DNA from: a virus
Direction: 5' to 3' (one strand)
Length of the DNA: 64,000 nt
Virus record (IMG/VR): IMGVR_UViG_3300009149_000011
Coordinates: 1 to 64,000 of that record
Positions 1 to 64,000 of this stretch are shown here, one piece after another; positions within the stretch are counted from its first letter, which is position 1, and every line of letters begins with the position of its first letter. Under the pieces are notes generated by a model that did no database searches, was not told the origin of the DNA, and worked only from the letters and a program-made list of their open reading frames with translations. Made by a program: the position numbers and the translations under genes.

Positions 1-12
1 CGTTATAAAACA

Positions 13-228
13 TTAGAGAAGCATACTTTCTAATATTTCTATTTCTATATAATTTTTAGTTGTAAGTTCTTTTAATGATAAACCACCAGTTGATTTCATC
101 CACACTTTCTTACCATTATTAAATTCACTTAACCATTCTTTCTCTTTATATAAGTCAAACAACTTACTTTTAATATTTTTTTCAATTCTATCCACAATAA
201 ACGTTTTATAACAAAGTGTAAAAACCAT
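13..228 (-). CDS. hypothetical protein (cassette-borne)
   Basis: 71-aa ORF whose start lies inside an attC-like hairpin. Confidence 0.6.
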   Translation of the reverse strand: MVFTLCYKTFIVDRIEKNIKSKLFDLYKEKEWLSEFNNGKKVWMKSTGGLSLKELTTKNYIEIEILESMLL

Positions 229-371
229 TTTGTTCGTGGTTCTAATTAACTTTGTTTGGTTATTATTTAATTTATATTTTTAATTTAGTTCAGTTTCAAA
301 ACGGTTCTTACACAGACCGTTGTGCTTCATTAAAACGCCACTTCGTTAAGCACAACACAGAATATAAATAA

Positions 372-581
372 TTAAATTTTTCCGTCTGCAAATTCACATT
401 TAATATTTGTGTGCTTTTCAAGTTCACCCTCCCAAGCATTGAGGTCGCTTAGTGTATAGCCATCAATACCCCTTTGATTTCTATCTTGTTTTTGTAATAT
501 TCTTTTACCGTCTCTTATTAAGTTAAGCAACCTCGCAACTTCGTGAGGGTTTGTAATTTCAATTAAAGTTCTTGTTTTCAT
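372..581 (-). CDS. hypothetical protein lying inside the loop of an attC-like site
   Basis: 69-aa ORF between the hairpin arms at ~348-370 and ~598-623. Confidence 0.65.
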   Translation of the reverse strand: MKTRTLIEITNPHEVARLLNLIRDGKRILQKQDRNQRGIDGYTLSDLNAWEGELEKHTNIKCEFADGKI

Positions 582-614
582 AATCCAAAATTTAAAAATT
601 CATATTCTAATTCG

Positions 615-917
615 TTATAGCACATACATACCAAGTACCTGCCTAATCATATCGTCAGTGTGTTTGATTATTTCCGCTATATGCTTCATCTGTTCTTCGT
701 CTGAACACCGCAGCATTTGTTTTGCCACTTCTTTTTTATAAGCCAATATTTCTTTTAGGCTTTCAGTTGTCTTTTCAATATCCATTGATGCTGCTACGTG
801 CAATGAATTAAGTTCACCTATCCTTGTTGCCATCGTTGCATTATCCGCATCAGAAGTACGTGCCATAACATTATGTATAGCACATTGCTGTAATCGTTTC
901 AATCTAAGGTCTTCCAT
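615..917 (-). CDS. hypothetical coiled-coil protein (cassette-borne)
   Basis: 100 aa; stop TAA is the TTA of the GTTATAG core site. Confidence 0.65.
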   Translation of the reverse strand: MEDLRLKRLQQCAIHNVMARTSDADNATMATRIGELNSLHVAASMDIEKTTESLKEILAYKKEVAKQMLRCSDEEQMKHIAEIIKHTDDMIRQVLGMYVL

Positions 918-978
918 AATCTATAAAGTTTGTGTTTCAAATTAAAGTCATCGTTGGCAACGTGCCATACACGAGCCG

Positions 979-1185
979 TTATAGCCAATTAAAATAAATG
1001 GCAGTTTTCACAAATACAATAGAGCCTCCAACCATAGTTACAAACCAATACCAAAGTCCATATAATTTGTTTTTTAGTTGTTTGTTAGAAGCCCAAATAA
1101 TACCAATAAAGGGTAAAAAACTGGCTATAACACCACCTATATGTAATGCCTTGTTTCCTTTTTGGTTATTCTGTTCTTTATCCAT
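979..1185 (-). CDS. small membrane protein (cassette-borne)
   Basis: Two hydrophobic segments; stop lies in the GTTATAG core. Confidence 0.65.
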   Translation of the reverse strand: MDKEQNNQKGNKALHIGGVIASFLPFIGIIWASNKQLKNKLYGLWYWFVTMVGGSIVFVKTAIYFNWL

Positions 1186-1437
1186 TGTTTTAGTATTTAC
1201 TTGTTAGTGTAGTAATTTATCAAGGTCGGCACTACACATAGCCAAACCATTGTGCTTAATATGGGCTACATCAGTTCTTCGTAGGAACATTTTCGGGAGC
1301 CTTATTTTTTTGCCAACGCTCAATTAACTTACGGATTTCAGTTTCACATAAGTTCTTTCTGCTTCTACCATCATCACTTGCAATTTGGTCAAGTGTTTCG
1401 GTTTCATCTTCTGTTAGGTGTATTTCAATTCGTTTCA

Positions 1438-1755
1438 TTAATCAATCATTTTTATAGATGAATATGCGATATTCCAAACTTCACCGTTTTCTCTTTTACA
1501 TTTTACTTTTTTAGGGTTAAGCTTTAAAACCTCCCATATTTCACCATTAAATTTGTCGGCAGTAACAGAAACTATATCTCCAACTTTTAAATCGGTTCTT
1601 GCTTTTTCCTTTCGCTCTAATTTAGCTTGGTGCTCTTTTTCACGAATGAGTCTATTAGCATCAGCAATCACTTTATTCAGTTCATATAATGATAATCCAG
1701 TTAAGTCTATTTTACTTTCTGTGTTTATTGTTGCAAGTTCTTGTAGTAAATTCAT
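1438..1755 (-). CDS. coiled-coil plus KOW/SH3-like small protein
   Basis: LKVGDIVSV...WEVLKLNPKKVKC beta-barrel pattern; own promoter motif at 1786-1810. Confidence 0.65.
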   Translation of the reverse strand: MNLLQELATINTESKIDLTGLSLYELNKVIADANRLIREKEHQAKLERKEKARTDLKVGDIVSVTADKFNGEIWEVLKLNPKKVKCKRENGEVWNIAYSSIKMID

Positions 1756-1971
1756 GTCTTTTTGTTTTAGTGTTACAATTAATTATACGACAAACTTACG
1801 ATAAAGTTTCGTAACCACCAAATTTATTTTACAACACTCTAAAAAATAAGGAGGAAAGGTTCGTGCTTCGTAGGTAGTTTATCGGTTCAAACCGCCCATA
1901 CTAAAGCACAACAACACCTAAAAAGCATACCCTACGGGATACGCATTTTAGCCAAACCGTTGTAAGTAATA

Positions 1972-2205
1972 CTACGTTAGTGCTATTCCGTTCATAAACG
2001 GTTTACCATCTATATAATACCTTACTTTGGTTTTGTCATAAGGTTTAATTTCGGTATAGTCTACCCACCCCTTTTGATTTATATTATGAGTTCCACCACT
2101 CCAATCGCCTTGTATTTCTACGGTTGTTTTTCTGATTCCAACCACTTCAAAAGGGGATGCATCTGCTTTATGGTAAACCTTGTCACCTAATTTAAAATTG
2201 TGCAT
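1972..2205 (-). CDS. hypothetical protein, SH3-like (FKLGDKV)
   Basis: 77-aa ORF filling one cassette. Confidence 0.6.
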   Translation of the reverse strand: MHNFKLGDKVYHKADASPFEVVGIRKTTVEIQGDWSGGTHNINQKGWVDYTEIKPYDKTKVRYYIDGKPFMNGIALT

Positions 2206-2300
2206 ATATATATTATTTTAGTTATTAAATCCGTACTACTTACAACACGTAATATAGTTAACCCTATCGGGTCGCTATCGCTTAACCATATTGCCATACG

Positions 2301-2453
2301 TTATAAAAAATTAAGCGTAAACCAATCTCTTATTCTTATAAAGAATCTCCACCGTTTTCTAACCTCAACTTTTTTAATCCAAGCCTTAGCTCTTTTGTCT
2401 GTGTGTGGTACAAATTCAAAACCCTCACGTTTACATATTTCTTTTATATCCAT
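2301..2453 (-). CDS. 50-aa hypothetical protein (not in ORF track)
   Basis: ATG at 2453 reads MDIKEICKREG...WFTLNFL; stop in the GTTATAA core at 2301-2303. Confidence 0.5.
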   Translation of the reverse strand: MDIKEICKREGFEFVPHTDKRAKAWIKKVEVRKRWRFFIRIRDWFTLNFL

Positions 2454-2583
2454 ATCACATTTTATAACAAGGTTTATAAAGTAATTAGGCGGTTAAACTA
2501 CGTGGGTTTATTAATCTCAACTTACTCTTACCAATGCACTGGTGTGAGAAACTAAGCGCGCCTAAATACTTATACACTTAACA

Positions 2584-2907
2584 TCATAAACAATAAAGCG
2601 TACGTTCTTCAATTGGTATATTGTTTTTAGTTGCGTATTCTTTAGCGTAAATCATCCCTTTGCTGTATCCATAATCAATATAAAATATATGCTTTTCAGC
2701 TACTTCTTTCCATATAAGACCAGCATCAATACCCCATTTTCTTTCGTGAGGTATATCATCATTTAAAATACCTTCTTGGGTATAAAGTAAATGGCTTGCT
2801 ATAGGCGCTTCCCCTTTGCTTAAGCTATCCCTTACGCATTCCCTAGCGTACTTTATGTTTCTTTCGATATCTCCAGCGTATGGGCTTTCTAATATTACTC
2901 TTATCAT
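2584..2907 (-). CDS. conserved phage protein, nucleoside 2-deoxyribosyltransferase-like fold
   Basis: VILESPYAG...GEAPIASHLLYTQ...SKGM motif pattern. Confidence 0.6.
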   Translation of the reverse strand: MIRVILESPYAGDIERNIKYARECVRDSLSKGEAPIASHLLYTQEGILNDDIPHERKWGIDAGLIWKEVAEKHIFYIDYGYSKGMIYAKEYATKNNIPIEERTLYCL

Positions 2908-2963
2908 AATTATAATTTAAAGTTTATAACACTATGCAAAACTCAATTAAAAAAGCGAATACA

Positions 2964-3320
2964 TTATCCAAAATGAACCATCTTTCGCTTTTTAATGGCA
3001 TCATTGCACCCATCAATGAATTTATCTATCATTTCAATGAAATCGAAATCACGCCCCTTTGAGTTATCAAAATTTTCTTTAATTGAGGTTAGTCCTTTCA
3101 CAATTCTCTTGCACTCTTTTATTGTGAGTCTACCATCACAATCTGAATGATTAATTAACGGCATTATGTCGTGATCTAAGTCTTTAGCGAACCCTTTATT
3201 CCCCCCGTATTCTTTTAGTTCGTTTATATCTATATCTATTTGCAAACATAAAGACTTCCTAAATCTTGCGAAAGTACTATAAGGTCCATTGAAACATCCA
3301 AATGTTGTATCTAATCCCAT
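2964..3320 (-). CDS. conserved phage protein (MGLD...HSDCDG family), paralog of 5762-6238
   Basis: Shares Y..F..FR..L and HSD.DG motifs with 5762-6238. Confidence 0.65.
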   Translation of the reverse strand: MGLDTTFGCFNGPYSTFARFRKSLCLQIDIDINELKEYGGNKGFAKDLDHDIMPLINHSDCDGRLTIKECKRIVKGLTSIKENFDNSKGRDFDFIEMIDKFIDGCNDAIKKRKMVHFG

Positions 3321-3411
3321 AATTTTTTGTTATTGTTAATTATACCGTAATAATGCTAACACAAAACATAAAGCCATGCTTCGAAACGCCTTATATTTTT
3401 TATAATTAGCA

Positions 3412-3642
3412 TTAACTCAGTGAGTCAAATCCTACAAATTCCTTAATTCTGTTTAATTCCTCTTCTAAATTATCAGCACGTTCATTTGAGCAACTGCTAA
3501 AATTATGCATAGGTAATGTATTTGCTACGCCCCTGCTTTCAATGAAGCTTTTTACCATTTCGAAAATTCTTATTTCATTTGCTCCACTATCGAAGATGTG
3601 CTTTATCTCCATTCTTAACTGCTCTTTTTCTATATCGTTCAT
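3412..3642 (-). CDS. hypothetical protein
   Basis: 76-aa ORF in the co-oriented array. Confidence 0.55.
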   Translation of the reverse strand: MNDIEKEQLRMEIKHIFDSGANEIRIFEMVKSFIESRGVANTLPMHNFSSCSNERADNLEEELNRIKEFVGFDSLS

Positions 3643-3854
3643 AATTCTGCGGTTTTAAACTTTAAATAAAATACCCACGCACCTATCATTAGCAAACACT
3701 AAACTCATCGTGTGAAAAAACTAAGACCTCCAAAACCAATTGCCTTTTATGTGATTTCTATCTTCTGGATAAAATTGTGGACTATCAAAAGCAATCCACC
3801 ATAGTTCTAGTTTCCAAATATAAAATCTTCTTTGCGCTACACTTACCTCCATAT

Positions 3855-4280
3855 CTATTCCGTTTTATAAATCTTAATGGTATACTTATCGCCTTCTTTA
3901 ATCTGAAATTCACTATCTATATCCGTCCAAATCTTAACTCCCCCATGCTCTATTGTCATTAATCCTGGACATTCTTCCCAAAACTCTTCACCTTCACCTT
4001 CAAACTCATAACAAATTTTAGAATCATTTAAAGATAGCTTTTTCTTCATTAACTCCATAGCCCATACAGCTCCTCCAATGAAAGTTGCTTTAGTATCTTC
4101 AAAATCTCTTTTGTTATTGCAATTTGCAAAAGATACGGCTTCATCAAAAATTTCCTGTTTACTTATAGTTTCTGGTTCTATTTCAGATTTACACACAATC
4201 CTTCCGCATTCTTTGCAGAAAGGGATTATGTTTTTTTCAAAAGAAACATTAGGCTTAATACATTTACAAGGTATCGTCAT
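3855..4280 (-). CDS. hypothetical protein with N-terminal CxC/CxxC motifs
   Basis: CKC...CKEC; co-oriented. Confidence 0.6.
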   Translation of the reverse strand: MTIPCKCIKPNVSFEKNIIPFCKECGRIVCKSEIEPETISKQEIFDEAVSFANCNNKRDFEDTKATFIGGAVWAMELMKKKLSLNDSKICYEFEGEGEEFWEECPGLMTIEHGGVKIWTDIDSEFQIKEGDKYTIKIYKTE

Positions 4281-4319
4281 GTTATTTCATGTATGTGTAA
4301 ACTTTTTCTAAATCGATTA

Positions 4320-4523
4320 TCATTTGTTCAAACCTAAATCTTTAGTAGATTCAGCTTTCTTCAACTTTTCATATTCCATGATAGCAGACTTAAGTATAGT
4401 TCTACAAGTTAAATCTCCAAAAACAGTGTTTCCGTCTTTATGTTTCAATTCAATTGGATCATCACCAACAACGGTCCACCCAATTGACTGTAAAGCCTTT
4501 TTATCTTCTTTTAACAATTTCAT
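4320..4523 (-). CDS. hypothetical protein, related to N-terminus of 7931-8287
   Basis: GW....dP.El.H.DG motif shared with 7931-8287. Confidence 0.6.
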   Translation of the reverse strand: MKLLKEDKKALQSIGWTVVGDDPIELKHKDGNTVFGDLTCRTILKSAIMEYEKLKKAESTKDLGLNK

Positions 4524-4529
4524 AGTTTA

Positions 4530-4799
4530 TTAATAACAACGATTATAATTTAACCAATTATACCAATAGTGATACCCGCTTCTCCAGACATAAACCCATC
4601 TGTTACCATTCCATACATAAACATAGTGACCACCGTATTCAGAGTGCCAATAGGCTCTCTGACAAAAGCATCCATTACACCTATCTGAAATACTATATTG
4701 TTGACTGTAATAACTGCCTGATGAGAATCCGCTCTGAGCTTTAGTTTCGATGCTCATAATTCCTATGAGCAACAAACAAGTTAATATAAATTTTTTCAC
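4530..4799 (-). CDS. secreted Trp/Tyr-rich small protein
   Basis: Signal peptide ending KAQ; aromatic-rich C-terminus. Confidence 0.6.
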   Translation of the reverse strand: MKKFILTCLLLIGIMSIETKAQSGFSSGSYYSQQYSISDRCNGCFCQRAYWHSEYGGHYVYVWNGNRWVYVWRSGYHYWYNWLNYNRCY

Positions 4800-4836
4800 T
4801 ATATTAACTTAAACATTTAACTAATAAAAGACAAAT

Positions 4837-5373
4837 TTATCTTTCCATAAACACCTCTTCTCTTTCAATGTTTTCAATAGACTCAATGTTTGATCTTTTC
4901 ATCTTTCTAACCAGTATATTTGATTCATTCCTACAATGCCCAACTCTATAGTCTCCAGCCGTAACTCTAAAAGTTATTTCACCATCTCCATTAACAATAA
5001 ACCCGCCATCATTGAATGGCACATCTATATCTGGGCCTCCTACAAGACCATCATAATAAATGTTCTCTAATTCTATTTCATCTTTTTCCTCTGCGCCTTT
5101 AAGTATTTGATCATACTCTTCATTAGAAAGTTCTCTAGCCCCTCTCCATCTAGAGCAAACGTTCTTACTAATGTTTTTATCGTATCTATCGAATAATACC
5201 CAATGATATGTTACGGACCACACTAAGCTGTCATCATCCTTTTCAAAAACCTTACCGCTTCTAACTTCAAAGTCATTCTCTTCAATCTTCTTTCTTAGAT
5301 CTGCGGCTCTGGTCTCTAAATCAAGTCGATCAACCCTTAATTGATCTAATTCTTTTTGTAATTGGTCTTTCAT
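4837..5373 (-). CDS. hypothetical protein
   Basis: 178-aa ORF, N-terminal coiled coil. Confidence 0.65.
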   Translation of the reverse strand: MKDQLQKELDQLRVDRLDLETRAADLRKKIEENDFEVRSGKVFEKDDDSLVWSVTYHWVLFDRYDKNISKNVCSRWRGARELSNEEYDQILKGAEEKDEIELENIYYDGLVGGPDIDVPFNDGGFIVNGDGEITFRVTAGDYRVGHCRNESNILVRKMKRSNIESIENIEREEVFMER

Positions 5374-5466
5374 TACTTGATTTATCTTTAAATATTATTA
5401 TTTTATTAGATTCAATGCCTCTTGAAAAAATCTTATCTAATTGTTTGAAGTTTGTTTTAATTTTTT

Positions 5467-5760
5467 TCATAACACAGTTTCCCCTATTGATTCCACCATC
5501 TCTTCCACTTGTTTAATAACTTCAGGCTTTCTAAAACGAGAAGCACAAAACCCTGGCTCTACACCCTTAAGAACTCCATCGGTAAATGGTTTGTTAGTAA
5601 TTTCTACTAATAACAATCTACCTCTACTATCCCAACTTTCCACTCTACGAACAGTGTATTCCTGACCCTTTCTTGGAAGTTGATCAAAATGAGCTATCAT
5701 AACATCCACCATATCGGTGAAGTCATCATCAATACATATAACTTTATCCCCTACTTTCAT
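5467..5760 (-). CDS. hypothetical protein (KVGDKVICID family)
   Basis: Typical phage SH3-like pattern ending F...RF. Confidence 0.65.
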   Translation of the reverse strand: MKVGDKVICIDDDFTDMVDVMIAHFDQLPRKGQEYTVRRVESWDSRGRLLLVEITNKPFTDGVLKGVEPGFCASRFRKPEVIKQVEEMVESIGETVL

Positions 5761-5761
5761 A

Positions 5762-6238
5762 TTAACAAAATTCTAATTCTTCTCCTGCTTCAGCAGCTTC
5801 ATCCATAGCATCAGCTAAAGATAAAGCTCTTTTTTTATCAAAATCATCTTCTGACCAGTCGGCAACTAACTCCCTTAATCTAGGAGCAGTGTCTACACAT
5901 TGAATAACTGTTAGACTATCTTCTGCATCAGAGTGGTATAACAGATTCTTTATAGGATCTTTTATTTTATCCCAACTCATAGGTTTGTGACAAACCATTT
6001 CAGACATGTTTTTATATTTATAGGCACCTACAAAAGAGCTGCCTTTCGCTTCCAAAATTTTAATCACAGCGTCTTGTGCTTGCTGCAAAGCTGATTTGCT
6101 ATGAAGTAAAACATCTTCTTGAGTAAATCCTTCCATCTGATCGATGTTGATACCTATATCTCTTGCAAGCTTTCTTCTAAAGTGACGAAATCCTCCATAG
6201 CTCCAGCTAACATCTCCATGACTAAATCCTAATCCCAT
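5762..6238 (-). CDS. conserved phage protein, paralog of 2964-3320
   Basis: SYGGFRHFRRKLA...LLYHSDAED. Confidence 0.65.
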   Translation of the reverse strand: MGLGFSHGDVSWSYGGFRHFRRKLARDIGINIDQMEGFTQEDVLLHSKSALQQAQDAVIKILEAKGSSFVGAYKYKNMSEMVCHKPMSWDKIKDPIKNLLYHSDAEDSLTVIQCVDTAPRLRELVADWSEDDFDKKRALSLADAMDEAAEAGEELEFC

Positions 6239-6240
6239 AA

Positions 6241-7281
6241 TTATTGCTTTAATAGTTTATCTAAATGTTCTTTAACCGTTTCTAAACTTGTTGGTTCCGT
6301 TGGAGTATAATCTACCGACTGCTTAGGGTTTTTACTTAACCTGGTAACTCCAAGTTGAAACTCATGCCACATCGGTGTTACATCACTAATTAACATCACA
6401 TGAGTATTACAAGCCCAAGATAGCCACGACAATCCAGAACTTACACCAATAAACAAAACAGACTCTTCAATCTGACTAATTCTATCTATCAAACTTATGT
6501 TGCCAGTCAAATCAATAACACGTTCCAATTCAGTAGGTTCTTTTGAAATAACAGCTACCTCAAAACCAAGAGAGCGGATATGATCAACAACCTTTTGCCA
6601 ACCGCCTTCTTCTTTCCAACCTTTCTTAGCATCACTAGCATGCTCTGATATACATACGACTTTTACCTTATCTTTGTTGCTCGATGTGCTCAGTTTAGTT
6701 TTTATTTCTTTATAATCAAGACCTAAAATACTAGAAGCCACCATTTGTAAAGGAACCTTTGAGCTATTTACTGGTGAATAAATAGAATTACCTTCTTCAT
6801 TAGCGCCAACATAATATTGGGCATATAAATTTTCTATTTCCGTATTAGGCTTTACGAAAACTATATCGGGATAAGCTCTGCTAAATATGCCATTAAAAAA
6901 TGTTGAACATATTACTTTGCAATTATGCTTTTTCCTAAACTCTTCTATATATGGCATCCATGCTATATTATCCCCAAGAGCAAATGCATCTATTTTAATT
7001 GAAACAATTTTATTTGTTGCATTAAAATGATCTATAAACACTATTTTTCCAGCTTTGTTGTTAATTCTTATCTTCCAATTTGTAAACCACTGCCTAGCCC
7101 CTAAGATCATATCGCCAGTCTCACACTCTCCAGAAAAAACTACGTTACCATTGTCATTGTTAATAAAATCAACGTCATAAATATCATCTTGTCCAGATTT
7201 AATCATAACTCTTGGACAATTACCTTGTATAGGTAAATTGCAAACATATGACACCTCTACTTCTATCATAATTCTATTCAT
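6241..7281 (-). CDS. autotransporter O-heptosyltransferase-like (Aah/TibC, GT9-like) glycosyltransferase
   Basis: ALGDNIAWMPYIEEFRKKHNCKVICSTF and FIGVSSGLSWLSWA motifs. Confidence 0.8.
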   Translation of the reverse strand: MNRIMIEVEVSYVCNLPIQGNCPRVMIKSGQDDIYDVDFINNDNGNVVFSGECETGDMILGARQWFTNWKIRINNKAGKIVFIDHFNATNKIVSIKIDAFALGDNIAWMPYIEEFRKKHNCKVICSTFFNGIFSRAYPDIVFVKPNTEIENLYAQYYVGANEEGNSIYSPVNSSKVPLQMVASSILGLDYKEIKTKLSTSSNKDKVKVVCISEHASDAKKGWKEEGGWQKVVDHIRSLGFEVAVISKEPTELERVIDLTGNISLIDRISQIEESVLFIGVSSGLSWLSWACNTHVMLISDVTPMWHEFQLGVTRLSKNPKQSVDYTPTEPTSLETVKEHLDKLLKQ

Positions 7282-7741
7282 CTACGTAAATTGTCTCTTC
7301 GAACCCTCTACCACCTCTTCTTTTGTTAAAGCTAAGAACTTGCTTACCAGCCTCTTCAAATGATTCACAATCAAACTCAACACCGTCAATACTTAAAATG
7401 CGACCACCTGGATTATAAAAACAAGAAACCATATCACCCATTCCTCCTACATTAATTAAAAACATGTCACCACCAGTACCGTCAGCATAAACACTTCTAA
7501 TGTTCCAATTTAAAGGTTTGCACCTAAGCATATTCATACCATTGCTGGTCGTAAATCTTTCATAATTATAAACGCTAAAACCCCCCTTAGATGTTGTGTT
7601 ATTTATTTCACTATTCACTTCTGGAGAAAGTTTTTTCAAAGCTTCCTTTGGAACATCACCCCATTCGACAACTTCCATAAATTCTAAAGCGAACTCATTA
7701 GTCAAATCAATTGTGATCGGTATCGTAACTATATTACTCAT
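7274..7741 (-). CDS. hypothetical protein
   Basis: 155 aa, overlaps neighbours. Confidence 0.6.
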   Translation of the reverse strand: MSNIVTIPITIDLTNEFALEFMEVVEWGDVPKEALKKLSPEVNSEINNTTSKGGFSVYNYERFTTSNGMNMLRCKPLNWNIRSVYADGTGGDMFLINVGGMGDMVSCFYNPGGRILSIDGVEFDCESFEEAGKQVLSFNKRRGGRGFEETIYVDE

Positions 7742-7947
7742 TAAGAAGATATTTTGACTCCTTTGTTTAGCTCTGTTATTGCCTCTTGAACGTCTTTAGG
7801 GGTTATTGAGTATTTTCTACAAGTTTCGAATTTATGTATCACTTTCTTATTCAACCAAATGCTTACAACTTTTCCGTATAAACCTGACGATACGGTCCAA
7901 GCATACTCTACACCATCAACCGTTATATCTCTATGCTTCTTCTTCAT
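7741..7947 (-). CDS. hypothetical protein
   Basis: RDITVDGVEYAW...ITPKDV pattern. Confidence 0.6.
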   Translation of the reverse strand: MKKKHRDITVDGVEYAWTVSSGLYGKVVSIWLNKKVIHKFETCRKYSITPKDVQEAITELNKGVKISS

Positions 7948-8287
7948 AATGTTCTAATAATTCTTTTGCTAGTTCTCGACATTTCCCAAGTAGAAAGTCG
8001 GTTTCTTTAATATGATGTTTTTTAAACTCTTCAAGCTCAACTTGGGGGAATCTCCTAAATCTACTTTGGCTTTCATCAAACTTTTTAACCTTTATCCAGC
8101 TGTTCGTGTTGATTATTTCCCTTAATCGTTCTCTTACCTTAAACGATTCACTATTCTCTTCTTCAAGATGATCATATAATATTATAGCCGCGTATCCGCT
8201 GGCAAAAGATCCATCCTCATGACGAATCTCTAAAGGAGATTCACATTCAATCTCCCACCCTAAATCCTTTAACAAAGCTTCATTCAT
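7931..8287 (-). CDS. hypothetical protein
   Basis: 118 aa, overlaps neighbours. Confidence 0.6.
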   Translation of the reverse strand: MNEALLKDLGWEIECESPLEIRHEDGSFASGYAAIILYDHLEEENSESFKVRERLREIINTNSWIKVKKFDESQSRFRRFPQVELEEFKKHHIKETDFLLGKCRELAKELLEHYEEEA

Positions 8288-9356
8288 ATCTCTTAGCTAT
8301 TTTTTCCATTACTCCTTTGTGGGAATAATTCTCTGAATGCCTTCCTCCCTCAGTAATGTCGATCACAAATTCTATTTTGTTATCCACATTATCAATGAAC
8401 TCTTTTGTTTCTTCAACCGCAAGGTTCAGAAAGTAATCATCCTGGCTACCAGTCCATAAATAAACTTTACCATCTATTTTTGGAGCTAGTTCATCCCAAT
8501 TCTCTTTCAAATGTAGCAAAATGTCATATCTTTTCCAAGACTCAGACACTTCTTTATCTATAACTCCAGTCTCATCATTGAATAATGGCTTTGGAAATCC
8601 CTCCTCATCTCTCTTACCATATACAGCAGAGTGAGCACCAAATTGCATTCTAGAAATCACGTAAGACCCTCCACCTAATCTCTTTTCATACTCAACCACC
8701 TCTTTCATTGACATAGCTGAGCCAAAATCGGACCTGTTTAATGGGAGTAACTCACCATCTTTCTCAAAGATGTTATCATCTTCGTAGATGTTAGTATTCA
8801 AATAATTATTAAAACTAATAGGGTCTGGACTATATGAAAATATACCTCCAAATTTATCTGGGTTCTTCAACAAAATAAATAACGATGCCCACCCTCCAGT
8901 TGAATAACCGTCAAGATATCGATCTTCATCATTACCTGTAAATCTTACATTTTCTTCCACGAAAGGCATAAGTTCGGTCAACAAGCTTTGACCAAAAGGT
9001 CCAAAGTTATCAGAGTCAACTTGATGTGGATCTCCAAGGGGGGAATCACCATGTAAAAACACTGTGATCACCTGTGGTGAGTCCTCAGAGGCGTGCCATT
9101 CCTTAAAGTCAGGATCAGACATCAATTCATACACTTTGCTAGCTGTAGTCCCGTAGCCGCCAATAGAATACCTAATAGGATACTCTCTAATTTCATCTGA
9201 GAAGTAAGAAGATGGTAACAATACCGACAATGGTATGTCAACATTTACTCCGTGAAACGCGGTTAACAACTCACTAGTAAAATGAGCAAACTTAATATGC
9301 TTGTCATCCATCGATGATGGCGCAGGCTTAGGTGATAAATCTTTTATTTGACTCAT
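8280..9356 (-). CDS. alpha/beta-hydrolase esterase (Fes/enterochelin esterase-like)
   Basis: G-Y-S-T-G nucleophile elbow; G.qDD and C-terminal His of the catalytic triad. Confidence 0.8.
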   Translation of the reverse strand: MSQIKDLSPKPAPSSMDDKHIKFAHFTSELLTAFHGVNVDIPLSVLLPSSYFSDEIREYPIRYSIGGYGTTASKVYELMSDPDFKEWHASEDSPQVITVFLHGDSPLGDPHQVDSDNFGPFGQSLLTELMPFVEENVRFTGNDEDRYLDGYSTGGWASLFILLKNPDKFGGIFSYSPDPISFNNYLNTNIYEDDNIFEKDGELLPLNRSDFGSAMSMKEVVEYEKRLGGGSYVISRMQFGAHSAVYGKRDEEGFPKPLFNDETGVIDKEVSESWKRYDILLHLKENWDELAPKIDGKVYLWTGSQDDYFLNLAVEETKEFIDNVDNKIEFVIDITEGGRHSENYSHKGVMEKIAKRYE

Positions 9357-9361
9357 TTTCT

Positions 9362-9637
9362 TTAAAATATAATTGCTAAAATTCCACCTAATATAAGTGA
9401 TACTATTAAATCAGCCACCAACAAAACAACTATTGGAATTATTATTAATTTCTGAAATATTGATAAAACTTTTGATATCACAACGATGAGAGCTTTGTGC
9501 TTTTTATGAGCGCTAATACCAGTGGCATCAGTAACTCCATTATACAATTCTCTATAGTCTTGAATATCACTCCACTTCATATAAAGGAAACCAAACTGAA
9601 CCGCAACTAATATTGTGAAAACTAATATTGTAAACAT
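9362..9637 (-). CDS. membrane protein
   Basis: Hydrophobic N- and C-terminal helices. Confidence 0.6.
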   Translation of the reverse strand: MFTILVFTILVAVQFGFLYMKWSDIQDYRELYNGVTDATGISAHKKHKALIVVISKVLSIFQKLIIIPIVVLLVADLIVSLILGGILAIIF

Positions 9638-9680
9638 ATTTTTTGATTTAATTAAGATTAATTTTCCCCAAAAAGGGTGT

Positions 9681-10109
9681 TTATTTTTTTACAGTATCTG
9701 GAGCATTGTTTCTCACAAACTCAATACCCATACCCTCTAATGATTCAGCTACTTGAGTATTCCACCACCCAAAACTCCCTCTCTCCACTTCAGAGAACTC
9801 GCCCCACTTAACAACGTGCGGCTCTTTCTCTTTGTCATAGCTAACCTCTCCAGAATATTCACAAAGATATGTATACCCCAAGTATCCATCTCTAAATTTC
9901 ACATATATAATCTGAGGATTTGAAATGTCTAACCCTGTTTCCTCTTTAACTTCTCTAGCCAAAGCCTCTTCCAAAGAATTGTCTTCTGGGTCAACTTTGC
10001 CTCCAGGCAGCCCCATTGAACTATGGTCATTTTTTCGACTAACCATCAACACTTGACCTTCCTTGTTGAATATAATTGCCATTACAGCATACTTTATTCC
10101 TTCTATCAT
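9681..10109 (-). CDS. Nudix hydrolase
   Basis: Nudix box GGKVDPEDNSLEEALAREVKEETGL. Confidence 0.92.
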   Translation of the reverse strand: MIEGIKYAVMAIIFNKEGQVLMVSRKNDHSSMGLPGGKVDPEDNSLEEALAREVKEETGLDISNPQIIYVKFRDGYLGYTYLCEYSGEVSYDKEKEPHVVKWGEFSEVERGSFGWWNTQVAESLEGMGIEFVRNNAPDTVKK

Positions 10110-10435
10110 AATTTGAAGTGTTTGTTAAATTTTACTAAAGTTGCCTCAGGCGTATGTTCCCTTTTAAGATGTATACCAAAAGAGTTTATGATAACGCTAT
10201 CATAGAACTCAATCTTCATCTCTTGAGGCGCTTCGTTAATTATCTTTCTGGTGAACCAGCACCCTTTTCCATATTGAGTTAATATGCCTTCAGGAATTTC
10301 GTCACCACAAATGCTTTTAAGATGTTCAATTACTTCCAAATCTTTCATTGCAAATAACTCTTCGAAAATAGGATCTCCATACTCTTTAGAGTCTAAAATC
10401 TTTTGTGCCAGTGGACTTATTTTTGTTTGTTCCAT
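10106..10435 (-). CDS. hypothetical protein
   Basis: 109 aa, overlaps neighbours. Confidence 0.6.
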   Translation of the reverse strand: MEQTKISPLAQKILDSKEYGDPIFEELFAMKDLEVIEHLKSICGDEIPEGILTQYGKGCWFTRKIINEAPQEMKIEFYDSVIINSFGIHLKREHTPEATLVKFNKHFKL

Positions 10436-11151
10436 AATTCGTAATTTGTATAGTTTTCTAATTCATCTTCCAAATCATCTGGTAGATGATGGAAGAAATC
10501 AATATTGGTAACCGACTCTACTGAATCAACTGTAACAACAAAGTCTTTATATGTTTCATCATATTTCCCGTTTGGCATTAAGAACCCAATCATCTTGTAT
10601 CCAGGGTCAGTATAGTCAAATACCACTTTATAAAAGTGACTTGGTATCTCTACTTCATTTTCACCAATAACCCCTATTGAATCTATAAATGCTGGACCAG
10701 TAACTATATACAAATGATTGCAATCCAGAGCCCAATCTCTAATGTCTGTTTCTAACTGTTTCCATTTACCCCTATTAAATGAAGGGTGTTGAGGTGAGAC
10801 ATTAGACATTAAGAAACTCTCTTTAATAGAAGCTTCATTAATTTGCATATCTGCAGCTGGACATAAGTGTCCTCGATCATAACCAGAGCCTGTATAGTCA
10901 TTAGTAGACGCGCTGCCAGTGCTCACTGAACCATCGAGCGTAAAATAACTTATACGCTTTACCAAACCGTTCATGTTTGAGCTTCCCAATTCATAAGCTA
11001 CCCACTCAGCTTGCTCATACTCTTCAATATATGAAATAGTATAATACGCATGGGAGACAACTTCGCCATTACTAGTTGGAAGGTAGTTAAAATGCACCGT
11101 GTCGTAAGAACACAGTGCAATCAGTGCGATAAACAATAATAACTTTCTCAT
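10417..11151 (-). CDS. secreted DNA/RNA non-specific endonuclease (NucA/EndoG family)
   Basis: Signal peptide; YDRGHLCPA, SFLMSNVSPQ...FNRG.W..LE motifs. Confidence 0.92.
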   Translation of the reverse strand: MRKLLLFIALIALCSYDTVHFNYLPTSNGEVVSHAYYTISYIEEYEQAEWVAYELGSSNMNGLVKRISYFTLDGSVSTGSASTNDYTGSGYDRGHLCPAADMQINEASIKESFLMSNVSPQHPSFNRGKWKQLETDIRDWALDCNHLYIVTGPAFIDSIGVIGENEVEIPSHFYKVVFDYTDPGYKMIGFLMPNGKYDETYKDFVVTVDSVESVTNIDFFHHLPDDLEDELENYTNYELWNKQK

Positions 11152-11492
11152 AATACCACCGCTCCTTTATCCGCCTCTAAAGCGTATCTAAAATCTATGA
11201 AATCTTCATTAGCATTTGTAGCTAATAAAATCATAGCTTGAGATTCAATTCCTCTAATTTTTCTTGGAGCCAAATTTAAAACAAAAGGAAATGTCTTATC
11301 CAACACTTGATCTTGCTCCATTTGGTTAGCTATAGCCGAAACCACAGTTCTAACCCCAATCTCTTCACCGAAGTCTACCGCAAGCTTGTATAGCCTATCG
11401 GCCCCTTCTACTTTTTCAATCTCAGTGACGTTGCCTAAGCGTACGTCTACCTTCATTAAATCATCGAATGTTATTGTTTCTTTCTGCGACAT
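11148..11492 (-). CDS. tRNA-binding OB-fold protein (Trbp111/CsaA/MetRS C-domain)
   Basis: ITFDDLMKVDVRLG...ADRLYKLAVDFG...NLAPRKIRGIESQAMIL; start reassigned to ATG 11492. Confidence 0.88.
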   Translation of the reverse strand: MSQKETITFDDLMKVDVRLGNVTEIEKVEGADRLYKLAVDFGEEIGVRTVVSAIANQMEQDQVLDKTFPFVLNLAPRKIRGIESQAMILLATNANEDFIDFRYALEADKGAVVL

Positions 11493-11946
11493 AATCTTTA
11501 AATTTTTCTTCTTTATAATAATTACCATTAATCCACCATTCTTTAGATCCATCGGAATATTCAATAGATGGACCATCTACTCTATGTAAACTTCCATTAA
11601 GGTACCAATGTTTAGTCCCATTAACATATTCAATAGCTGGACCATCTTCTCGATGAAGTTTACCATTAATCTACCATTCTTTAGTTCCATCGGAATATTC
11701 AATAGCTGGACCATCTTCTCTATGAGGAGTTCCATCAATATACCAAAACTTAGATCCACTGGCATATTCAATAGCTGGCCCATCTATTCTATGAGGCCTA
11801 TCATTTATATACCACCCTATTGACCCGTCAGGGCATTCAACAGCTGGCCCGTCTTCCCTATGCCTTCTTCCGTTTAATAGCCAATTTTTAACACCCTCTG
11901 AATCTGTTTCACAAACTACTTCTGACATATTCTCTTTCTGTGCCAT
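11461..11946 (-). CDS. HREDGPA-repeat protein interrupted by in-frame TAG at 11671-11673
   Basis: Repeats continue in frame past the TAG (KEW*INGKLHREDGPA...) to TGA at 11461-11463; 161 codons. Confidence 0.75.
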
Positions 11947-11952
11947 AATATT

Positions 11953-12231
11953 TTATTTATAATTTTCTTTACGAGAAACAAAGTCTTTTCTATCCTCATC
12001 AGTTTCAATAGGCTTTTTAATATCACCCTTAGCTCCCCATAATACCACTTTGAAGGTTTCATCTAAAATTTCATAACAAGAATGACCCATATCTTTGATA
12101 TGTTCATCTATTGTTTCAATATCGCTAACCTGTTTTAATTTTACACCTGTAAAAGAACAGGTTATTGTACTAAAATGATATCCAATTATTGTATATTTCA
12201 TGTTTATTGTTTTATAAAAACTTTTACTCAT
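11953..12231 (-). CDS. hypothetical protein
   Basis: Co-oriented ORF. Confidence 0.55.
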   Translation of the reverse strand: MSKSFYKTINMKYTIIGYHFSTITCSFTGVKLKQVSDIETIDEHIKDMGHSCYEILDETFKVVLWGAKGDIKKPIETDEDRKDFVSRKENYK

Positions 12232-12233
12232 AA

Positions 12234-12575
12234 TTATATTACATCATGGGGAATCATGTGGTCAAAATATTCTTTAACCCTAACTAATTCTTCTTCTGTA
12301 AATTCATCTAACCTTTTCCATGAAGTAGACCCTTTCATACGAAAAGAATTATCTCTCCAGTTTAAAAACTCTATGTCCTCCACTCTGTAAACTTTCATCC
12401 AGTCAGTGTCTGGGCACCAGCTATCTCTAAGGCATCTATTGTTAAGTTCAATTGCAATAATTGGAATTTCGCCTGCTGTCATAACAAATGCTCCATGCAA
12501 GTTCCTAATAGCCGAACATGCTCGATGCATGATGTTAATTTTATTTTTAATATGCTTTATTGTATCTTTTCCCAT
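12234..12575 (-). CDS. hypothetical protein
   Basis: First gene after promoter motif 12584-12608. Confidence 0.6.
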   Translation of the reverse strand: MGKDTIKHIKNKINIMHRACSAIRNLHGAFVMTAGEIPIIAIELNNRCLRDSWCPDTDWMKVYRVEDIEFLNWRDNSFRMKGSTSWKRLDEFTEEELVRVKEYFDHMIPHDVI

Positions 12576-12583
12576 ATTATTAT

Positions 12584-12608
12584 AACGAAAAAACTTTCTT
12601 TTTGTTTC
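12584..12608 (-). promoter_or_regulatory. ECF-sigma-type promoter GAAAC-N16-CGTT (representative of >=12 copies)
   Basis: Same bipartite motif with N16-17 spacer at 1786, 15397, 21801, 26454, 30980, 36274, 41257, 49243, 54295, 56349, 62351, each upstream of a minus-strand unit. Confidence 0.7.
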
Positions 12609-12657
12609 AATTCTTATTACTATTCATAAGCAGGGTAAGTGCCACACCCTAACAAAT

Positions 12658-13455
12658 ATGAAAAATAAAGATACATCAAAAAGTTTAATATACCAATTCT
12701 TAGATCATAATAATGAACCATTTTATGTAGGTAAAACAAACAATCTACATAGACGTAAACAAGAACATAAAAAAGATTTAAAAAAGAAAGCTAACCTATA
12801 TGTATATAGAAAGATAACCAAACTCATCAGGGATCATAATTACAAACTGAAAATAGATATTGTATCCGAAGGCTTGTCTGAATCAGAAGCAAATGCTATG
12901 GAAATAACGCTTATTAAAAAGTATAGAGATAAAGGATATAAATTATCCAATCTCACAGATGGTGGAGACGGTACTCTGGGTCATGTTCCAGTTTTTACAG
13001 ATGAGTGGAGAAAAAATTTAAGTGAAGCAGCCAAAAAAAGAGTTGCTAGAGATGGAGTTCCATTTAAAGGGAAAAAGCACTCTGATGAAACAAAGAAGAA
13101 ATTAAGCCAGGTGAGAAAAGGGAAAATGCAAGGCAAGGATAATCCTTTTTATGGAAAACATCACACCGAAGAATTGAAAAAAGCTAATGCAGAAAGAGCT
13201 AGAAAACTTTTTTCTGGAAAAAAACAAAATAAAGAACATAAAGAAAAAAGAAGGCAAGCTATGATTAAAAAATTTATTAAAGCTACCCCTCCAAATAAAA
13301 AAACATTTATATGGAAAGATAGCTCTTCTACTCTTTCAGATTTCCTACTTAAAGAATATGGATATAAAGTAGCTAGGGGAACAATAAGCACATACACAAA
13401 AAGTGAAAAAACACTTAAAAGCGGATGGAAATTTAAATATATAGAAAGATTCTAG
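12658..13455 (+). CDS. GIY-YIG homing endonuclease with NUMOD3 repeats
   Basis: LIYQF...FYVGKT...R, LSNLTDGGDG, KGKKHSDETKKKLS, NPFYGKHHTEE. Confidence 0.88.
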   Translation: MKNKDTSKSLIYQFLDHNNEPFYVGKTNNLHRRKQEHKKDLKKKANLYVYRKITKLIRDHNYKLKIDIVSEGLSESEANAMEITLIKKYRDKGYKLSNLTDGGDGTLGHVPVFTDEWRKNLSEAAKKRVARDGVPFKGKKHSDETKKKLSQVRKGKMQGKDNPFYGKHHTEELKKANAERARKLFSGKKQNKEHKEKRRQAMIKKFIKATPPNKKTFIWKDSSSTLSDFLLKEYGYKVARGTISTYTKSEKTLKSGWKFKYIERF

Positions 13456-14756
13456 CTTACTTCCACCAAATATTCTATAGTAGTTTGATTCTCATTGTAA
13501 ACCATATACTCATTATTTCTCAAATCAGCACCACCATGAGCAAACACTGAATCATAATCCCCTAGCCTTTTAAGACGCTCTTCTGTTAATTGAGAATGAG
13601 AGTGCTCCCATTTCTTAATGTGATACTGATTACCAACGTGAACACTATACAAAGCTAAGAACGCTTTGTCACTACTTCCATTTGCCCAGTACGACCCTCT
13701 AAGAGAGGTGTAACCTAAAGATTTCTTAAACTTATCTGAAAAATACGTCGATTGACCAAACATTTTTCCCGTTATTACAGCATTTGAGGGTCTTAACACT
13801 AATCCACCTTCCATGATAGACAACCAGTTCTCATTCCTAGATCCATGCCAGTACAATTCTACCGTTTTGTTATCGGCGCTGTTTCTATATTTATCGAATT
13901 TATTAAATGTCTTTTCATTCTTAACTCTAAAAGCGGACTTGAACATGTTAGATTCAGGGCCCATTTTCTTTTTAATCATGTCAATAGTAGCTTTATCAGT
14001 TACAGCTTCCATTTTTAGCCCCATAAGGTCCACAATAGTACCTGAAGGCTTATCGTCTCCGTCTTCCTCTTCCTCCTCATCTTGAGCCGCATTCATTTTT
14101 ACCTGGCCACGCATTACATCAAGAGTATCTTGCTCACTACCCAATAAGTCTTGAGCCACACTAATAGTATCTTTGTTAATGTTTTCCTCTAAAAGGTAAT
14201 CTCCAACGTGAGCCATTTTTCTTGGAATTACTTTATAAAGAGATAAAAGCTTTTCGTTTACAGCATCCTTATCCGTGCCTACTTTAATCAATCCTACAAT
14301 TTCATCGATAATCTCCTGAGCTCTATCAACCATCTTTACAGTTACGCTTTCAGAAGAAATTTCATAGTTCTCTTTTACCGACTTGTTAGAGTACGAGCTC
14401 AAAAGCTTCATAATTCTCTTAATCTCCGAATCGGCAATGTTAAAAATATCTTTTTCAACCTTTGGCTTCGATGGGTCTTTACTCTCCACATGAAACAGCT
14501 CGGTCATATCTTCATAACCTTTCTTCACCTTAGATCTAAGCGTGGAATCCCATTTAGACATTGGATAAACGGTTATTTTTAGATAAGTCTCTTCTAAAGT
14601 GTCTTGCTTGGTGGGATCAGCCCTACCCCAATGGGCTTCAAATTGACCATCACCTCTTTCGTACATATTGTACACTTTGTTGTTGTTTTTGCCATCACGA
14701 CCCTCAACAAAAACAAGTTTTTTAGCTCCAAGAATTACTTTAGTATCTGTACTCAT
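13452..14756 (-). CDS. PARP-like ADP-ribosyltransferase with WGR and regulatory domains
   Basis: NNNKVYNM...HWGR (WGR); LYKVIPR helical domain; WHGSR, GKMFG...YFSD...KSLGY, NNEYMVY (H-Y-E triad). Confidence 0.9.
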   Translation of the reverse strand: MSTDTKVILGAKKLVFVEGRDGKNNNKVYNMYERGDGQFEAHWGRADPTKQDTLEETYLKITVYPMSKWDSTLRSKVKKGYEDMTELFHVESKDPSKPKVEKDIFNIADSEIKRIMKLLSSYSNKSVKENYEISSESVTVKMVDRAQEIIDEIVGLIKVGTDKDAVNEKLLSLYKVIPRKMAHVGDYLLEENINKDTISVAQDLLGSEQDTLDVMRGQVKMNAAQDEEEEEDGDDKPSGTIVDLMGLKMEAVTDKATIDMIKKKMGPESNMFKSAFRVKNEKTFNKFDKYRNSADNKTVELYWHGSRNENWLSIMEGGLVLRPSNAVITGKMFGQSTYFSDKFKKSLGYTSLRGSYWANGSSDKAFLALYSVHVGNQYHIKKWEHSHSQLTEERLKRLGDYDSVFAHGGADLRNNEYMVYNENQTTIEYLVEVS

Positions 14757-14757
14757 A

Positions 14758-15405
14758 TTAATTTTTGTTTTTATATTTTTTAAGTCCAGGTATATAATTT
14801 TTTCTTAATAAATTATATACCGTTTCAATTTTAGATTTATTTAAAAATAGTTGTTTCATATCATTTCCCTTAAAACAATTTGACCACCCTTCTGGATTTA
14901 TTTTTTTCAATCTTTCAATCTCCTTTTTTCTTTCAAGGCTTGAATTGTTACTGCCTAAACCTTTATTGGCCATATGCAAATCAATACACCTTTGTATCAT
15001 TTCGAATGACACAACGTCAATATATTCTTGAGGCGACACCATGTGATTAACAGCATACAATTTAAACTCTGCTATTTTTTGATATGTATATAGCTTAATT
15101 TTTTTGGATATGTCTATAATATCTTGCTTTAAATTTCCATGGATTGTATTTATATACTTTCTAGCTAATCCATAACAGTCCTCGGCAATATTAGTATATA
15201 ACCTATCTTCCGTCCCAGCTTCAACCAATGAAAGATATGATTTATCCTCAAAAACTGCAAAATTAAGCTTCCTACCAGGAATATCTTCATCATATATTTC
15301 TATGAAATCATATTTACCATATGAATCCTTCAATATTTCTAATGATGACAATTTCTTTTTAATTATTTCTACCTCTCTAAATCCCATATTATATACAACG
15401 CACAA
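14758..15405 (-). CDS. hypothetical protein, paralog of 17619-18518 C-part
   Basis: Shared GKY.F.E.Y, F.DKSY, CI.LHM, NPEGW..C, L...YIP motifs. Confidence 0.7.
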   Translation of the reverse strand: MCVVYNMGFREVEIIKKKLSSLEILKDSYGKYDFIEIYDEDIPGRKLNFAVFEDKSYLSLVEAGTEDRLYTNIAEDCYGLARKYINTIHGNLKQDIIDISKKIKLYTYQKIAEFKLYAVNHMVSPQEYIDVVSFEMIQRCIDLHMANKGLGSNNSSLERKKEIERLKKINPEGWSNCFKGNDMKQLFLNKSKIETVYNLLRKNYIPGLKKYKNKN

Positions 15406-15466
15406 TTTAAGAAAATGTTTTCAAAAAACCATATATATTTATATGTATATATACATATAAAACGGT

Positions 15467-15673
15467 ATGGCAAGAAAATTAGCTTCATTCACATTAGACG
15501 AGGATACGATAGTAATCCTCAATAGATACTCAGAGGAGCATAATATTAACAAGTCTAAATGTGTGGAGATGCTAATTAACAATCATTTGTCTGAAAATAA
15601 ATCGGACAACATTTCAGGGATGACTTTAGAAGACATTGCCGAAAAGGTAGCTGAAATTCTAAGCAAAAAATAA
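15467..15673 (+). CDS. ribbon-helix-helix (CopG-like) regulator
   Basis: SFTLDEDTIVILNRYSEEHNINKSKCVEMLI. Confidence 0.7.
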   Translation: MARKLASFTLDEDTIVILNRYSEEHNINKSKCVEMLINNHLSENKSDNISGMTLEDIAEKVAEILSKK

Positions 15674-15677
15674 ACTA

Positions 15678-15950
15678 TTAATCTTCGTAAGGATCTGGAT
15701 CATCATCAGTTCTTAATGATAACCTAAAACCTTCACTACACTCTTTATGAGTTCTATAGCTTTGGAACTCTGGGTAAAATTTATGACTATCATGCGGATC
15801 CCCTTTTGTAATTGTACCTCCACAATGTTCACAGCCATAGTCAGCTCTCGCTCTTGTTCCAACTCCAGTAGTCTCTCCAAGATCCTCTAACATTAAATGT
15901 TCATGCGGCACTCTTAATGGCTCACGTGATATGTAGAATTGCTTTCTCAT
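15678..15950 (-). CDS. small zinc-binding protein
   Basis: CEHCGGTI.KGD...THKEC. Confidence 0.6.
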   Translation of the reverse strand: MRKQFYISREPLRVPHEHLMLEDLGETTGVGTRARADYGCEHCGGTITKGDPHDSHKFYPEFQSYRTHKECSEGFRLSLRTDDDPDPYED

Positions 15951-15979
15951 TGTCTTAACTTTATATGTATAATATAAGC

Positions 15980-16018
15980 AAAAAAGGCTCTAAAATAAAC
16001 ATTTAGAGCCTTTTTTTT
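15980..16018. terminator. bidirectional intrinsic terminator
   Basis: AAAAAAGGCTCTAAA...TTTAGAGCCTTTTTTT. Confidence 0.75.
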
Positions 16019-16701
16019 ACTTATGTAGTGATGAAATTTTACCTCTCAATACATCTTTATATTTAGCTGATTTACCAGTAACATGGTCATTAACCACGCC
16101 TTCTTTAACTCGATAGGTTCTACGTTTATCACCTCTATTCCCTGACCCAATCTGACCTTGTCTAATATTCTTTTCTTTTAGGGAATTTTCCTTATCGTTA
16201 ATCTTCTGCAGCTTTTCTTTTAATCTAATCCAGGCTTCTACCTCATTCTTTTGTCTATGCCTGGTTCCTTCTGATCTAATCATTATACCTGTTGGCAAAT
16301 GTTTGAGGATGACACAAGTTTCAACCTTGTTTACATTCTGACCTCCACTGCCTCTACTTCTAGTATAAGAACGCTCAACTTCACTTTTATCTATTTCTAT
16401 TTGAGAATGATATGAATCTTCCATCACAGCAACTGTTACTATGCTTGTATGGACTCTTCCTCGTTTTTCTGTTGGTGGTATTCGGTGCCAGCGGTGACCG
16501 CCAGACTCATTCTTAAAGAATTTCTTTGCACCTTTGCCAGTTATGCTAAAGGCATACTAAGCCGTCTCTGTTGATCTCGGATGAGATAGAGAATGAATTG
16601 TTTTGACATGCTTTCTTGTAGATATTAGCCATATCTTCGACTAATAACTTGGAATCAGTTCCGCCCTCGGCAGCCTTGATTTCTAGGGTAATCTTTTCCA
16701 T
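16017..16701 (-). CDS. prfA: peptide chain release factor 1-like (lacks domain 1), expressed via +1 frameshift at CTT-TAG-C (16551-16545)
   Basis: Frame 0 from ATG 16701: MEKITLEIKAAEGGTDS...GLVCL*; +1 frame: SITGKGAKKFFKNESGGHRWHRIPPTEKRGRVHTS (PxT motif) joining GSGGQNVNKVET and RGDKRRTY; 227 aa. Confidence 0.88.
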
Positions 16702-16702
16702 C

Positions 16703-16903
16703 TTATTTTAAATTAGAAACAATGTATATTATAATCATTAAAGTTGATATAGCCAAAACTACTGCAGATGCAGCAATTAGCATTCTTTTTAAAGCCGATG
16801 GCTTCCCATTAGTTTTTAAAACCTTACAATCACATCCTAATAAATTTGATCTGCAACCTTTTTGGTTATAACATTCTTTCTTTTCCATAGCAAACTTAAA
16901 CAA
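16703..16903 (-). CDS. small membrane protein
   Basis: C-terminal hydrophobic helix. Confidence 0.5.
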   Translation of the reverse strand: MFKFAMEKKECYNQKGCRSNLLGCDCKVLKTNGKPSALKRMLIAASAVVLAISTLMIIIYIVSNLK

Positions 16904-16975
16904 AAAAATATAAAAACAAAAATGCCTAGATGAAATACTTATATATCATCTAGGCATTTTAAAATGTGTAGGTGA

Positions 16976-17380
16976 CTATTTATCTCCTTCAGATATGTTG
17001 TATGCCTTTTTCTCTAGGTCAGTCATATCATCAACTATATCAAAATATTCGCTTCTTTGAGTGTTAGAAATAGCTCCAATACCATAAGTTTGAACTACCC
17101 ATATCTTACCTTCATCGTCTAATTCGCTCCAATTAAGAGGGGCAATCATAGGGTAGAAGAAACTTACAAAACCTATTAATACTAGCGCTGTTCCTAAGGC
17201 AAACAAATTAGGGTTATTCATAGCATTTGTTTGAAATAAGCCTGATAAAATAATTCCAGGAACCATGAAGTTAGCGGTCTTTGGATAGTTTATGTATTTT
17301 CTTCTTCCAATTTTTATGGACATACCTCCAGAGACATATTTGTACATAAAATTTTTTAAGCCTGCTAGTTTTAAAGCCAT
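16976..17380 (-). CDS. membrane protein
   Basis: Two TM segments; TATTTATA motif upstream (17401-17408); terminator 16918-16960. Confidence 0.65.
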   Translation of the reverse strand: MALKLAGLKNFMYKYVSGGMSIKIGRRKYINYPKTANFMVPGIILSGLFQTNAMNNPNLFALGTALVLIGFVSFFYPMIAPLNWSELDDEGKIWVVQTYGIGAISNTQRSEYFDIVDDMTDLEKKAYNISEGDK

Positions 17381-17427
17381 AATCTTTTGTTTTTGTTATC
17401 TATAAATAGAAAAAAAAATCAACGATT

Positions 17428-17622
17428 TTACTCCAAAATAATACACACCTTATTGTCTTTAGCAAGCTTTTTAAGATTCATGGAATCCTTTCTATTAGTT
17501 ATTAGTTTAGATCCATACTCTCTTGGAACTATGCATATTGTAGGCTTTGGATTAATTTTACCTACTTTTTCTTTAAGTTGTTGCACCCCCTGCAACTCAT
17601 CCCCTACTTTAAACACTATCAT
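17428..17622 (-). CDS. hypothetical protein
   Basis: 64 aa, overlaps upstream stop. Confidence 0.55.
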   Translation of the reverse strand: MIVFKVGDELQGVQQLKEKVGKINPKPTICIVPREYGSKLITNRKDSMNLKKLAKDNKVCIILE

Positions 17623-18518
17623 AATTCTACTAAATTAGGTATATAAGACCTCTTTAATAAAGAATACATCTCTTCAACGGGAGCATTACTCAATGCCAAT
17701 TTTATAACATCATCTTTCATGATACAATAATTCCACCCTTCAGGATTACCATCTCTCAAATAATTTACTTCTTCTATTCTACCCTTCTCTTCCCTGTCAT
17801 CGCTCACCCCCTTTTTCTTCATGTGCAAGTTAATACAAGATTGAATTGCTGGATTGGTCACTTTCTCCATTAGGTCGTCAAAGGTTATTGTATTCTCTTT
17901 AAGGAATACAATAAGATCATCTTCATGTTGTTTAGCGTAGTTTATTACATATTTTGCTTTTGAAATAACTTCTTTCTTTTCCTGAGACTTTTCAGACTCT
18001 ATCCATTCTTTAGATAAACCCCAGAAATTATCCATAGCATTATAATTAAGATGTACATCATCAAAAGAAATCAATGCCACATAAGATTTGTCAGGGAATA
18101 CGATAAAATATGAGTTGTTAGAAGGAGTATTGCTATTGTATGCTTCTACAAAATTGTATTTTCCCTTCTTTTTATTAAGTTTCGTTTCTACTTCAGAATG
18201 TACATATCTCTTAGATCCAGATGGGACCTTTCCTTCTATTAAATCATCACCCTCTTCGGACTTTTTACCATCTACATATATCTTAAGAATTTAATCCTCA
18301 TGATCTAAGAATCCCTTTTCTTCAATAAAATCAAATGCTTCATCATAATCTTTAAAACCTTCAAAAACATCAGGGTAATGAAGTAAATCTCCTACACTTC
18401 CAGTATAAAATTTAACCAAAAACACCCCTTTAGGATATTTCTTCTTCATCCAAAAATGAAGCATAGAAAAGAATTTTGGCTCTTTCTTATCATTTGTCAC
18501 CATCCTAACATTTTCCAT
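17619..18518 (-). CDS. hypothetical protein, one frame broken by a single TAA at 18291-18293
   Basis: 18291-18518 and 17619-18080 share a frame; the 70 codons between are open, lack ATG and align with 14758-15405. Confidence 0.6.
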
Positions 18519-18522
18519 AGTA

Positions 18523-20550
18523 TTACTTTTTATAATTACCCTGATTCGCTTCTAACCATTTCATAAAGTCATGAGCATATAAATCTTTTATCCCTTCGTT
18601 ATCATCAGTTCCATAATCTGGATCATTAGCCTTCATAGAAGCGTGTTCATCATGGAGCCATTTTCCAATAGATCTTTTTGAATCACCCCCACTAAAAGTG
18701 TTGAAACCCCTTTCATCTATACGCCATCCGTTAATCTTTTTCCAATCCTTATCATATACATCAAAGTGTTGATTGTTGCCAAAATACTCTTGACCTTTTT
18801 TATTGTCTGGATGAGTAGTCCCTAAAGGTTTAGCTTTACTAGTGTCTATAAACAGGCCTAAATCTTCTAAATATAAGCACATTGCATTTTCTCCTACACC
18901 GAATCCTTGTCTGCAAAACTCATTTTCAGAATCGATAGTATCTTGAGTATACAGGTAAATGTCTTGCTTATCGCTCATTTCGAACTTCATGGTAATAACC
19001 GACTTGTCAGTATTTTCCACATAAAAGAATACGGACTTCACCTCTTCTATAGCCAATGTATCATCTACTGCTTTCTTTAAAACTGTGTAGAACTTGGTAT
19101 GCTTCAGGCATTCAATATCATTAAAATAACCTTTACCTAAAGATTTTAGATCCCCTTTATCTAGAAAAATGGTTCCGTATAAATTATTATCTGCATAATC
19201 ATTTTCTTTAGTGTCATTTAAATAGAAATTAGATACAGCGCCCTCTTTTTCCATTTCATAATGATTCAAACTTTTAGATTGAGGAAACCATTTTCTATCA
19301 GGGTATTTTTGCAAACTACCTTTCTGAATAGGTTCAAAGTTTTTCAAAAACTTATCTCTAACCGCATACTTATCTATTTCTTTTGGAACTTGATTTCTGT
19401 ACTCTTCAAATCCATTGTTAAGTAAAAACTTTTTAGCAAATTCAACATTATTCTCTTCCTCCTTATCTTTATGATCTAAAATTTCCTTGCATACATTAAT
19501 ACATTCATCAACAGCACTAGGTTCAAGAGTTTCACTTTTCTCTTTGTTATTATGAATATGAATAAGAGAGTATTTGCTAATAGGATAATAACTTCTATAT
19601 GGCATCTCTTTTTTCTTGATGTCAACAGTAACTTCAACACCTGCTTCTTTCTGATATTTCGCAAGCATACCTTCGAACATTTCACGTTTTTCATCAGAAA
19701 GCTTACCAACCCCTTTAGCTAATACGGTTTTAATGGTCTCAATCATTTCCTCTGGATCAACATCAGAAATCCTATTAGATTTCTTTTTATTCTCTTTCCA
19801 TTCTCTATGAGCGGCTTCTGCAGCTACAAAAGTTTTTTCAACTTCTGGATAAGAAAGAATCTTATCTACCATGCTCTGAATGTCTTTCTTGCCAAATTTA
19901 GCATTTTCCCATTCTCCATACAAATCAACATCTTGATCCGCCCCACTAGCTTCAGATATAATGAAACCATCTTTATTAACTCCATAGCCGTTACCTATGC
20001 AAAGTAATAGATGATTGGCTACATCTCTTCTATTTTTGTATATGGTATCGCTATACTTGCCTTCAGGGTCAGTTAACACATCAACCCATTCATCAAAGTT
20101 TTTATTTACCTTTTTAAGCCTATTTTCATAGTCAGAATATTCTCTACCTTCCCTAATTAAAGAAGAAAATACCTCATAAGACCCTTCTTCAAAATCATTG
20201 CTAACATGCATACCCCATGCATCATAAATAAGATTTTCAATATCCTCATCCGCTGGATCACACATCTCAATTTTATACTTGGGATTATCTTCACAGTCAT
20301 TATTCTTTTGAATCCTGCCTTCATACCCCCAGCAAACTCTTCCATTATACCAAAGAGTGTTATATATATAACCAAGCTTTGCCAATTGAGGCAAATTCTC
20401 AGGTTTAGTCAAATATTCTTGGTGCTTTTTAATAGCTTTTAAAATTGGATCAATTACCAATTTCTCATATTTAAACTTCACCGTTTTCTTAGTTTTAACA
20501 CTCATAGTTTTACGCTTTTTTAGTTTTCCAAATTTTGTAACCCATTGCAC
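18523..20550 (-). CDS. large hypothetical protein (start probably ATG 20505)
   Basis: 675-aa ORF, no motif recognised. Confidence 0.75.
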   Translation of the reverse strand: MQWVTKFGKLKKRKTMSVKTKKTVKFKYEKLVIDPILKAIKKHQEYLTKPENLPQLAKLGYIYNTLWYNGRVCWGYEGRIQKNNDCEDNPKYKIEMCDPADEDIENLIYDAWGMHVSNDFEEGSYEVFSSLIREGREYSDYENRLKKVNKNFDEWVDVLTDPEGKYSDTIYKNRRDVANHLLLCIGNGYGVNKDGFIISEASGADQDVDLYGEWENAKFGKKDIQSMVDKILSYPEVEKTFVAAEAAHREWKENKKKSNRISDVDPEEMIETIKTVLAKGVGKLSDEKREMFEGMLAKYQKEAGVEVTVDIKKKEMPYRSYYPISKYSLIHIHNNKEKSETLEPSAVDECINVCKEILDHKDKEEENNVEFAKKFLLNNGFEEYRNQVPKEIDKYAVRDKFLKNFEPIQKGSLQKYPDRKWFPQSKSLNHYEMEKEGAVSNFYLNDTKENDYADNNLYGTIFLDKGDLKSLGKGYFNDIECLKHTKFYTVLKKAVDDTLAIEEVKSVFFYVENTDKSVITMKFEMSDKQDIYLYTQDTIDSENEFCRQGFGVGENAMCLYLEDLGLFIDTSKAKPLGTTHPDNKKGQEYFGNNQHFDVYDKDWKKINGWRIDERGFNTFSGGDSKRSIGKWLHDEHASMKANDPDYGTDDNEGIKDLYAHDFMKWLEANQGNYKK

Positions 20551-20764
20551 CTAAGCCAGAGCAAACTAAAGCCATCAAGAAATTTGCTATAAATATAGCT
20601 CTTCCTTTAACTTCCATCATGTAATAAGCTGAATCAGTGTCTAGTTGATCCGCAGCTATTACAGAGTAGGAAACATCAATCTGATATCTTGATATGTTGT
20701 AAGCTCCAAATACTAGCACTGTTAGTATTATGAGAAATATGGTTTTTATAATTTTACCTTTCAT
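20510..20764 (-). CDS. two-TM membrane protein next to SPFH gene
   Basis: Two hydrophobic helices. Confidence 0.65.
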   Translation of the reverse strand: MKGKIIKTIFLIILTVLVFGAYNISRYQIDVSYSVIAADQLDTDSAYYMMEVKGRAIFIANFLMALVCSGLGAMGYKIWKTKKA

Positions 20765-20821
20765 CGAATGTAAATTTAAGTGAAAATTAGCGGGGATCTA
20801 TTCCCCGCTAATTTATTATTC

Positions 20822-21763
20822 TTACTTGTTAACTTTAAAATTGGGAAGTATAGACCCTTCAGGTAATACTGTATAGTTTTGAGGTAGTTTAACTTTACCT
20901 TTCCCTATCCCTCTAAATAGATCGGCTTGAGCGCTCATTAAATCAATAGTTGCATCTAACATTTTTTATTGCTCAATTGCGGCTTTTGCTTTAGCAAATT
21001 TATTTGCGGCATCAACTTCATTCTGAGCAGATAACACTTTCTTCTCCGAAGCAAATTGATCATTAATAGAATTTTGTATTTTAGCATCTTTATATGTAAA
21101 TCCACCAGCGGCTCCAAGCTGCATAATCTCTACACCAAATTTAGCAAAATGTTCTTTGGTCATTTTTATCATGACATTAAACACTTCCTTTCTTTCAGCT
21201 TGACACGTGGTCAAGTCTCTGATGCCAAATTCTGAAGATAAAACACTTTGTATGTAAGCTCTCACGTCTTCATCCATAACCTTAGCTAATGATTTACCGC
21301 TATACGAATATAAGAACTTAGCCGCCCACCTTTCTGGAATAGTTGCGGTAGCCGTAATCCCTTGACCAAAAGCGATAGACTCTTTAGATTCCACTTCTAT
21401 ATCTTCTTTCTTATTTCCTTTGGTGCCAGATCCATCATTAATAGTCCACTCCCTAGTTACTGGAGCTCTAACAACTGTTATAACTTTAACGGTTTCAATG
21501 TATTTATAATCATACCACATACGACCAGTGCTAATTGATTTAGTTGGTATATAAATACGCTTGGTGGCAACTTTCATACTGTCTAAGTAGTTTTCAGAAG
21601 CAAACTGCTTTTGTCCAGTTTTATTTTTAGCCTCCATTGGCACTACAAAAGCCGTTTCATTTGCGCCTATCTCTTTATAGACCTGCTCTTGAAAAGGGCC
21701 CATACAAGAACTAAACATTGATCCAATAATAACCATGGACATTAATAACACAATTTTCTTCAT
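20822..21763 (-). CDS. SPFH/band-7 family lipoprotein with in-frame TAA at 20966-20968
   Basis: Lipobox FSSC; IEVESKESIAF, FGVEI..LG, IQNSINDQF; frame continues KMLDATID...FKVNK* to 20822. Confidence 0.72.
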
Positions 21764-21855
21764 AATAATTTTTGTTTAAGTAAATAATACATACTCCCTA
21801 AACGAAAAAAGCTCCAGGTTTGTTGCCTGGAGCTCTAGTTAATTTATAAATAATT

Positions 21856-22884
21856 TTAATTTAATTTGGATACTTTATATAGACTGATTACTGGAGAGTC
21901 TGATCTAATTTCTTCAATATACACATCTCCATCTTCTATATATACTTCTTTTAGTATATTTTTTAAATTACTTGGAAATAATTCAGATGTAAATTTAGCT
22001 GTTTTACAAAGAGTAACATTATACCCAATAAGACTTAAATCTTGAAGCGTGTTTATGTATGGCAGCTTAACACTTTCAACTAAATCAATTACACTTAATC
22101 CTATATAATGTTTAGCATAATATTTATTCCATTCACTCAGGGAAACATATGTAGTGTTTGGGTTTTTAAATAAATGATTCCATGAAATTTTATCTTGAAT
22201 ATATTCAAAATCATCTTCAGACCAATTAGAAAGATCAGATTTCATACACACTATTTTCCAATTGATTTGTATTCCCTCATCTTCTAGTTTTTTAAACTCT
22301 TCAAGACCTAAACTAGCTACCTCTGACATAAAAAAAGCATCCCAATTTACTTCATGTTTAAAATCTATTAGAAACTGAAAATCTTTTGAAGTGAAGTTCT
22401 GATACCTACTTATCTCCATCCATTTAAGATCCGTGAACTTATCAGCATGTCTCTCTAATTTTTCGATACCTGTTTGCACAAACCCTCTTCCAGCTTGGAA
22501 CTCATACTCTTTTTCATTACTAACATGTTGTAACCTGCCATCATTATCACTAACCAATTCAGTTCTATCAAAGTTGTTAGAATTTATAAAAGCTGTTCTA
22601 AGTTTTGGATGTACTTCATGTTCTAAAAACTCTTTTGTAAATGTTTGTCTGTTTTCTGGCAATTCTGGATCCGTCTCTGGGAATAAATCACTATATAAAG
22701 CATTCATTTCCTCTAGCTCAATTTGTACTTGAACATCAGGCTCAGTATCTTCAATATCCATAACTGGATCAATATGAAGCCTTCCACCTATTATTCTCCA
22801 CTCACCTTCTACATTTAATAATGAATTAGGCAACCCTGACGCTTCTATATCATCAAAAGTTATTGTTTTTATACTTTCTTTCAT
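21856..22884 (-). CDS. tryptophan-repeat protein
   Basis: Repeats LKWMEIS, VNWDAF, INWKIV, ISWNHL. Confidence 0.65.
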   Translation of the reverse strand: MKESIKTITFDDIEASGLPNSLLNVEGEWRIIGGRLHIDPVMDIEDTEPDVQVQIELEEMNALYSDLFPETDPELPENRQTFTKEFLEHEVHPKLRTAFINSNNFDRTELVSDNDGRLQHVSNEKEYEFQAGRGFVQTGIEKLERHADKFTDLKWMEISRYQNFTSKDFQFLIDFKHEVNWDAFFMSEVASLGLEEFKKLEDEGIQINWKIVCMKSDLSNWSEDDFEYIQDKISWNHLFKNPNTTYVSLSEWNKYYAKHYIGLSVIDLVESVKLPYINTLQDLSLIGYNVTLCKTAKFTSELFPSNLKNILKEVYIEDGDVYIEEIRSDSPVISLYKVSKLN

Positions 22885-22923
22885 TAATCATACAATAATG
22901 AAAAAAAATGAAAAAGTAAAATG

Positions 22924-22999
22924 TAGTTCCAACTGGATTCGAACCAGCGACCTCTTGCATGTCAAGCAAGCGCTCTAGACCAGACTGAGCTATGGAACT
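22924..22999 (-). tRNA. tRNA-Val(GAC)
   Basis: Cloverleaf; CTTGC TT GAC AT GCAAG. Confidence 0.9.
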
Positions 23000-23006
23000 A
23001 TTTTAG

Positions 23007-23081
23007 TGGGCCCCTTCGGGATTGAACCGAAAACCTCTTGATTATGAGTCAAGTGCTCTAAACCAATTGAGCTAGAGGCCC
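23007..23081 (-). tRNA. tRNA-Ile2/Met(CAT), probably lysidine Ile2
   Basis: GGGCCTC acceptor; CTTGA CT CAT AA TCAAG. Confidence 0.85.
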
Positions 23082-23091
23082 TAAAATGGGA

Positions 23092-23826
23092 TTAATCCCA
23101 ACACCAAGAGTTTCTTTCGTAATCGTGAAAGTTTGCTAAAGAATCGTCATAATCATACTGTTTCATATTATTCATGACTTTTTTATTAGACGCTCTCCTG
23201 GACCTTGTGTATATGCACAGGGTTCTTTTTGGATAAGTTCTCCATTCATATTTTCGAGACTTATCCCAGTAACAAGAATCAATATGATTATCTATATAAT
23301 CATCTTCACTAATTAGATCTGGTTGAATCTCCTTATAATGGGTAGCATAGCATCTTTCGAAGTATCTATCCCAATACCATATAGGAACATTGCAATCGCA
23401 CCATCCACGTCCCCAGTAATCTAAGAATTCAGGAGGAGAGAACCATCGTTGAACTTCAGGTCTCAAGTGCTTATATGTTTCTATATCAATACCATAAGAA
23501 GAACCATAATATCCGCACCAAGGAGTATACTCTTGCCAATTGCGTAACCCTGTAACCGTACAAACGCTTCCATTAGACCTATATCCAAGTGATTTATTTT
23601 TAGACCAACATTTTCTTTCTATTAGTGAAACTACTTCCTCTATAGTGTCGGCATCGGCCCTATTAGCAATATCGCTTCTTAAACTAAGTCTAATGTACCA
23701 ACCGTGAGGTTCAGGCTCATCTAACTCAGCCCAGCAATTGTTCCTCTGGATATCGTTGATCTCATCTTGCCTTTTCTTCAAAGATCTTATCTTTGAATCA
23801 AGTTCATTGTATTTGTTTTTTCTCAT
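23092..23826 (-). CDS. aromatic/basic hypothetical protein inside tRNA operon
   Basis: 244 aa, preceded by a leader ORF and a start-sequestering hairpin. Confidence 0.7.
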   Translation of the reverse strand: MRKNKYNELDSKIRSLKKRQDEINDIQRNNCWAELDEPEPHGWYIRLSLRSDIANRADADTIEEVVSLIERKCWSKNKSLGYRSNGSVCTVTGLRNWQEYTPWCGYYGSSYGIDIETYKHLRPEVQRWFSPPEFLDYWGRGWCDCNVPIWYWDRYFERCYATHYKEIQPDLISEDDYIDNHIDSCYWDKSRKYEWRTYPKRTLCIYTRSRRASNKKVMNNMKQYDYDDSLANFHDYERNSWCWD

Positions 23827-23850
23827 TTTTCGATTTATTAAGTGAATTAC

Positions 23851-23883
23851 TTAATAGAATCGAAGCTTTAATAGGTTTTTCAT
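23851..23883 (-). promoter_or_regulatory. leader peptide MKNLLKLRFY with translational-attenuation hairpin
   Basis: TTCGATTCTATTAAGT...ACTTAATAAATCGAA hairpin ends 2 nt before ATG 23826. Confidence 0.55.
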
Positions 23884-24063
23884 AGGATTAAATTTAAAGT
23901 TGTACTATTTTTTATACATTAAATCTTTCTGTGGTCTAGCAATCAAAGTGCCTTTCACAATTTTAAATGTAGCTTTTTTACCAAAAGGCCTGCTGCTCTT
24001 TTTTCTTTTTGTTCTTACTCTCTTTCTCATATACATATATAGTTTATAAGATTTAATTTTTAG

Positions 24064-24137
24064 TGCTCCCGACAGGACTCGAACCTGTGACCTCTTGCAT
24101 GTAAGGCAAGCGCTCTTCGCAACTGAGCTACAGGAGC
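24064..24137 (-). tRNA. tRNA-Val(TAC)
   Basis: CTTGC CT TAC AT GCAAG. Confidence 0.9.
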
Positions 24138-24228
24138 TGGTATGAAGGTATCAATCGCTTTCCTTCATCTTTAAAACCTTACAAACTATTACGATTGTAT
24201 TATCGATAAGGTTACTGTATTCTAATTC

Positions 24229-24330
24229 TGGCACCAAATCGATGGAGTTGAACCACCTAGAATTGTAAAGAGAAATGCACTCGTTTACGCTAGAGAACCG
24301 CTCCCAGTATTGACCCAAAACTAGTTTGAT
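24229..24330 (-). ncRNA. atypical tRNA-like RNA with encoded GCCA end
   Basis: T-arm GGTGG-TTCAACT-CCATC, imperfect 8-bp acceptor, long extra arm, no standard anticodon loop. Confidence 0.45.
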
Positions 24331-24338
24331 TACTAGCA

Positions 24339-24408
24339 CAAATTAACCTGCTTTCGAAACAGGGACCTTCATAGTTCACAGACGCTCTTCCACCTGAGCT
24401 ATTAACCC
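24339..24408 (-). tRNA. degenerate tRNA (anticodon arm disrupted)
   Basis: GCTC/GAGC D-arm and CCTGT-TTCGAAA-GCAGG T-arm intact. Confidence 0.5.
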
Positions 24409-24423
24409 GCCTAAGTAATCTCG

Positions 24424-24496
24424 TTGTTCCACCAGGGCTCGAACCTAGACTCTTATCGACCAAAACGATACGTGTTGCCAATTACACCATAGAACA
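24424..24496 (-). tRNA. tRNA-Gln(TTG)
   Basis: TATCG TT TTG GT CGATA. Confidence 0.88.
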
Positions 24497-24570
24497 ATTT
24501 ATACAAATGTACAAAAGTTTAATCACAAACTCAAGTACGATACACAATATGTCAAATAACTATTTACTTG

Positions 24571-24645
24571 TTACCCTGGAGGGACTCAAACCCCCGACCC
24601 GATCCTTCGTAGGGAACCGCTCTAATTCAACTGAGCTACAGAGTA
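24571..24645 (-). tRNA. tRNA-Arg(ACG)
   Basis: CT ACG AA loop; variant T-loop TTTGAGT. Confidence 0.8.
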
Positions 24646-24647
24646 AT

Positions 24648-24872
24648 TTATATTATACAATATGATTTAGCCCACTTTCTAACAGAATTATCACTAACTC
24701 CATACTTTTTACCAACTGCAACATAAGATGTATCTTTTAACATATTTTCCAGCTCTTCCTTTGAAGGTCTCTCCACTTTTCTTATGTCAAGTCTTTCCAC
24801 TCTCAAACTTCTCCCATCAATCTTTTCTATTAAACCAATACTACCTTTGCAATGAAATATGTCAAAGAACAT
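24648..24872 (-). pseudogene. C-terminal HTH remnant of an HNH homing endonuclease
   Basis: RPSKEEL...VGKKYGVSDNSVRKW with no nuclease domain. Confidence 0.5.
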
Positions 24873-24879
24873 TATTTTG

Positions 24880-24953
24880 TAGAGAAGATGGGATTCGAAC
24901 CCACGACCAGCTGCATATAAGGCAGTTGCTCTACCTGACCGAGCTACTTCTCC
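24880..24953 (-). tRNA. tRNA-Ile(TAT)
   Basis: ACTGC CT TAT AT GCAGC. Confidence 0.8.
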
Positions 24954-24959
24954 ATGTTG

Positions 24960-25033
24960 TTGTTCCGATCAGACTCGAACTGATAACCTCCTGGATCAAA
25001 ACCAGACGCACTACGCAATTGTGCTACGGAACA
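24960..25033 (-). tRNA. tRNA-Gln(TTG), second copy
   Basis: TCTGG TT TTG AT CCAGG. Confidence 0.8.
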
Positions 25034-25039
25034 ATGTTG

Positions 25040-25113
25040 TTGGAATGGAGGGTCACGATCCCTCGACCTCTGACGTATCAGATCAGCGCTCTAACCAACT
25101 GAGCTACATTCCA
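25040..25113 (-). tRNA. tRNA-Ile(GAT)
   Basis: CTGAT CT GAT AC GTCAG; odd T-loop ATCGTGA. Confidence 0.8.
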
Positions 25114-25121
25114 ATTTAAAC

Positions 25122-25370
25122 CTAGTCCAATTGGACTAGGGTATTTTCTTTCAAGGCTTGTCTGATCCATTTCATGAAACCAGAGGCTTTGTCTTTAGCG
25201 TTGATGGTGCCGTTTCCAATATCTTCTCTCGGTACAAAGAATTGATATGTGTTACCATCTTTTGCTTTTACATTGTAGTAAAAGAACCCCGCTCTATAGT
25301 GATCAAATTTCACCATAGTGCCTACTACTAAATTTTTTACTTGCTCATTGAACTCTTTTAAGTTTTCCAC
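25122..25370 (-). CDS. hypothetical protein
   Basis: F..YR.G..YY...Y.F.VP..DIG.G...MKWIR conserved phage pattern. Confidence 0.7.
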   Translation of the reverse strand: MENLKEFNEQVKNLVVGTMVKFDHYRAGFFYYNVKAKDGNTYQFFVPREDIGNGTINAKDKASGFMKWIRQALKENTLVQLD

Positions 25371-25387
25371 TTTATTAATTGTTTACG

Positions 25388-25461
25388 AGCGAAAGACGGG
25401 CTTCGAACCCGCGACCTCAACGTTGGCAACGTTGCGCTCTACCAAACTGAGCTACTATCGC
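25388..25461 (-). tRNA. tRNA-Gly(GCC)
   Basis: CAACG TT GCC AA CGTTG; U73. Confidence 0.88.
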
Positions 25462-25472
25462 GTTAATTACCT

Positions 25473-25700
25473 TTACTCTTTTAAACTCATTTGCCACTGA
25501 GTTTTTCTGTGTCGCTTCCATGATCTCTCTAGGTTATTCCATTTTGAATTCACAGTTTCCATTCCATGAGGGAAGCAATAAGGGCATCCACCCATTTTTT
25601 CGTAATTGTGAATTCTCGACATCTTAACGTTTGAGAACTTTGGCGGTAATAATGGGAATCCTTCCTCATCAATACCGAACGCTTTTTTTTCTTTTTTCAT
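25473..25700 (-). CDS. small basic CxxC-xxH protein (RSWKxxRKTQW)
   Basis: CPYCFPH...RSWKRHRKTQW. Confidence 0.7.
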   Translation of the reverse strand: MKKEKKAFGIDEEGFPLLPPKFSNVKMSRIHNYEKMGGCPYCFPHGMETVNSKWNNLERSWKRHRKTQWQMSLKE

Positions 25701-25720
25701 CTTCTAGATTAGGTTTGGTG

Positions 25721-25756
25721 TTACCTAAAGAAGAAGTGTTTTAATAGTTTTTTCAT
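25721..25756 (-). promoter_or_regulatory. leader peptide MKKLLKHFFFR with translational-attenuation hairpin
   Basis: CTTCT..TTTAGGT/ACCTAA..AGAAG hairpin abuts ATG 25700. Confidence 0.55.
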
Positions 25757-25782
25757 TTTACATTTATTTAACATTTAACTTG

Positions 25783-25853
25783 AGCTACGAGTGGCGCTTG
25801 CATCCACGACCTCCTGAATCTATCAGGCGCTCTACTATCTGAGCTATCCTAGC
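25783..25853 (-). tRNA. atypical tRNA, shortened anticodon arm centred on AGA
   Basis: CCTGA TAGAT TCAGG; T-loop TGCAAGC. Confidence 0.55.
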
Positions 25854-25855
25854 TT

Positions 25856-25985
25856 ATTATTTTGCTTTTGTCTCCATCTTTTACGACCAATATTTCTTTT
25901 ATCCTTACCATTTCCTGCATTTAAAATGCCATAATTAGGAGTCAATGAATGACAATTTGGACAAAGCAATCTCGGATTTTTGACC
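25856..25985 (-). pseudogene. HNH endonuclease C-terminal remnant
   Basis: Reads NPRLLCPNCHSLTPNYG..NAGNG. Confidence 0.6.
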
Positions 25986-26009
25986 AATATTTCAAAGAAC
26001 AATAGTTTG

Positions 26010-26083
26010 AGCGGGTGGACGGGATCAAACCGACTCTATTCCAACTTGGAAGGCTGGCGCACCATCACTTATGCGTCACCCGC
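26010..26083 (-). tRNA. tRNA-Gly(TCC)
   Basis: CCAGC CT TCC AA GTTGG; variant T-loop. Confidence 0.8.
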
Positions 26084-26089
26084 TTATAT

Positions 26090-26257
26090 TTACATAGTCG
26101 AAAGCTTCTCTCTCAACTCTTTAATCTGCCTTTGGTGCGAAGCTACATTTATCTCCGCAATGTAAGAGGTTTTTTTAGTTAGTGAAGCAATCATTTCCTT
26201 CTCCAACATCTCGATTCTCTCTTCGAGCTTCTTTTTCTTTTTTTCTATTTTCCCCAT
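26090..26257 (-). CDS. 55-aa coiled-coil protein (not in ORF track)
   Basis: MGKIEKKKKKLEERIE...KLSTM*, first ORF after attenuator 1. Confidence 0.55.
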   Translation of the reverse strand: MGKIEKKKKKLEERIEMLEKEMIASLTKKTSYIAEINVASHQRQIKELREKLSTM

Positions 26258-26261
26258 AACG

Positions 26262-26412
26262 CAAAAAACCCGAATCCTGTTAGGGATTCGGGTCTGTTTG
26301 TTTAATGTTTTTATACAATCAACTAGAAGACATACGAATCCCGTAAGGTGAAAATCACCTGCCCTTGGCCTTGACCAATTATGCGAGATATTATGTTTGT
26401 CATTCTTTTCAT
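26262..26412 (-). promoter_or_regulatory. transcription attenuator 1: leader MKRMTNIISRIIGQGQGQVIFTLRDSYVF* (26323-26412), antiterminator and terminator
   Basis: Terminator ACCCGAATCC/GGATTCGGGT plus U-tract (26262-26294); GGGATTCG in the leader complements its 5' arm. Confidence 0.8.
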
Positions 26413-26496
26413 TGTCTTTATAAATATGTAAGTTTTTCTATTATTCAAATACTAACGATACAAACATACAAATTGTTTCGTTACTTGTCAAGTATT

Positions 26497-27063
26497 TTAT
26501 GATAAATCTTTAATATAATTTTCAAAAGTGCTCCTGTGAGTGAATTTAAGCCCTTCTTTTATTAAAGGAATTACCTTTTTATGTTTATCTGAAATAATTG
26601 GCCTCTCTATAAATTTTCTATTTGGATTCTCAACTCTATAGCATAACATATCGCTTAAATAAGCGCAAGCCTCTGCGACCAAATCTATTTTATCATCTGG
26701 AAACACATCTTCTAAAGCTTTTTCCATTTTCTTCTGTTTCTCAAGTATGAAATAAAATATGTATTCTATTTGCTTAGATGACATATACTTTCCATTCCTC
26801 TTGCTAACTCTTGTAACCACGGGAAGCATAACCATAGCTGTTTCTTTGTCTAAATTGGTCCCTCCGCCAATCGGTAGAGGTTTATGTGCAAATTCTGGAT
26901 CATCAGAAAATTTAGACATTAAAAAAGCCATTTTTTCCAAATTGGAGGTGGTTATACGTCTAGATTTTATATCATCTATAACATACAAAAGTCCAGACCT
27001 TTCCCAGGATAACGTAGGGTCCAGATCTGGAATTATATAAAACCTCTTTCTAGTTTTATCCAT
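26497..27063 (-). CDS. hypothetical protein
   Basis: 188-aa ORF. Confidence 0.65.
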   Translation of the reverse strand: MDKTRKRFYIIPDLDPTLSWERSGLLYVIDDIKSRRITTSNLEKMAFLMSKFSDDPEFAHKPLPIGGGTNLDKETAMVMLPVVTRVSKRNGKYMSSKQIEYIFYFILEKQKKMEKALEDVFPDDKIDLVAEACAYLSDMLCYRVENPNRKFIERPIISDKHKKVIPLIKEGLKFTHRSTFENYIKDLS

Positions 27064-27104
27064 TATAGTTTTTCAATTTTCTGATCTATACCTTGCACTT
27101 TATA

Positions 27105-27983
27105 TTACTTAGCGTCTAAATGTTTCATAACAAGAGTTAACTTAGGCATCAATCTCTCAATAATATCAGCTTTAGTATGTTCTTCCGTATTTCTTTTAGG
27201 GCAAGAGAAAATCTTAGCTCCTCTGTTCCCATATTTCCCTGTATGCCTCTTATCTGATTTATACATTCTGAATCCTAATCCGTCATCAACAGAGTCTATT
27301 AGAGTAAATGCGAAATCATCGGCAAACCACCTATCTTTACTATAAGTGTATTTTACATCAGGGATTGCATCAGAAACTTCTTTTAACAAATCTGATCCAT
27401 ATAAAGGAGTGGTTTTCAAATACCTTAACACGTCTATGTTGTAGTCCCTATTCACGTAATTACCATCTGTATTAAACCAACAGAACATAATACTACTCCA
27501 TTTACCGCCTATATCCGCTTTAACGGAAATGCCATTCCATGTGGAAACTTCAACTCTATGAGTTTTACAACCCACCTTTCCAAGAGCATCATAACATTTA
27601 TTGACAGTTTCCTCACTCCCATAAACTTCTAATCTTTCATATCCATTCTTAAGAAGTCCGAAATTATAGTTCCAATAAGTCCCCACTGGATACAAAGAAT
27701 TGATCTTATCAAGAAGATCTTTCTCTCTAGCGCTAGTGTAATCCTCTTTGTCTATCGTAAAGAATTCCCCTTCAGGACTCTTGCATAGATACTGAGTTTC
27801 ACTAAGCTCTTTGTCTATAACACAGCCTTTGCCGTATCTCCATTGAGAAAAAGAATCATCATCAAGTTTTACCGCTTTGATTTTTGACACTAGATCTTCA
27901 TCATGATTTTTGAATACAGTGCGTCCACTTTCCTCAATGGTGGATACAACTGTTATATTGTTATTTTTTTCTAAAGTCTCCAT
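27105..27983 (-). CDS. hypothetical protein
   Basis: 292-aa ORF. Confidence 0.7.
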   Translation of the reverse strand: METLEKNNNITVVSTIEESGRTVFKNHDEDLVSKIKAVKLDDDSFSQWRYGKGCVIDKELSETQYLCKSPEGEFFTIDKEDYTSAREKDLLDKINSLYPVGTYWNYNFGLLKNGYERLEVYGSEETVNKCYDALGKVGCKTHRVEVSTWNGISVKADIGGKWSSIMFCWFNTDGNYVNRDYNIDVLRYLKTTPLYGSDLLKEVSDAIPDVKYTYSKDRWFADDFAFTLIDSVDDGLGFRMYKSDKRHTGKYGNRGAKIFSCPKRNTEEHTKADIIERLMPKLTLVMKHLDAK

Positions 27984-29068
27984 TACTTAATAATCGATTT
28001 ATGATATCTAAAATCTTGACCATCCTCAATAGACAGTAATGAGTAATAAATTAACTCGATCACTGAATCAACATCTGTTATTTGAACCGTCTCTACAGAC
28101 GTGTGCATGTACTTCAATGGAAGTGATATCAATTGACATGCTACTCCTCCGTTAGACTTGTAGAACGCTTTTGTATCTGTTCCTGAGTTTCCGTTATAAG
28201 TACCTCTTTGGAATTCAATTTCATTTTCTTTAGCAACATTCAATATTTGCTTGTGTAAATTCAATTGAATATCTGCTCCTCTAAAAACCACTGGCCCTTT
28301 ACCTGATTTAGTGTCTCCAGCAAGTTTTGCATTTAAATGAGGAGTGTGAGTGTCATGACAAACATCTGTAATAATTGCAACGTCTGGTTTAATTCTATTA
28401 GCTACCATTTCGGCTCCAACTAAACCAATTTCCTCTTGCACAGCATTAACTATGTATAAAGAGAAAGGTAGCTCTACATTTGCCTTTTGAAGCTTACGAG
28501 CAACTTGAGCAATCATATATCCACCAATTCTATTATCTAAAGCTCTACTAATGTATTTACCCTTTCTTTCTTCAAACGAAGTATCATAAACCATAGGGGT
28601 TCCTACAAATATACCCATTTCTTCAACCTCTTCTTTAGAGTTGGCTTCGACATCTACGAAAAGAGTGTTTGGTTCTGGCTGTACCGCCCCTTCACCTTTT
28701 CTCTCATGTATTGCTGGCCATCCAAAATGTCCCGCAACAACCCCGTCTTCTCCAAGAATTTGAACTTTCATACCTGGAGCAATATGATGATCAGAACCAC
28801 CATTTCTAACAACAGATATAAATCCATTATCATCAATGTGATTTACCGTCCACCCAATCTCATCAGCATGAGCTTCGATGACAACTTTATAATCTTTGCC
28901 TGGATTAATAATTCCCCAAGCTGATCCATATACATCAGTGTCAACCTCATCTACAAATTGTTTAATGTAGTCAATCCAAATAGCTTGACCTTCCATTTCC
29001 ATACCCGTTGGAGACTTAGCGTTTAAATACTTTTCCAAAAACTCATTTGATTTCTTATTTTTCTTCAT
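27983..29068 (-). CDS. M42 family aminopeptidase (TET/FrvX-like)
   Basis: AHADEIG, ALDNRIG, QEEIG, TDV, GTDT, YMHT metal-ligand motifs. Confidence 0.93.
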   Translation of the reverse strand: MKKNKKSNEFLEKYLNAKSPTGMEMEGQAIWIDYIKQFVDEVDTDVYGSAWGIINPGKDYKVVIEAHADEIGWTVNHIDDNGFISVVRNGGSDHHIAPGMKVQILGEDGVVAGHFGWPAIHERKGEGAVQPEPNTLFVDVEANSKEEVEEMGIFVGTPMVYDTSFEERKGKYISRALDNRIGGYMIAQVARKLQKANVELPFSLYIVNAVQEEIGLVGAEMVANRIKPDVAIITDVCHDTHTPHLNAKLAGDTKSGKGPVVFRGADIQLNLHKQILNVAKENEIEFQRGTYNGNSGTDTKAFYKSNGGVACQLISLPLKYMHTSVETVQITDVDSVIELIYYSLLSIEDGQDFRYHKSIIK

Positions 29069-29552
29069 CTTCTTTTAGGTTTTTACTTTTTAAAATGATT
29101 GTAACACTTGAAGGGTATACTAAATTTTCACCCATTCCTATATCAAAAAAATCACGTTCATTAGGAAAGCAATATCTAAAGCTTTCCGCGTAATCGTTCT
29201 CTTTATACATTTTTGCGGCAATCATTGGATCTCTGAGAACTTCGTTATAATACTCTCTTCCTCTTCCAATAATCTCACTAATTAAATCGTCCCCTCGCTG
29301 TCCACCCATTCCAAATAAAACGGAAGGAGAGCATTTTAACCACGCTTCATAAATAGATTCTAACATTTCTCTATGATATATTTCCAATACGGACAACATC
29401 TCTTTTGGTATATTTTGATTTTTTTTATACTTAAAAGTTAGGTGAGTCCGTATAGATTTATAGTTATCATTGACACCTTTTTTCCACCCGATTTCTTCAA
29501 CCAGATTCCAAAAAACTACATTCTCTGGACACATATAGAACACCTTTCTCAT
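29055..29552 (-). CDS. hypothetical protein (DUF4240-like)
   Basis: FWNLVE...IIGRGREYY.EVL.DP...ESFRY pattern. Confidence 0.6.
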   Translation of the reverse strand: MRKVFYMCPENVVFWNLVEEIGWKKGVNDNYKSIRTHLTFKYKKNQNIPKEMLSVLEIYHREMLESIYEAWLKCSPSVLFGMGGQRGDDLISEIIGRGREYYNEVLRDPMIAAKMYKENDYAESFRYCFPNERDFFDIGMGENLVYPSSVTIILKSKNLKEDEEK

Positions 29553-30041
29553 TTAACTAAATTCTGTGGTATCACTTATTCTTAAACCATCAATATATTC
29601 TTCTTTATGATAATTGATAAAATGGTTACCACTAGGATTTGCTTTGTAATAACTCTCTAAATCCCACCCATCTGGATATCCCCACTCTAAAGCCATTTTA
29701 ATAAACTCATCAGACTCCAACTCTTCACCGTATTCATTTATGACTCTACCAGATTTAATGAAATCTATAAGAGTCTTTTTATCTGAGTAAAACTTGTTTT
29801 CGTGAAAATTCCAAACGAACTTCCACCCTGAAGACCTCTTTCCTAAATGGATAGACATTCCTTCTTTAAATTTATGCCATGGACTTATTTTATCCCAATC
29901 GGATTCCCATGCTCCAATAGATCGAAACCCTTCTCTTATAGAGTTTGAGTCTATAGGCATTTCATTGATATCGTCTATCAATACCTTTTTTCTTTTTAAA
30001 ACATCTTCCTCTGTAGGAATTCTGTAGTAATTTGTACCCAT
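29553..30041 (-). CDS. conserved phage protein (MGTNYY...HLGKRSSGW...EFS)
   Basis: Recurrent phage motif pattern. Confidence 0.7.
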   Translation of the reverse strand: MGTNYYRIPTEEDVLKRKKVLIDDINEMPIDSNSIREGFRSIGAWESDWDKISPWHKFKEGMSIHLGKRSSGWKFVWNFHENKFYSDKKTLIDFIKSGRVINEYGEELESDEFIKMALEWGYPDGWDLESYYKANPSGNHFINYHKEEYIDGLRISDTTEFS

Positions 30042-30095
30042 AAGTTAAAGTTATAGAAATTATTTGATAATAACACTTATGAAGTGATCTAAAAT

Positions 30096-30287
30096 TTATT
30101 TTTCATCAGCAAAATACCACACGGCAAAATATATCAAAAGCAAAACTTGGCTATACATAGCGCACCCTAGATAAACTAATAGGAACAAAACTCGTAGCAA
30201 AGTACTGTCAACCCCAATCTGATTAGATAATCCTCCAAGCACTCCGCCAATCCATCTGTCGTTTGTTGTTCTTTTAAATCTACTCAT
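30096..30287 (-). CDS. pspC: PspC-domain membrane protein
   Basis: R...DRWIGGVLGGL...GVDSTLLRVLF...LLIY..VW. Confidence 0.85.
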   Translation of the reverse strand: MSRFKRTTNDRWIGGVLGGLSNQIGVDSTLLRVLFLLVYLGCAMYSQVLLLIYFAVWYFADEK

Positions 30288-30673
30288 TTCTTCATTGCTT
30301 TTCTTTTCTCTTTTAATTTCTTAACGGTATACTCCATATGATCTAACATGTCATCAAAAAACTCAGTGTGATTTTTCATCAAGTGTTCAGTATAGCTAGA
30401 ATAAGCGCTTATTTCACAAACGGTGTTACCCATGTGAACATAAGTAGTGTGTGCGTCAGCATGTTTAGGCTCTTGGCATATAGTCATATTAGCATGGCTG
30501 CCTAATCCAAATTCTTTATCTGAAGACATGTTACCTCTCATGTTTCCGCTACAAGCGTTTAAAACGTTTTTAGCAAACTCTTCTGGATGCTTTTTAATCT
30601 CATCTAAGGCATCATTCCTTATAGTTATAGTTGTTAAGAATCCCATATCTTTATATTTCGCCAGTTTCAACAA
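30284..30673 (-). CDS. hypothetical protein (start probably MGFLTT)
   Basis: GF.TTI.I.NDAL..I...P..F; HAD motif. Confidence 0.65.
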   Translation of the reverse strand: MLKLAKYKDMGFLTTITIRNDALDEIKKHPEEFAKNVLNACSGNMRGNMSSDKEFGLGSHANMTICQEPKHADAHTTYVHMGNTVCEISAYSSYTEHLMKNHTEFFDDMLDHMEYTVKKLKEKRKAMKK

Positions 30674-30962
30674 ATTTTTGTAACACAGGAATTAGTTCGG
30701 CAACTTGCTCTTGCGTCAAATGCATTCTTGTACTTAATAAAACGTCTTCTGGAATAGGAAATGGAACCCAGCCTGTAGTCTCCTTTGTTTGGACTCCATG
30801 CTTAGCGGCTTGATTTGCCATTATTTTAGGGTCTGCATTATCAATGCCAAACCATATAGCATCCTCAAACGCGAGACTGCTTTTCTGCAATGAGCATTCT
30901 TGATTATATCTATCTTTAAAATTAAAGATAGAAAAACCTCTGTTCGTTTTTTCTTTTTCCAT
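30651..30962 (-). CDS. conserved phage protein
   Basis: RGF...FKDRY...CSLQKSSLA...IWFG...RMHLTQEQV. Confidence 0.75.
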   Translation of the reverse strand: MEKEKTNRGFSIFNFKDRYNQECSLQKSSLAFEDAIWFGIDNADPKIMANQAAKHGVQTKETTGWVPFPIPEDVLLSTRMHLTQEQVAELIPVLQKFVETGEI

Positions 30963-31017
30963 AAGACGTTTTATTATATAACGTCGAAGTTAAGGAAAAT
31001 GTTGCAATAAAAAAAGT

Positions 31018-31443
31018 TTATGTTATTTGTTGAGTCTGCCCATCTTGTTGATAAGCTTTCGGGATTTCTCTTCCTTGAGGGAAAATGTATATTCCCTTCT
31101 TTTTAAGGAGAGCATTGGCTATCTGTAAAATCATGTTACCCCCAGGCATAAATTGGAAACCTAGCAAATTAAGAACTTTAACAAAATCTATGCTCTTTTC
31201 TTTAAGGAATTTGATTTCTTCCGCTGTTATTGTTTGATCTTTAAGGCATGATAAAATAATCTTAGCCGCTATAATGTTTTCAACTTTAGCTCTACCAACC
31301 GCCTTTCTAAGTTCTCCAGCTTTTTTGATTACCATCTTTTTAACATCTATCTTCTTAAGAAAATCGCTAATCTTCCCTTCATCTAAATAAAAGTCCGCAA
31401 TCTCTTCTTGGATAATCTGTTGTATTCTAGCTTCGGTAATCAT
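31018..31443 (-). CDS. IIQEE-motif protein (putative internal head protein)
   Basis: Start reassigned to ATG 31443 (MITEARIQQIIQEEI); TATTTAT just upstream. Confidence 0.6.
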   Translation of the reverse strand: MITEARIQQIIQEEIADFYLDEGKISDFLKKIDVKKMVIKKAGELRKAVGRAKVENIIAAKIILSCLKDQTITAEEIKFLKEKSIDFVKVLNLLGFQFMPGGNMILQIANALLKKKGIYIFPQGREIPKAYQQDGQTQQIT

Positions 31444-31500
31444 GTCAATAAATATGACCAAAAACATAAAAAGCCCTCCAAAAAGGAGAGCTTTTTTAAA

Positions 31501-31715
31501 TGTAAAGTGAGCTTAGCCAAGCTTCTGTTTTAATCCATCATTTGTCTGAGCCTCTACCTTGTCATTATTGCCGCGAAGGAACCCCGACTAGACTGTTATG
31601 AGTTGCACACCATGTTGCGGAAGTGTAAGCGAATTTCTTCTCCTTCCTCCTTCGGATGTGGCCTGAGCTTCCTCTTAATAATTTACTTATTAAGCGATGA
31701 ATTCTCTTCTTTACA
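31501..31715 (-). ncRNA. rnpB: minimal RNase P RNA (~215 nt)
   Basis: P1 TGTAAAG/CTTTACA, P2 TTCATC/GATGGA, P3 hairpin, GAGGAAGCTCAGGC...ACAGAAGCTTGGCT (P4 with bulged U), P5 CAC/GTG-CAA, P6 CGAAGGA/TCCTTCG, L15 GGTA, AGACAAATG; terminator 31469-31498. Confidence 0.82.
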
Positions 31716-31866
31716 ATTTCCCTTTAACTCTATCAATTCTTGCTTAGTCTTATTGTGACTAGTTCTCTCCGCGTGAAAGGCAAACATATACATAAGTCCA
31801 CACACTCCAGCAATTATCAAAGGAAATGTTAAAGGATTAATTTGCTTTTTATTATTCATAACTTTT

Positions 31867-32658
31867 TTATTTAAATAACCAATAAAACCAAACCGCTTTC
31901 TTACCTATAGCTTTATAGAACTGATACTTAGTTAAAAATTTATCATTTATCCACCATTGTTTATCTCCATTGGAATATTCAACGGCTGGACCATCTTCTC
32001 TGTGATATAATCCATTGAGATACCATTTTTTAGTTCCATCAGCATTTTCAACGGCGGGACCATCTTCTCTATGCCTTTCTTTGTTGAGATACCAAGCTTT
32101 ATCTCCATTGGAATATTCAATAGCTGGACCATCTTCTCTATGAAGATTTCCATTTAGGTACCAACATTTATATCCATTGGAATATTCAATAGCTGGACCA
32201 TCTTCTCTATGCCTTTCTCCATTCAGATACCAATATTTACCCCCATCGGCATATTCAATAGCTGGACCATCTTCTCTATGCTTTTTTCCATTGAGATACC
32301 AACATTTATATCCATTAGCATATTCAATAGCTGGACCATCTTCTCTATGTAGATTTCCATTGAAATACCACTCTTTATTTCCATTGGCATATTCAATAGC
32401 AAGCCCACCTTCTCGATGTCTTCCCCCATTAAGGAACCATTCTTTGTCTCCGTTATCATATATGACAGCTGGACCATCTTCTCTATGAATCTTTCCATTT
32501 AGACGCCACTCACCACCCAAATCACCTTTCTTTTTGAAGGCATGTTCTTCTACAATTGGCACGCTAGTGGGTACGGTATTAGATCTCTCTTCAAACTCTT
32601 TCTGAGTTATTATAAGACCTTCCCATCTATAAATTTTTCTTTGTGTACTATCGCTCAT
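31867..32658 (-). CDS. HREDGPA-repeat protein (~8 tandem 23-aa repeats)
   Basis: LHREDGPAIEYANG.K.WYLNG repeated; 69-nt DNA repeat. Confidence 0.85.
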   Translation of the reverse strand: MSDSTQRKIYRWEGLIITQKEFEERSNTVPTSVPIVEEHAFKKKGDLGGEWRLNGKIHREDGPAVIYDNGDKEWFLNGGRHREGGLAIEYANGNKEWYFNGNLHREDGPAIEYANGYKCWYLNGKKHREDGPAIEYADGGKYWYLNGERHREDGPAIEYSNGYKCWYLNGNLHREDGPAIEYSNGDKAWYLNKERHREDGPAVENADGTKKWYLNGLYHREDGPAVEYSNGDKQWWINDKFLTKYQFYKAIGKKAVWFYWLFK

Positions 32659-33617
32659 TATGATTTCAGTTTAATTCTTGAATAAACTACCGCTTCTCTT
32701 TTTTGAAATTCGTAATAGTGTTCTATTTCCCAATCTCCTGGAGAAACTTCTACAGTAAAAGCTGAATATCTCTGCTCATCACCAGCATCATCTAACGTTT
32801 TCTGATCGGCACATTGCCATCTCCAAACATCACAACAAATATCCCCAACAAGATCAAACCCTTCAAACACTTTCAAATCTACAGTTTCTAACTCTTTCAA
32901 CCTTTTTCTATTTTCATCTCTAGCTTCATCTGGACATTCTTCAATAAACCCTCTTAAGTCTTCAATCTGATCTTCTATATAAGGGTCTCCAATTAATATC
33001 TCCTCTTTTTCTTTTGAGTAATAAACATTTACACTCATATTTCCCAGTTGTCCATACCCAACATTCTTTGACGCCAGGTGTTGCATTAGTTGGTTACGAC
33101 CCATTATATCATTAATAGAATGATAACCTTCTTCTTTCATATCATACAACGAATCAGTTATAAAGAAATTGTCAAATACCAGTTTTCCAGTTGGCACATT
33201 AATGGTAGCAGTTAATTTTCCAGCATCAATCAATGGAGTCGCTTTACATGGCTGAAAATCACTTGGAGATAGAGTGAAATCTTTTCCATTCTCTTTTCCT
33301 AAATTATTAAAATCAGTTACATTGAAGAAACCTAAAGTTTTTGCATCAATCATTACCAATGAATTCCTTCCCCCACAATTAAAGCAATAGTTATCATAGG
33401 TGTCGTGAATAGGGACTCCTATCTTGATGTTTTCTATAAAGCTTTTATAGAAGTTGGAAATTTCTTCGTTATTCTCCCTCTTTTCAATCATACTCTCAGT
33501 GAACTCAACAACTCTTTCCAAGTTGTCTATTACCGAATTTGTAAGATGCCCTTTCTTATCTAAGACAATACTTCCATCTTCAAGTCCTGCTATGATTTCT
33601 TTAACGCTAATTCCCAT
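32658..33617 (-). CDS. hypothetical protein
   Basis: CFNCG; GQLGNMS; CDVWRW.CAD. Confidence 0.7.
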   Translation of the reverse strand: MGISVKEIIAGLEDGSIVLDKKGHLTNSVIDNLERVVEFTESMIEKRENNEEISNFYKSFIENIKIGVPIHDTYDNYCFNCGGRNSLVMIDAKTLGFFNVTDFNNLGKENGKDFTLSPSDFQPCKATPLIDAGKLTATINVPTGKLVFDNFFITDSLYDMKEEGYHSINDIMGRNQLMQHLASKNVGYGQLGNMSVNVYYSKEKEEILIGDPYIEDQIEDLRGFIEECPDEARDENRKRLKELETVDLKVFEGFDLVGDICCDVWRWQCADQKTLDDAGDEQRYSAFTVEVSPGDWEIEHYYEFQKREAVVYSRIKLKS

Positions 33618-33626
33618 CTCTGTTAT

Positions 33627-33950
33627 TTAATATAAGTCTTCACTATATAATTGATTTCCGTAATTCAATTTCTTTATCTGACCGCATCCTAAAGCTATAG
33701 CAGTTCCTTCTTTGCGATCAACAAATCGATTTTTACTGGTAATAAAACCATCTTCCCAAGCTCCAGCTTCCGCCTGTCTCAGTCCCGTAATAGCATTCAT
33801 TGTTCTAATGCATTGCAAATGTCTATGTCCACAAAATGTGATTCCAGATTCTATGTTCACAGGATTAACTTGTTCATTTGGAACATCTTTTTTAAACTCT
33901 AGCTCTTTAAACCAAACGGCTGAGCATGCTATATATTCTTGTTCAAACAT
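33627..33950 (-). CDS. conserved phage protein
   Basis: CSAVW...G.RH..C...GFITSKNRFVDRKE...LYSEDLY. Confidence 0.75.
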   Translation of the reverse strand: MFEQEYIACSAVWFKELEFKKDVPNEQVNPVNIESGITFCGHRHLQCIRTMNAITGLRQAEAGAWEDGFITSKNRFVDRKEGTAIALGCGQIKKLNYGNQLYSEDLY

Positions 33951-33951
33951 A

Positions 33952-34254
33952 TTAACTTAACCTATCTGGAGTAAAAAGCTCCTTATCACATGTGTGAACT
34001 TTAATTGTTGTATAACTAGGAAACTCAGAACCCCAATATTCATTTGAGAATTTCATTTCCGCATGATAAGCAGTGCTGCTTAATACAGGCACCATTATCC
34101 TTTGCCCTTTTGTATATAAAGGCTGTTTGTTTTTTAAAATAAACCAAGCGTCTTCACAAATCTCTATTTCTACTACAAATATTCTTTTAGTTTTTTTCTT
34201 TTTATCAAAAGCCATATCACATAAATATTTTAAATTGTTCAACAAATATTTCAA
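33952..34254 (-). CDS. hypothetical protein
   Basis: Co-oriented ORF. Confidence 0.55.
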   Translation of the reverse strand: MKYLLNNLKYLCDMAFDKKKKTKRIFVVEIEICEDAWFILKNKQPLYTKGQRIMVPVLSSTAYHAEMKFSNEYWGSEFPSYTTIKVHTCDKELFTPDRLS

Positions 34255-34256
34255 AA

Positions 34257-34793
34257 CTATTGCACACTATAGGCTCCATCTTTTCTTACTAAGTGAAATT
34301 CTTCATCATCATCTACACCATAGAAAAACTCTTCTTCCTCTGCTTGTTTCAAAACTGACTTGAGCCACATTTTTGTATTAAGAGTATTAAAATAATCTTC
34401 TGATTCTGGATCTACTCTAACCGAAAGATTGCCATCTTCTTCAATCTTAGCTATAAACATCACCCCCTCTAATGCTCTATCCCCGCAACCTTCAAACATA
34501 GCCTCTTTTCTCGGCTCAATTCTCTCTCCTTCTATTTGCCAATCTTCTAAGAGTCCAAAATAATCATATGGACCCTCTTTCCCAGGCTCTATATCTACTT
34601 CGAAACTGTCTGAAAACCCCTCTCCATATCCATAGTTTACTCTAATCTTGTTTTCAGATACAATATCAAAACCTTCATAGTAAGCTGAAGTTACATTTTC
34701 TTCGTTAAACTTTTTCTCAGCAAAATCATTAACAATGTTTTGTTGATCTTTAACTGATATAAGTTTTTTTAAAGCTTTATTTAATTTACTCAT
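34257..34793 (-). CDS. acidic hypothetical protein
   Basis: 178-aa ORF. Confidence 0.65.
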   Translation of the reverse strand: MSKLNKALKKLISVKDQQNIVNDFAEKKFNEENVTSAYYEGFDIVSENKIRVNYGYGEGFSDSFEVDIEPGKEGPYDYFGLLEDWQIEGERIEPRKEAMFEGCGDRALEGVMFIAKIEEDGNLSVRVDPESEDYFNTLNTKMWLKSVLKQAEEEEFFYGVDDDEEFHLVRKDGAYSVQ

Positions 34794-34806
34794 AATATTA
34801 AGAGTC

Positions 34807-35313
34807 TTATATTAAATTAATATGTCCAACAAATATATCAAAACTATCGCACACCACAATCTTTTCCCTTTCTTTTTTTACATAAACGATAGAGTCTAAA
34901 ATATCACGCCAATGAGCTCCAATCAAAAACACTGGAGGAGCATCTTTCTTCTTGCGAATAATATCCCAAATTAAGAAGAGTTCAGCAAGGGTTCCAACCC
35001 CCCCTTTTTGTACCACAAACAAATCAGCATTCATCAACTCTCTCAATCGATCAAAGATATCCTTAGCGGGCATAACTATATCTAAATAGTCATTACCCTT
35101 CAAGCTGCCAAAAGATTGACAAGTGACCCCTATAACATCGGCTCCACCCTCTTTCCCCCCTTTAGATACGGCTTCCATAAGCCCAGAGTAACCTCCAGAT
35201 TTAATTGTATAACCTTGCTCCGCTAATAACTTCCCTATCTTTATAGTATCTTTATACTCTTTCGTTGTAGTGTCATTAATTGCGCCACCAAACAAAGTTG
35301 CTACCTTTCCCAT
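34807..35313 (-). CDS. LOG family (SLOG) nucleotide phosphoribohydrolase
   Basis: SGGYSGLMEAVSKG...R...GGVGTLAEL. Confidence 0.88.
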   Translation of the reverse strand: MGKVATLFGGAINDTTTKEYKDTIKIGKLLAEQGYTIKSGGYSGLMEAVSKGGKEGGADVIGVTCQSFGSLKGNDYLDIVMPAKDIFDRLRELMNADLFVVQKGGVGTLAELFLIWDIIRKKKDAPPVFLIGAHWRDILDSIVYVKKEREKIVVCDSFDIFVGHINLI

Positions 35314-35315
35314 AT

Positions 35316-36041
35316 TTATGCTTCTACTATATTTCTATTAAAATGTTTTTCCAATAAATCTCCCACCTTGCTATTAAAATCTTCCTCGTAATCATGAAAT
35401 GAGAACCAATGCATAAATGCCATAGCAACAAACTCCCTAATGTTGAGCGCGCATCTTAATCCGCAATAACCCATTTCTTTTATTTTAGAATCATTTGTTC
35501 TATTACTCGCAAATAAACCCATTGCGGACACTATGTCGCCATTGAAGCCTGGATCTACCCCTATCTTCCAAGAGGAATCTTCAGATTCATGATATTTATA
35601 GCCAACAGCTTCAATCATTTCTCTATATTCATCCTCAAACTTTTTATATAAGTCTAAGTGACAATCTAAAGCGTGAGTATACTCATGTAAGAAAATTAAC
35701 TCCCAACCATACTGTCTATCTTGCCTTGATGATACTGGGTGGAGTTTTATAGTTTTTGTTTCTATACAAAAACCGCCTGGAGCATTATAAGGCATTTCGC
35801 CCATAGCTATTATCTTAACCGCGTCTGGGTTGATATCCATCTCGCATGAATGTTCAAAATCCGCAAGCATCTCCTCTAATAATTCAACATTCTCTGGAGA
35901 ACCAGCTAAAACAATTCCATTAGGCAAAGTTTTTTGAAAAGGCTCTGTCCACTCGTCTTCATATTTGAATATTAAGCCTTCAACAAATGAATCATATTTT
36001 TCTAATTGAGTTTTATTTTTCATAATTCTATAACTTATCAA
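35316..36041 (-). CDS. HExxH zincin-like metallopeptidase
   Basis: FLHEYTHALD plus distal EFVA. Confidence 0.6.
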   Translation of the reverse strand: MISYRIMKNKTQLEKYDSFVEGLIFKYEDEWTEPFQKTLPNGIVLAGSPENVELLEEMLADFEHSCEMDINPDAVKIIAMGEMPYNAPGGFCIETKTIKLHPVSSRQDRQYGWELIFLHEYTHALDCHLDLYKKFEDEYREMIEAVGYKYHESEDSSWKIGVDPGFNGDIVSAMGLFASNRTNDSKIKEMGYCGLRCALNIREFVAMAFMHWFSFHDYEEDFNSKVGDLLEKHFNRNIVEA

Positions 36042-36225
36042 TTAAAATTCTTATAATTAAAGCTAGCGCCACATCAACAAGATACAAAGGCCAAAACTTA
36101 ATGACCATCTGCATTTGAGTTAATTCTGGATTGTTAAACCAAAAAACTATCGGTATCATTATCAAAAATAGGATAATTATAATCACTATAACTACTATTA
36201 CGGTTAAAGGTTTCAAGTTTTTCAT
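36028..36225 (-). CDS. small membrane protein
   Basis: Two TM helices around NPELTQMQ. Confidence 0.65.
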   Translation of the reverse strand: MKNLKPLTVIVVIVIIIILFLIMIPIVFWFNNPELTQMQMVIKFWPLYLVDVALALIIRILIDKL

Positions 36226-36350
36226 ATTATCTTATATTTAAAAACACTTATTTTAAATTCCAGTTACCTATATAACGAAAAAAGGCAACAATTTGTTGCC
36301 TTTTTAGAAATTTAAAATATGTAACCTAATATATACCTAAACAGATGTGA

Positions 36351-36632
36351 CTATTTAAAGCTTTGATTGAATCTGTATATAATCCCTCTATTTGTTTCAG
36401 GTTCACACTTCTCAACGTCCTCCAACTCTATCTCTTCACTATAAATATCTCCATTAAATCCTATTATATGGATCTCCGCAAAATCTTCTATTTCTGCAAA
36501 TATAAGACAACTATCAAATTGACTTGTAGCCGTATAAACTCCAGGGCTGTGAATAAACCCTCCTACGTTGGCTGTTGGATATCCACATTTAGTGGATAAT
36601 CCCATACCTCTTTCTACTTTATATTTTTCCAT
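36351..36632 (-). CDS. riboflavin kinase-like small protein
   Basis: G.G....GYPTAN, PGVY, EIHI.GF.GDIY motifs of the RibF C-domain. Confidence 0.75.
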   Translation of the reverse strand: MEKYKVERGMGLSTKCGYPTANVGGFIHSPGVYTATSQFDSCLIFAEIEDFAEIHIIGFNGDIYSEEIELEDVEKCEPETNRGIIYRFNQSFK

Positions 36633-36636
36633 TGTA

Positions 36637-37527
36637 TTATTTAAAATCGGATGTATATTCAGTTACATAACGCTGCCTCATTAAAGTTATTTCTCCATGG
36701 TCTGGGGATATTTTCTCCGCTCTTTTAAGGCAAGACATTGCATATATAGGTAAACCATTTTGATCAAAGAAATATGCAAACTTCAAAAACTCTAGAGGAG
36801 ATGTAACGTCCATAGTAGATTCGATTTGATCCATCTCTATAGATATAGGACCTTCTTTTTCCATTGAGATTAGTGAAAATGTAGATTGACTGCTGTTTTT
36901 TGGATTACCTTTCTCCGTAACTCTTATAATGTAATCGCTAAAGTAGCTTAAAAGCATGAAATTTATATCAACTACAGTTTCAGTCCCAAAAGCTTCAGCC
37001 ATCCAAAAGGTTTCATCAAATAAATTCAAAACTTCTACTTTATATAATTTAGATTTTTCTCCCGTCCAAGAAATTTCAAATGGTTTAGAATGCAATACTT
37101 TAAACTTCCCTGGAAGTATAAGCTTAACATCTCCCAACCCTCTAGATACGCTACCTGTTACATTTGAATTTGATTTAGAATCTTGCTTCTCCATATTATT
37201 TAAAACAAAAGACGCGTATTTAGATGAAAAGCTGGATTTACTTCCTTGTAATTTTTCTTCCAAATTACTTGATACGTATGTACCATCAGTTTTTAATTCT
37301 AAAGTTTTTCCTGAAGAATGCATTAACCCAACGTATGATCCGCTAGATAATTTTATCTTAGAATCTAACAATATTTTACTCCCACTCTTAAGTAAGACCC
37401 ATCCATTTCCATCATTACCTTGAACCACCCCCTTACTAGCTAGCACTTTAAACGTGTACGCCGTATCTTGTCCAAATACTGATAAAATGCTCATAAACAA
37501 CATTATGCATAGTAAAAATTTTTTCAT
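36637..37527 (-). CDS. secreted protein (FecR-like N-terminus, TPR-like C-terminus)
   Basis: Signal peptide; FKVLASKG...LMHSSGKTLELK. Confidence 0.6.
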   Translation of the reverse strand: MKKFLLCIMLFMSILSVFGQDTAYTFKVLASKGVVQGNDGNGWVLLKSGSKILLDSKIKLSSGSYVGLMHSSGKTLELKTDGTYVSSNLEEKLQGSKSSFSSKYASFVLNNMEKQDSKSNSNVTGSVSRGLGDVKLILPGKFKVLHSKPFEISWTGEKSKLYKVEVLNLFDETFWMAEAFGTETVVDINFMLLSYFSDYIIRVTEKGNPKNSSQSTFSLISMEKEGPISIEMDQIESTMDVTSPLEFLKFAYFFDQNGLPIYAMSCLKRAEKISPDHGEITLMRQRYVTEYTSDFK

Positions 37528-37601
37528 GTTCTTTTTTTTAAATTATCCTTTTGTAATAAATAACGATTCTTTTTAAGAATACCTAGTAAAACCCGATGTT
37601 T

Positions 37602-37808
37602 TTAACGCAAAAAAGCCAAAACATCTTGGGAATCATAATCTCTTCCTTTGTGCTTTGGCTTCTTATACTTTTTCTTTGACTCAACAATCTTGGATTGGAA
37701 TCTTCCGTCAAGAGCTCCTTGCTCTTTCAGGTCTCGGTGATGCTTAGACTTCTCAATTTGCATGAGCTTCTCTTTGCTGATCACCAAGGGTCTGTTTTTT
37801 CTAGACAT
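37602..37808 (-). CDS. small basic protein, ArfA-like ribosome rescue candidate
   Basis: GRFQSKIVESKKKYKKPKHKG; weak hairpin plus U6 before its stop. Confidence 0.5.
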   Translation of the reverse strand: MSRKNRPLVISKEKLMQIEKSKHHRDLKEQGALDGRFQSKIVESKKKYKKPKHKGRDYDSQDVLAFLR

Positions 37809-37871
37809 ATCGGTAACATTTAAATTAGTGGGGCATCCGATAAATCGAACACCATTAACCTATATAGGTTG

Positions 37872-38025
37872 TGGGATAGGTAGGATTCGAACCTCAACCT
37901 TACTTTTGGATATCACTAGTAATACTAAGAATCTGCGCAGACTTCCTTTCTCACAAAGATTGTTTTACACAGTCGTAAAACGCCTTGCTCGCCGCAAGGT
38001 GGGCTCACCAGCGCCCAGCTACCCC
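37872..38025 (-). ncRNA. oversized (154-nt) tRNA-like RNA with multiple hairpins in place of the anticodon arm
   Basis: GGGGTAG/CTATCCC-A acceptor, GGGC/GCCC D-arm, TTCGAAT T-loop; 3-4 internal hairpins. Confidence 0.65.
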
Positions 38026-38039
38026 ATGTAGCTTTATTG

Positions 38040-38120
38040 TGGGAGTAGCAGGGATCGAACCTGCACGTTGTTAAACCACGGAGTTACAGTCCGCTAAGCC
38101 ACCAGTTGCTCAATACTCCC
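38040..38120 (-). tRNA. tRNA-Tyr(GTA)
   Basis: CGGA CT GTA AC TCCG; long variable arm. Confidence 0.85.
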
Positions 38121-38121
38121 A

Positions 38122-38673
38122 TTAATTTTGTTTTGCTATAAAACTATCTCTGTATTTATTTACTCGCTCTGATATCAAATTTTTATATCTACTATGCATA
38201 TACATATGATGTGTAGGGCATAGTGGAATCAGATTATCTGGAGAGTTATTTTTTCTATCCTCATCATAATGATGAACATCTATAATTTTATCTTCTTCAC
38301 AAATAACACATTTTTTCTTATGATAATAAAAGCAAGTACTTCTATAAGCGTCATCTTTCCAATTAGGGTGATTAACTCCAGATCTATAATACGTATTAGC
38401 GCAAGAATGAGAACAGGTCACTTTTTCTTTAAGGCCTCCCAATCTTGTTTCAAATTTACCTAAACATATTGGACACTCTTTTTGGATTATGTCATATTTA
38501 ATATTTCTCTTAGATAACCCGCCATCAAAATGACTAACGTCCAACGAAAGGTCTTCAATCATTTTGGTGATTTTTCTTCGCCCTCCACCCCCAGTTACAT
38601 ATCCCATCTTTCTACATACATCGGATTTGCTTTTTGAACTTTTGACAGCTTCAATTAATTTTTCTTTATTCAT
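38122..38673 (-). CDS. HNH homing endonuclease
   Basis: CVICE...DVHHYD.DRKNN...NLIPLCPTHH. Confidence 0.88.
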   Translation of the reverse strand: MNKEKLIEAVKSSKSKSDVCRKMGYVTGGGGRRKITKMIEDLSLDVSHFDGGLSKRNIKYDIIQKECPICLGKFETRLGGLKEKVTCSHSCANTYYRSGVNHPNWKDDAYRSTCFYYHKKKCVICEEDKIIDVHHYDEDRKNNSPDNLIPLCPTHHMYMHSRYKNLISERVNKYRDSFIAKQN

Positions 38674-38762
38674 TATTTTTATTATAAATAATCAAATAAA
38701 AGTATACCACACATCTTTTGAATATGATTGTCCAAAAGTTGTAAGGTGTACCTAGTTTTATG

Positions 38763-38858
38763 TCAGGAGTGGGGGATTCGAACACCCGAACCACACTAAC
38801 TGTGCGCAGTTATCCGTGTCCAAAACGGATGCCTTAAACCTTACTCGATCAATTCCTG
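38763..38858 (-). tRNA. tRNA-Pro(TGG) with long variable arm
   Basis: TCCGT TT TGG AC ACGGA; extra arm AACTGCGCACAGTT; mismatched T-stem. Confidence 0.6.
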
Positions 38859-38896
38859 ATATCTCAAGGGAGTATACGCCTTACCCAAGAACTGCG

Positions 38897-38983
38897 TGGT
38901 GGGAGCGAGAGGGATCGAACCTCCTATCCATGCGGATTACCAGGGTTACAACCTGACGCCTAACCAATTTGTGCATCACTCCC
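38897..38983 (-). tRNA. tRNA-Tyr(GTA), CCA encoded
   Basis: CAGG TT GTA AC CCTG. Confidence 0.85.
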
Positions 38984-39003
38984 AATTTATGTGTCCTACT
39001 CCA

Positions 39004-39090
39004 AGAAGCAGACTGGACTCGAACCAGCGATCTTCGGCTTGGAATACGCAAATGCTTTTCCGACGCTCTATCCAACTGAGCTACAACCTC
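39004..39090 (-). tRNA. tRNA-like gene with ~15-nt insertion in the anticodon loop
   Basis: Normal D/T arms; TCGG[AAAAGCATTTGCGTA]TTCCAAGCCGA. Confidence 0.5.
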
Positions 39091-39285
39091 TCTTCAGACA
39101 CATACTTAATAGCTTCATCTACTTTATCAGATTGTTGCTTCCTTTCATTAAACTTTTACTTTCAGACCTGTCCAGCTCTTCCCTGGATCACAGTTTTTAA
39201 GGTCTAGCCTTTGCGTATGTTATCGTCCAGCTAATCGTTTAATTTCCAGAAACACTTCCCATCCATTTCCTTGAAGTGTTCGGTG

Positions 39286-39360
39286 TGGAGGATATCGGAG
39301 TCGAACCGATGACCTCTGCAGTGCAAGTGCAGCGCTCTAAGCCAGCTGAGCTAATCCCCC
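39286..39360 (-). tRNA. tRNA-Ala(TGC)
   Basis: G3:U70; CTGCA CT TGC AC TGCAG. Confidence 0.92.
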
Positions 39361-39418
39361 AAATATAATTCTATGCAGCTACTCTATAAGCTCTATGAAT
39401 TATTAACAGTCTCTCTCG

Positions 39419-39492
39419 TGGACACATACGGGCTTCGAACCCGTGACTCCTGGGTGCAAACCAAGTGTGATAGCCAACTTCACCAACGGCCC
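39419..39492 (-). tRNA. tRNA-Ala(TGC), divergent copy
   Basis: TGG TT TGC AC CCA; mismatched acceptor. Confidence 0.65.
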
Positions 39493-39503
39493 AAATATTA
39501 TTA

Positions 39504-39580
39504 TGGCGGTCCAGAAGGAATTCGAATCCTCAATCTCTCCCGTGACAGGGGAGCAACATGCGCCGATATGATGCTGGACC
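39504..39580 (-). tRNA. tRNA-Asp(GTC), CCA encoded
   Basis: CTCCC CT GTC AC GGGAG; G73. Confidence 0.82.
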
Positions 39581-39660
39581 ATGGTGGAGGGATTTTAGTT
39601 GACCTGCAGGATCAATTTAACTTTCACCACCCCCCGATGTGAATCACAATGAAAGTATTG

Positions 39661-39736
39661 CGGGATATACGGGATTCGAACCCGTGACCTTCTGCGTGAC
39701 AGGCAGACATCCTAAGCCAGACTAGACCAATACCCC
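39661..39736 (-). tRNA. tRNA-Asp(GTC)
   Basis: TCTGC CT GTC AC GCAGA; G73. Confidence 0.9.
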
Positions 39737-39742
39737 AATTAA

Positions 39743-39942
39743 AATTATCTATCCATTTCTAAGTGGAATATTTTCATTGACAAACGATCTGCTTTCACAG
39801 GCAATCCCTCAATATCTTACAATAAACAACGTCATCTTAGCATGACTATAAAACTTACCTAACGAACCTATCTCTGCCGCTCTAGGAGGTGTAGGGATTC
39901 AACCCACTTCATAGTTTTACTGCTTATCTTCAGTAGATAATT
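39743..39942 (-). ncRNA. candidate ~200-nt structured RNA between tRNAs
   Basis: Nested pairings AATTATCTA/TAGATAATT, AAGTGG/CCACTT, AATCCCT/AGGGATT, GTCAT/ATGAC. Confidence 0.45.
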
Positions 39943-39944
39943 AG

Positions 39945-40017
39945 CTCTCGCGCCTGGGCTTGAACCAGGGACCATCGGAGTAACAATCCGAAGCTCTACC
40001 AGCTGAGCTACACGAGA
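39945..40017 (-). tRNA. tRNA-Asn(GTT)
   Basis: TCGGA TT GTT AC TCCGA. Confidence 0.9.
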
Positions 40018-40019
40018 AT

Positions 40020-40585
40020 TTACACTTTAATGATTCCAGCATGTATCTCTCTATGACAATTAGAACACACTAAAATACATTTATCAAGTTCTTTTTTTAC
40101 TTTATCCCAAGAGTAACAATAACCTCTATGGCTTAAGGAAAAATCTTTTTCATTAGGATCAATGTGGTGAAACTCTAAAGCTCCGATATACTTGTCATAT
40201 CCACAACACTGACATTTTTCACCTTTATAATCCACGGCCATATCTTTAACTTTTCTCCTTCTTTTTTGTACAGCTTCGATTCCCCTCTTTCTTTTTTCTT
40301 CCAGAGAATAGGTTTTATTTTTTTCAGCTGAATATAATTTGTAACAGTACTCCTGCTAAATCCAAATTTTTCAGCCACTTTATTACTTGACCCACATTCA
40401 TCATAATACCTTTGCATATCAGAAATTGTATTTTCATCTATTCTTAAATCAGGAGCTCCAATACCAGCTTTTCTGCAATGATGAGAGACAGTGGATTTAG
40501 AACACCCTAATTCTTCGCTTATCTCTTTGTAAATCTTACCTTGTTTTCTTAGATCAATAATCTTACCTTTTAGAACACTTGTCAT
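40020..40585 (-). pseudogene. HTH-HTH-HNH homing endonuclease split by a frameshift near an A7 run (~40318-40324)
   Basis: HTH part (40175-40585) and CQCCGY...LEFHH...CSNCHREIH part (40020-40241) join if one A is added. Confidence 0.75.
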
Positions 40586-40642
40586 ATAAATTAATTTTTA
40601 TTGTTAATCTAAAAAGACGAAGGTCTAAAGTAAATAGTTTTG

Positions 40643-40716
40643 AGAATCATCTGAGACTCGAACTCAGATCTCTAAGTTTAACAAACTTGCATTTAAGCTA
40701 TTAAACTAAAAGTCCT
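40643..40716 (-). tRNA. degenerate tRNA-Asn(GTT)
   Basis: AAGT TT GTT AA ACTT; good T-arm, poor acceptor. Confidence 0.5.
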
Positions 40717-40722
40717 TTTTTG

Positions 40723-40896
40723 CTGTAGGAGAAGGATTCGAACCTTCAAGGTGCAGTTACCGATTAGACATTTTGCTTACTCTAAGTATTTTAATGCTTA
40801 GTGGTCAATCCATTATCTAACGTTTATCCCGTGATCACCGCCTTCGAGACAGGAAGGTGCGTTTGCCCAGACCGAAGTCCGTTTCGCCACCCTACA
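40723..40896 (-). ncRNA. oversized (174-nt) tRNA-Asp(GTC)-like RNA
   Basis: TGTAGGG/TCCTACA-G acceptor, CCTTC CT GTC TC GAAGG, GGAC-TTCG-GTCT hairpin in the D-loop, ~85-nt variable region. Confidence 0.7.
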
Positions 40897-40912
40897 ATTT
40901 GTTATTACCAAC

Positions 40913-40924
40913 ATGTCAAAGAAC
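40913..40924 (-). promoter_or_regulatory. boxA-like antitermination element GTTCTTTGACAT
   Basis: Also at 24859-24870, 25989-26000 and (variant) 24549-24560, all inside tRNA operons. Confidence 0.65.
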
Positions 40925-40949
40925 TGGAAGTAAACTTTTTTACTTCTCG

Positions 40950-41023
40950 TCGGAGCAGTAGGATTCGAACCTACGACCTCACCCCTCCAAAGGGCGTAAA
41001 CAACCTGACCGTTATCTACTCCG
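40950..41023 (-). tRNA. tRNA-Pro(TGG)
   Basis: CGGAGTA acceptor; CCC TT TGG AG GGG. Confidence 0.82.
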
Positions 41024-41035
41024 TTTTATTTAAAC

Positions 41036-41209
41036 ACAAAAAAACCCAAGCCTTTCGGACTTGGGTTTCTTTATATCTTTGGATTATATTCTGTTTTACC
41101 AGCTTATAATATCAAATATAACATCTCCAAGTCCTCGATTACGATCATAATCGGGATTGCCCGCGTTACACGGATAATTATTGGCGATATTTATATTTGC
41201 TCTTTTCAT
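41036..41209 (-). promoter_or_regulatory. transcription attenuator 2: leader MKRANINIANNYPCNAGNPDYDRNRGLGDVIFDIISW* (41096-41209), antiterminator and terminator
   Basis: Terminator CCCAAGTCC-GAAA-GGCTTGGG-U7; GGACTTGG (41127-41134) complements its 5' arm; upstream hairpin TCCCGATTAT-GATC-GTAATCGAGGA. Confidence 0.82.
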
Positions 41210-41489
41210 TTTCTTATTATTAAATAGTTAAGGTTTTTGTTTTTCCTAATTAACTATACGACAAACTTAGAGTTTTTGTTTCAATTTGTCAAGTATTATT
41301 ATGAAAAACTTTAAAAAAACTTTCATAATCTCTTATTATTGGCTAAAAACGCTATTTATTAGCGCATCATTATTACAGCCACTTCATTCATAATAATCAT
41401 AAACTTTATTCTTCTCTGCTTAATCTTGTGCTTCATCCTTATACACCTCATGTATATTGTAACATTTTTCATAACTCTTATAAAATAAG

Positions 41490-41547
41490 AAAAGGGGTTA
41501 GTAGCGAACTTTCCCCTTTTCAATGACCGAAGTCATAACGGTCCTAA
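41490..41547 (+). other. permuted mimic of 23S rRNA helix 69-71 sequence; doubles as minus-strand terminator
   Basis: GTAGCGAA in a hairpin loop, followed by GACCG-AAGTCATAA-CGGTC-CTAA. Confidence 0.55.
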
Positions 41548-41563
41548 TCCGTATGTTTTAACC

Positions 41564-42388
41564 TTAACTAGTAGGAAAGGTTGTTATAGTTTCATTATTT
41601 TTATCTATCACTAAAACTGGCATCTTATCGATCCCTAATTCTATAGCAGCATACGCTCTATGTCTACCATCGTGATCTACTACTTTATTATTATTCAAAT
41701 ATAATGTAGGAGGATCTATTTTCACACCTTTTTCCATCATATTTTTCAAGTCCTCTATATTATCTTTAGAATCTTCATCCTCAACATTCAATGCGGGGGA
41801 CAGTTTTAAAAACTTTTCTGGAGACATCATAAAAATCTTACCACCTCTTGCTTCATAGTCAGAGTCTCCATATTCTGGAGGCAAAGCAACTGGATATTGT
41901 GCAGAATTCTCTTTAACAGATAGTATTGGGTTAGATGTTTGAAAACCCTTTTTCCTCATCACCGTCTTGCTTACAAGGTCCATTTCTTGATTCTTCTCAT
42001 CCCATTCTAAAGCGAATGGAATATTAATGTCTGTAGATAAGCTTTTTATAACAGCTTGAAAGCTTGCTCCAGATTTATTGATGTCATCCTTATATTTAGA
42101 ATACACTTCCTTGAAGATAGCTCTTAGCTCGTCAATAGTGATATCCTTCTTGTTTCTAGGATCATTTACTCTATCTAAAAAATGTTTAGTAAACTCAATA
42201 TCAATTCCAGCTCCAGCAAAAAGAGCATCCAATTCTCTTTCTAAAGAATTTAGATGCTCACTTGTTATATAAGAATTGTAGGCGGGATCATCATGGGCAA
42301 TTTTTTTACCCATATCAACAGACCCTATCCTTGGTCGCTTTTCTAAAAAAAGTTTAACCTCTTCCTTAATTATGTCTATTAGTTTCAT
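41564..42388 (-). CDS. IIKEE-motif protein with HFLDRVND domain and C-terminal ParB/Srx-like domain
   Basis: MKLIDIIKEEVKLFLE; DHDGRHRAYAA. Confidence 0.7.
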   Translation of the reverse strand: MKLIDIIKEEVKLFLEKRPRIGSVDMGKKIAHDDPAYNSYITSEHLNSLERELDALFAGAGIDIEFTKHFLDRVNDPRNKKDITIDELRAIFKEVYSKYKDDINKSGASFQAVIKSLSTDINIPFALEWDEKNQEMDLVSKTVMRKKGFQTSNPILSVKENSAQYPVALPPEYGDSDYEARGGKIFMMSPEKFLKLSPALNVEDEDSKDNIEDLKNMMEKGVKIDPPTLYLNNNKVVDHDGRHRAYAAIELGIDKMPVLVIDKNNETITTFPTS

Positions 42389-42807
42389 ATCTTACCTAAA
42401 TATTTTTTTATTAAAACATTTTCTGGATTTGCTAAAAATTGTTCTGGAGTTTTTTTCCCAAACAACTCAAAGCTTTTTTTATACTTAGGATTAGTTAATA
42501 TGACTTCATATAAATGATTTGGCATATTTACACCCTCATCTTTGAAAATTCTTAACCACTCTTTAGGTGAATTTGATGCATATATATAATCTCCACTCCC
42601 GCCTCTTTCAGCGTTTTTTAGATCAGAATTTTGTTCATCCATGCTCTTTCCCAATTCTAAATCGGGAGCTGTTGACAAATGATAACTGTCAATAACTCCC
42701 TGATATAAAAATGTTCCTGGATAAATCTCTTTTAACTTGCTTTCAAAATCTTTATCAGATTCTAAGAACAGTTTAATTTCCTCTTGTATAATTTTTAAAA
42801 CATCCAC
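42385..42807 (-). CDS. IIQEE-motif protein, possibly ADP-ribosyltransferase-like
   Basis: MDVLKIIQEEIKLFLE; LYQG...IYAS...LYEV...E pattern. Confidence 0.55.
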   Translation of the reverse strand: MDVLKIIQEEIKLFLESDKDFESKLKEIYPGTFLYQGVIDSYHLSTAPDLELGKSMDEQNSDLKNAERGGSGDYIYASNSPKEWLRIFKDEGVNMPNHLYEVILTNPKYKKSFELFGKKTPEQFLANPENVLIKKYLGKI

Positions 42808-43872
42808 TTATGAATGCCAGTTTCTTTTAAGATCTGAAATGATTTCCTCTTTCTCTTCAGCAGATAGTCCATACCAATCGTCCCCAGCATATTCTAAACC
42901 TTCAGCTTCCCAGTCTACACCGTTCAATCCAGAAGTCTTAGCCCAAGCAATAGGATCTACCTCTTCGTCATTTTCTGATATGTTATTACTTTTTTCTTTA
43001 GTAATTTTATCTAAAACTTCAAACGCCTTACCTTTGTCACTGAAAGTTCCATGAGAATACTGTTCATAATATCCAGAGCCAGCCGATAACTCAAATATTT
43101 TATAGCTCCCGTCTTTTTCTCTAATTACATATCTGTGACCATCTGCGTCTGTAGCTTTTTTTATAACATCTTTAGGATATTCATCATTTTCAAAAATGTG
43201 CTCACCTTCAAAACTTTCTTTTAGCAAACCTGTTAGCTTCATCATTCTCTTATTAGAAGATTCATTCATGAAGTCTAAATCTTTAAAAAATAAAGATGAC
43301 TTAGGTCTATTTGCTATTTTTACATCAGATCTTTGTTTTAAAAGGCTTTGTAAAATTTCTTGTTCTTCCTCATCAAGAGAGATCATAGAGTCTCCTAAAG
43401 TAGGAATTTCTCCTTCATTTAGAGAAAAGGCTCCCATTGATTTTTTAGCCGCAGCCTTTTTAGCTAATATATTTTTAAGCTTTTGCAATTCTTCTTCATC
43501 AGACGGCAATCTAAGATTAGCTCTTTCTAGATCTCCAGATAAACTTTCTTCTTCTTCATCAGAAATATCATCCATAGGTTCTCCAAAATAATCTTCTATA
43601 TCTTGCGCTGCTGCAGACTTAGCTGTTGTTTTAAAATCAACGGCATCAAAGTCTTGATATTCATGAGGAACTTCGTCTTCATCAATATGCTGTATAGCTT
43701 CATCAATTTTTTGAACCTCTTTAGTTTTTTGAGCGATAGCTTCTTCAAGAAGCGCCTCTTTTACTAATTTCTTAAGTTCGCTTTTAGTTATTTTAAAATT
43801 TTGATCCTTCTCAAACGCTTCGTTTAGAGCTTTTTCGACCATTTTGCTTATTGGGGATTCTTCGTAGTTCAT
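42808..43872 (-). CDS. acidic protein with many (L/I/M)xE sites, putative internal head protein
   Basis: ITKSELKKLVKEALLEE; TATTTATA at 43888-43895. Confidence 0.6.
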   Translation of the reverse strand: MNYEESPISKMVEKALNEAFEKDQNFKITKSELKKLVKEALLEEAIAQKTKEVQKIDEAIQHIDEDEVPHEYQDFDAVDFKTTAKSAAAQDIEDYFGEPMDDISDEEEESLSGDLERANLRLPSDEEELQKLKNILAKKAAAKKSMGAFSLNEGEIPTLGDSMISLDEEEQEILQSLLKQRSDVKIANRPKSSLFFKDLDFMNESSNKRMMKLTGLLKESFEGEHIFENDEYPKDVIKKATDADGHRYVIREKDGSYKIFELSAGSGYYEQYSHGTFSDKGKAFEVLDKITKEKSNNISENDEEVDPIAWAKTSGLNGVDWEAEGLEYAGDDWYGLSAEEKEEIISDLKRNWHS

Positions 43873-43908
43873 CGAGTTAATATTTTATATAAATATATAG
43901 TAAAATAT

Positions 43909-44550
43909 CTATTTACACCATATCATACCCCAGTCGTTATTTTTCTTATCTAATGATTTTATAGACTCATATATAGAGTCGTAATCTTCTGTATATGATT
44001 CAGGTCTATTGAAGTAATCCTCCCGCCCCTTGTTACAAATATATACACCAAATTCTTTATACCCTAACTCGCTCAAGTGATCTAATATTTTCTTTACAAA
44101 ATAAACCCCTTCTTTATGCCACTCAAAACAAAGTTCAGGAGACTTTGTTTTTAACGATGAAATAGCTTCCCACTCATGCTCTTCAACGTCAACCTTTATA
44201 ATGTCTGGAACCCCATACTCTTCCACTAATGATTGGATAGTAACTGTGTCTACCTCAATTTCTTCTTCCCACTCTCCTATGTTAGAAAAAACTCCATTTA
44301 TAGAAAATCTTCCCATTTGCTGCCACGTTTTATTCACGGTTGACATTTCATGTTGAGAATAAACATATAGGGTTATCTTTTCACCATCAGTGTTAGACAC
44401 CGCTTTATTAATAACAGTTTGATTTGGTATATTATTTTTAAGCTCTTCTATAATTGCAGGGTTTGCCTCAACAGCAATTACATCATAACCTCTTTTAATA
44501 GCTGCTTTGGCATAATTACCAACATTTGCTCCGATATCTAAAAACTTCAT
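43909..44550 (-). CDS. FkbM family SAM methyltransferase
   Basis: FLDIGANVG, VEAN, IKVDVEEHE. Confidence 0.9.
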   Translation of the reverse strand: MKFLDIGANVGNYAKAAIKRGYDVIAVEANPAIIEELKNNIPNQTVINKAVSNTDGEKITLYVYSQHEMSTVNKTWQQMGRFSINGVFSNIGEWEEEIEVDTVTIQSLVEEYGVPDIIKVDVEEHEWEAISSLKTKSPELCFEWHKEGVYFVKKILDHLSELGYKEFGVYICNKGREDYFNRPESYTEDYDSIYESIKSLDKKNNDWGMIWCK

Positions 44551-44597
44551 AGGTAATTATAAACAAATTAATGCATACAATCAATATAGTTCAATGT

Positions 44598-45050
44598 TTA
44601 ATCGTCATGATTATGGTTTCTTGCCATTTCGATAGCAAGATCCCTAATCTCTTTAGATAATTCCCTATAATCATCTTGAGATGTTTTTCTCAGTTCTTTA
44701 TCTTGCTCATTAGCCCTATCTTCTACTCTTCTTATTTGATGCAACCTGCTTTCAACTTCACCTTTCAGAGCTTCCCTCATCTCTTTGTCGTTGTCATCGC
44801 TTTTATCCTCAATTCTCTTCTGCTCTTTTTTAAGCTTCTCTATTTCATTGTTAGCCAGGCTTCTGAAAGAGGTTAATTGACCATCGAATTCCTTTACTCT
44901 TTCTTTATCGTTTGAATAGTTATTTTCAATAAGTTTTTGATGATCTTTTTGATCGTTTTCTAAAAGTGAAATTCTAGTCTGTAATTTTACATATACACCA
45001 ACCAAAGCCCCCAAAAGACTGATTAAAGAAATGATAGTTGAAATGTCCAT
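44598..45050 (-). CDS. single-TM coiled-coil protein (holin/hemolysin-like architecture)
   Basis: N-terminal TM then coiled coil; TATTTAT upstream. Confidence 0.55.
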   Translation of the reverse strand: MDISTIISLISLLGALVGVYVKLQTRISLLENDQKDHQKLIENNYSNDKERVKEFDGQLTSFRSLANNEIEKLKKEQKRIEDKSDDNDKEMREALKGEVESRLHQIRRVEDRANEQDKELRKTSQDDYRELSKEIRDLAIEMARNHNHDD

Positions 45051-45106
45051 AATTATTGTAATTTTTATAATAAATATGGATACTTTGATGCCCTTCTGCT
45101 AGAGCT

Positions 45107-46060
45107 TTAATTTATAATTACTTTCTTGGTGAGTGAGTTTTTACCGTCAGAATAAATTACTAGATACATCCCTGGATTAACGCCATTAACATCTATCACA
45201 CTTGAGTTATAATACTCACCGACTACACATCCAGATATGCTATATATAATTACATTAAAGTTACCCTGATCCGTTTCTATGTATATATAGTCATCTACTA
45301 ATGTAGGGTATATTTCAATTACGTATTCCCCATCACCTTTTTGAACTGCTACAACACGACTATAATCATGTTGACCATCGTAATCCACTTGCTTTACTCT
45401 ATAGTATGCTATTTCACTACTATGGTCAGGATCTACAAATTCATAATTAATTAGGCTTAAGCTATTGCCAGCGCCTTCAACTTGACCTATATTGTGAAAA
45501 TTGATTACATCATAAGATTTTTGAATGTCGTAATAATCATTGTTATTTTCTAAAGCTGTAGCCCAACTAACAACAATTCCATCTTGTCTAGGTTTAGCAT
45601 TTATAAATATAAACTCTACAGGTAAAGCTGTACATGTTACATACTGCTCTGGTATACCTGGACCTTTTATATGATATGTAATTTCCGTGCATCCTATAGA
45701 AGAAGGCGTGGATGTACCGCAATCGCTAACTGGCCTCCAAGAATTAGATGTATTTACTGTTCCAGAACCCCCTCCATTTGGTAACCCAAAGAAAATTGAT
45801 CCTTGATCGCACTCTATTGTGCCATCCAATGTGTACATAGACCCAGAGCTAGGTGTTCCCCCTACAAATGTTATATCATAAGATATGACAACTTTAAATA
45901 CATATCCGCTACCACAAGTAGCTGGTTTAACCAAAGAAACAGCTTCTCCTTCAATATGAACCGTGTACCCCTCTGATGAAACAACATCATAAGAACACTG
46001 CGCAAAACCTGAAACCAAAGCGCGCAACAATAGTGCGGCTACTAATAAAATATTTCTCAT
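45107..46060 (-). CDS. secreted protein with T9SS type-A C-terminal sorting domain
   Basis: Signal peptide (FAQ); LPVEFIFINA...W.TA.E.NN..Y.IQKS; YYRVKQVDYDG; IYPT...GMYLV...KKVII. Confidence 0.85.
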   Translation of the reverse strand: MRNILLVAALLLRALVSGFAQCSYDVVSSEGYTVHIEGEAVSLVKPATCGSGYVFKVVISYDITFVGGTPSSGSMYTLDGTIECDQGSIFFGLPNGGGSGTVNTSNSWRPVSDCGTSTPSSIGCTEITYHIKGPGIPEQYVTCTALPVEFIFINAKPRQDGIVVSWATALENNNDYYDIQKSYDVINFHNIGQVEGAGNSLSLINYEFVDPDHSSEIAYYRVKQVDYDGQHDYSRVVAVQKGDGEYVIEIYPTLVDDYIYIETDQGNFNVIIYSISGCVVGEYYNSSVIDVNGVNPGMYLVIYSDGKNSLTKKVIIN

Positions 46061-46081
46061 GATTATAAATAGATTCTTAAT

Positions 46082-46504
46082 TTATGATATATTATCCATT
46101 AACTCCTTTACTAGACTACATTTAACATACTCTTCAGATACTATGTATACGGATAGCATTTCTTTTAAATATTTTTTTCTAGAATTATAGTCTGGCTCTA
46201 TTTTCTCAAAATGATCTAAATTTTCAAAAGGTATTAACTTAACGTCTAATATATCTCTATAAATTTTAGATATAGCTTGACCCTCTTCTTTAATTTTATG
46301 AAGAATATTGCTGTTTTCCAATAAAGATTTCTTTTGAAATATTAAAAAATTACTATCTATATCGTTTAACCCTCTCACATCTAAAGACTTAAGGGTATTT
46401 AGGTTTTTTAAAATTTCATCCTTAACTCTTATTATCTCCCTATCTTTAAGATCCAAGTAATCTCTTGTCACTTGTTTGATGATAATGAAATTAAAATCAC
46501 TCAC
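46082..46504 (-). CDS. hypothetical protein with UVR-like C-terminus
   Basis: YIVSEEYVKCSLVKE. Confidence 0.55.
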   Translation of the reverse strand: MSDFNFIIIKQVTRDYLDLKDREIIRVKDEILKNLNTLKSLDVRGLNDIDSNFLIFQKKSLLENSNILHKIKEEGQAISKIYRDILDVKLIPFENLDHFEKIEPDYNSRKKYLKEMLSVYIVSEEYVKCSLVKELMDNIS

Positions 46505-46740
46505 TTATTTTTTAATAAAGGATTTTCTAACATCTTTCCCCACTCCAAGCCTGCCTCTTTTTCTAGCTACACTTTTAGGTTCGTACTTTCTAAGTCGCTT
46601 AACTTCAGCTTTTAGAATTTCAATTTTTTGTTCTTTTGTCATATCAATTGCTATTTTATACAATTTATAAAAAATAAGCGTATTTCCATAGTTAAATAAA
46701 AAAAAACAATAGCTATAAATTATAGCTATTGTTTTTGTGT

Positions 46741-47592
46741 TTAAGCAGTTGCGTGATCTGGAGATAAAACTGTAATCTTATCAAGGGGAGCGTCAACATC
46801 AACCCTGATTTGTTTAACTGGATAATCATCTACAGCATAAACATTCCAAACTTTAATGATCAGCGCTAGTTTATAAGCTCTTGTCATACTTAAACTATTA
46901 GCCTTAGAAGTTTGCAATTTCTTATAAGCATAGAAAGTAGAACTTCCGCTATCAGCTTTAACTCCACAAATCATTTTCACAAAATTAATATGTCTACTAT
47001 CAATAGAATAAGTTTGACCTGATGTTATATAGAGTATTAAAGCTATATCTTTTACAGATAACAATTTAATAGGCTGCGCTTGATAAGTGCTCATAGCAAT
47101 TTTAATCACCTTGTAAAGCTCAGTTTTAAATTTAGTAGCATAATCAAGACCCATGCTATTTGAAATATAATTAATAGAACTGTTTCTGATACTTCCGCTT
47201 TTAGAAGATTTCAACCCTTGTCTATAAGCTAAAATAGACTTAATAGATCCAGCTAAGTGATTAGCATTTGTAAACTCATTCAACTGCAACACGTCAGCAA
47301 AACTACGGTTAGTGCCCGTATCAATTGTATCCATAACATCAGGATTAATATCCGTTATTAATGGAACATTGTAGCTAAACCCTGCCGCTATTACTGCATG
47401 TAATCTATGTTGACCATCTTTAACAAAACCATTGACATCAACTATGATTGGCTCACCGTTTTCTTTCCATTCACCCTTTTTCATTTGAGCTACATATACA
47501 TTTACAATAGGCTTCAGTCTCCTGTTACCTATATTCATTTTAAGTAGCTCTTCCGCTTTCTGAGGCGTTAAATTAATAATTTCTGCTTTCAT
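46741..47592 (-). CDS. ParB-like (DGQHR) protein
   Basis: ITP..A..LL..N..NR...M..G.W..NGEPI...DGQHRL.A. Confidence 0.82.
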   Translation of the reverse strand: MKAEIINLTPQKAEELLKMNIGNRRLKPIVNVYVAQMKKGEWKENGEPIIVDVNGFVKDGQHRLHAVIAAGFSYNVPLITDINPDVMDTIDTGTNRSFADVLQLNEFTNANHLAGSIKSILAYRQGLKSSKSGSIRNSSINYISNSMGLDYATKFKTELYKVIKIAMSTYQAQPIKLLSVKDIALILYITSGQTYSIDSRHINFVKMICGVKADSGSSTFYAYKKLQTSKANSLSMTRAYKLALIIKVWNVYAVDDYPVKQIRVDVDAPLDKITVLSPDHATA

Positions 47593-47597
47593 TTTTA

Positions 47598-48062
47598 CTA
47601 TTTTAATTTAGACATATATTTTCTTAAAATTTTCCAATCTACTTTAGGATCGAAACCCGCCTTATCTTCCAACAAAACATTCATATAAGGTTTTCCAGTA
47701 AAATTTCCATACTTATTGTCTTTAACATCTGGGTTTTCATTAACAAATTTAAAGTTAATCCCCTTACTTTTGAAATATTTTAAATATTCATCCGTTTGAT
47801 GTTGGTGAGAACATGTGTATAGATTTATAATCATATCACTTCTCTCGGACATCATACGCAAAGTTTCCTCAGCGTCTTCATAAAATTCTTTTGGAACCTG
47901 GACTTCATAGTTAGGTTTAACTATTGTTCCATGAATATCGCAGAACACAAAGAATTCTGGCCATCCTTTTTTACCCATCTCTTCGTAAGCTGTTACAAAA
48001 GCGTCTTTAGCTGAACTAATTCCAAAAGTTATTTTAATAAAATTGATTAGCTTCCTTTTCAT
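47598..48062 (-). CDS. HAD-superfamily hydrolase
   Basis: DIHGT, YTCS, KPY...EDKAGF. Confidence 0.75.
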   Translation of the reverse strand: MKRKLINFIKITFGISSAKDAFVTAYEEMGKKGWPEFFVFCDIHGTIVKPNYEVQVPKEFYEDAEETLRMMSERSDMIINLYTCSHQHQTDEYLKYFKSKGINFKFVNENPDVKDNKYGNFTGKPYMNVLLEDKAGFDPKVDWKILRKYMSKLK

Positions 48063-48559
48063 AAATCTTCTCTATTTGTTATTTCTCCTTTTCCTTTCAT
48101 TTTGGAGAAAGTCTTTTGACTTACCCACTTCTTTAAATCGTGAAGATAAAATCCCCACACACCTTTTCTTTTTCCAGTAATAACTAATGTTACTGTTGTT
48201 GAGTGCAGTTCATGAAGATTGTGAAAATCCCACTTATTCATAAAAGCTAAATTTAGAAAACCTCTTTTTCTCAAAACAGGTTCTCCGACATTTAATTCAT
48301 TTTTATCAAGCCTAGGATCATATGTGTATCCTAAATTCTTTCTTTTTTGTTCAGTATAACCTCCCCATAGTATGAGCGATAAAAAAGGCCAAGGGTGATC
48401 ATGGCAATATTTATCCTTAGAACCTTTATAAATTATATGGATGTATATATTAAACCATGGAATTCCAAATGGTAACATTCTCCATCTCTGAAAATGTAGC
48501 GTTCCCTTTTTTTGTCCCTCTCGTTTACTTGCTCTTATTTCCCGTACTAAAAACTTCAT
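48059..48559 (-). CDS. cupin-fold protein
   Basis: HDHPW...GGYTE...FH...TLVITG...WGF. Confidence 0.78.
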   Translation of the reverse strand: MKFLVREIRASKREGQKKGTLHFQRWRMLPFGIPWFNIYIHIIYKGSKDKYCHDHPWPFLSLILWGGYTEQKRKNLGYTYDPRLDKNELNVGEPVLRKRGFLNLAFMNKWDFHNLHELHSTTVTLVITGKRKGVWGFYLHDLKKWVSQKTFSKMKGKGEITNREDL

Positions 48560-48797
48560 TACCTTCGTTGTCTGTTATGGATATAAACATTTCTGATTCC
48601 ATAGCTTCAAATATTTGAGCTATTGCTGATAAAGTCAAATTCTTTTTGGCCCCAGTTTCTAGTTTAGAAATATGGGATCTTCCGACCCCAATTTTCTCAC
48701 CTAACTCTTCTTGACTCAAATCTTTAGAGAGTCTAGCTTTTTTGATTGCTTTCCCTATAAACTCTGGCGACAACTTAGATTTTTTATTTTTAGTCAT
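48525..48797 (-). CDS. XRE family HTH regulator
   Basis: IKKARL...SQEELGEKIGVGRSHISKLETG. Confidence 0.9.
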   Translation of the reverse strand: MTKNKKSKLSPEFIGKAIKKARLSKDLSQEELGEKIGVGRSHISKLETGAKKNLTLSAIAQIFEAMESEMFISITDNEGNEVFSTGNKSK

Positions 48798-48801
48798 AAT
48801 T

Positions 48802-49227
48802 TTATATTAATTTTAACTCTTCCAATATCGGCATGAATCTCCAGAAGATTTTAACTTTCAATTCTGACTTGTCAACAAATCCAGCCCAATCTACTTCTCT
48901 CAAAGAGAGTTGGCTTTTTTCCCTAACCTCACTATCAATTCCGATCTCGTCTAGATCACTAATTATTACTGGGAACCATTTTACCTTCTTATATGTTCTT
49001 CGACCTTTTTTATATCGAACCTCAACCCCCTCTACCCCTATTAATTCCTTAGGCACTTTTATTCCAGTCTCTTCCCATGTTTCTCTTATAGCTGCATCTA
49101 TAGGCTCTTCTCCTTTTTCCAACTTTCCCTTTGGTAAGGAATAAGTACCTTCCCAAGATTGTTTTGTCGGATGAACAAGTAAAAGCTTTTCTTTATAGAT
49201 GATAGCTAATCCTGCTGATATTTCCAT
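48802..49227 (-). CDS. Nudix hydrolase
   Basis: PKGKLEKGEEPIDAAIRETWEETGI; start moved to ATG 49227 below promoter motif 49243-49268. Confidence 0.9.
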   Translation of the reverse strand: MEISAGLAIIYKEKLLLVHPTKQSWEGTYSLPKGKLEKGEEPIDAAIRETWEETGIKVPKELIGVEGVEVRYKKGRRTYKKVKWFPVIISDLDEIGIDSEVREKSQLSLREVDWAGFVDKSELKVKIFWRFMPILEELKLI

Positions 49228-49332
49228 CTCACTTAATACTTTAACGTAGCAAACGGTTGCTTTGTTGCCTAATTTACAGAAAATAGTACCATTCTGCAAG
49301 AGAAAAGCCTAACATCTGTAAAGTTGTCACTT

Positions 49333-50112
49333 TTATGACTCTAGTTGCATCATTAAATCTTCCAATTGCTGCACCATACTGATGAACTTAGGATCTCTCT
49401 TTATTGACTTATCTCTGTCATAAGGTAAATCAACTTTGATGTGATGCTTAATCTTAGCTGGAGCATTTGACATGATGTAAATTTCATCAGCTAGATATAC
49501 AGCCTCAGCTATATCATGAGTAACTAATATTACAACAGGCTCTATATCTTTCCAAATACTAACCAATAGATCTTGCATTTGAAGTCTTGTTTTTATATCT
49601 AGAGCTCCAAATGGTTCATCCATAAGAAGAATCTCTGGACTTGCCAATAAGCTTCTCGCTATAGCAACTCTTTGCAGTTGCCCTCCCGAAAGAGAAGGGT
49701 ACTGAGCATATTTATTTTCATTACCTTCCAATCCTACCAATTTAATCATCTCCTTAGCTCTCTTTATACGCTCTTCTTTACCAACGCCCTTAAGCTCCAA
49801 GCCTAAGGCTACGTTATCTAGAACAGTTCTCCATGGGAATGATGAATATTTTTGAAATACCATACCAACACCGTTTCTAGCATTTGCTGGCTCATCATTT
49901 ACTAGAACTTCTCCAGACGTTGGATCTTGTATCCCAGCTATATATCGAAGCAATGTAGATTTACCGCAACCAGAAGGCCCTAATATGGCTTTAAATATAC
50001 CTTTGCCATTTACTTTGTTGGCTGAGAAGTTTAAATCCTTTATAATAGTTTTTTCTTTTCCATTAATACCTGGATAAACTTGAGTGATGTTTTTTAAATC
50101 TATTTTTGTCAT
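49333..50112 (-). CDS. NitT/TauT ABC transporter ATPase
   Basis: GPSGCGKS, LSGGQLQR, LMDEPFGALD, VTHD. Confidence 0.95.
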   Translation of the reverse strand: MTKIDLKNITQVYPGINGKEKTIIKDLNFSANKVNGKGIFKAILGPSGCGKSTLLRYIAGIQDPTSGEVLVNDEPANARNGVGMVFQKYSSFPWRTVLDNVALGLELKGVGKEERIKRAKEMIKLVGLEGNENKYAQYPSLSGGQLQRVAIARSLLASPEILLMDEPFGALDIKTRLQMQDLLVSIWKDIEPVVILVTHDIAEAVYLADEIYIMSNAPAKIKHHIKVDLPYDRDKSIKRDPKFISMVQQLEDLMMQLES

Positions 50113-50912
50113 TTGTTTACGTATTTATGTGGAAATATAGCTCTGTCCAATGCTTTAAATAGCAAATCTTGTAACACGCCAATTAATACAATTACAACAA
50201 GAAGGGCAAACACTTTATCAATCCTACTTTGTCTAGCTGCAGTGAACACCATAGCCCCTATACCTTCCGTCTTATTTAACATCTCAGCAACAATTATGTA
50301 TGTCCAAGAAATAGCCACTATAACTCTAATATCGTCAGATAACTTACTAATAACGGCGGGAATAAACACTTTAACAATTATTTGCCACTTACTAGCTCCT
50401 AATGTTTTAGCCGTCTGAACATATACTTTAAGGACCTCATCTATTCTTTGAACCACTATAGGTAATAGATATACAAATATACCAAAAGCTAAGAAATTAA
50501 TCTTCATATTATCTTCTATACCGAACCAAGCTATGAACAATCCAGTAACCGCAGTTAGGGGTATGAATCTAGCCGCATCAACATATTGAGAAAATAGAGA
50601 TCTGAAGAATGGGAACAATCCAATAATAAACCCTATAGGCAGCGCATACAAGATGGCTTTGAAATACCCCCAATAATTAAGTTTAATTGAATATATTGCA
50701 TTCTTAACTAGAAAATCTTTAAAATGCAACTCCTTGAAAGATCCTAAAACGTTTCCAGGATGAGGAAGCAGCGATGGTTCAACCCATTCATTTGCGGCAA
50801 TTGTGTACCATATTAACATGATTACAAAAACACCGCCCAATCCGATTATCATAGAAGTCCTTTTTTCAATAGAACCTCTTAACTCAAACCATCCACTAAA
50901 GAATTTTTTCAT
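50109..50912 (-). CDS. NitT/TauT ABC transporter permease
   Basis: Six TM; EAA-like QTAKTLGAS; WTYIIVAE. Confidence 0.92.
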   Translation of the reverse strand: MKKFFSGWFELRGSIEKRTSMIIGLGGVFVIMLIWYTIAANEWVEPSLLPHPGNVLGSFKELHFKDFLVKNAIYSIKLNYWGYFKAILYALPIGFIIGLFPFFRSLFSQYVDAARFIPLTAVTGLFIAWFGIEDNMKINFLAFGIFVYLLPIVVQRIDEVLKVYVQTAKTLGASKWQIIVKVFIPAVISKLSDDIRVIVAISWTYIIVAEMLNKTEGIGAMVFTAARQSRIDKVFALLVVIVLIGVLQDLLFKALDRAIFPHKYVNK

Positions 50913-50975
50913 GATTGTTTTGTTTTAAATTTAAAGTAAAAAAAAGGGAAGCTATTGACTTCCCTTTTTAATTTT

Positions 50976-52508
50976 TTAGTTTTCAATTAACTCAAAGTCT
51001 GTTCTCCTATTTTTAGACCTACCTTTTGAGGTAGAGTTGTCAGCTACAGGTTTATCTGGACCGTTACCTACAACTACGAACCTATTTGGATCAAATCCAT
51101 GTTCTGAAGCCAAGTAGTCAGCAACCGCTTGAGCTCTTTGTTTAGATATTCTCTTATTAGTAGATAAGCTTCCTGTGTTATCAGTGTTACCTTGAATTCT
51201 AATACGAGCGTTACCGAAACTCTTAGCTATTTCCAAAAACTGTAAGTCAATTATATATTTAGAATTCTCATCTAACTTATAAGCTCCAGTGGGGAATGTA
51301 ATAGTTACTTGTTTAGTTGAAATTGCTTCTTTAGTTATTAGAGCCGCAGTAGGCGCTTCGAAAGTTACCCCTCCTTCAGCATCATTTTCAGAACCACTTA
51401 ATGAAACGCTGCTTACAATTTCCTTGGTAGATACAGATCTCCAATTAGGAACTGTGCTAACAAAACCTAACTGGCTATATTTGTTACCCATATTTCTATA
51501 AAGATCTTCACCAGTAACCCCTCTATAAGAACCATCAAGTCCAAAGAAAGCTTGATTATCTCCCAGCGTTGCTAATCTTACATTATTAATAGCTGAGTAG
51601 CAGAAATTATAATCCATACCTAATCCTTTTTGAAGGATTTGAGCTGCTTCTTTCTTAGCTGATTCAGTTGTATTAATTGCGGCAGAACCTTTCATCCAAC
51701 CTTCAAACAATTGCGTCAACTCTTTATTATTATTATCTATGAAATCTTGCTTAGCAAAGAATACATCAGCGATAATATTAGAAGCCGTTTTAGTAGACTG
51801 TAATACCTTAGAGCCTTTTACGTTATCAACACAGTCAGCATCGTCTGGAGACCACACTACAGCCCCATCTACACTGCCAGATTTAAACATAGACGCGGCA
51901 TCAATTGCACTAGCTACCTCTATAATATTTACATCAGATGTTTTTAGATTACTAGTTTCAAGTAAATTGATTAAGAAAGAGTGAGACGGAGTCATATAAG
52001 CTACCGCAATTTTCTTTCCTTTTAAATCAGATACATTACCAATACCTCTTCGAACTACTATAGCATCTCCTCCACGGGACCAATCTGCCTGGAATACAAT
52101 CTTAGGATCAAACTCCTTAAGAGCATCAGCTTCAGTAGGGAAGGCATCAACTGTTGCCCATAATAAATCCACATCTCCTGATTTCCAAGCTTCTCTTGAG
52201 GCAACGAAGTCATCTAAAACTTTGAACTCTACTAGGAATCCGTAGTCTTTATAAAATTTAGAGGCAGTGTTAGCTTCAAAGCCTTTATTCCAAAACTGGC
52301 CTCCAGCATATCCACCCCAAGTCACTACTCCGACTTTAATGGTTTTTGTATCTTCAGATACGTCTGCAGCTTCTGCAGTTTGTTTATTTTCTTCAGGTGT
52401 TGGAATCACGCTATCTAGCGCTCCAGTGAAGTGAAGAGCCGCATAGATACCCCCGAACACGAGAGTAAATATAAAGATCTTAGCAAATGGTGTCATTGAT
52501 TTCCACAT
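50976..52508 (-). CDS. ABC substrate-binding protein (NMT1/TauA-like) fused to OmpA-like peptidoglycan-binding domain
   Basis: TWGGY, DWSRGGDAIV; GNTDNTG...S..RA.AV..YL...NRRTDF. Confidence 0.9.
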   Translation of the reverse strand: MWKSMTPFAKIFIFTLVFGGIYAALHFTGALDSVIPTPEENKQTAEAADVSEDTKTIKVGVVTWGGYAGGQFWNKGFEANTASKFYKDYGFLVEFKVLDDFVASREAWKSGDVDLLWATVDAFPTEADALKEFDPKIVFQADWSRGGDAIVVRRGIGNVSDLKGKKIAVAYMTPSHSFLINLLETSNLKTSDVNIIEVASAIDAASMFKSGSVDGAVVWSPDDADCVDNVKGSKVLQSTKTASNIIADVFFAKQDFIDNNNKELTQLFEGWMKGSAAINTTESAKKEAAQILQKGLGMDYNFCYSAINNVRLATLGDNQAFFGLDGSYRGVTGEDLYRNMGNKYSQLGFVSTVPNWRSVSTKEIVSSVSLSGSENDAEGGVTFEAPTAALITKEAISTKQVTITFPTGAYKLDENSKYIIDLQFLEIAKSFGNARIRIQGNTDNTGSLSTNKRISKQRAQAVADYLASEHGFDPNRFVVVGNGPDKPVADNSTSKGRSKNRRTDFELIEN

Positions 52509-52539
52509 AATTAATTAAATTTAAAGTTATACGTTTATT

Positions 52540-53577
52540 TTACAAGAATTTATCGTAACCTGTTTGATTACCCTTTTTTGACCTAGATGCTGGTAAAGCA
52601 ATCTTTTGTTTAGTTCCAACCTTAGCTTGTGAGCTATTAAGACTGTCTATTATAGAGTAGTCAGTACCCTCTTCTAAAAGAATGGTGTTAATTTTATTAT
52701 CCCATTCTTCAAGCATTTTTTCCCCCCTGGCTTCGAATACTCCATTTTGGATATCCATGTTTTCCATAAAAGATTGAGATTGCTCCATAAAACTATCCAT
52801 CTCACCAAGTTTCATTCCGATGTCATCTACCACATATTCCATTGCTTGGTCGAATAACATCTTCTTGTCATTATCACCCGCTATAATGGATTTAGCTGAC
52901 TTCATTACACTGTGACTTTTAAGGACAGCTTCTCGCTCAATTTTCATATGCTTAACTTTATCATCAGTATCTTCGATCATAAAATTAGAAGCTTTGTGCA
53001 TTTTCTTAATAACTTCCTCAAGAATACCCATTGTTCTATATAGGTTAATCAATTTCTGATTAGTAGCTTCAGAACGAGCGGCTTTGTTAGAGTATAAAGT
53101 AACGCTAGCCTTACTCTTACCTTGAGATTGAGCAGATTTAGCTTTCTCAATATTCTCTTTCATTTCTTGAGTATTGTTATCTATCTGTCGTTTAACCTTA
53201 CCTCTTTGGCCAGATAATTGAGTTATTTGTTCAGACATCTTATGACTCTTCTTATGAAGATCTTCTACATATGTTTCCAATATACCAATAGGGTCTATTT
53301 GAATAAAGGCCGCAGTCATTTTACGCATAGCCAGTTTGTAGAAATACCATAAAAGAGTTCTAAATCTTTTATCGGTTGCCAATACAAAGATAACTCCAAG
53401 GCCAGCAATTAAAGCTAAAGCCGTATAGATGTTAGTAAGTAAAGTTATTAAAAAAGGAAGTATATGATACAATCCTATACCCGCGCCTACTATGATAGCA
53501 GCCATGACTATCATACCTGGCGTACCTTCGGGTCTTTGCCAAAATGTTTTTATTGGCTTATTTCCTCCGTTTTCCAT
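52540..53577 (-). CDS. two-TM, PspA/IM30-like coiled-coil protein
   Basis: Two TM then DPIGIL..Y and long coiled coil. Confidence 0.6.
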   Translation of the reverse strand: MENGGNKPIKTFWQRPEGTPGMIVMAAIIVGAGIGLYHILPFLITLLTNIYTALALIAGLGVIFVLATDKRFRTLLWYFYKLAMRKMTAAFIQIDPIGILETYVEDLHKKSHKMSEQITQLSGQRGKVKRQIDNNTQEMKENIEKAKSAQSQGKSKASVTLYSNKAARSEATNQKLINLYRTMGILEEVIKKMHKASNFMIEDTDDKVKHMKIEREAVLKSHSVMKSAKSIIAGDNDKKMLFDQAMEYVVDDIGMKLGEMDSFMEQSQSFMENMDIQNGVFEARGEKMLEEWDNKINTILLEEGTDYSIIDSLNSSQAKVGTKQKIALPASRSKKGNQTGYDKFL

Positions 53578-54269
53578 TATGCGTTTTCTTTAGTAGTTGA
53601 AAGATACTTTTCAATATTAGCTTTATCTTCCTCAAGCTCTTGTCTAAGAGTATCAGCCGTAGCAATAAAGTTTGTTACGCTTGATGTTATGTTATCGCCT
53701 TCTGTGATGATTTCAGAATCAAGCTCTTTGTTCCTAGCACTTAACTCTTGAATTTCTTCAGTTAACTTCTGAATTTGAGCCGACTTAACCTCAATAGAGG
53801 AAGTATTAGCTTCTTTCTCTTGCTCTCTTGATCCAACTTGACTATTTCTCTTTGAATCAGCCGCAGATTGGAAAGTCACCTTTTCCGAGTCTAACTTGGA
53901 TATATAAGAATTGATTGCTGATAAAAGCGACTCTTGAGTTAACCCTTGCGAAGTTTGAAGTGTAATAAACGCGGTTTGAAACTTAGCCGAATCAGGAATG
54001 TTTACTGCACTCAAATTATCTAGCGCTGCAGAGAATGATTCCAACCCTTTATCTGGAACTGAAGAAACAAGAACACCTTGTAAGTGGTCATAAATCTCTT
54101 TATTGAAAACCCCTTCTTCTGGAGCCCCTTGAACACCAGCCTCAGTAAATGAAAAGTTGAATTCAGCTTTCTCGCCATTTTCAAGCTCCACCTCTTCGGT
54201 CACTTTTTCTTTTGCTTCTACTTCTGAATCAGTTTCAGATTCTTTGAAGAATAATCCTTTTAATCCCAT
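53577..54269 (-). CDS. coiled-coil protein, first gene of the ABC operon
   Basis: MGLKGLFF...; promoter motif 54295-54319. Confidence 0.7.
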   Translation of the reverse strand: MGLKGLFFKESETDSEVEAKEKVTEEVELENGEKAEFNFSFTEAGVQGAPEEGVFNKEIYDHLQGVLVSSVPDKGLESFSAALDNLSAVNIPDSAKFQTAFITLQTSQGLTQESLLSAINSYISKLDSEKVTFQSAADSKRNSQVGSREQEKEANTSSIEVKSAQIQKLTEEIQELSARNKELDSEIITEGDNITSSVTNFIATADTLRQELEEDKANIEKYLSTTKENA

Positions 54270-54333
54270 TTGCTTTTTTTAGTTATAATATGTTAACGAA
54301 CAAAACTTGATAATGTTTCCAAAACGGAAATGT

Positions 54334-54804
54334 TTATTTACTAAGTTTAGGTATTAGATAATCTAATACTGCTTTATGATTTGGAAACTTTTCTGTTTTA
54401 TAGTGGATTAACTCCCCCGTGAAGTCTTTCCAAGTATCTGCGTGATCATCTATAAGATAATCTCCTATATTCAATTCTTTATAGCAACTTAAAATTAATC
54501 TTTCAACATAGCTTGAGCCAAAATGTTTTTGGATCCACATAGCCTTTGCCGTAAAACACCAAAGGTTTCTTGGAGAAGGTTTAGATAAGAACAACGCAAG
54601 AACACCTGGCTGCCTATCTACTTCCAAAAACGCTTCTATCGCCCCATCTATAGGCTCTAAATTTTCAAAGAATCCAAACTGACTCTGAGGCCAAGCAATG
54701 CCTGGCTCCTCTCGTAATGCTGCTGAGCTGGCTCCAGTGAAGTCGGCCATAACATCATCCATGTCGAAATATACTATCTTACGATTTTTGCTTTCTTTTG
54801 TCAT
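54334..54804 (-). CDS. 5'(3')-deoxyribonucleotidase (NT5C, HAD)
   Basis: YFDMDDVMADF, FFENLEPIDGA, K..W...HF, GDYLIDD. Confidence 0.88.
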   Translation of the reverse strand: MTKESKNRKIVYFDMDDVMADFTGASSAALREEPGIAWPQSQFGFFENLEPIDGAIEAFLEVDRQPGVLALFLSKPSPRNLWCFTAKAMWIQKHFGSSYVERLILSCYKELNIGDYLIDDHADTWKDFTGELIHYKTEKFPNHKAVLDYLIPKLSK

Positions 54805-54927
54805 CTTTTTCTCGCCATTTTACTAGCTCTTTTTGAAGCTTTTCTTCTGCAAAGTCTAAAGGTATGTTTTTTCTTTGCATTTTTTTAATAAAACCTTGAC
54901 TTTATGTCTATTTTTATATCAAACATA

Positions 54928-55812
54928 TTACTTCAAGCTTATGTGTTTGGTCCAAAACTCAACAGACTCTCTATACTTATCCTCATCTATAGGTTCTCCA
55001 TTTCCACCGTACTCTTTACCTGCAGCATTACGCAACATAGTAATAGGTTTCATAGGCTCTTGTTCCTCGGCGTTGTGAGCTAATATAGCTACAACACACC
55101 AATCGGCATCAAGATTAGCGCTAGAATTATTACTTATTAAATCTCTTACGTTGATGTGGTCTGGAAAATTGTAGCCATCCAAGCTCAATTGTTCAGCAAC
55201 TGATTTAGCTGCAAACTTCTCTTTCTCTCTATAGGCTGAAGCTTTATCATACTCAGCGTCTTTAGCTGCTTTATTTTTTAAAGTTTTAATATCTCCTATA
55301 GCCCCTAGTCTAGAGCACACTATATCAAAAGCTTCATCTTTTTTTACTTGACCTAGCTCAGAATAATCAATCAACTCTTTCGCAACTTGAGAAGCATTCT
55401 CTTTGATCACCTGCTCTTTTGAATAAAGGACAATTGTTAAATTATTAGCAACAGGCTTTAGATGATCTAATCTCTTTGGCAATTCAAGCCATTCAGATAA
55501 AACTGGAAGCTCACTATTTGTTCTTGCTGAATATCCAGATCTAACAAAAGGGTAATAAGCTGGAGACAGCTCAACAACAGATAACTTAGCATTGGTGAAG
55601 TTTTCAAATGTAATTAAACGAGAAAATTCATAATCTCCTTTTCTTACATTTTTAACTCTAGTGTGTTCAGCATCATCTTGAATTTCCAAATTCATATTAA
55701 CACCTTCAATGAACGATTCATACGTTCTATCCGTAATCTTCGTTCCTCCAAATCCTGGATCGAAATGCCTTTTGGCAAAATCGGTCATGCATATACTTTG
55801 TACGTCTTTCAT
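54928..55812 (-). CDS. DUF3228-like protein with inserted UVR-like hairpin
   Basis: RSGYSART..ELPVL, LYSKEQ, PMKPITMLRNA.G..GG.G...Y..SV.FW. Confidence 0.75.
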   Translation of the reverse strand: MKDVQSICMTDFAKRHFDPGFGGTKITDRTYESFIEGVNMNLEIQDDAEHTRVKNVRKGDYEFSRLITFENFTNAKLSVVELSPAYYPFVRSGYSARTNSELPVLSEWLELPKRLDHLKPVANNLTIVLYSKEQVIKENASQVAKELIDYSELGQVKKDEAFDIVCSRLGAIGDIKTLKNKAAKDAEYDKASAYREKEKFAAKSVAEQLSLDGYNFPDHINVRDLISNNSSANLDADWCVVAILAHNAEEQEPMKPITMLRNAAGKEYGGNGEPIDEDKYRESVEFWTKHISLK

Positions 55813-55824
55813 AATTTCGGCAAT

Positions 55825-56325
55825 TTAATGAGAATAAGTGATTACACCAAATTTAATTTCCACTTCTTTATAGAAATCTTTCAAAGCGGATATCTCGTTA
55901 GAGTACTCCACTTCAAATTCTTGCTTTGATTTTTCTATGTGATGAAACTCTATCTCAGTAGTATATTGCTCACCTCTACCTGAGTCTGATGTTGATATGG
56001 TTCCCTTGCCTCCATTAGGCATAAGAATTGTGTAACCTGTCTTTTGGTCTATATATTCAGGCTGAAAGAAAGCGTCCTCGTTTAAGTTTTCAGGCTCATT
56101 AAGCTCTCTATACAAATCATGCCAACCACAAAACGTTTCAGGAACCTCAATAGTTTCAGTCAACCTTTCTACTGGATCTCCAGTATCTGGATCAAACTTA
56201 ACTTTTTTCTTGAATATTTTATTAGTCTTTTGATTTTTATATATCATCTTTATCTCTTTCTTAATAATGACTTTATTCTTAACAAGTAGATAAGACCCTA
56301 CTACTGTTGTTGTATCTATTCCCAT
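55825..56325 (-). CDS. hypothetical protein
   Basis: First gene after promoter motif 56349-56373. Confidence 0.65.
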   Translation of the reverse strand: MGIDTTTVVGSYLLVKNKVIIKKEIKMIYKNQKTNKIFKKKVKFDPDTGDPVERLTETIEVPETFCGWHDLYRELNEPENLNEDAFFQPEYIDQKTGYTILMPNGGKGTISTSDSGRGEQYTTEIEFHHIEKSKQEFEVEYSNEISALKDFYKEVEIKFGVITYSH

Positions 56326-56424
56326 ATTTTCTATTCGTTTTATATTATAACGAAAAAAATGGATAAATGTTTCTATAATGGCAACAAAAAACCGAAAGGT
56401 TTCCCTATCGGCTTTTGTTTCAAG

Positions 56425-56511
56425 TTGCGGTGGGTAGGATTCGAACCTACGTTCTCTTTCGAGTTAGAGCTTATGAGACTCCGCTGGTACCAGACTCCAG
56501 TCGACCCCGCG
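56425..56511 (-). tRNA. tRNA-Met(CAT) with C1:A72 mismatch and long variable arm
   Basis: CT CAT AA loop; extra arm CTC-GAAA-GAG. Confidence 0.72.
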
Positions 56512-56543
56512 ATATACCTTCAAGATTGATATTCATCTAATTG

Positions 56544-56629
56544 TAGCGGGAGAAGGACTCGAACCTCCGCAAGCGCCTACGCGTCTCTGGGTTATGAGCC
56601 CAGCGTGTTACCAATTACACCACCCCGCA
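56544..56629 (-). tRNA. initiator-type tRNA-fMet(CAT) with long variable arm
   Basis: CTGGG CT CAT AA CCCAG (three G-C pairs), 1:72 mismatch; extra arm GCG-TAGG-CGC. Confidence 0.8.
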
Positions 56630-56749
56630 ATATATGCTTTGTATCTCATGGGTCAGGATGAACCTGTCTCATGTGATATGAATACCAATAAAATTTTTCG
56701 AATGTTTGAGTTTCTCTACGGAAATCGCTTGTGTCGTTTTGTTGTTTAG

Positions 56750-57110
56750 TTTAAAGACCTGAGAGGAGGCTCCGCCTCCCCTAAAGTCTCGAATTCTTTT
56801 AATTGAATGAATGCTGATTAGGCAGCCATTGCAAGAGATTCTGTGTTTACGTTTATTTCGCCGTTTACTTGTTTTGATCTAACTCTTTTCACTCCGTTCA
56901 TCATGACCAGTCAAGTGCCAGTTAATCCCCATTTAAACTCTTTACCTTAAAGTTTGATTTCTCAGGGACAATAAGGAATCAGATAACTGTTTCCATGTCA
57001 TAGTTACGTTTCCGAAGAAAGAGGCTTTACTAGACCTAGTGGAGAATTGGGGAGTTGAACCCCAGTCCTGTGAAACTTCTCGAAACAAATACGAACGAGT
57101 AGCGATCCTG
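56750..57110 (-). ncRNA. ssrA: circularly permuted two-piece tmRNA; tag (A)GEINVNTESLAMAA
   Basis: Acceptor piece ...GGAC-TGGGG-TTCAACT-CCCCA-ATTCTCC-A (ends 57040) precedes coding piece GGGGATTAACTGGCACTTGAC (starts 56930); G3:U70; tag ORF 56818-56862. Outer ends are approximate. Confidence 0.85.
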
Positions 57111-57177
57111 TATAAATACAAAACAAAATTACAAAAAGTTCAAACTAATATCAAATTATTTTGATATTATTTTAATA

Positions 57178-57510
57178 TTAGTATAAATCATCTAAAAATA
57201 CGGGCGTAGTTTCACCTAAATAACCTCCAATTATGTTATAGTAAAAATACTCCAAAGCATCCTCGTGAGTCATATCATCCTTCATAAGGATATCTATGAT
57301 TCCCTTCTTACTGTATAATACGGCCATATCATTTCCGAATTTCTCTACAACCCCTACTATAGCATCGTCTAATCCATCGAAGAATATCAATCCATAATCT
57401 TCATCATAGTTTTGCTCTATCTCTTCACGTTTAGATATCTTTTTAATCTCTTTTTTTTCGCTCATTATTTTGGTTTTCTTATTGCTAATTGATATACGGT
57501 TATCGGCCAT
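57178..57510 (-). CDS. conserved phage protein (start probably MSEKK)
   Basis: DGLDDAIVG...Y....I...M..EDALEYF.YNI.G.Y.GE.TP.F. Confidence 0.75.
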   Translation of the reverse strand: MADNRISISNKKTKIMSEKKEIKKISKREEIEQNYDEDYGLIFFDGLDDAIVGVVEKFGNDMAVLYSKKGIIDILMKDDMTHEDALEYFYYNIIGGYLGETTPVFLDDLY

Positions 57511-57656
57511 GTTAATGTTACTGCTATTATCATAATCAGCTCTTTTTTAGGGACAGTTTGCTCCAAGTTAGTACCATACTTAAAAAGAAGCAAAGTAGAT
57601 AACGAGAAACAACCACCCATCAAAAAATACATTGAAATATATAATCCCCAGTCCAT
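57465..57656 (-). CDS. small membrane protein
   Basis: Two TM with WP motif. Confidence 0.6.
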   Translation of the reverse strand: MDWGLYISMYFLMGGCFSLSTLLLFKYGTNLEQTVPKKELIMIIAVTLTWPITVYQLAIRKPK

Positions 57657-58624
57657 TAGAAGTTTGTTTCTATAATCTTTTTTACTGGAAAAAATTCATT
57701 TACAGCACTAGACTCCTCGTCTTTATTAAACTTGTTACCATCCCAAAGAAAAGCCGATGCGTGAGTTGATCTTTGTATATATTTAATTACAAAATTATAC
57801 AACTCAACAAATGGCTGATCCTGTTTAAATCCTGGTAAAGTCATTCCCCAATAATTTAAAAAGAACTCCATAAATACCTCCAAATGAGCCGATCCCACAT
57901 GTTTCCAGTAATCTGCTGTCGGAGTCCATATATCTGTGTGAGGATGCACATCTACTATAGCTGAGGCAATTGCGAAACAAGCTTCATCAGGAACTTGTTG
58001 AGCCCATTTACTCATTTCAATATCAACGTCTCCATTAGACACCGCATCATATACCTCTAATGCTTTGTCAAACAATTTTTCAGCTGAGCCTCCTTTCTTC
58101 CAATAAATAAAGTGGCTATGTATTTGAGACATTGTTCCTTCTTTTAAATCAAAAGCTTTTGCAAAATTACCAACAGTACCCCAGTCCATTATTTTTTGAT
58201 TTGACTTTTTAGCAATGTCAAATTTACCAGAAACATATGAAGTAAAATCATGCTCCTGCAATTCATACATAAGCCATGAGACCTTTTTACCAGGAAACCA
58301 TAATGAATCAGAATCAATAAATGCAACTTCATCAAACGGGTTATAATGATTAATCATGCATTTAAATCTACTAGGCATCATAACGTCATCAACGTATAAA
58401 TCCTCCCTTTTAGCTAATATCTTTAAAGTGAATATCTTTTGCTGTTTATAATCCAATTCTGCAAACACCTCATCGCCATAATATATAATGGCAATTGGTA
58501 TTGTAGGGTCTTCAGATCTAATGCTTAGAGCTAGATTGTAGGCATACTTGCCATACACCGATTGCCCTGCCGCAAACAATAATACCCCTTTAGATAAATC
58601 TGTTTTTTCAGTTTTTACTCCCAT
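57656..58624 (-). CDS. GT-A fold glycosyltransferase
   Basis: Y...A.NLA.SIR, K......PFDE..FIDSD (DxD), PDE. Confidence 0.72.
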   Translation of the reverse strand: MGVKTEKTDLSKGVLLFAAGQSVYGKYAYNLALSIRSEDPTIPIAIIYYGDEVFAELDYKQQKIFTLKILAKREDLYVDDVMMPSRFKCMINHYNPFDEVAFIDSDSLWFPGKKVSWLMYELQEHDFTSYVSGKFDIAKKSNQKIMDWGTVGNFAKAFDLKEGTMSQIHSHFIYWKKGGSAEKLFDKALEVYDAVSNGDVDIEMSKWAQQVPDEACFAIASAIVDVHPHTDIWTPTADYWKHVGSAHLEVFMEFFLNYWGMTLPGFKQDQPFVELYNFVIKYIQRSTHASAFLWDGNKFNKDEESSAVNEFFPVKKIIETNF

Positions 58625-59127
58625 TAGAAATCTTCGTTTTTTACTTTAATGTCTGCGTAGTAATCAGCAAACTCTTTCTTTTCCCAAGAAAGTCTAGTGT
58701 CAATCTTTCCATCTTCCCAACCTCTACCAGACTTCATTCTCTTAATTCTTATATCCTCATCAATGTCAAATCCAATCACCACAAATTGATCATGGTATTC
58801 TTTAGGTATCTTGGATATACCTGAAGGAGTCATGATAAAAAGGTCAAATAACTCAAACTGTTCTTTGGTGGTGCCGTAATAATCAGATATCACCGTTCCA
58901 TCTTCCAATTTGTTATCAACTCTATCATATTCAAGCCACATATCTTGCTCTATCATACCTTCAAAATCTTCTTTAGTTATAAAAAGGTAATCCTCTCCAT
59001 TAACTTCTCCAGGTCTTGGATCTCTAGTAGTAAATGAAACGCCTAATTTAAAACCTTTAGTTTCAAACTTTTTTCTAGCGTAATCTTTTCCAGATGCGGA
59101 TGGCCCGCATAAAATAACTTTTCCCAT
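58624..59127 (-). CDS. gmk: guanylate kinase-like
   Basis: GPSASGKD, SFTTRDPRPGEVNGEDYLF, YYGT. Confidence 0.88.
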   Translation of the reverse strand: MGKVILCGPSASGKDYARKKFETKGFKLGVSFTTRDPRPGEVNGEDYLFITKEDFEGMIEQDMWLEYDRVDNKLEDGTVISDYYGTTKEQFELFDLFIMTPSGISKIPKEYHDQFVVIGFDIDEDIRIKRMKSGRGWEDGKIDTRLSWEKKEFADYYADIKVKNEDF

Positions 59128-59149
59128 TGTATTATACTTTTATCTTTCT

Positions 59150-59977
59150 TTAACTATTAGTGCTATATTTACCGTTTATAGATCTTCGATCTTTGTTCCT
59201 TTGAATAAATTCAATCATTTGCTGATTTTGTTGTTGAGCTAATATAGCATCAGAATGAGCTCTTTCTTCAGCTCTAATCTTCATTTCTGACCTACGTTCA
59301 TCTGAAATGTTTGGGACCTTATCCCAATAGCTTGCCGCACTATTACTTATAGATGCGTTATGAGATTGCATTTGATCTCCCGCTACACTTACATGATTAT
59401 TATGAGTTGCAGAAACGGTATCTGATACAGATATAAGTCTAATCTTAGGCTTTTTTCTACCAACAATTACTCTACTTGACCACCAATGTTTAAAGTCCTT
59501 ACTCATCCTACTATCTTTCTCGAAAATAGGAAATTTGTCTTGATACGTTATTATAAATTCATTAGATAAAATTTGAGTTTGCCAAATAACTTCCCAACAT
59601 CTATCATCTAGATATTTTATATGACCCCTAATGAAAGACTCACTCATTTCTTGATATTTACACACCAAAAACCAATTAATTTCTTCTTTGAAGCTTTCTA
59701 TAAAAGCTTCTGAAACAATTTGATCTTTTATAACCAAGGGCCATTCAATGTATTCAAAGTATGCTTCTAAAACTTCCTCTGGAATAAAGTAGTCTTGAGA
59801 AATAGATGTTATAACTTTCTCTATAGCAGAGAACTTTAGATTACGTGCATATTCTGCAGCATCACTGTAAGGGCTTACGATAACTCCATCTTCTTTATTC
59901 AAATAACTTTCAGCTATGTACTTTCTAGTTTCCTTGAATATAAGTTTCTCAGCTAAAGATATACTAATCTCTTTCAT
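59150..59977 (-). CDS. tryptophan-repeat protein
   Basis: INWFLVCKYQEMSESFI-type repeats. Confidence 0.7.
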   Translation of the reverse strand: MKEISISLAEKLIFKETRKYIAESYLNKEDGVIVSPYSDAAEYARNLKFSAIEKVITSISQDYFIPEEVLEAYFEYIEWPLVIKDQIVSEAFIESFKEEINWFLVCKYQEMSESFIRGHIKYLDDRCWEVIWQTQILSNEFIITYQDKFPIFEKDSRMSKDFKHWWSSRVIVGRKKPKIRLISVSDTVSATHNNHVSVAGDQMQSHNASISNSAASYWDKVPNISDERRSEMKIRAEERAHSDAILAQQQNQQMIEFIQRNKDRRSINGKYSTNS

Positions 59978-60008
59978 CTTGCGTTTTAATTCAAGACAAA
60001 TATAGGAA

Positions 60009-60734
60009 TTAATTATCTCTTAAGCAAATAGGAGATACTTCAAAATTCACAATCACAGATATTCCTAATGGGTATTCGCCAATTCCCTCTACAGGTTCCA
60101 CTTGTAGATTTATATAAGAAACTTTATCTCCAGAATTTAGACTGTCATGAATAGATGAGAATAGAGACACTTCAAACAGGTTATGCTTCTTTCTGAGGTC
60201 ATCCACGATTCCTACAAGCTCATCCTTTGAAACATCTGACTTAAACCCGTTAAAAAATGCTTCATAAATGTCTAGATTAAATTGAGCGGCTCTTTGAAAC
60301 ACGTGAAAAGATATGTTGTTTCCATGCTCTTTTTCAAAGTAAGATTTTAAATCTGAAGCTTCTAAATTTGTAAATATTTCGTGTATATGATGAGAGTCCC
60401 TACTGACATATCTATATAGCCTACTCCTATCATCGTTGTGTTGAGCAAAATGCTCTACCATATCCAATAATACATTTTCATCCCCTTTAGCATCCAGCTC
60501 AGCTAATGTATATATTGCTTTATATTTATCATATCTATCACCCAGGTAATCTTTATGATTCTCTAAAAATTCCCTTGATAGCTTTTGTTTTTTTAATACT
60601 AGATCTATATTTATAAACTCTATAAACTCGGAAAGAAATTCTTCAGGTATTTCTTCATGATTATCATATATAGCATCCCAATCGTCACCGCCATTTACAT
60701 CTTCAAGAATCTGTTCCTTTAATAATTCAGTCAT
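60009..60734 (-). CDS. hypothetical protein with Trp-repeat-like N-terminus
   Basis: IPEEFLSEF, QKLSREFLENH. Confidence 0.65.
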   Translation of the reverse strand: MTELLKEQILEDVNGGDDWDAIYDNHEEIPEEFLSEFIEFINIDLVLKKQKLSREFLENHKDYLGDRYDKYKAIYTLAELDAKGDENVLLDMVEHFAQHNDDRSRLYRYVSRDSHHIHEIFTNLEASDLKSYFEKEHGNNISFHVFQRAAQFNLDIYEAFFNGFKSDVSKDELVGIVDDLRKKHNLFEVSLFSSIHDSLNSGDKVSYINLQVEPVEGIGEYPLGISVIVNFEVSPICLRDN

Positions 60735-60812
60735 GTAAAAAATATACTATTATGAATTATTAAAATAAAGCAAAAAAAAGGAGACCTTAATAGGTCTCCT
60801 TTTTAATATTAT

Positions 60813-61520
60813 TTACTCATCATCATTATAAACGTAATTATCATCTTTCAATTTGTAATTACTTTTATAGTCGGGCCTTAATTGGAATGCTAGTTCATAA
60901 GACTCTCTTGAACCTCCTTCTAAAGAGCGTATTTGAGATACTCCATCCGACATGCTCATGATTCCACAATTATACCCAATATCCTCAGAGCTCCATTCAT
61001 ATTTAATTTCAACATCAGGAAACTTCTGCCCCAACTTTTCAATTAAATCAGGAACCCCACTCCAAGGTGTTTCAAATGTAAATATGTCTTCTGAAACTTT
61101 TTGGCAACAATAACTATTCCACTTAACTCCCCAATTTTCCCTATTCCAATTGCCCCACCAATTAGGCAAGTGATCAACCTCACTTTGGCTAGGCTCGTCA
61201 TTATAAGCTGGATCGTCCAGTGGTGGCTTTACAATTTTTCCAAAATCAGGAAGCTGATCCCATGCGTCATCAAAGTAAGGCACGTATCCTTCTGGAACAC
61301 CTTCCACAGGCTCCCCCTCTCTTCTTTTGAAGATATTTGTTTTCTCGTCTAACCAGCCATATTCTACATTATCATCATCGATATATTTCGTATATGTCCT
61401 ACCTCCATCAAAAGAGTAATGCTCTCTCTTCTTATGATGAGTGGTAATAGAGTCTATAACTTTTTTTACCAAGTCTGGATCTCCTATTATCTGTATTCTA
61501 TTCTTTATGTGATTTGGCAT
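60813..61520 (-). CDS. DUF1281/YubB ferredoxin-like domain protein
   Basis: MPNHIKN...WNRENWGVKWN...FETPWS...EDIGYNCG. Confidence 0.8.
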   Translation of the reverse strand: MPNHIKNRIQIIGDPDLVKKVIDSITTHHKKREHYSFDGGRTYTKYIDDDNVEYGWLDEKTNIFKRREGEPVEGVPEGYVPYFDDAWDQLPDFGKIVKPPLDDPAYNDEPSQSEVDHLPNWWGNWNRENWGVKWNSYCCQKVSEDIFTFETPWSGVPDLIEKLGQKFPDVEIKYEWSSEDIGYNCGIMSMSDGVSQIRSLEGGSRESYELAFQLRPDYKSNYKLKDDNYVYNDDE

Positions 61521-61523
61521 ATC

Positions 61524-61988
61524 TTATTGTTGTTTAAGTAATACGGCCTCCATTACATGATGTTCATCTTGCGTTCCAGGTAAAGTTTTATAACCTTTTT
61601 TAATATGTATAGCATCAAACTTAGGCTTGTCGTCTATAATATCCATAAAGTGAATTTGATCGATAACTTCTCCAATGTCAGGCTTTAAGAAAAATCTTGA
61701 TGATGATTTGCATAAGAACTGTATTGTTTTGTATTCAACAAGGCCCAGCAAAGGATCATCTACAGTTTCAATAATATCAAACGTAAGAGAAACTCTTCTT
61801 AGTTTTTCTTTTAATCTTTCCATAGATGAATCACTTAATGGGTAGTATCCAAATACAGTACCTTCACCTTTATGTATCTTAGAAACTATTTTAACGTTTT
61901 CTAAAATAGAAACTAACTTTTCATCTGATACGTTTTTATAGTTGTAATACAACTGCGAAATTGGCGCTTCTTTTGTCTCCATAATCAA
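61524..61988 (-). CDS. hypothetical protein
   Basis: FFLKPDIGEVIDQI motif. Confidence 0.65.
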   Translation of the reverse strand: MIMETKEAPISQLYYNYKNVSDEKLVSILENVKIVSKIHKGEGTVFGYYPLSDSSMERLKEKLRRVSLTFDIIETVDDPLLGLVEYKTIQFLCKSSSRFFLKPDIGEVIDQIHFMDIIDDKPKFDAIHIKKGYKTLPGTQDEHHVMEAVLLKQQ

Positions 61989-62254
61989 TCTTCCTCTAAG
62001 TAAAGTTTAGCAAATGGATTCATTTTGAATGTTCTGACAAATTCGTACTGTTTGCCTTTAGGTATTGCATCTAATACTTGTCTAATGTCTGGAGTATCGT
62101 TAATGATAAATCCTCCAGTCATAATCACCTCTTCACCTTTTCTTTGAATAGCTGCTAGATGGTTTTTTTTGTTAATTCTATTAGCTATTAAAATAACTTC
62201 TTCGTAACCCCCAGTGCTAGGGGTTATATGCAATACGTTCATAAATTCATCCAT
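61985..62254 (-). CDS. hypothetical protein
   Basis: Start moved to MDEFM (62254) because the upstream part overlaps a tRNA. Confidence 0.6.
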   Translation of the reverse strand: MDEFMNVLHITPSTGGYEEVILIANRINKKNHLAAIQRKGEEVIMTGGFIINDTPDIRQVLDAIPKGKQYEFVRTFKMNPFAKLYLEED

Positions 62255-62265
62255 TTTAAAGTTAG

Positions 62266-62338
62266 AGGGAGTGATGGGGCTCGAACCCACGACCACGGTG
62301 TTAGAGACCGCTGTTCTAACCAGCTGAACTACACTCCC
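62266..62338 (-). tRNA. amber suppressor tRNA(CTA), Trp-like body
   Basis: GGGAGTG/CACTCCC acceptor, GCGGT CT CTA AC ACCGT, GTGGG-TTCGAGC-CCCAT; own promoter motif 62351-62375. Confidence 0.88.
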
Positions 62339-62409
62339 ATATACTTCTATAACGAATGAATGTTATATTTGTTGCATGTATTGTAAAATATTGTATAGCA
62401 AGTAATGTT

Positions 62410-63318
62410 TTATATACTATTCAGTAGATCTGAGATGTATTTTGGAGGAGTTTCTTCTGGATCATTATCGTTTTCAACAGATCCTTTAATCCACTCAGAA
62501 ATGTCAGCAATGTCGTTTAGATCGTATTTATCATCCAATCCCGACTCTTTCATTTGATCTAGCCAAGCACTCCACGCTTTTTCTCTACCTTTCTCAACCA
62601 AGTCATACAAAAACCCTTTTAGTAAAGGGTTGTTTATTTTTTCTAATACAGATTTATCAATATGCTTATCATTTGAATCATTAAAAGCTTTTTCTAATTC
62701 ATTAAACCAAGCTTTTATTTCTGGTTTTAGATCAAGCTTTTCTAGTATAATAACAAAAAACTCTTTATCTCTATCTGTGTTGAATTTCTTTACATCATAA
62801 ACATCCGCTATATGATTATTTGTCTTCCCTTTAACTTTCATAGCATTTACTGCTTCTGATTTATCGGAGGTTATCTTCATTACCTTTCCATCTCCAATAT
62901 CATGAGCTGGCCCAAACATCCCCTTCCCTATAAAAGAAGATTTTTCAATACCCATTTTAGATTTTATTTTATCTAACATAGTTTCTTCATTCAAGTCTAA
63001 CCCCTCTGGCTCCTGATTAAAAGAAGAATAGTAATCACCAAACCCAAGATCGAAAACACCTAGATTTCCATTTGTTTTAATTCCTAAATTATCGACATTA
63101 ATAAAGTCTTTAGAATCAATACCACTTTCCCTTACTTCAGATACTAATGAGATAAATTGCTGTAGCACTTTCTTTAACTTATCATCCAACATGGGAACTT
63201 CAAACAATGAAGCGTCAGACCCATCATGTATATTAGAAATAAAGTCTTTAAAACTAACTTTCTTTTGCTCTAATAAAGCTCTTCTAACCTCTTCTTGTAT
63301 GATGTTTATAATATCCAT
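62410..63318 (-). CDS. IIQEE-motif protein with protein-kinase-like motifs in permuted order
   Basis: DFINVDNLG...VFDLG precedes IGKGMFG...VMKIT...E...IADVYDV...ILEKL. Confidence 0.6.
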   Translation of the reverse strand: MDIINIIQEEVRRALLEQKKVSFKDFISNIHDGSDASLFEVPMLDDKLKKVLQQFISLVSEVRESGIDSKDFINVDNLGIKTNGNLGVFDLGFGDYYSSFNQEPEGLDLNEETMLDKIKSKMGIEKSSFIGKGMFGPAHDIGDGKVMKITSDKSEAVNAMKVKGKTNNHIADVYDVKKFNTDRDKEFFVIILEKLDLKPEIKAWFNELEKAFNDSNDKHIDKSVLEKINNPLLKGFLYDLVEKGREKAWSAWLDQMKESGLDDKYDLNDIADISEWIKGSVENDNDPEETPPKYISDLLNSI

Positions 63319-63342
63319 ATATATAAATATTGTAAAATATTG

Positions 63343-63481
63343 TAGCGTAGAGAGGAGTCGAACCTCTACTTAATCATTATAAACATTAGAACCGCCGCAA
63401 GCAGGAGTTGCCCCAAATTTCACGCGCCATGAAACTCTTCTAATGCCTATTACTTTGGGTATACCCAATTGTAACTACGCT
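63343..63481 (-). ncRNA. oversized (139-nt) tRNA-like RNA with branched anticodon domain
   Basis: AGCGTAG/CTACGCT-A, AGAGG-TTCGACT-CCTCT, 12-bp stem TAGGCATTAGAA/TTCTAATGTTTA capped by three hairpins. Confidence 0.65.
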
Positions 63482-63573
63482 GGCCAAATAGTGAAAGCGG
63501 TTTCTCAATACCTCTGATTTAACCCTTGCAATGGGGTACCCTTTCATGCTATACCAGTAAACACGTACTATTG

Positions 63574-63649
63574 CGCCCAAGGAAGGATTCGAACCTCCAA
63601 ACATAAACTTTGCGGAATTTATGACATCATACCGTTTGATGTCTTGGGC
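63574..63649 (-). tRNA. atypical tRNA, extended anticodon arm with loop TCCGCAAA
   Basis: CATAAAT TCCGCAAA GTTTATG. Confidence 0.6.
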
Positions 63650-63655
63650 AACTTG

Positions 63656-63733
63656 AGCTCCTGGAAGGGATCGAACCTCCGAACTTTCTAAACCTTGCGG
63701 GGTTTAGCGCTTATACCAACCAGCCACAGGAGC
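63656..63733 (-). tRNA. atypical tRNA, extended anticodon arm with loop CCGCAA
   Basis: CTAAACC CCGCAA GGTTTAG; U73. Confidence 0.6.
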
Positions 63734-63739
63734 ATTTTG

Positions 63740-63812
63740 AGCGAAGGGGTAGAATCGAACTACCGTACTATAGGTTTGCGGACCTATCGCCTAACCACTC
63801 GGCAACCTTCGC
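63740..63812 (-). tRNA. Cys-like tRNA with 8-nt anticodon loop TCCGCAAA
   Basis: ATAGG TCCGCAAA CCTAT; U73. Confidence 0.68.
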
Positions 63813-64000
63813 TTATAGGGTTCTTATTTATAGAACCCTAGCTTTTCTGCTTTAAAAGCTACTCTCGCAGCTTCAGTTTTCGCAAGAAGATCTTTATACT
63901 CTTTTCTCAAAGAATCAATCTTTTGCTCTTTTTTAGATTTCTCAACATAGATCTTATCCATATCTTGAACTCTTGTCTTTAGGAAGTGAAGAAGTATGTT

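What the first reader, a model, noticed from the sequence alone, without database searches (positions are those of the whole stretch)
63343..63812. Three tRNAs with CCGCAA in enlarged anticodon loops beside a giant tRNA-like RNA showing the complement TTGCGG
Seen: three different tRNA bodies share CCGCAA in non-7-nt loops (63610-63615, 63695-63700, 63776-63781). The oversized tRNA-like RNA downstream has TTGCGG in an apical hairpin (63395-63400), and so does the one at 37992-37997. Conservation of the loop across divergent bodies argues against decay. Inference, three options: (a) loop-loop pairing that assembles tRNA-like RNAs, (b) 8-nt-loop quadruplet or +1 frameshift tRNAs related to Cys(GCA), (c) shared bait for an anticodon nuclease.
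Basis: partly seen in the sequence, partly recalled or inferred. Interest (0 to 1): 0.7.

Follow-up and report, generated by a model that had tools for sequence, protein, structure and literature searches.

The report
Three odd-looped cysteine-type phage tRNAs
A giant gut phage related to the Lak megaphages carries three neighbouring cysteine-type tRNA genes whose anticodon loops are all rebuilt in the same abnormal way, while the proposed pairing with a nearby large tRNA-like RNA is not supported.

Summary
On the minus strand, three adjacent cloverleaf tRNA genes (63740-63812, 63656-63733, 63573-63649) all carry CCGCAA in a non-7-nt anticodon loop. It is a 6-nt loop on a 6-8 bp stem, or an 8-nt loop if the closing pair opens. 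An independent assembly gives the same sequence. All but one of the other ARAGORN-called tRNAs on the 149-kb contig have normal 7-nt loops.

The first tRNA descends from the tRNA-Cys(GCA) of Lak-type megaphages, whose loop is CUGCAAA. No other tRNA-Cys lies on the contig. Many phage arrays have a tRNA-Cys with the 7-nt loop CCGCAAA, so C at position 33 recurs. Only the loop size is special here.

The complement TTGCGG is present in both large tRNA-like RNAs, but it lies mostly inside predicted stems. The hexamer is generally enriched, and no relatives exist to test co-variation.

Four-base decoding finds no support on this contig: in-frame UGC-G is not avoided, and no gene needs a +1 shift at UGCG, UUGC or GCGG.

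My best reading (about 40%) is a cysteine-type isoacceptor family with a remodelled 3+GCA+2 loop that still reads UGY, as the 8-nt-loop yeast mitochondrial tRNA-Thr1 reads triplets. Non-decoding decoys are the main rival. This scan has reported four-base-codon phage tRNAs on other DNA; this trio does not fit that pattern.

The parts
63740..63812 (-). tRNA A: cysteine-type tRNA with discriminator U73. Anticodon arm AUAGG-U-CCGCAA-A-CCUAU, read as an 8-nt loop, or as a 6-nt loop on a 6-bp stem.
   Evidence: ARAGORN tRNA-?(cgca). Rfam tRNA 49.6 bits. Cloverleaf minimum-free-energy fold. Best match is the tRNA-Cys(GCA) of LR756501 (score 27 against 15 for the next tRNA type), followed by other phage tRNA-Cys.
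63656..63733 (-). tRNA B: U73, anticodon arm CUAAAC-C-CCGCAA-G-GUUUAG, 7-bp stem with a 6-nt loop, longer variable region.
   Evidence: ARAGORN tRNA-?(cgca). Rfam tRNA 37.7 bits. Fold. No clear orthologue.
63573..63649 (-). tRNA C: least canonical of the three. G73, one base between acceptor and D stem, 8-bp anticodon stem, 6-nt loop CCGCAA, 3-nt variable region. Its T arm is nearly identical to that of B.
   Evidence: Cloverleaf fold, z -3.05. Only 17.4 bits, to the tRNA-Sec model. Not called by ARAGORN. B/C alignment.
63776..63781 (-). CCGCAA loop of tRNA A.
   Evidence: unpaired probability at least 0.99
63695..63700 (-). CCGCAA loop of tRNA B.
   Evidence: unpaired probability at least 0.97
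63610..63615 (-). CCGCAA loop of tRNA C.
   Evidence: unpaired probability at least 0.99
63343..63486 (-). 144-nt tRNA-like RNA ('giant 1'): acceptor stem and T arm enclose a long arm ending in a three-hairpin junction. It contains CUUGCGGCG. Membership in one system with the trio is not shown.
   Evidence: Fold -44.7 kcal/mol, z -2.4. No Rfam or ARAGORN call. Of UUGCGG, only UGC is unpaired. No homologue in LR756501.
63487..63572 (-). 86-nt spacer between tRNA C and giant 1. No recognised feature.
63816..63840 (.). 9-bp hairpin directly upstream of tRNA A that overlaps the stop codon of the preceding 144-aa ORF. No T run follows it on the minus strand, so the trio is probably co-transcribed with that ORF.
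37870..38027 (-). Second oversized tRNA-like RNA ('giant 2') with the same 9-mer CUUGCGGCG. UUGC lies in a 6-bp stem at the anticodon-arm position.

Best explanation
The three genes are a phage-specific family of cysteine-type tRNAs with anticodon GCA.

At least tRNA A descends from the ordinary tRNA-Cys of Lak-type megaphages. All three carry the phage-type C32-C33 loop prefix plus a one-base change in loop size. In standard numbering the loop is Y32-C-C-[G-C-A]-A-R38: three bases before the anticodon and two after.

They are transcribed with the upstream ORF and cut out like other tRNAs. A and B, which keep U73 and GCA, are probably charged by the host CysRS. They most likely still read UGU/UGC as triplets, as the 8-nt-loop yeast mitochondrial tRNA-Thr1 (loop UUUUAGGU) reads CUN.

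The remodelled loop would make them poor substrates for host enzymes that act on the anticodon stem-loop, such as anticodon nucleases.

Shown here: the genes, their folds, the descent of A, the absence of another tRNA-Cys on the contig, and the lack of any four-base signal. Inferred, not tested: charging, triplet decoding and nuclease evasion.
For: A's nearest relatives are all tRNA-Cys(GCA). The closest is LR756501 tRNA-Cys, with a near-identical D arm and the canonical loop CUGCAAA.

The phage is Lak-related: a 510-aa protein is 38-42% identical to Lak-A/B/C and LR756501.

The 149-kb contig has no other tRNA-Cys, although its ORFs hold 374 Cys codons. LR756501 keeps its single tRNA-Cys in an Asp/Asn/Tyr/Ile cluster. 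The Asp/Asn/Tyr cluster in this window has none.

A and B keep U73 and GCA. These are the main CysRS identity elements (from my own knowledge; sequence).

Duplicated isoacceptors in this phage (Gln, Asn, Pro, Met) regularly have different stems and near-identical loops. 'Same loop, different bodies' is therefore what an isoacceptor family looks like here.

In my count over the first viral-scan loci, 22 tRNA-Cys genes carry a C33 7-nt loop (19 CCGCAAA, 2 CCGCAAC, 1 CCGCAAG). In two arrays of about 30 tRNAs it is the only tRNA-Cys. C33 is therefore compatible with a working tRNA.

In-frame UGC-G makes up 42 of 143 UGC codons (29%), equal to the background of 26%. This fits triplet reading and argues against efficient four-base reading.

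Precedent: the 8-nt loop UUUUAGGU with anticodon UAG decodes triplets (PMC3113583, read).

The sequence is reproduced in an independent assembly.
Against: The flanking bases are Watson-Crick complementary in all three. The predicted state is therefore a 6-nt hairpin loop on an over-long stem, which is not a known decoding geometry.

tRNA C has G73, lacks U8, has an 8-bp anticodon stem and scores poorly as a tRNA.

In laboratory genetics, 8-nt loops usually cause +1 frameshifting (PMC5009743, PMC4238358; abstracts only).

The complete genome may be about 494 kb. A normal tRNA-Cys could lie in the unsampled part.

Related megaphages carry tRNA look-alikes with 4-6-nt loops that plainly cannot decode.
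Confidence: 0.4

Rival explanations
1. The three RNAs are non-decoding tRNA mimics. They display a cysteine-type anticodon stem-loop to soak up or block a protein that reads it, such as a host anticodon nuclease specific for tRNA-Cys, CysRS or a loop-modifying enzyme. The tRNA body serves only for processing and stability.
For: The 32:38 positions are complementary in all three, which gives a stable 6-nt hairpin on a 6-8 bp stem. C is a poor tRNA. All six loop bases are invariant while every stem differs. LR756501 has tandem tRNA look-alikes whose anticodon arms end in 4-6-nt loops. Phage tRNAs that counter tRNA-cleaving defences are documented (PMC10264068, PMC11555353, PMC11464382; titles and abstracts).
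Against: No nuclease or partner protein is identified. The neighbouring ORFs have no family hits. A and B keep U73, which a pure decoy would not need. No other tRNA-Cys is on the contig.
Confidence: 0.25
2. They are +1 frameshift or four-base-codon tRNAs. The anticodon would be CGCA reading UGCG, or CCGC reading GCGG, or GCAA reading UUGC. They would serve one or more programmed sites, as reported elsewhere in this scan for phage tRNAs that gate Pth2-like genes.
For: ARAGORN reads an 8-nt loop with a 4-base anticodon. The trio lies 1.4 kb from a Pth2 gene (PF01981, 28.1 bits). In other phages of this scan, that gene is reported to be gated by enlarged-loop tRNAs (AI notes, unchecked). About 345 kb of the probable genome is unsampled.
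Against: The Pth2 gene here is gated by an in-frame TAG at codon 5 with a tRNA(CUA) downstream, not by a four-base codon. In-frame UGC-G is not depleted (42 of 143) and occurs inside Pth2 and a neighbouring ORF. There is no ORF pair or minigene start that needs a +1 step at TGCG or TTGC; the single GCGG hit looks like an ordinary overlap between neighbouring genes. Sites with the rare CGG codon continue in frame. The extra base lies 5' of GCA, as in the triplet-reading tRNA-Thr1.
Confidence: 0.12
3. The CCGCAA loops pair with UUGCGG in the oversized tRNA-like RNAs to assemble an RNA-RNA complex.
For: Both oversized RNAs contain the exact complement, inside a shared 9-mer CUUGCGGCG. With tRNA B the complementarity reaches 7 nt. 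Giant 1 lies next to the trio.
Against: Only 3 of 6 (giant 1) and 2 of 6 (giant 2) complement bases are unpaired in the ensemble, and the rest are in stems. The hexamer is 3-fold enriched genome-wide and also occurs in two other tRNAs. A third oversized tRNA-like RNA lacks it. No homologues exist to test co-variation.
Confidence: 0.04
4. They are decaying tRNA pseudogenes with no function.
For: The loops are non-canonical. C is degenerate as a tRNA. No homologues of the trio were found in IMG/VR, JGI metagenomes or Lak genomes.
Against: All three have intact cloverleaves with compensatory changes in every stem and canonical T loops. The identical abnormal loop in three diverged genes is the opposite of random decay. 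All but one of the phage's other ARAGORN-called tRNAs are canonical.
Confidence: 0.05

Closest known systems
Phage and bacterial tRNA-Cys(GCA), including the tRNA-Cys of Lak-type megaphage LR756501 and the phage variant with the 7-nt loop CCGCAAA
   Same: tRNA A shares the D arm (GCCGAGUGG..UAGGC), the anticodon-stem context, GCA, A37 and U73. The CC-GCA-A motif is identical to the C33 phage variant.
   Different: The loop is 6 or 8 nt instead of 7. No such tRNA was found in IMG/VR, JGI metagenomes or four Lak-type genomes. B and C have unrelated bodies, and C has G73.
Yeast mitochondrial tRNA-Thr1 (8-nt anticodon loop UUUUAGGU, anticodon UAG; PMC3113583, PMC4267643, PMC4756836)
   Same: It is a natural tRNA with an 8-membered loop built as three bases, anticodon, two bases, and it reads triplets in frame. 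It arose by remodelling an existing tRNA.
   Different: That tRNA reassigns CUN to Thr and is charged through loop recognition by a dedicated ThrRS. Here no reassignment is seen, position 33 is C, and 32:38 can form a Watson-Crick pair. Decoding is untested.
+1 frameshift-suppressor and engineered quadruplet tRNAs (SufJ, SufB2/SufA6, sufD; PMC4238358, PMC5009743, PMC9094753)
   Same: An anticodon loop with one extra base.
   Different: Those tRNAs act at defined four-base sites. No such site was found on this contig, and UGC-G is not avoided in frame.
Phage tRNAs that escape or neutralise tRNA-cleaving defences (PMC10264068, PMC11555353, PMC11464382)
   Same: Phage-encoded tRNAs whose anticodon stem-loop differs from the host's; the proposed or shown role is to resist anticodon nucleases.
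   Different: The described cases keep a 7-nt loop and a known target isoacceptor such as Lys or Tyr. No nuclease acting on tRNA-Cys is known for this host, and nothing was tested here.

Membership tests
Canonical elongator tRNA (Rfam RF00005) | Cloverleaf with acceptor, D, anticodon and T arms, scoring above the Rfam gathering threshold of 29 bits | tested here: met
   A scores 49.6 bits and B 37.7 bits, and both fold as cloverleaves. C is not met: no RF00005 hit, only 17.4 bits to the tRNA-Sec model.
Canonical elongator tRNA (Rfam RF00005) | 7-nt anticodon loop with U33 and a purine at position 37 | tested here: not met
   The loop is 6 or 8 nt in all three, and the base before GCA is C. Of the other 28 ARAGORN-called tRNAs on the contig, 27 meet this feature; the exception is the 'Phe' tRNA at 78569-78647.
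tRNA-Cys(GCA) | Descent from, or sequence similarity to, tRNA-Cys | tested here: met
   Met for A only: its top matches are all tRNA-Cys, and the LR756501 tRNA-Cys scores 27 against 15 for the next tRNA type. B and C have no clear orthologue.
tRNA-Cys(GCA) | CysRS identity elements: G34-C35-A36 and discriminator U73 (from my own knowledge of E. coli CysRS) | tested here: inconclusive
   GCA is present in all three. U73 is present in A and B, and C has G73. Whether GCA is presented as the anticodon in a 6- or 8-nt loop is unknown.
tRNA-Cys(GCA) | Aminoacylation with cysteine | not testable with these tools
   Needs an in vitro charging assay or acid-gel Northern blots.
+1 frameshift / quadruplet-decoding tRNA | 8-nt (or larger) anticodon loop | tested here: inconclusive
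   ARAGORN reads 8 nt. The minimum-free-energy folds close the 32:38 pair to give 6 nt.
+1 frameshift / quadruplet-decoding tRNA | Cognate four-base sites at which a +1 step is needed to make a protein | tested here: not met
   No candidates were found at TGCG or TTGC on the 149-kb contig, and the one GCGG hit looks like an ordinary gene overlap. In-frame TGC-G is 29%, against a 26% background. The rest of the probable 494-kb genome was not available.
Kissing-loop RNA pair | Complementary sequences both displayed in accessible loops | tested here: not met
   CCGCAA is fully unpaired. UUGCGG has only 3 of 6 (giant 1) and 2 of 6 (giant 2) bases unpaired.
Kissing-loop RNA pair | Compensatory change between the two partners in homologues | not testable with these tools
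   No homologues of the trio or the giant RNAs were found.
Nuclease-evading or decoy phage tRNA | A host nuclease that cleaves the host counterpart but not, or is titrated by, the phage RNA | not testable with these tools
   No candidate nuclease is known. Needs cleavage assays.

The most novel reading that the evidence does not exclude
The trio is a natural, virus-encoded family of tRNAs with 8-membered anticodon loops that works on the ribosome. Either it reads UGY in frame with a non-U base at the turn position, which would be the first such case outside yeast mitochondria. Or it shifts the frame at UGC-G at programmed sites in the unsampled two-thirds of this megaphage genome.
Probability: 0.15. 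Interest if true: 0.8.

Novelty: new variant of a known kind. Interest (0 to 1): 0.45.

Why it matters
U33 and the 7-nt loop are among the most conserved features of tRNA. Three diverged genes that keep exactly the same abnormal loop show selection for a non-standard anticodon arm in a phage that heavily rewires translation: it also carries amber suppressors, a Pth2 gene, a tmRNA and a release-factor gene.

If these tRNAs decode, they extend the known limits of loop geometry. If they are decoys, they point to an unknown host activity against tRNA-Cys in Prevotella-type gut bacteria.

The side observation may matter more broadly. Many phage tRNA arrays use C32-C33 loops, and in many gut-type arrays only the tRNA-Cys does. 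I found no account of it: one paper checked does not mention position 33, and one literature search turned up nothing.

Tried and rejected
**Homologue searches that found no relative of the trio**
- blastn of the region against GenBank phages.
- Neighbouring 302-aa protein and the 510-aa protein against IMG/VR.
- Exact anticodon-arm pattern of tRNA B in IMG/VR.
- A-type 6-nt-loop pattern in IMG/VR: 18 hits, none a tRNA.
- T-arm plus acceptor pattern of B and C in JGI metagenomes: 103 hits, all ordinary tRNAs.
- CCGCAA plus T-loop pattern in four Lak-type genomes: only one hit, in a tRNA-Leu variable arm.
- Contigs encoding homologues of the 302-aa protein: no trio beside them.

**Giant RNAs**
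- blastn against 400 kb of LR756501 and against the phage's own genome gave only T-loop matches.
- Rfam at E up to 10 found nothing for them.

**Readings considered and rejected**
- GNRA tetraloop (GCAA): the registers do not close.
- UGA-to-Cys recoding: no ORFs are split by TGA, and TGA ends 13 of 141 ORFs.
- CGG four-base reading through UCCG: all rare in-frame CGG sites continue in frame.
- The 'ATG-TGCG' site at 90374 lies inside a normal gene for a membrane protein with an EEVAFR motif.

**Other dead ends**
- The automatic alignment of the trio misplaces the anticodon arm, so its consensus structure for that arm is not usable.
- The eLife 2023 paper on phage tRNA loops mentions neither position 33 nor Cys.

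Full report
**What is there**

All genes in the window lie on the minus strand. Downstream of a 144-aa ORF (genome 63824-64258) come three tRNA-shaped genes:
- A: 63740-63812
- B: 63656-63733
- C: 63573-63649

An 86-nt spacer follows, then a 144-nt tRNA-like RNA (63343-63486), then a 302-aa ORF.

Each of the three folds as a cloverleaf. CCGCAA forms a fully unpaired 6-nt loop, closed by U-A, C-G and U-A on stems of 6, 7 and 8 bp. In standard tRNA numbering the closing pair is 32:38. The same structure can therefore be read as an 8-nt loop, which is how ARAGORN reads A and B (anticodon 'cgca').

Rfam's tRNA model gives A 49.6 bits and B 37.7 bits. C is irregular: it has one base instead of two after the acceptor stem, a G73 discriminator and a 3-nt variable region, and it gets only 17.4 bits, against the tRNA-Sec model.

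The acceptor and T stems keep their pairing through changes on both sides. B and C share a nearly identical T arm, so they may be old paralogues. A Logan contig from another assembly matches over 6.9 kb apart from one base outside the trio, so the loops are not an assembly slip.

**How unusual it is within this phage**

The window is the first 64 kb of a 149-kb contig. ARAGORN finds 30 tRNAs on the contig. Apart from the trio, 27 of the other 28 have Y32-U33-NNN-R37-N38 loops. The one exception is a 'Phe' tRNA at 78569-78647 with the loop GCGAAAC.

Duplicated isoacceptors (Gln, Asn, Pro, Met) have different stems but near-identical loops. It is what an isoacceptor family looks like in this phage. 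The real oddity is the shared abnormal loop size together with C at position 33.

**What the trio derives from**

The phage is a distant relative of the Prevotella Lak megaphages. A 510-aa protein is 38-42% identical to Lak-A/B/C and to the 735-kb LR756501. The 302-aa neighbour of the trio is also recorded on a 494-kb contig, which suggests that the contig is a fragment.

The best is the LR756501 tRNA-Cys, with a near-identical D arm and the ordinary loop CUGCAAA. A is therefore a remodelled tRNA-Cys. B and C have no clear orthologue.

The contig has no other tRNA-Cys, although its ORFs hold 374 Cys codons.

**The CC-GCA-A motif elsewhere**

I scanned IMG/VR for CCGCAA at anticodon distance from a T loop.
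- The tally over the first 116 loci found 22 tRNA-Cys genes with a C33 7-nt loop: 19 CCGCAAA, 2 CCGCAAC and 1 CCGCAAG.
- In two arrays of about 30 tRNAs this is the only tRNA-Cys, so C33 is compatible with a working tRNA.
- The same loop occurs in some bacterial genomes, including three tandem copies in a Myroides genome.
- In an unbiased sample, all 26 tRNA-Cys had U33, and C33 occurred in 10 of 893 tRNAs.
- None of the phage or bacterial hits had the 6- or 8-nt form.

**Test of option (a), loop-loop pairing**

UUGCGG is present in both oversized RNAs, inside a shared 9-mer CUUGCGGCG. Four points weaken the idea:
- In the folding ensembles only UGC (giant 1) or GG (giant 2) is unpaired. In giant 2, UUGC lies in a 6-bp stem at the anticodon-arm position.
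- The hexamer is three times more frequent than expected in the window (31 against 10.7). It also occurs in two tRNA-Met genes.
- The third oversized tRNA-like RNA lacks it.
- I found no homologues of either partner, so the co-variation test cannot be run.

**Test of option (b), four-base reading**

- In-frame TGC followed by G makes up 42 of 143 TGC codons (29%), against 26% for all C-ending codons.
- Such sites lie inside the neighbouring Pth2 gene and another ORF.
- No ORF pair or minigene start needs a +1 step at TGCG or TTGC. The one GCGG hit looks like an ordinary overlap between neighbouring genes.
- The rare CGG codon (9 in frame) is followed by long in-frame ORFs.

Earlier notes of this scan describe phage tRNAs with enlarged loops that gate Pth2-like genes through four-base codons. 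Here the Pth2 gene (PF01981, 28.1 bits) is interrupted by TAG at codon 5, and a tRNA(CUA) lies downstream. A relative (L264) has the same TAG-plus-tRNA(CUA) arrangement without the trio. Lak-A/B/C have a tRNA(UUA) near their Pth2. The trio is therefore not part of that conserved module.

**Best reading and its main rival**

The loop has three bases before GCA and two after. The 8-nt loop of yeast mitochondrial tRNA-Thr1 (UUUUAGGU, anticodon UAG) has the same layout, and it reads triplets in frame (PMC3113583).

I combine this with A's descent, the U73 in A and B, the missing ordinary tRNA-Cys and the lack of any four-base signal. On that basis I rate a cysteine-type isoacceptor family that still reads UGY as the most likely explanation (0.40). 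The remodelled loop would be selected against host enzymes that act on the anticodon arm. That last step is inference.

The main rival (0.25) is that the RNAs do not decode and act as decoys. Three things favour it:
- 32:38 is complementary in all three.
- C has poor tRNA character.
- LR756501 has its own tandem tRNA look-alikes with 4-6-nt loops.

The other rivals are four-base decoding in the unsampled part of the genome (0.12), decay (0.05) and loop-loop pairing (0.04).

**Limits**

No expression or read-level data could be obtained, and no relatives carrying the trio were found. Only 149 kb of a probable 494-kb genome was available.

Noticed in passing
L003, L017, L050, L053, L097 (IMG/VR tRNA arrays); also L008, L016, L019, L066, L085 and others: Some phage tRNA arrays carry C32-C33 loops (CC-NNN-AA) in 4-8 different isoacceptors. 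Many gut-type arrays have C33 only in tRNA-Cys. In an unbiased metagenome sample, C33 occurred in 10 of 893 tRNAs and in 0 of 26 tRNA-Cys.
   Followed up: partly
LR756501.1 228902-229090 and 204243-204333 (within L399-L400): The 735-kb Lak-type phage has two tandem tRNA look-alikes with one shared acceptor stem, whose anticodon arms end in 4-6-nt loops (AUUAUU and AUUACU). A third has a UUCG hairpin. There is also a 91-nt tRNA with an 8-nt loop (ttac).
   Followed up: partly
genome 78569-78647 (outside the window): A 79-nt 'tRNA-Phe(GAA)' has the loop GCGAAAC, with C33 and a possible G32:C38 pair. It is the only other abnormal anticodon loop among the tRNAs that ARAGORN calls on the contig.
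   Followed up: no
genome 64832-65227 and 64291-64364 (L263); L264; L386-L388: The Pth2 gene starts ATG AAA AAG CAT TAG and continues in frame, with a tRNA(CUA) downstream. A relative (L264) has ATG ACT TAG plus a tRNA(CUA). Lak-A/B/C have a tRNA(UUA) about 0.7 kb from their Pth2.
   Followed up: partly
window 56426-56510, 56543-56629, 38762-38858: Two tRNA-Met(CAT) genes of 85 and 87 nt and a 97-nt tRNA-Pro(TGG) carry paired long variable arms, which is unusual for these isoacceptors.
   Followed up: no
L293 (Myroides sp. NP-2, NZ_JACHTD010000004.1) 4540-4896: Three tandem cysteine-type tRNAs with the 7-nt loop CCGCAAG in a Bacteroidota genome.
   Followed up: no
window 63393-63401 and 37990-37998 (minus strand): The two oversized tRNA-like RNAs share the 9-mer CUUGCGGCG but no other detectable similarity.
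   Followed up: partly
whole window: CCGCAA/TTGCGG occurs 31 times against 10.7 expected from shuffles. Most copies lie in coding sequence.
   Followed up: partly
genome 63824-64258 and L264 988-1458: A conserved ORF of unknown function (144 and 156 aa, shared LHFL motif region) sits next to the amber-suppressor tRNA in both phages. It has no Pfam or PHROG hit.
   Followed up: no
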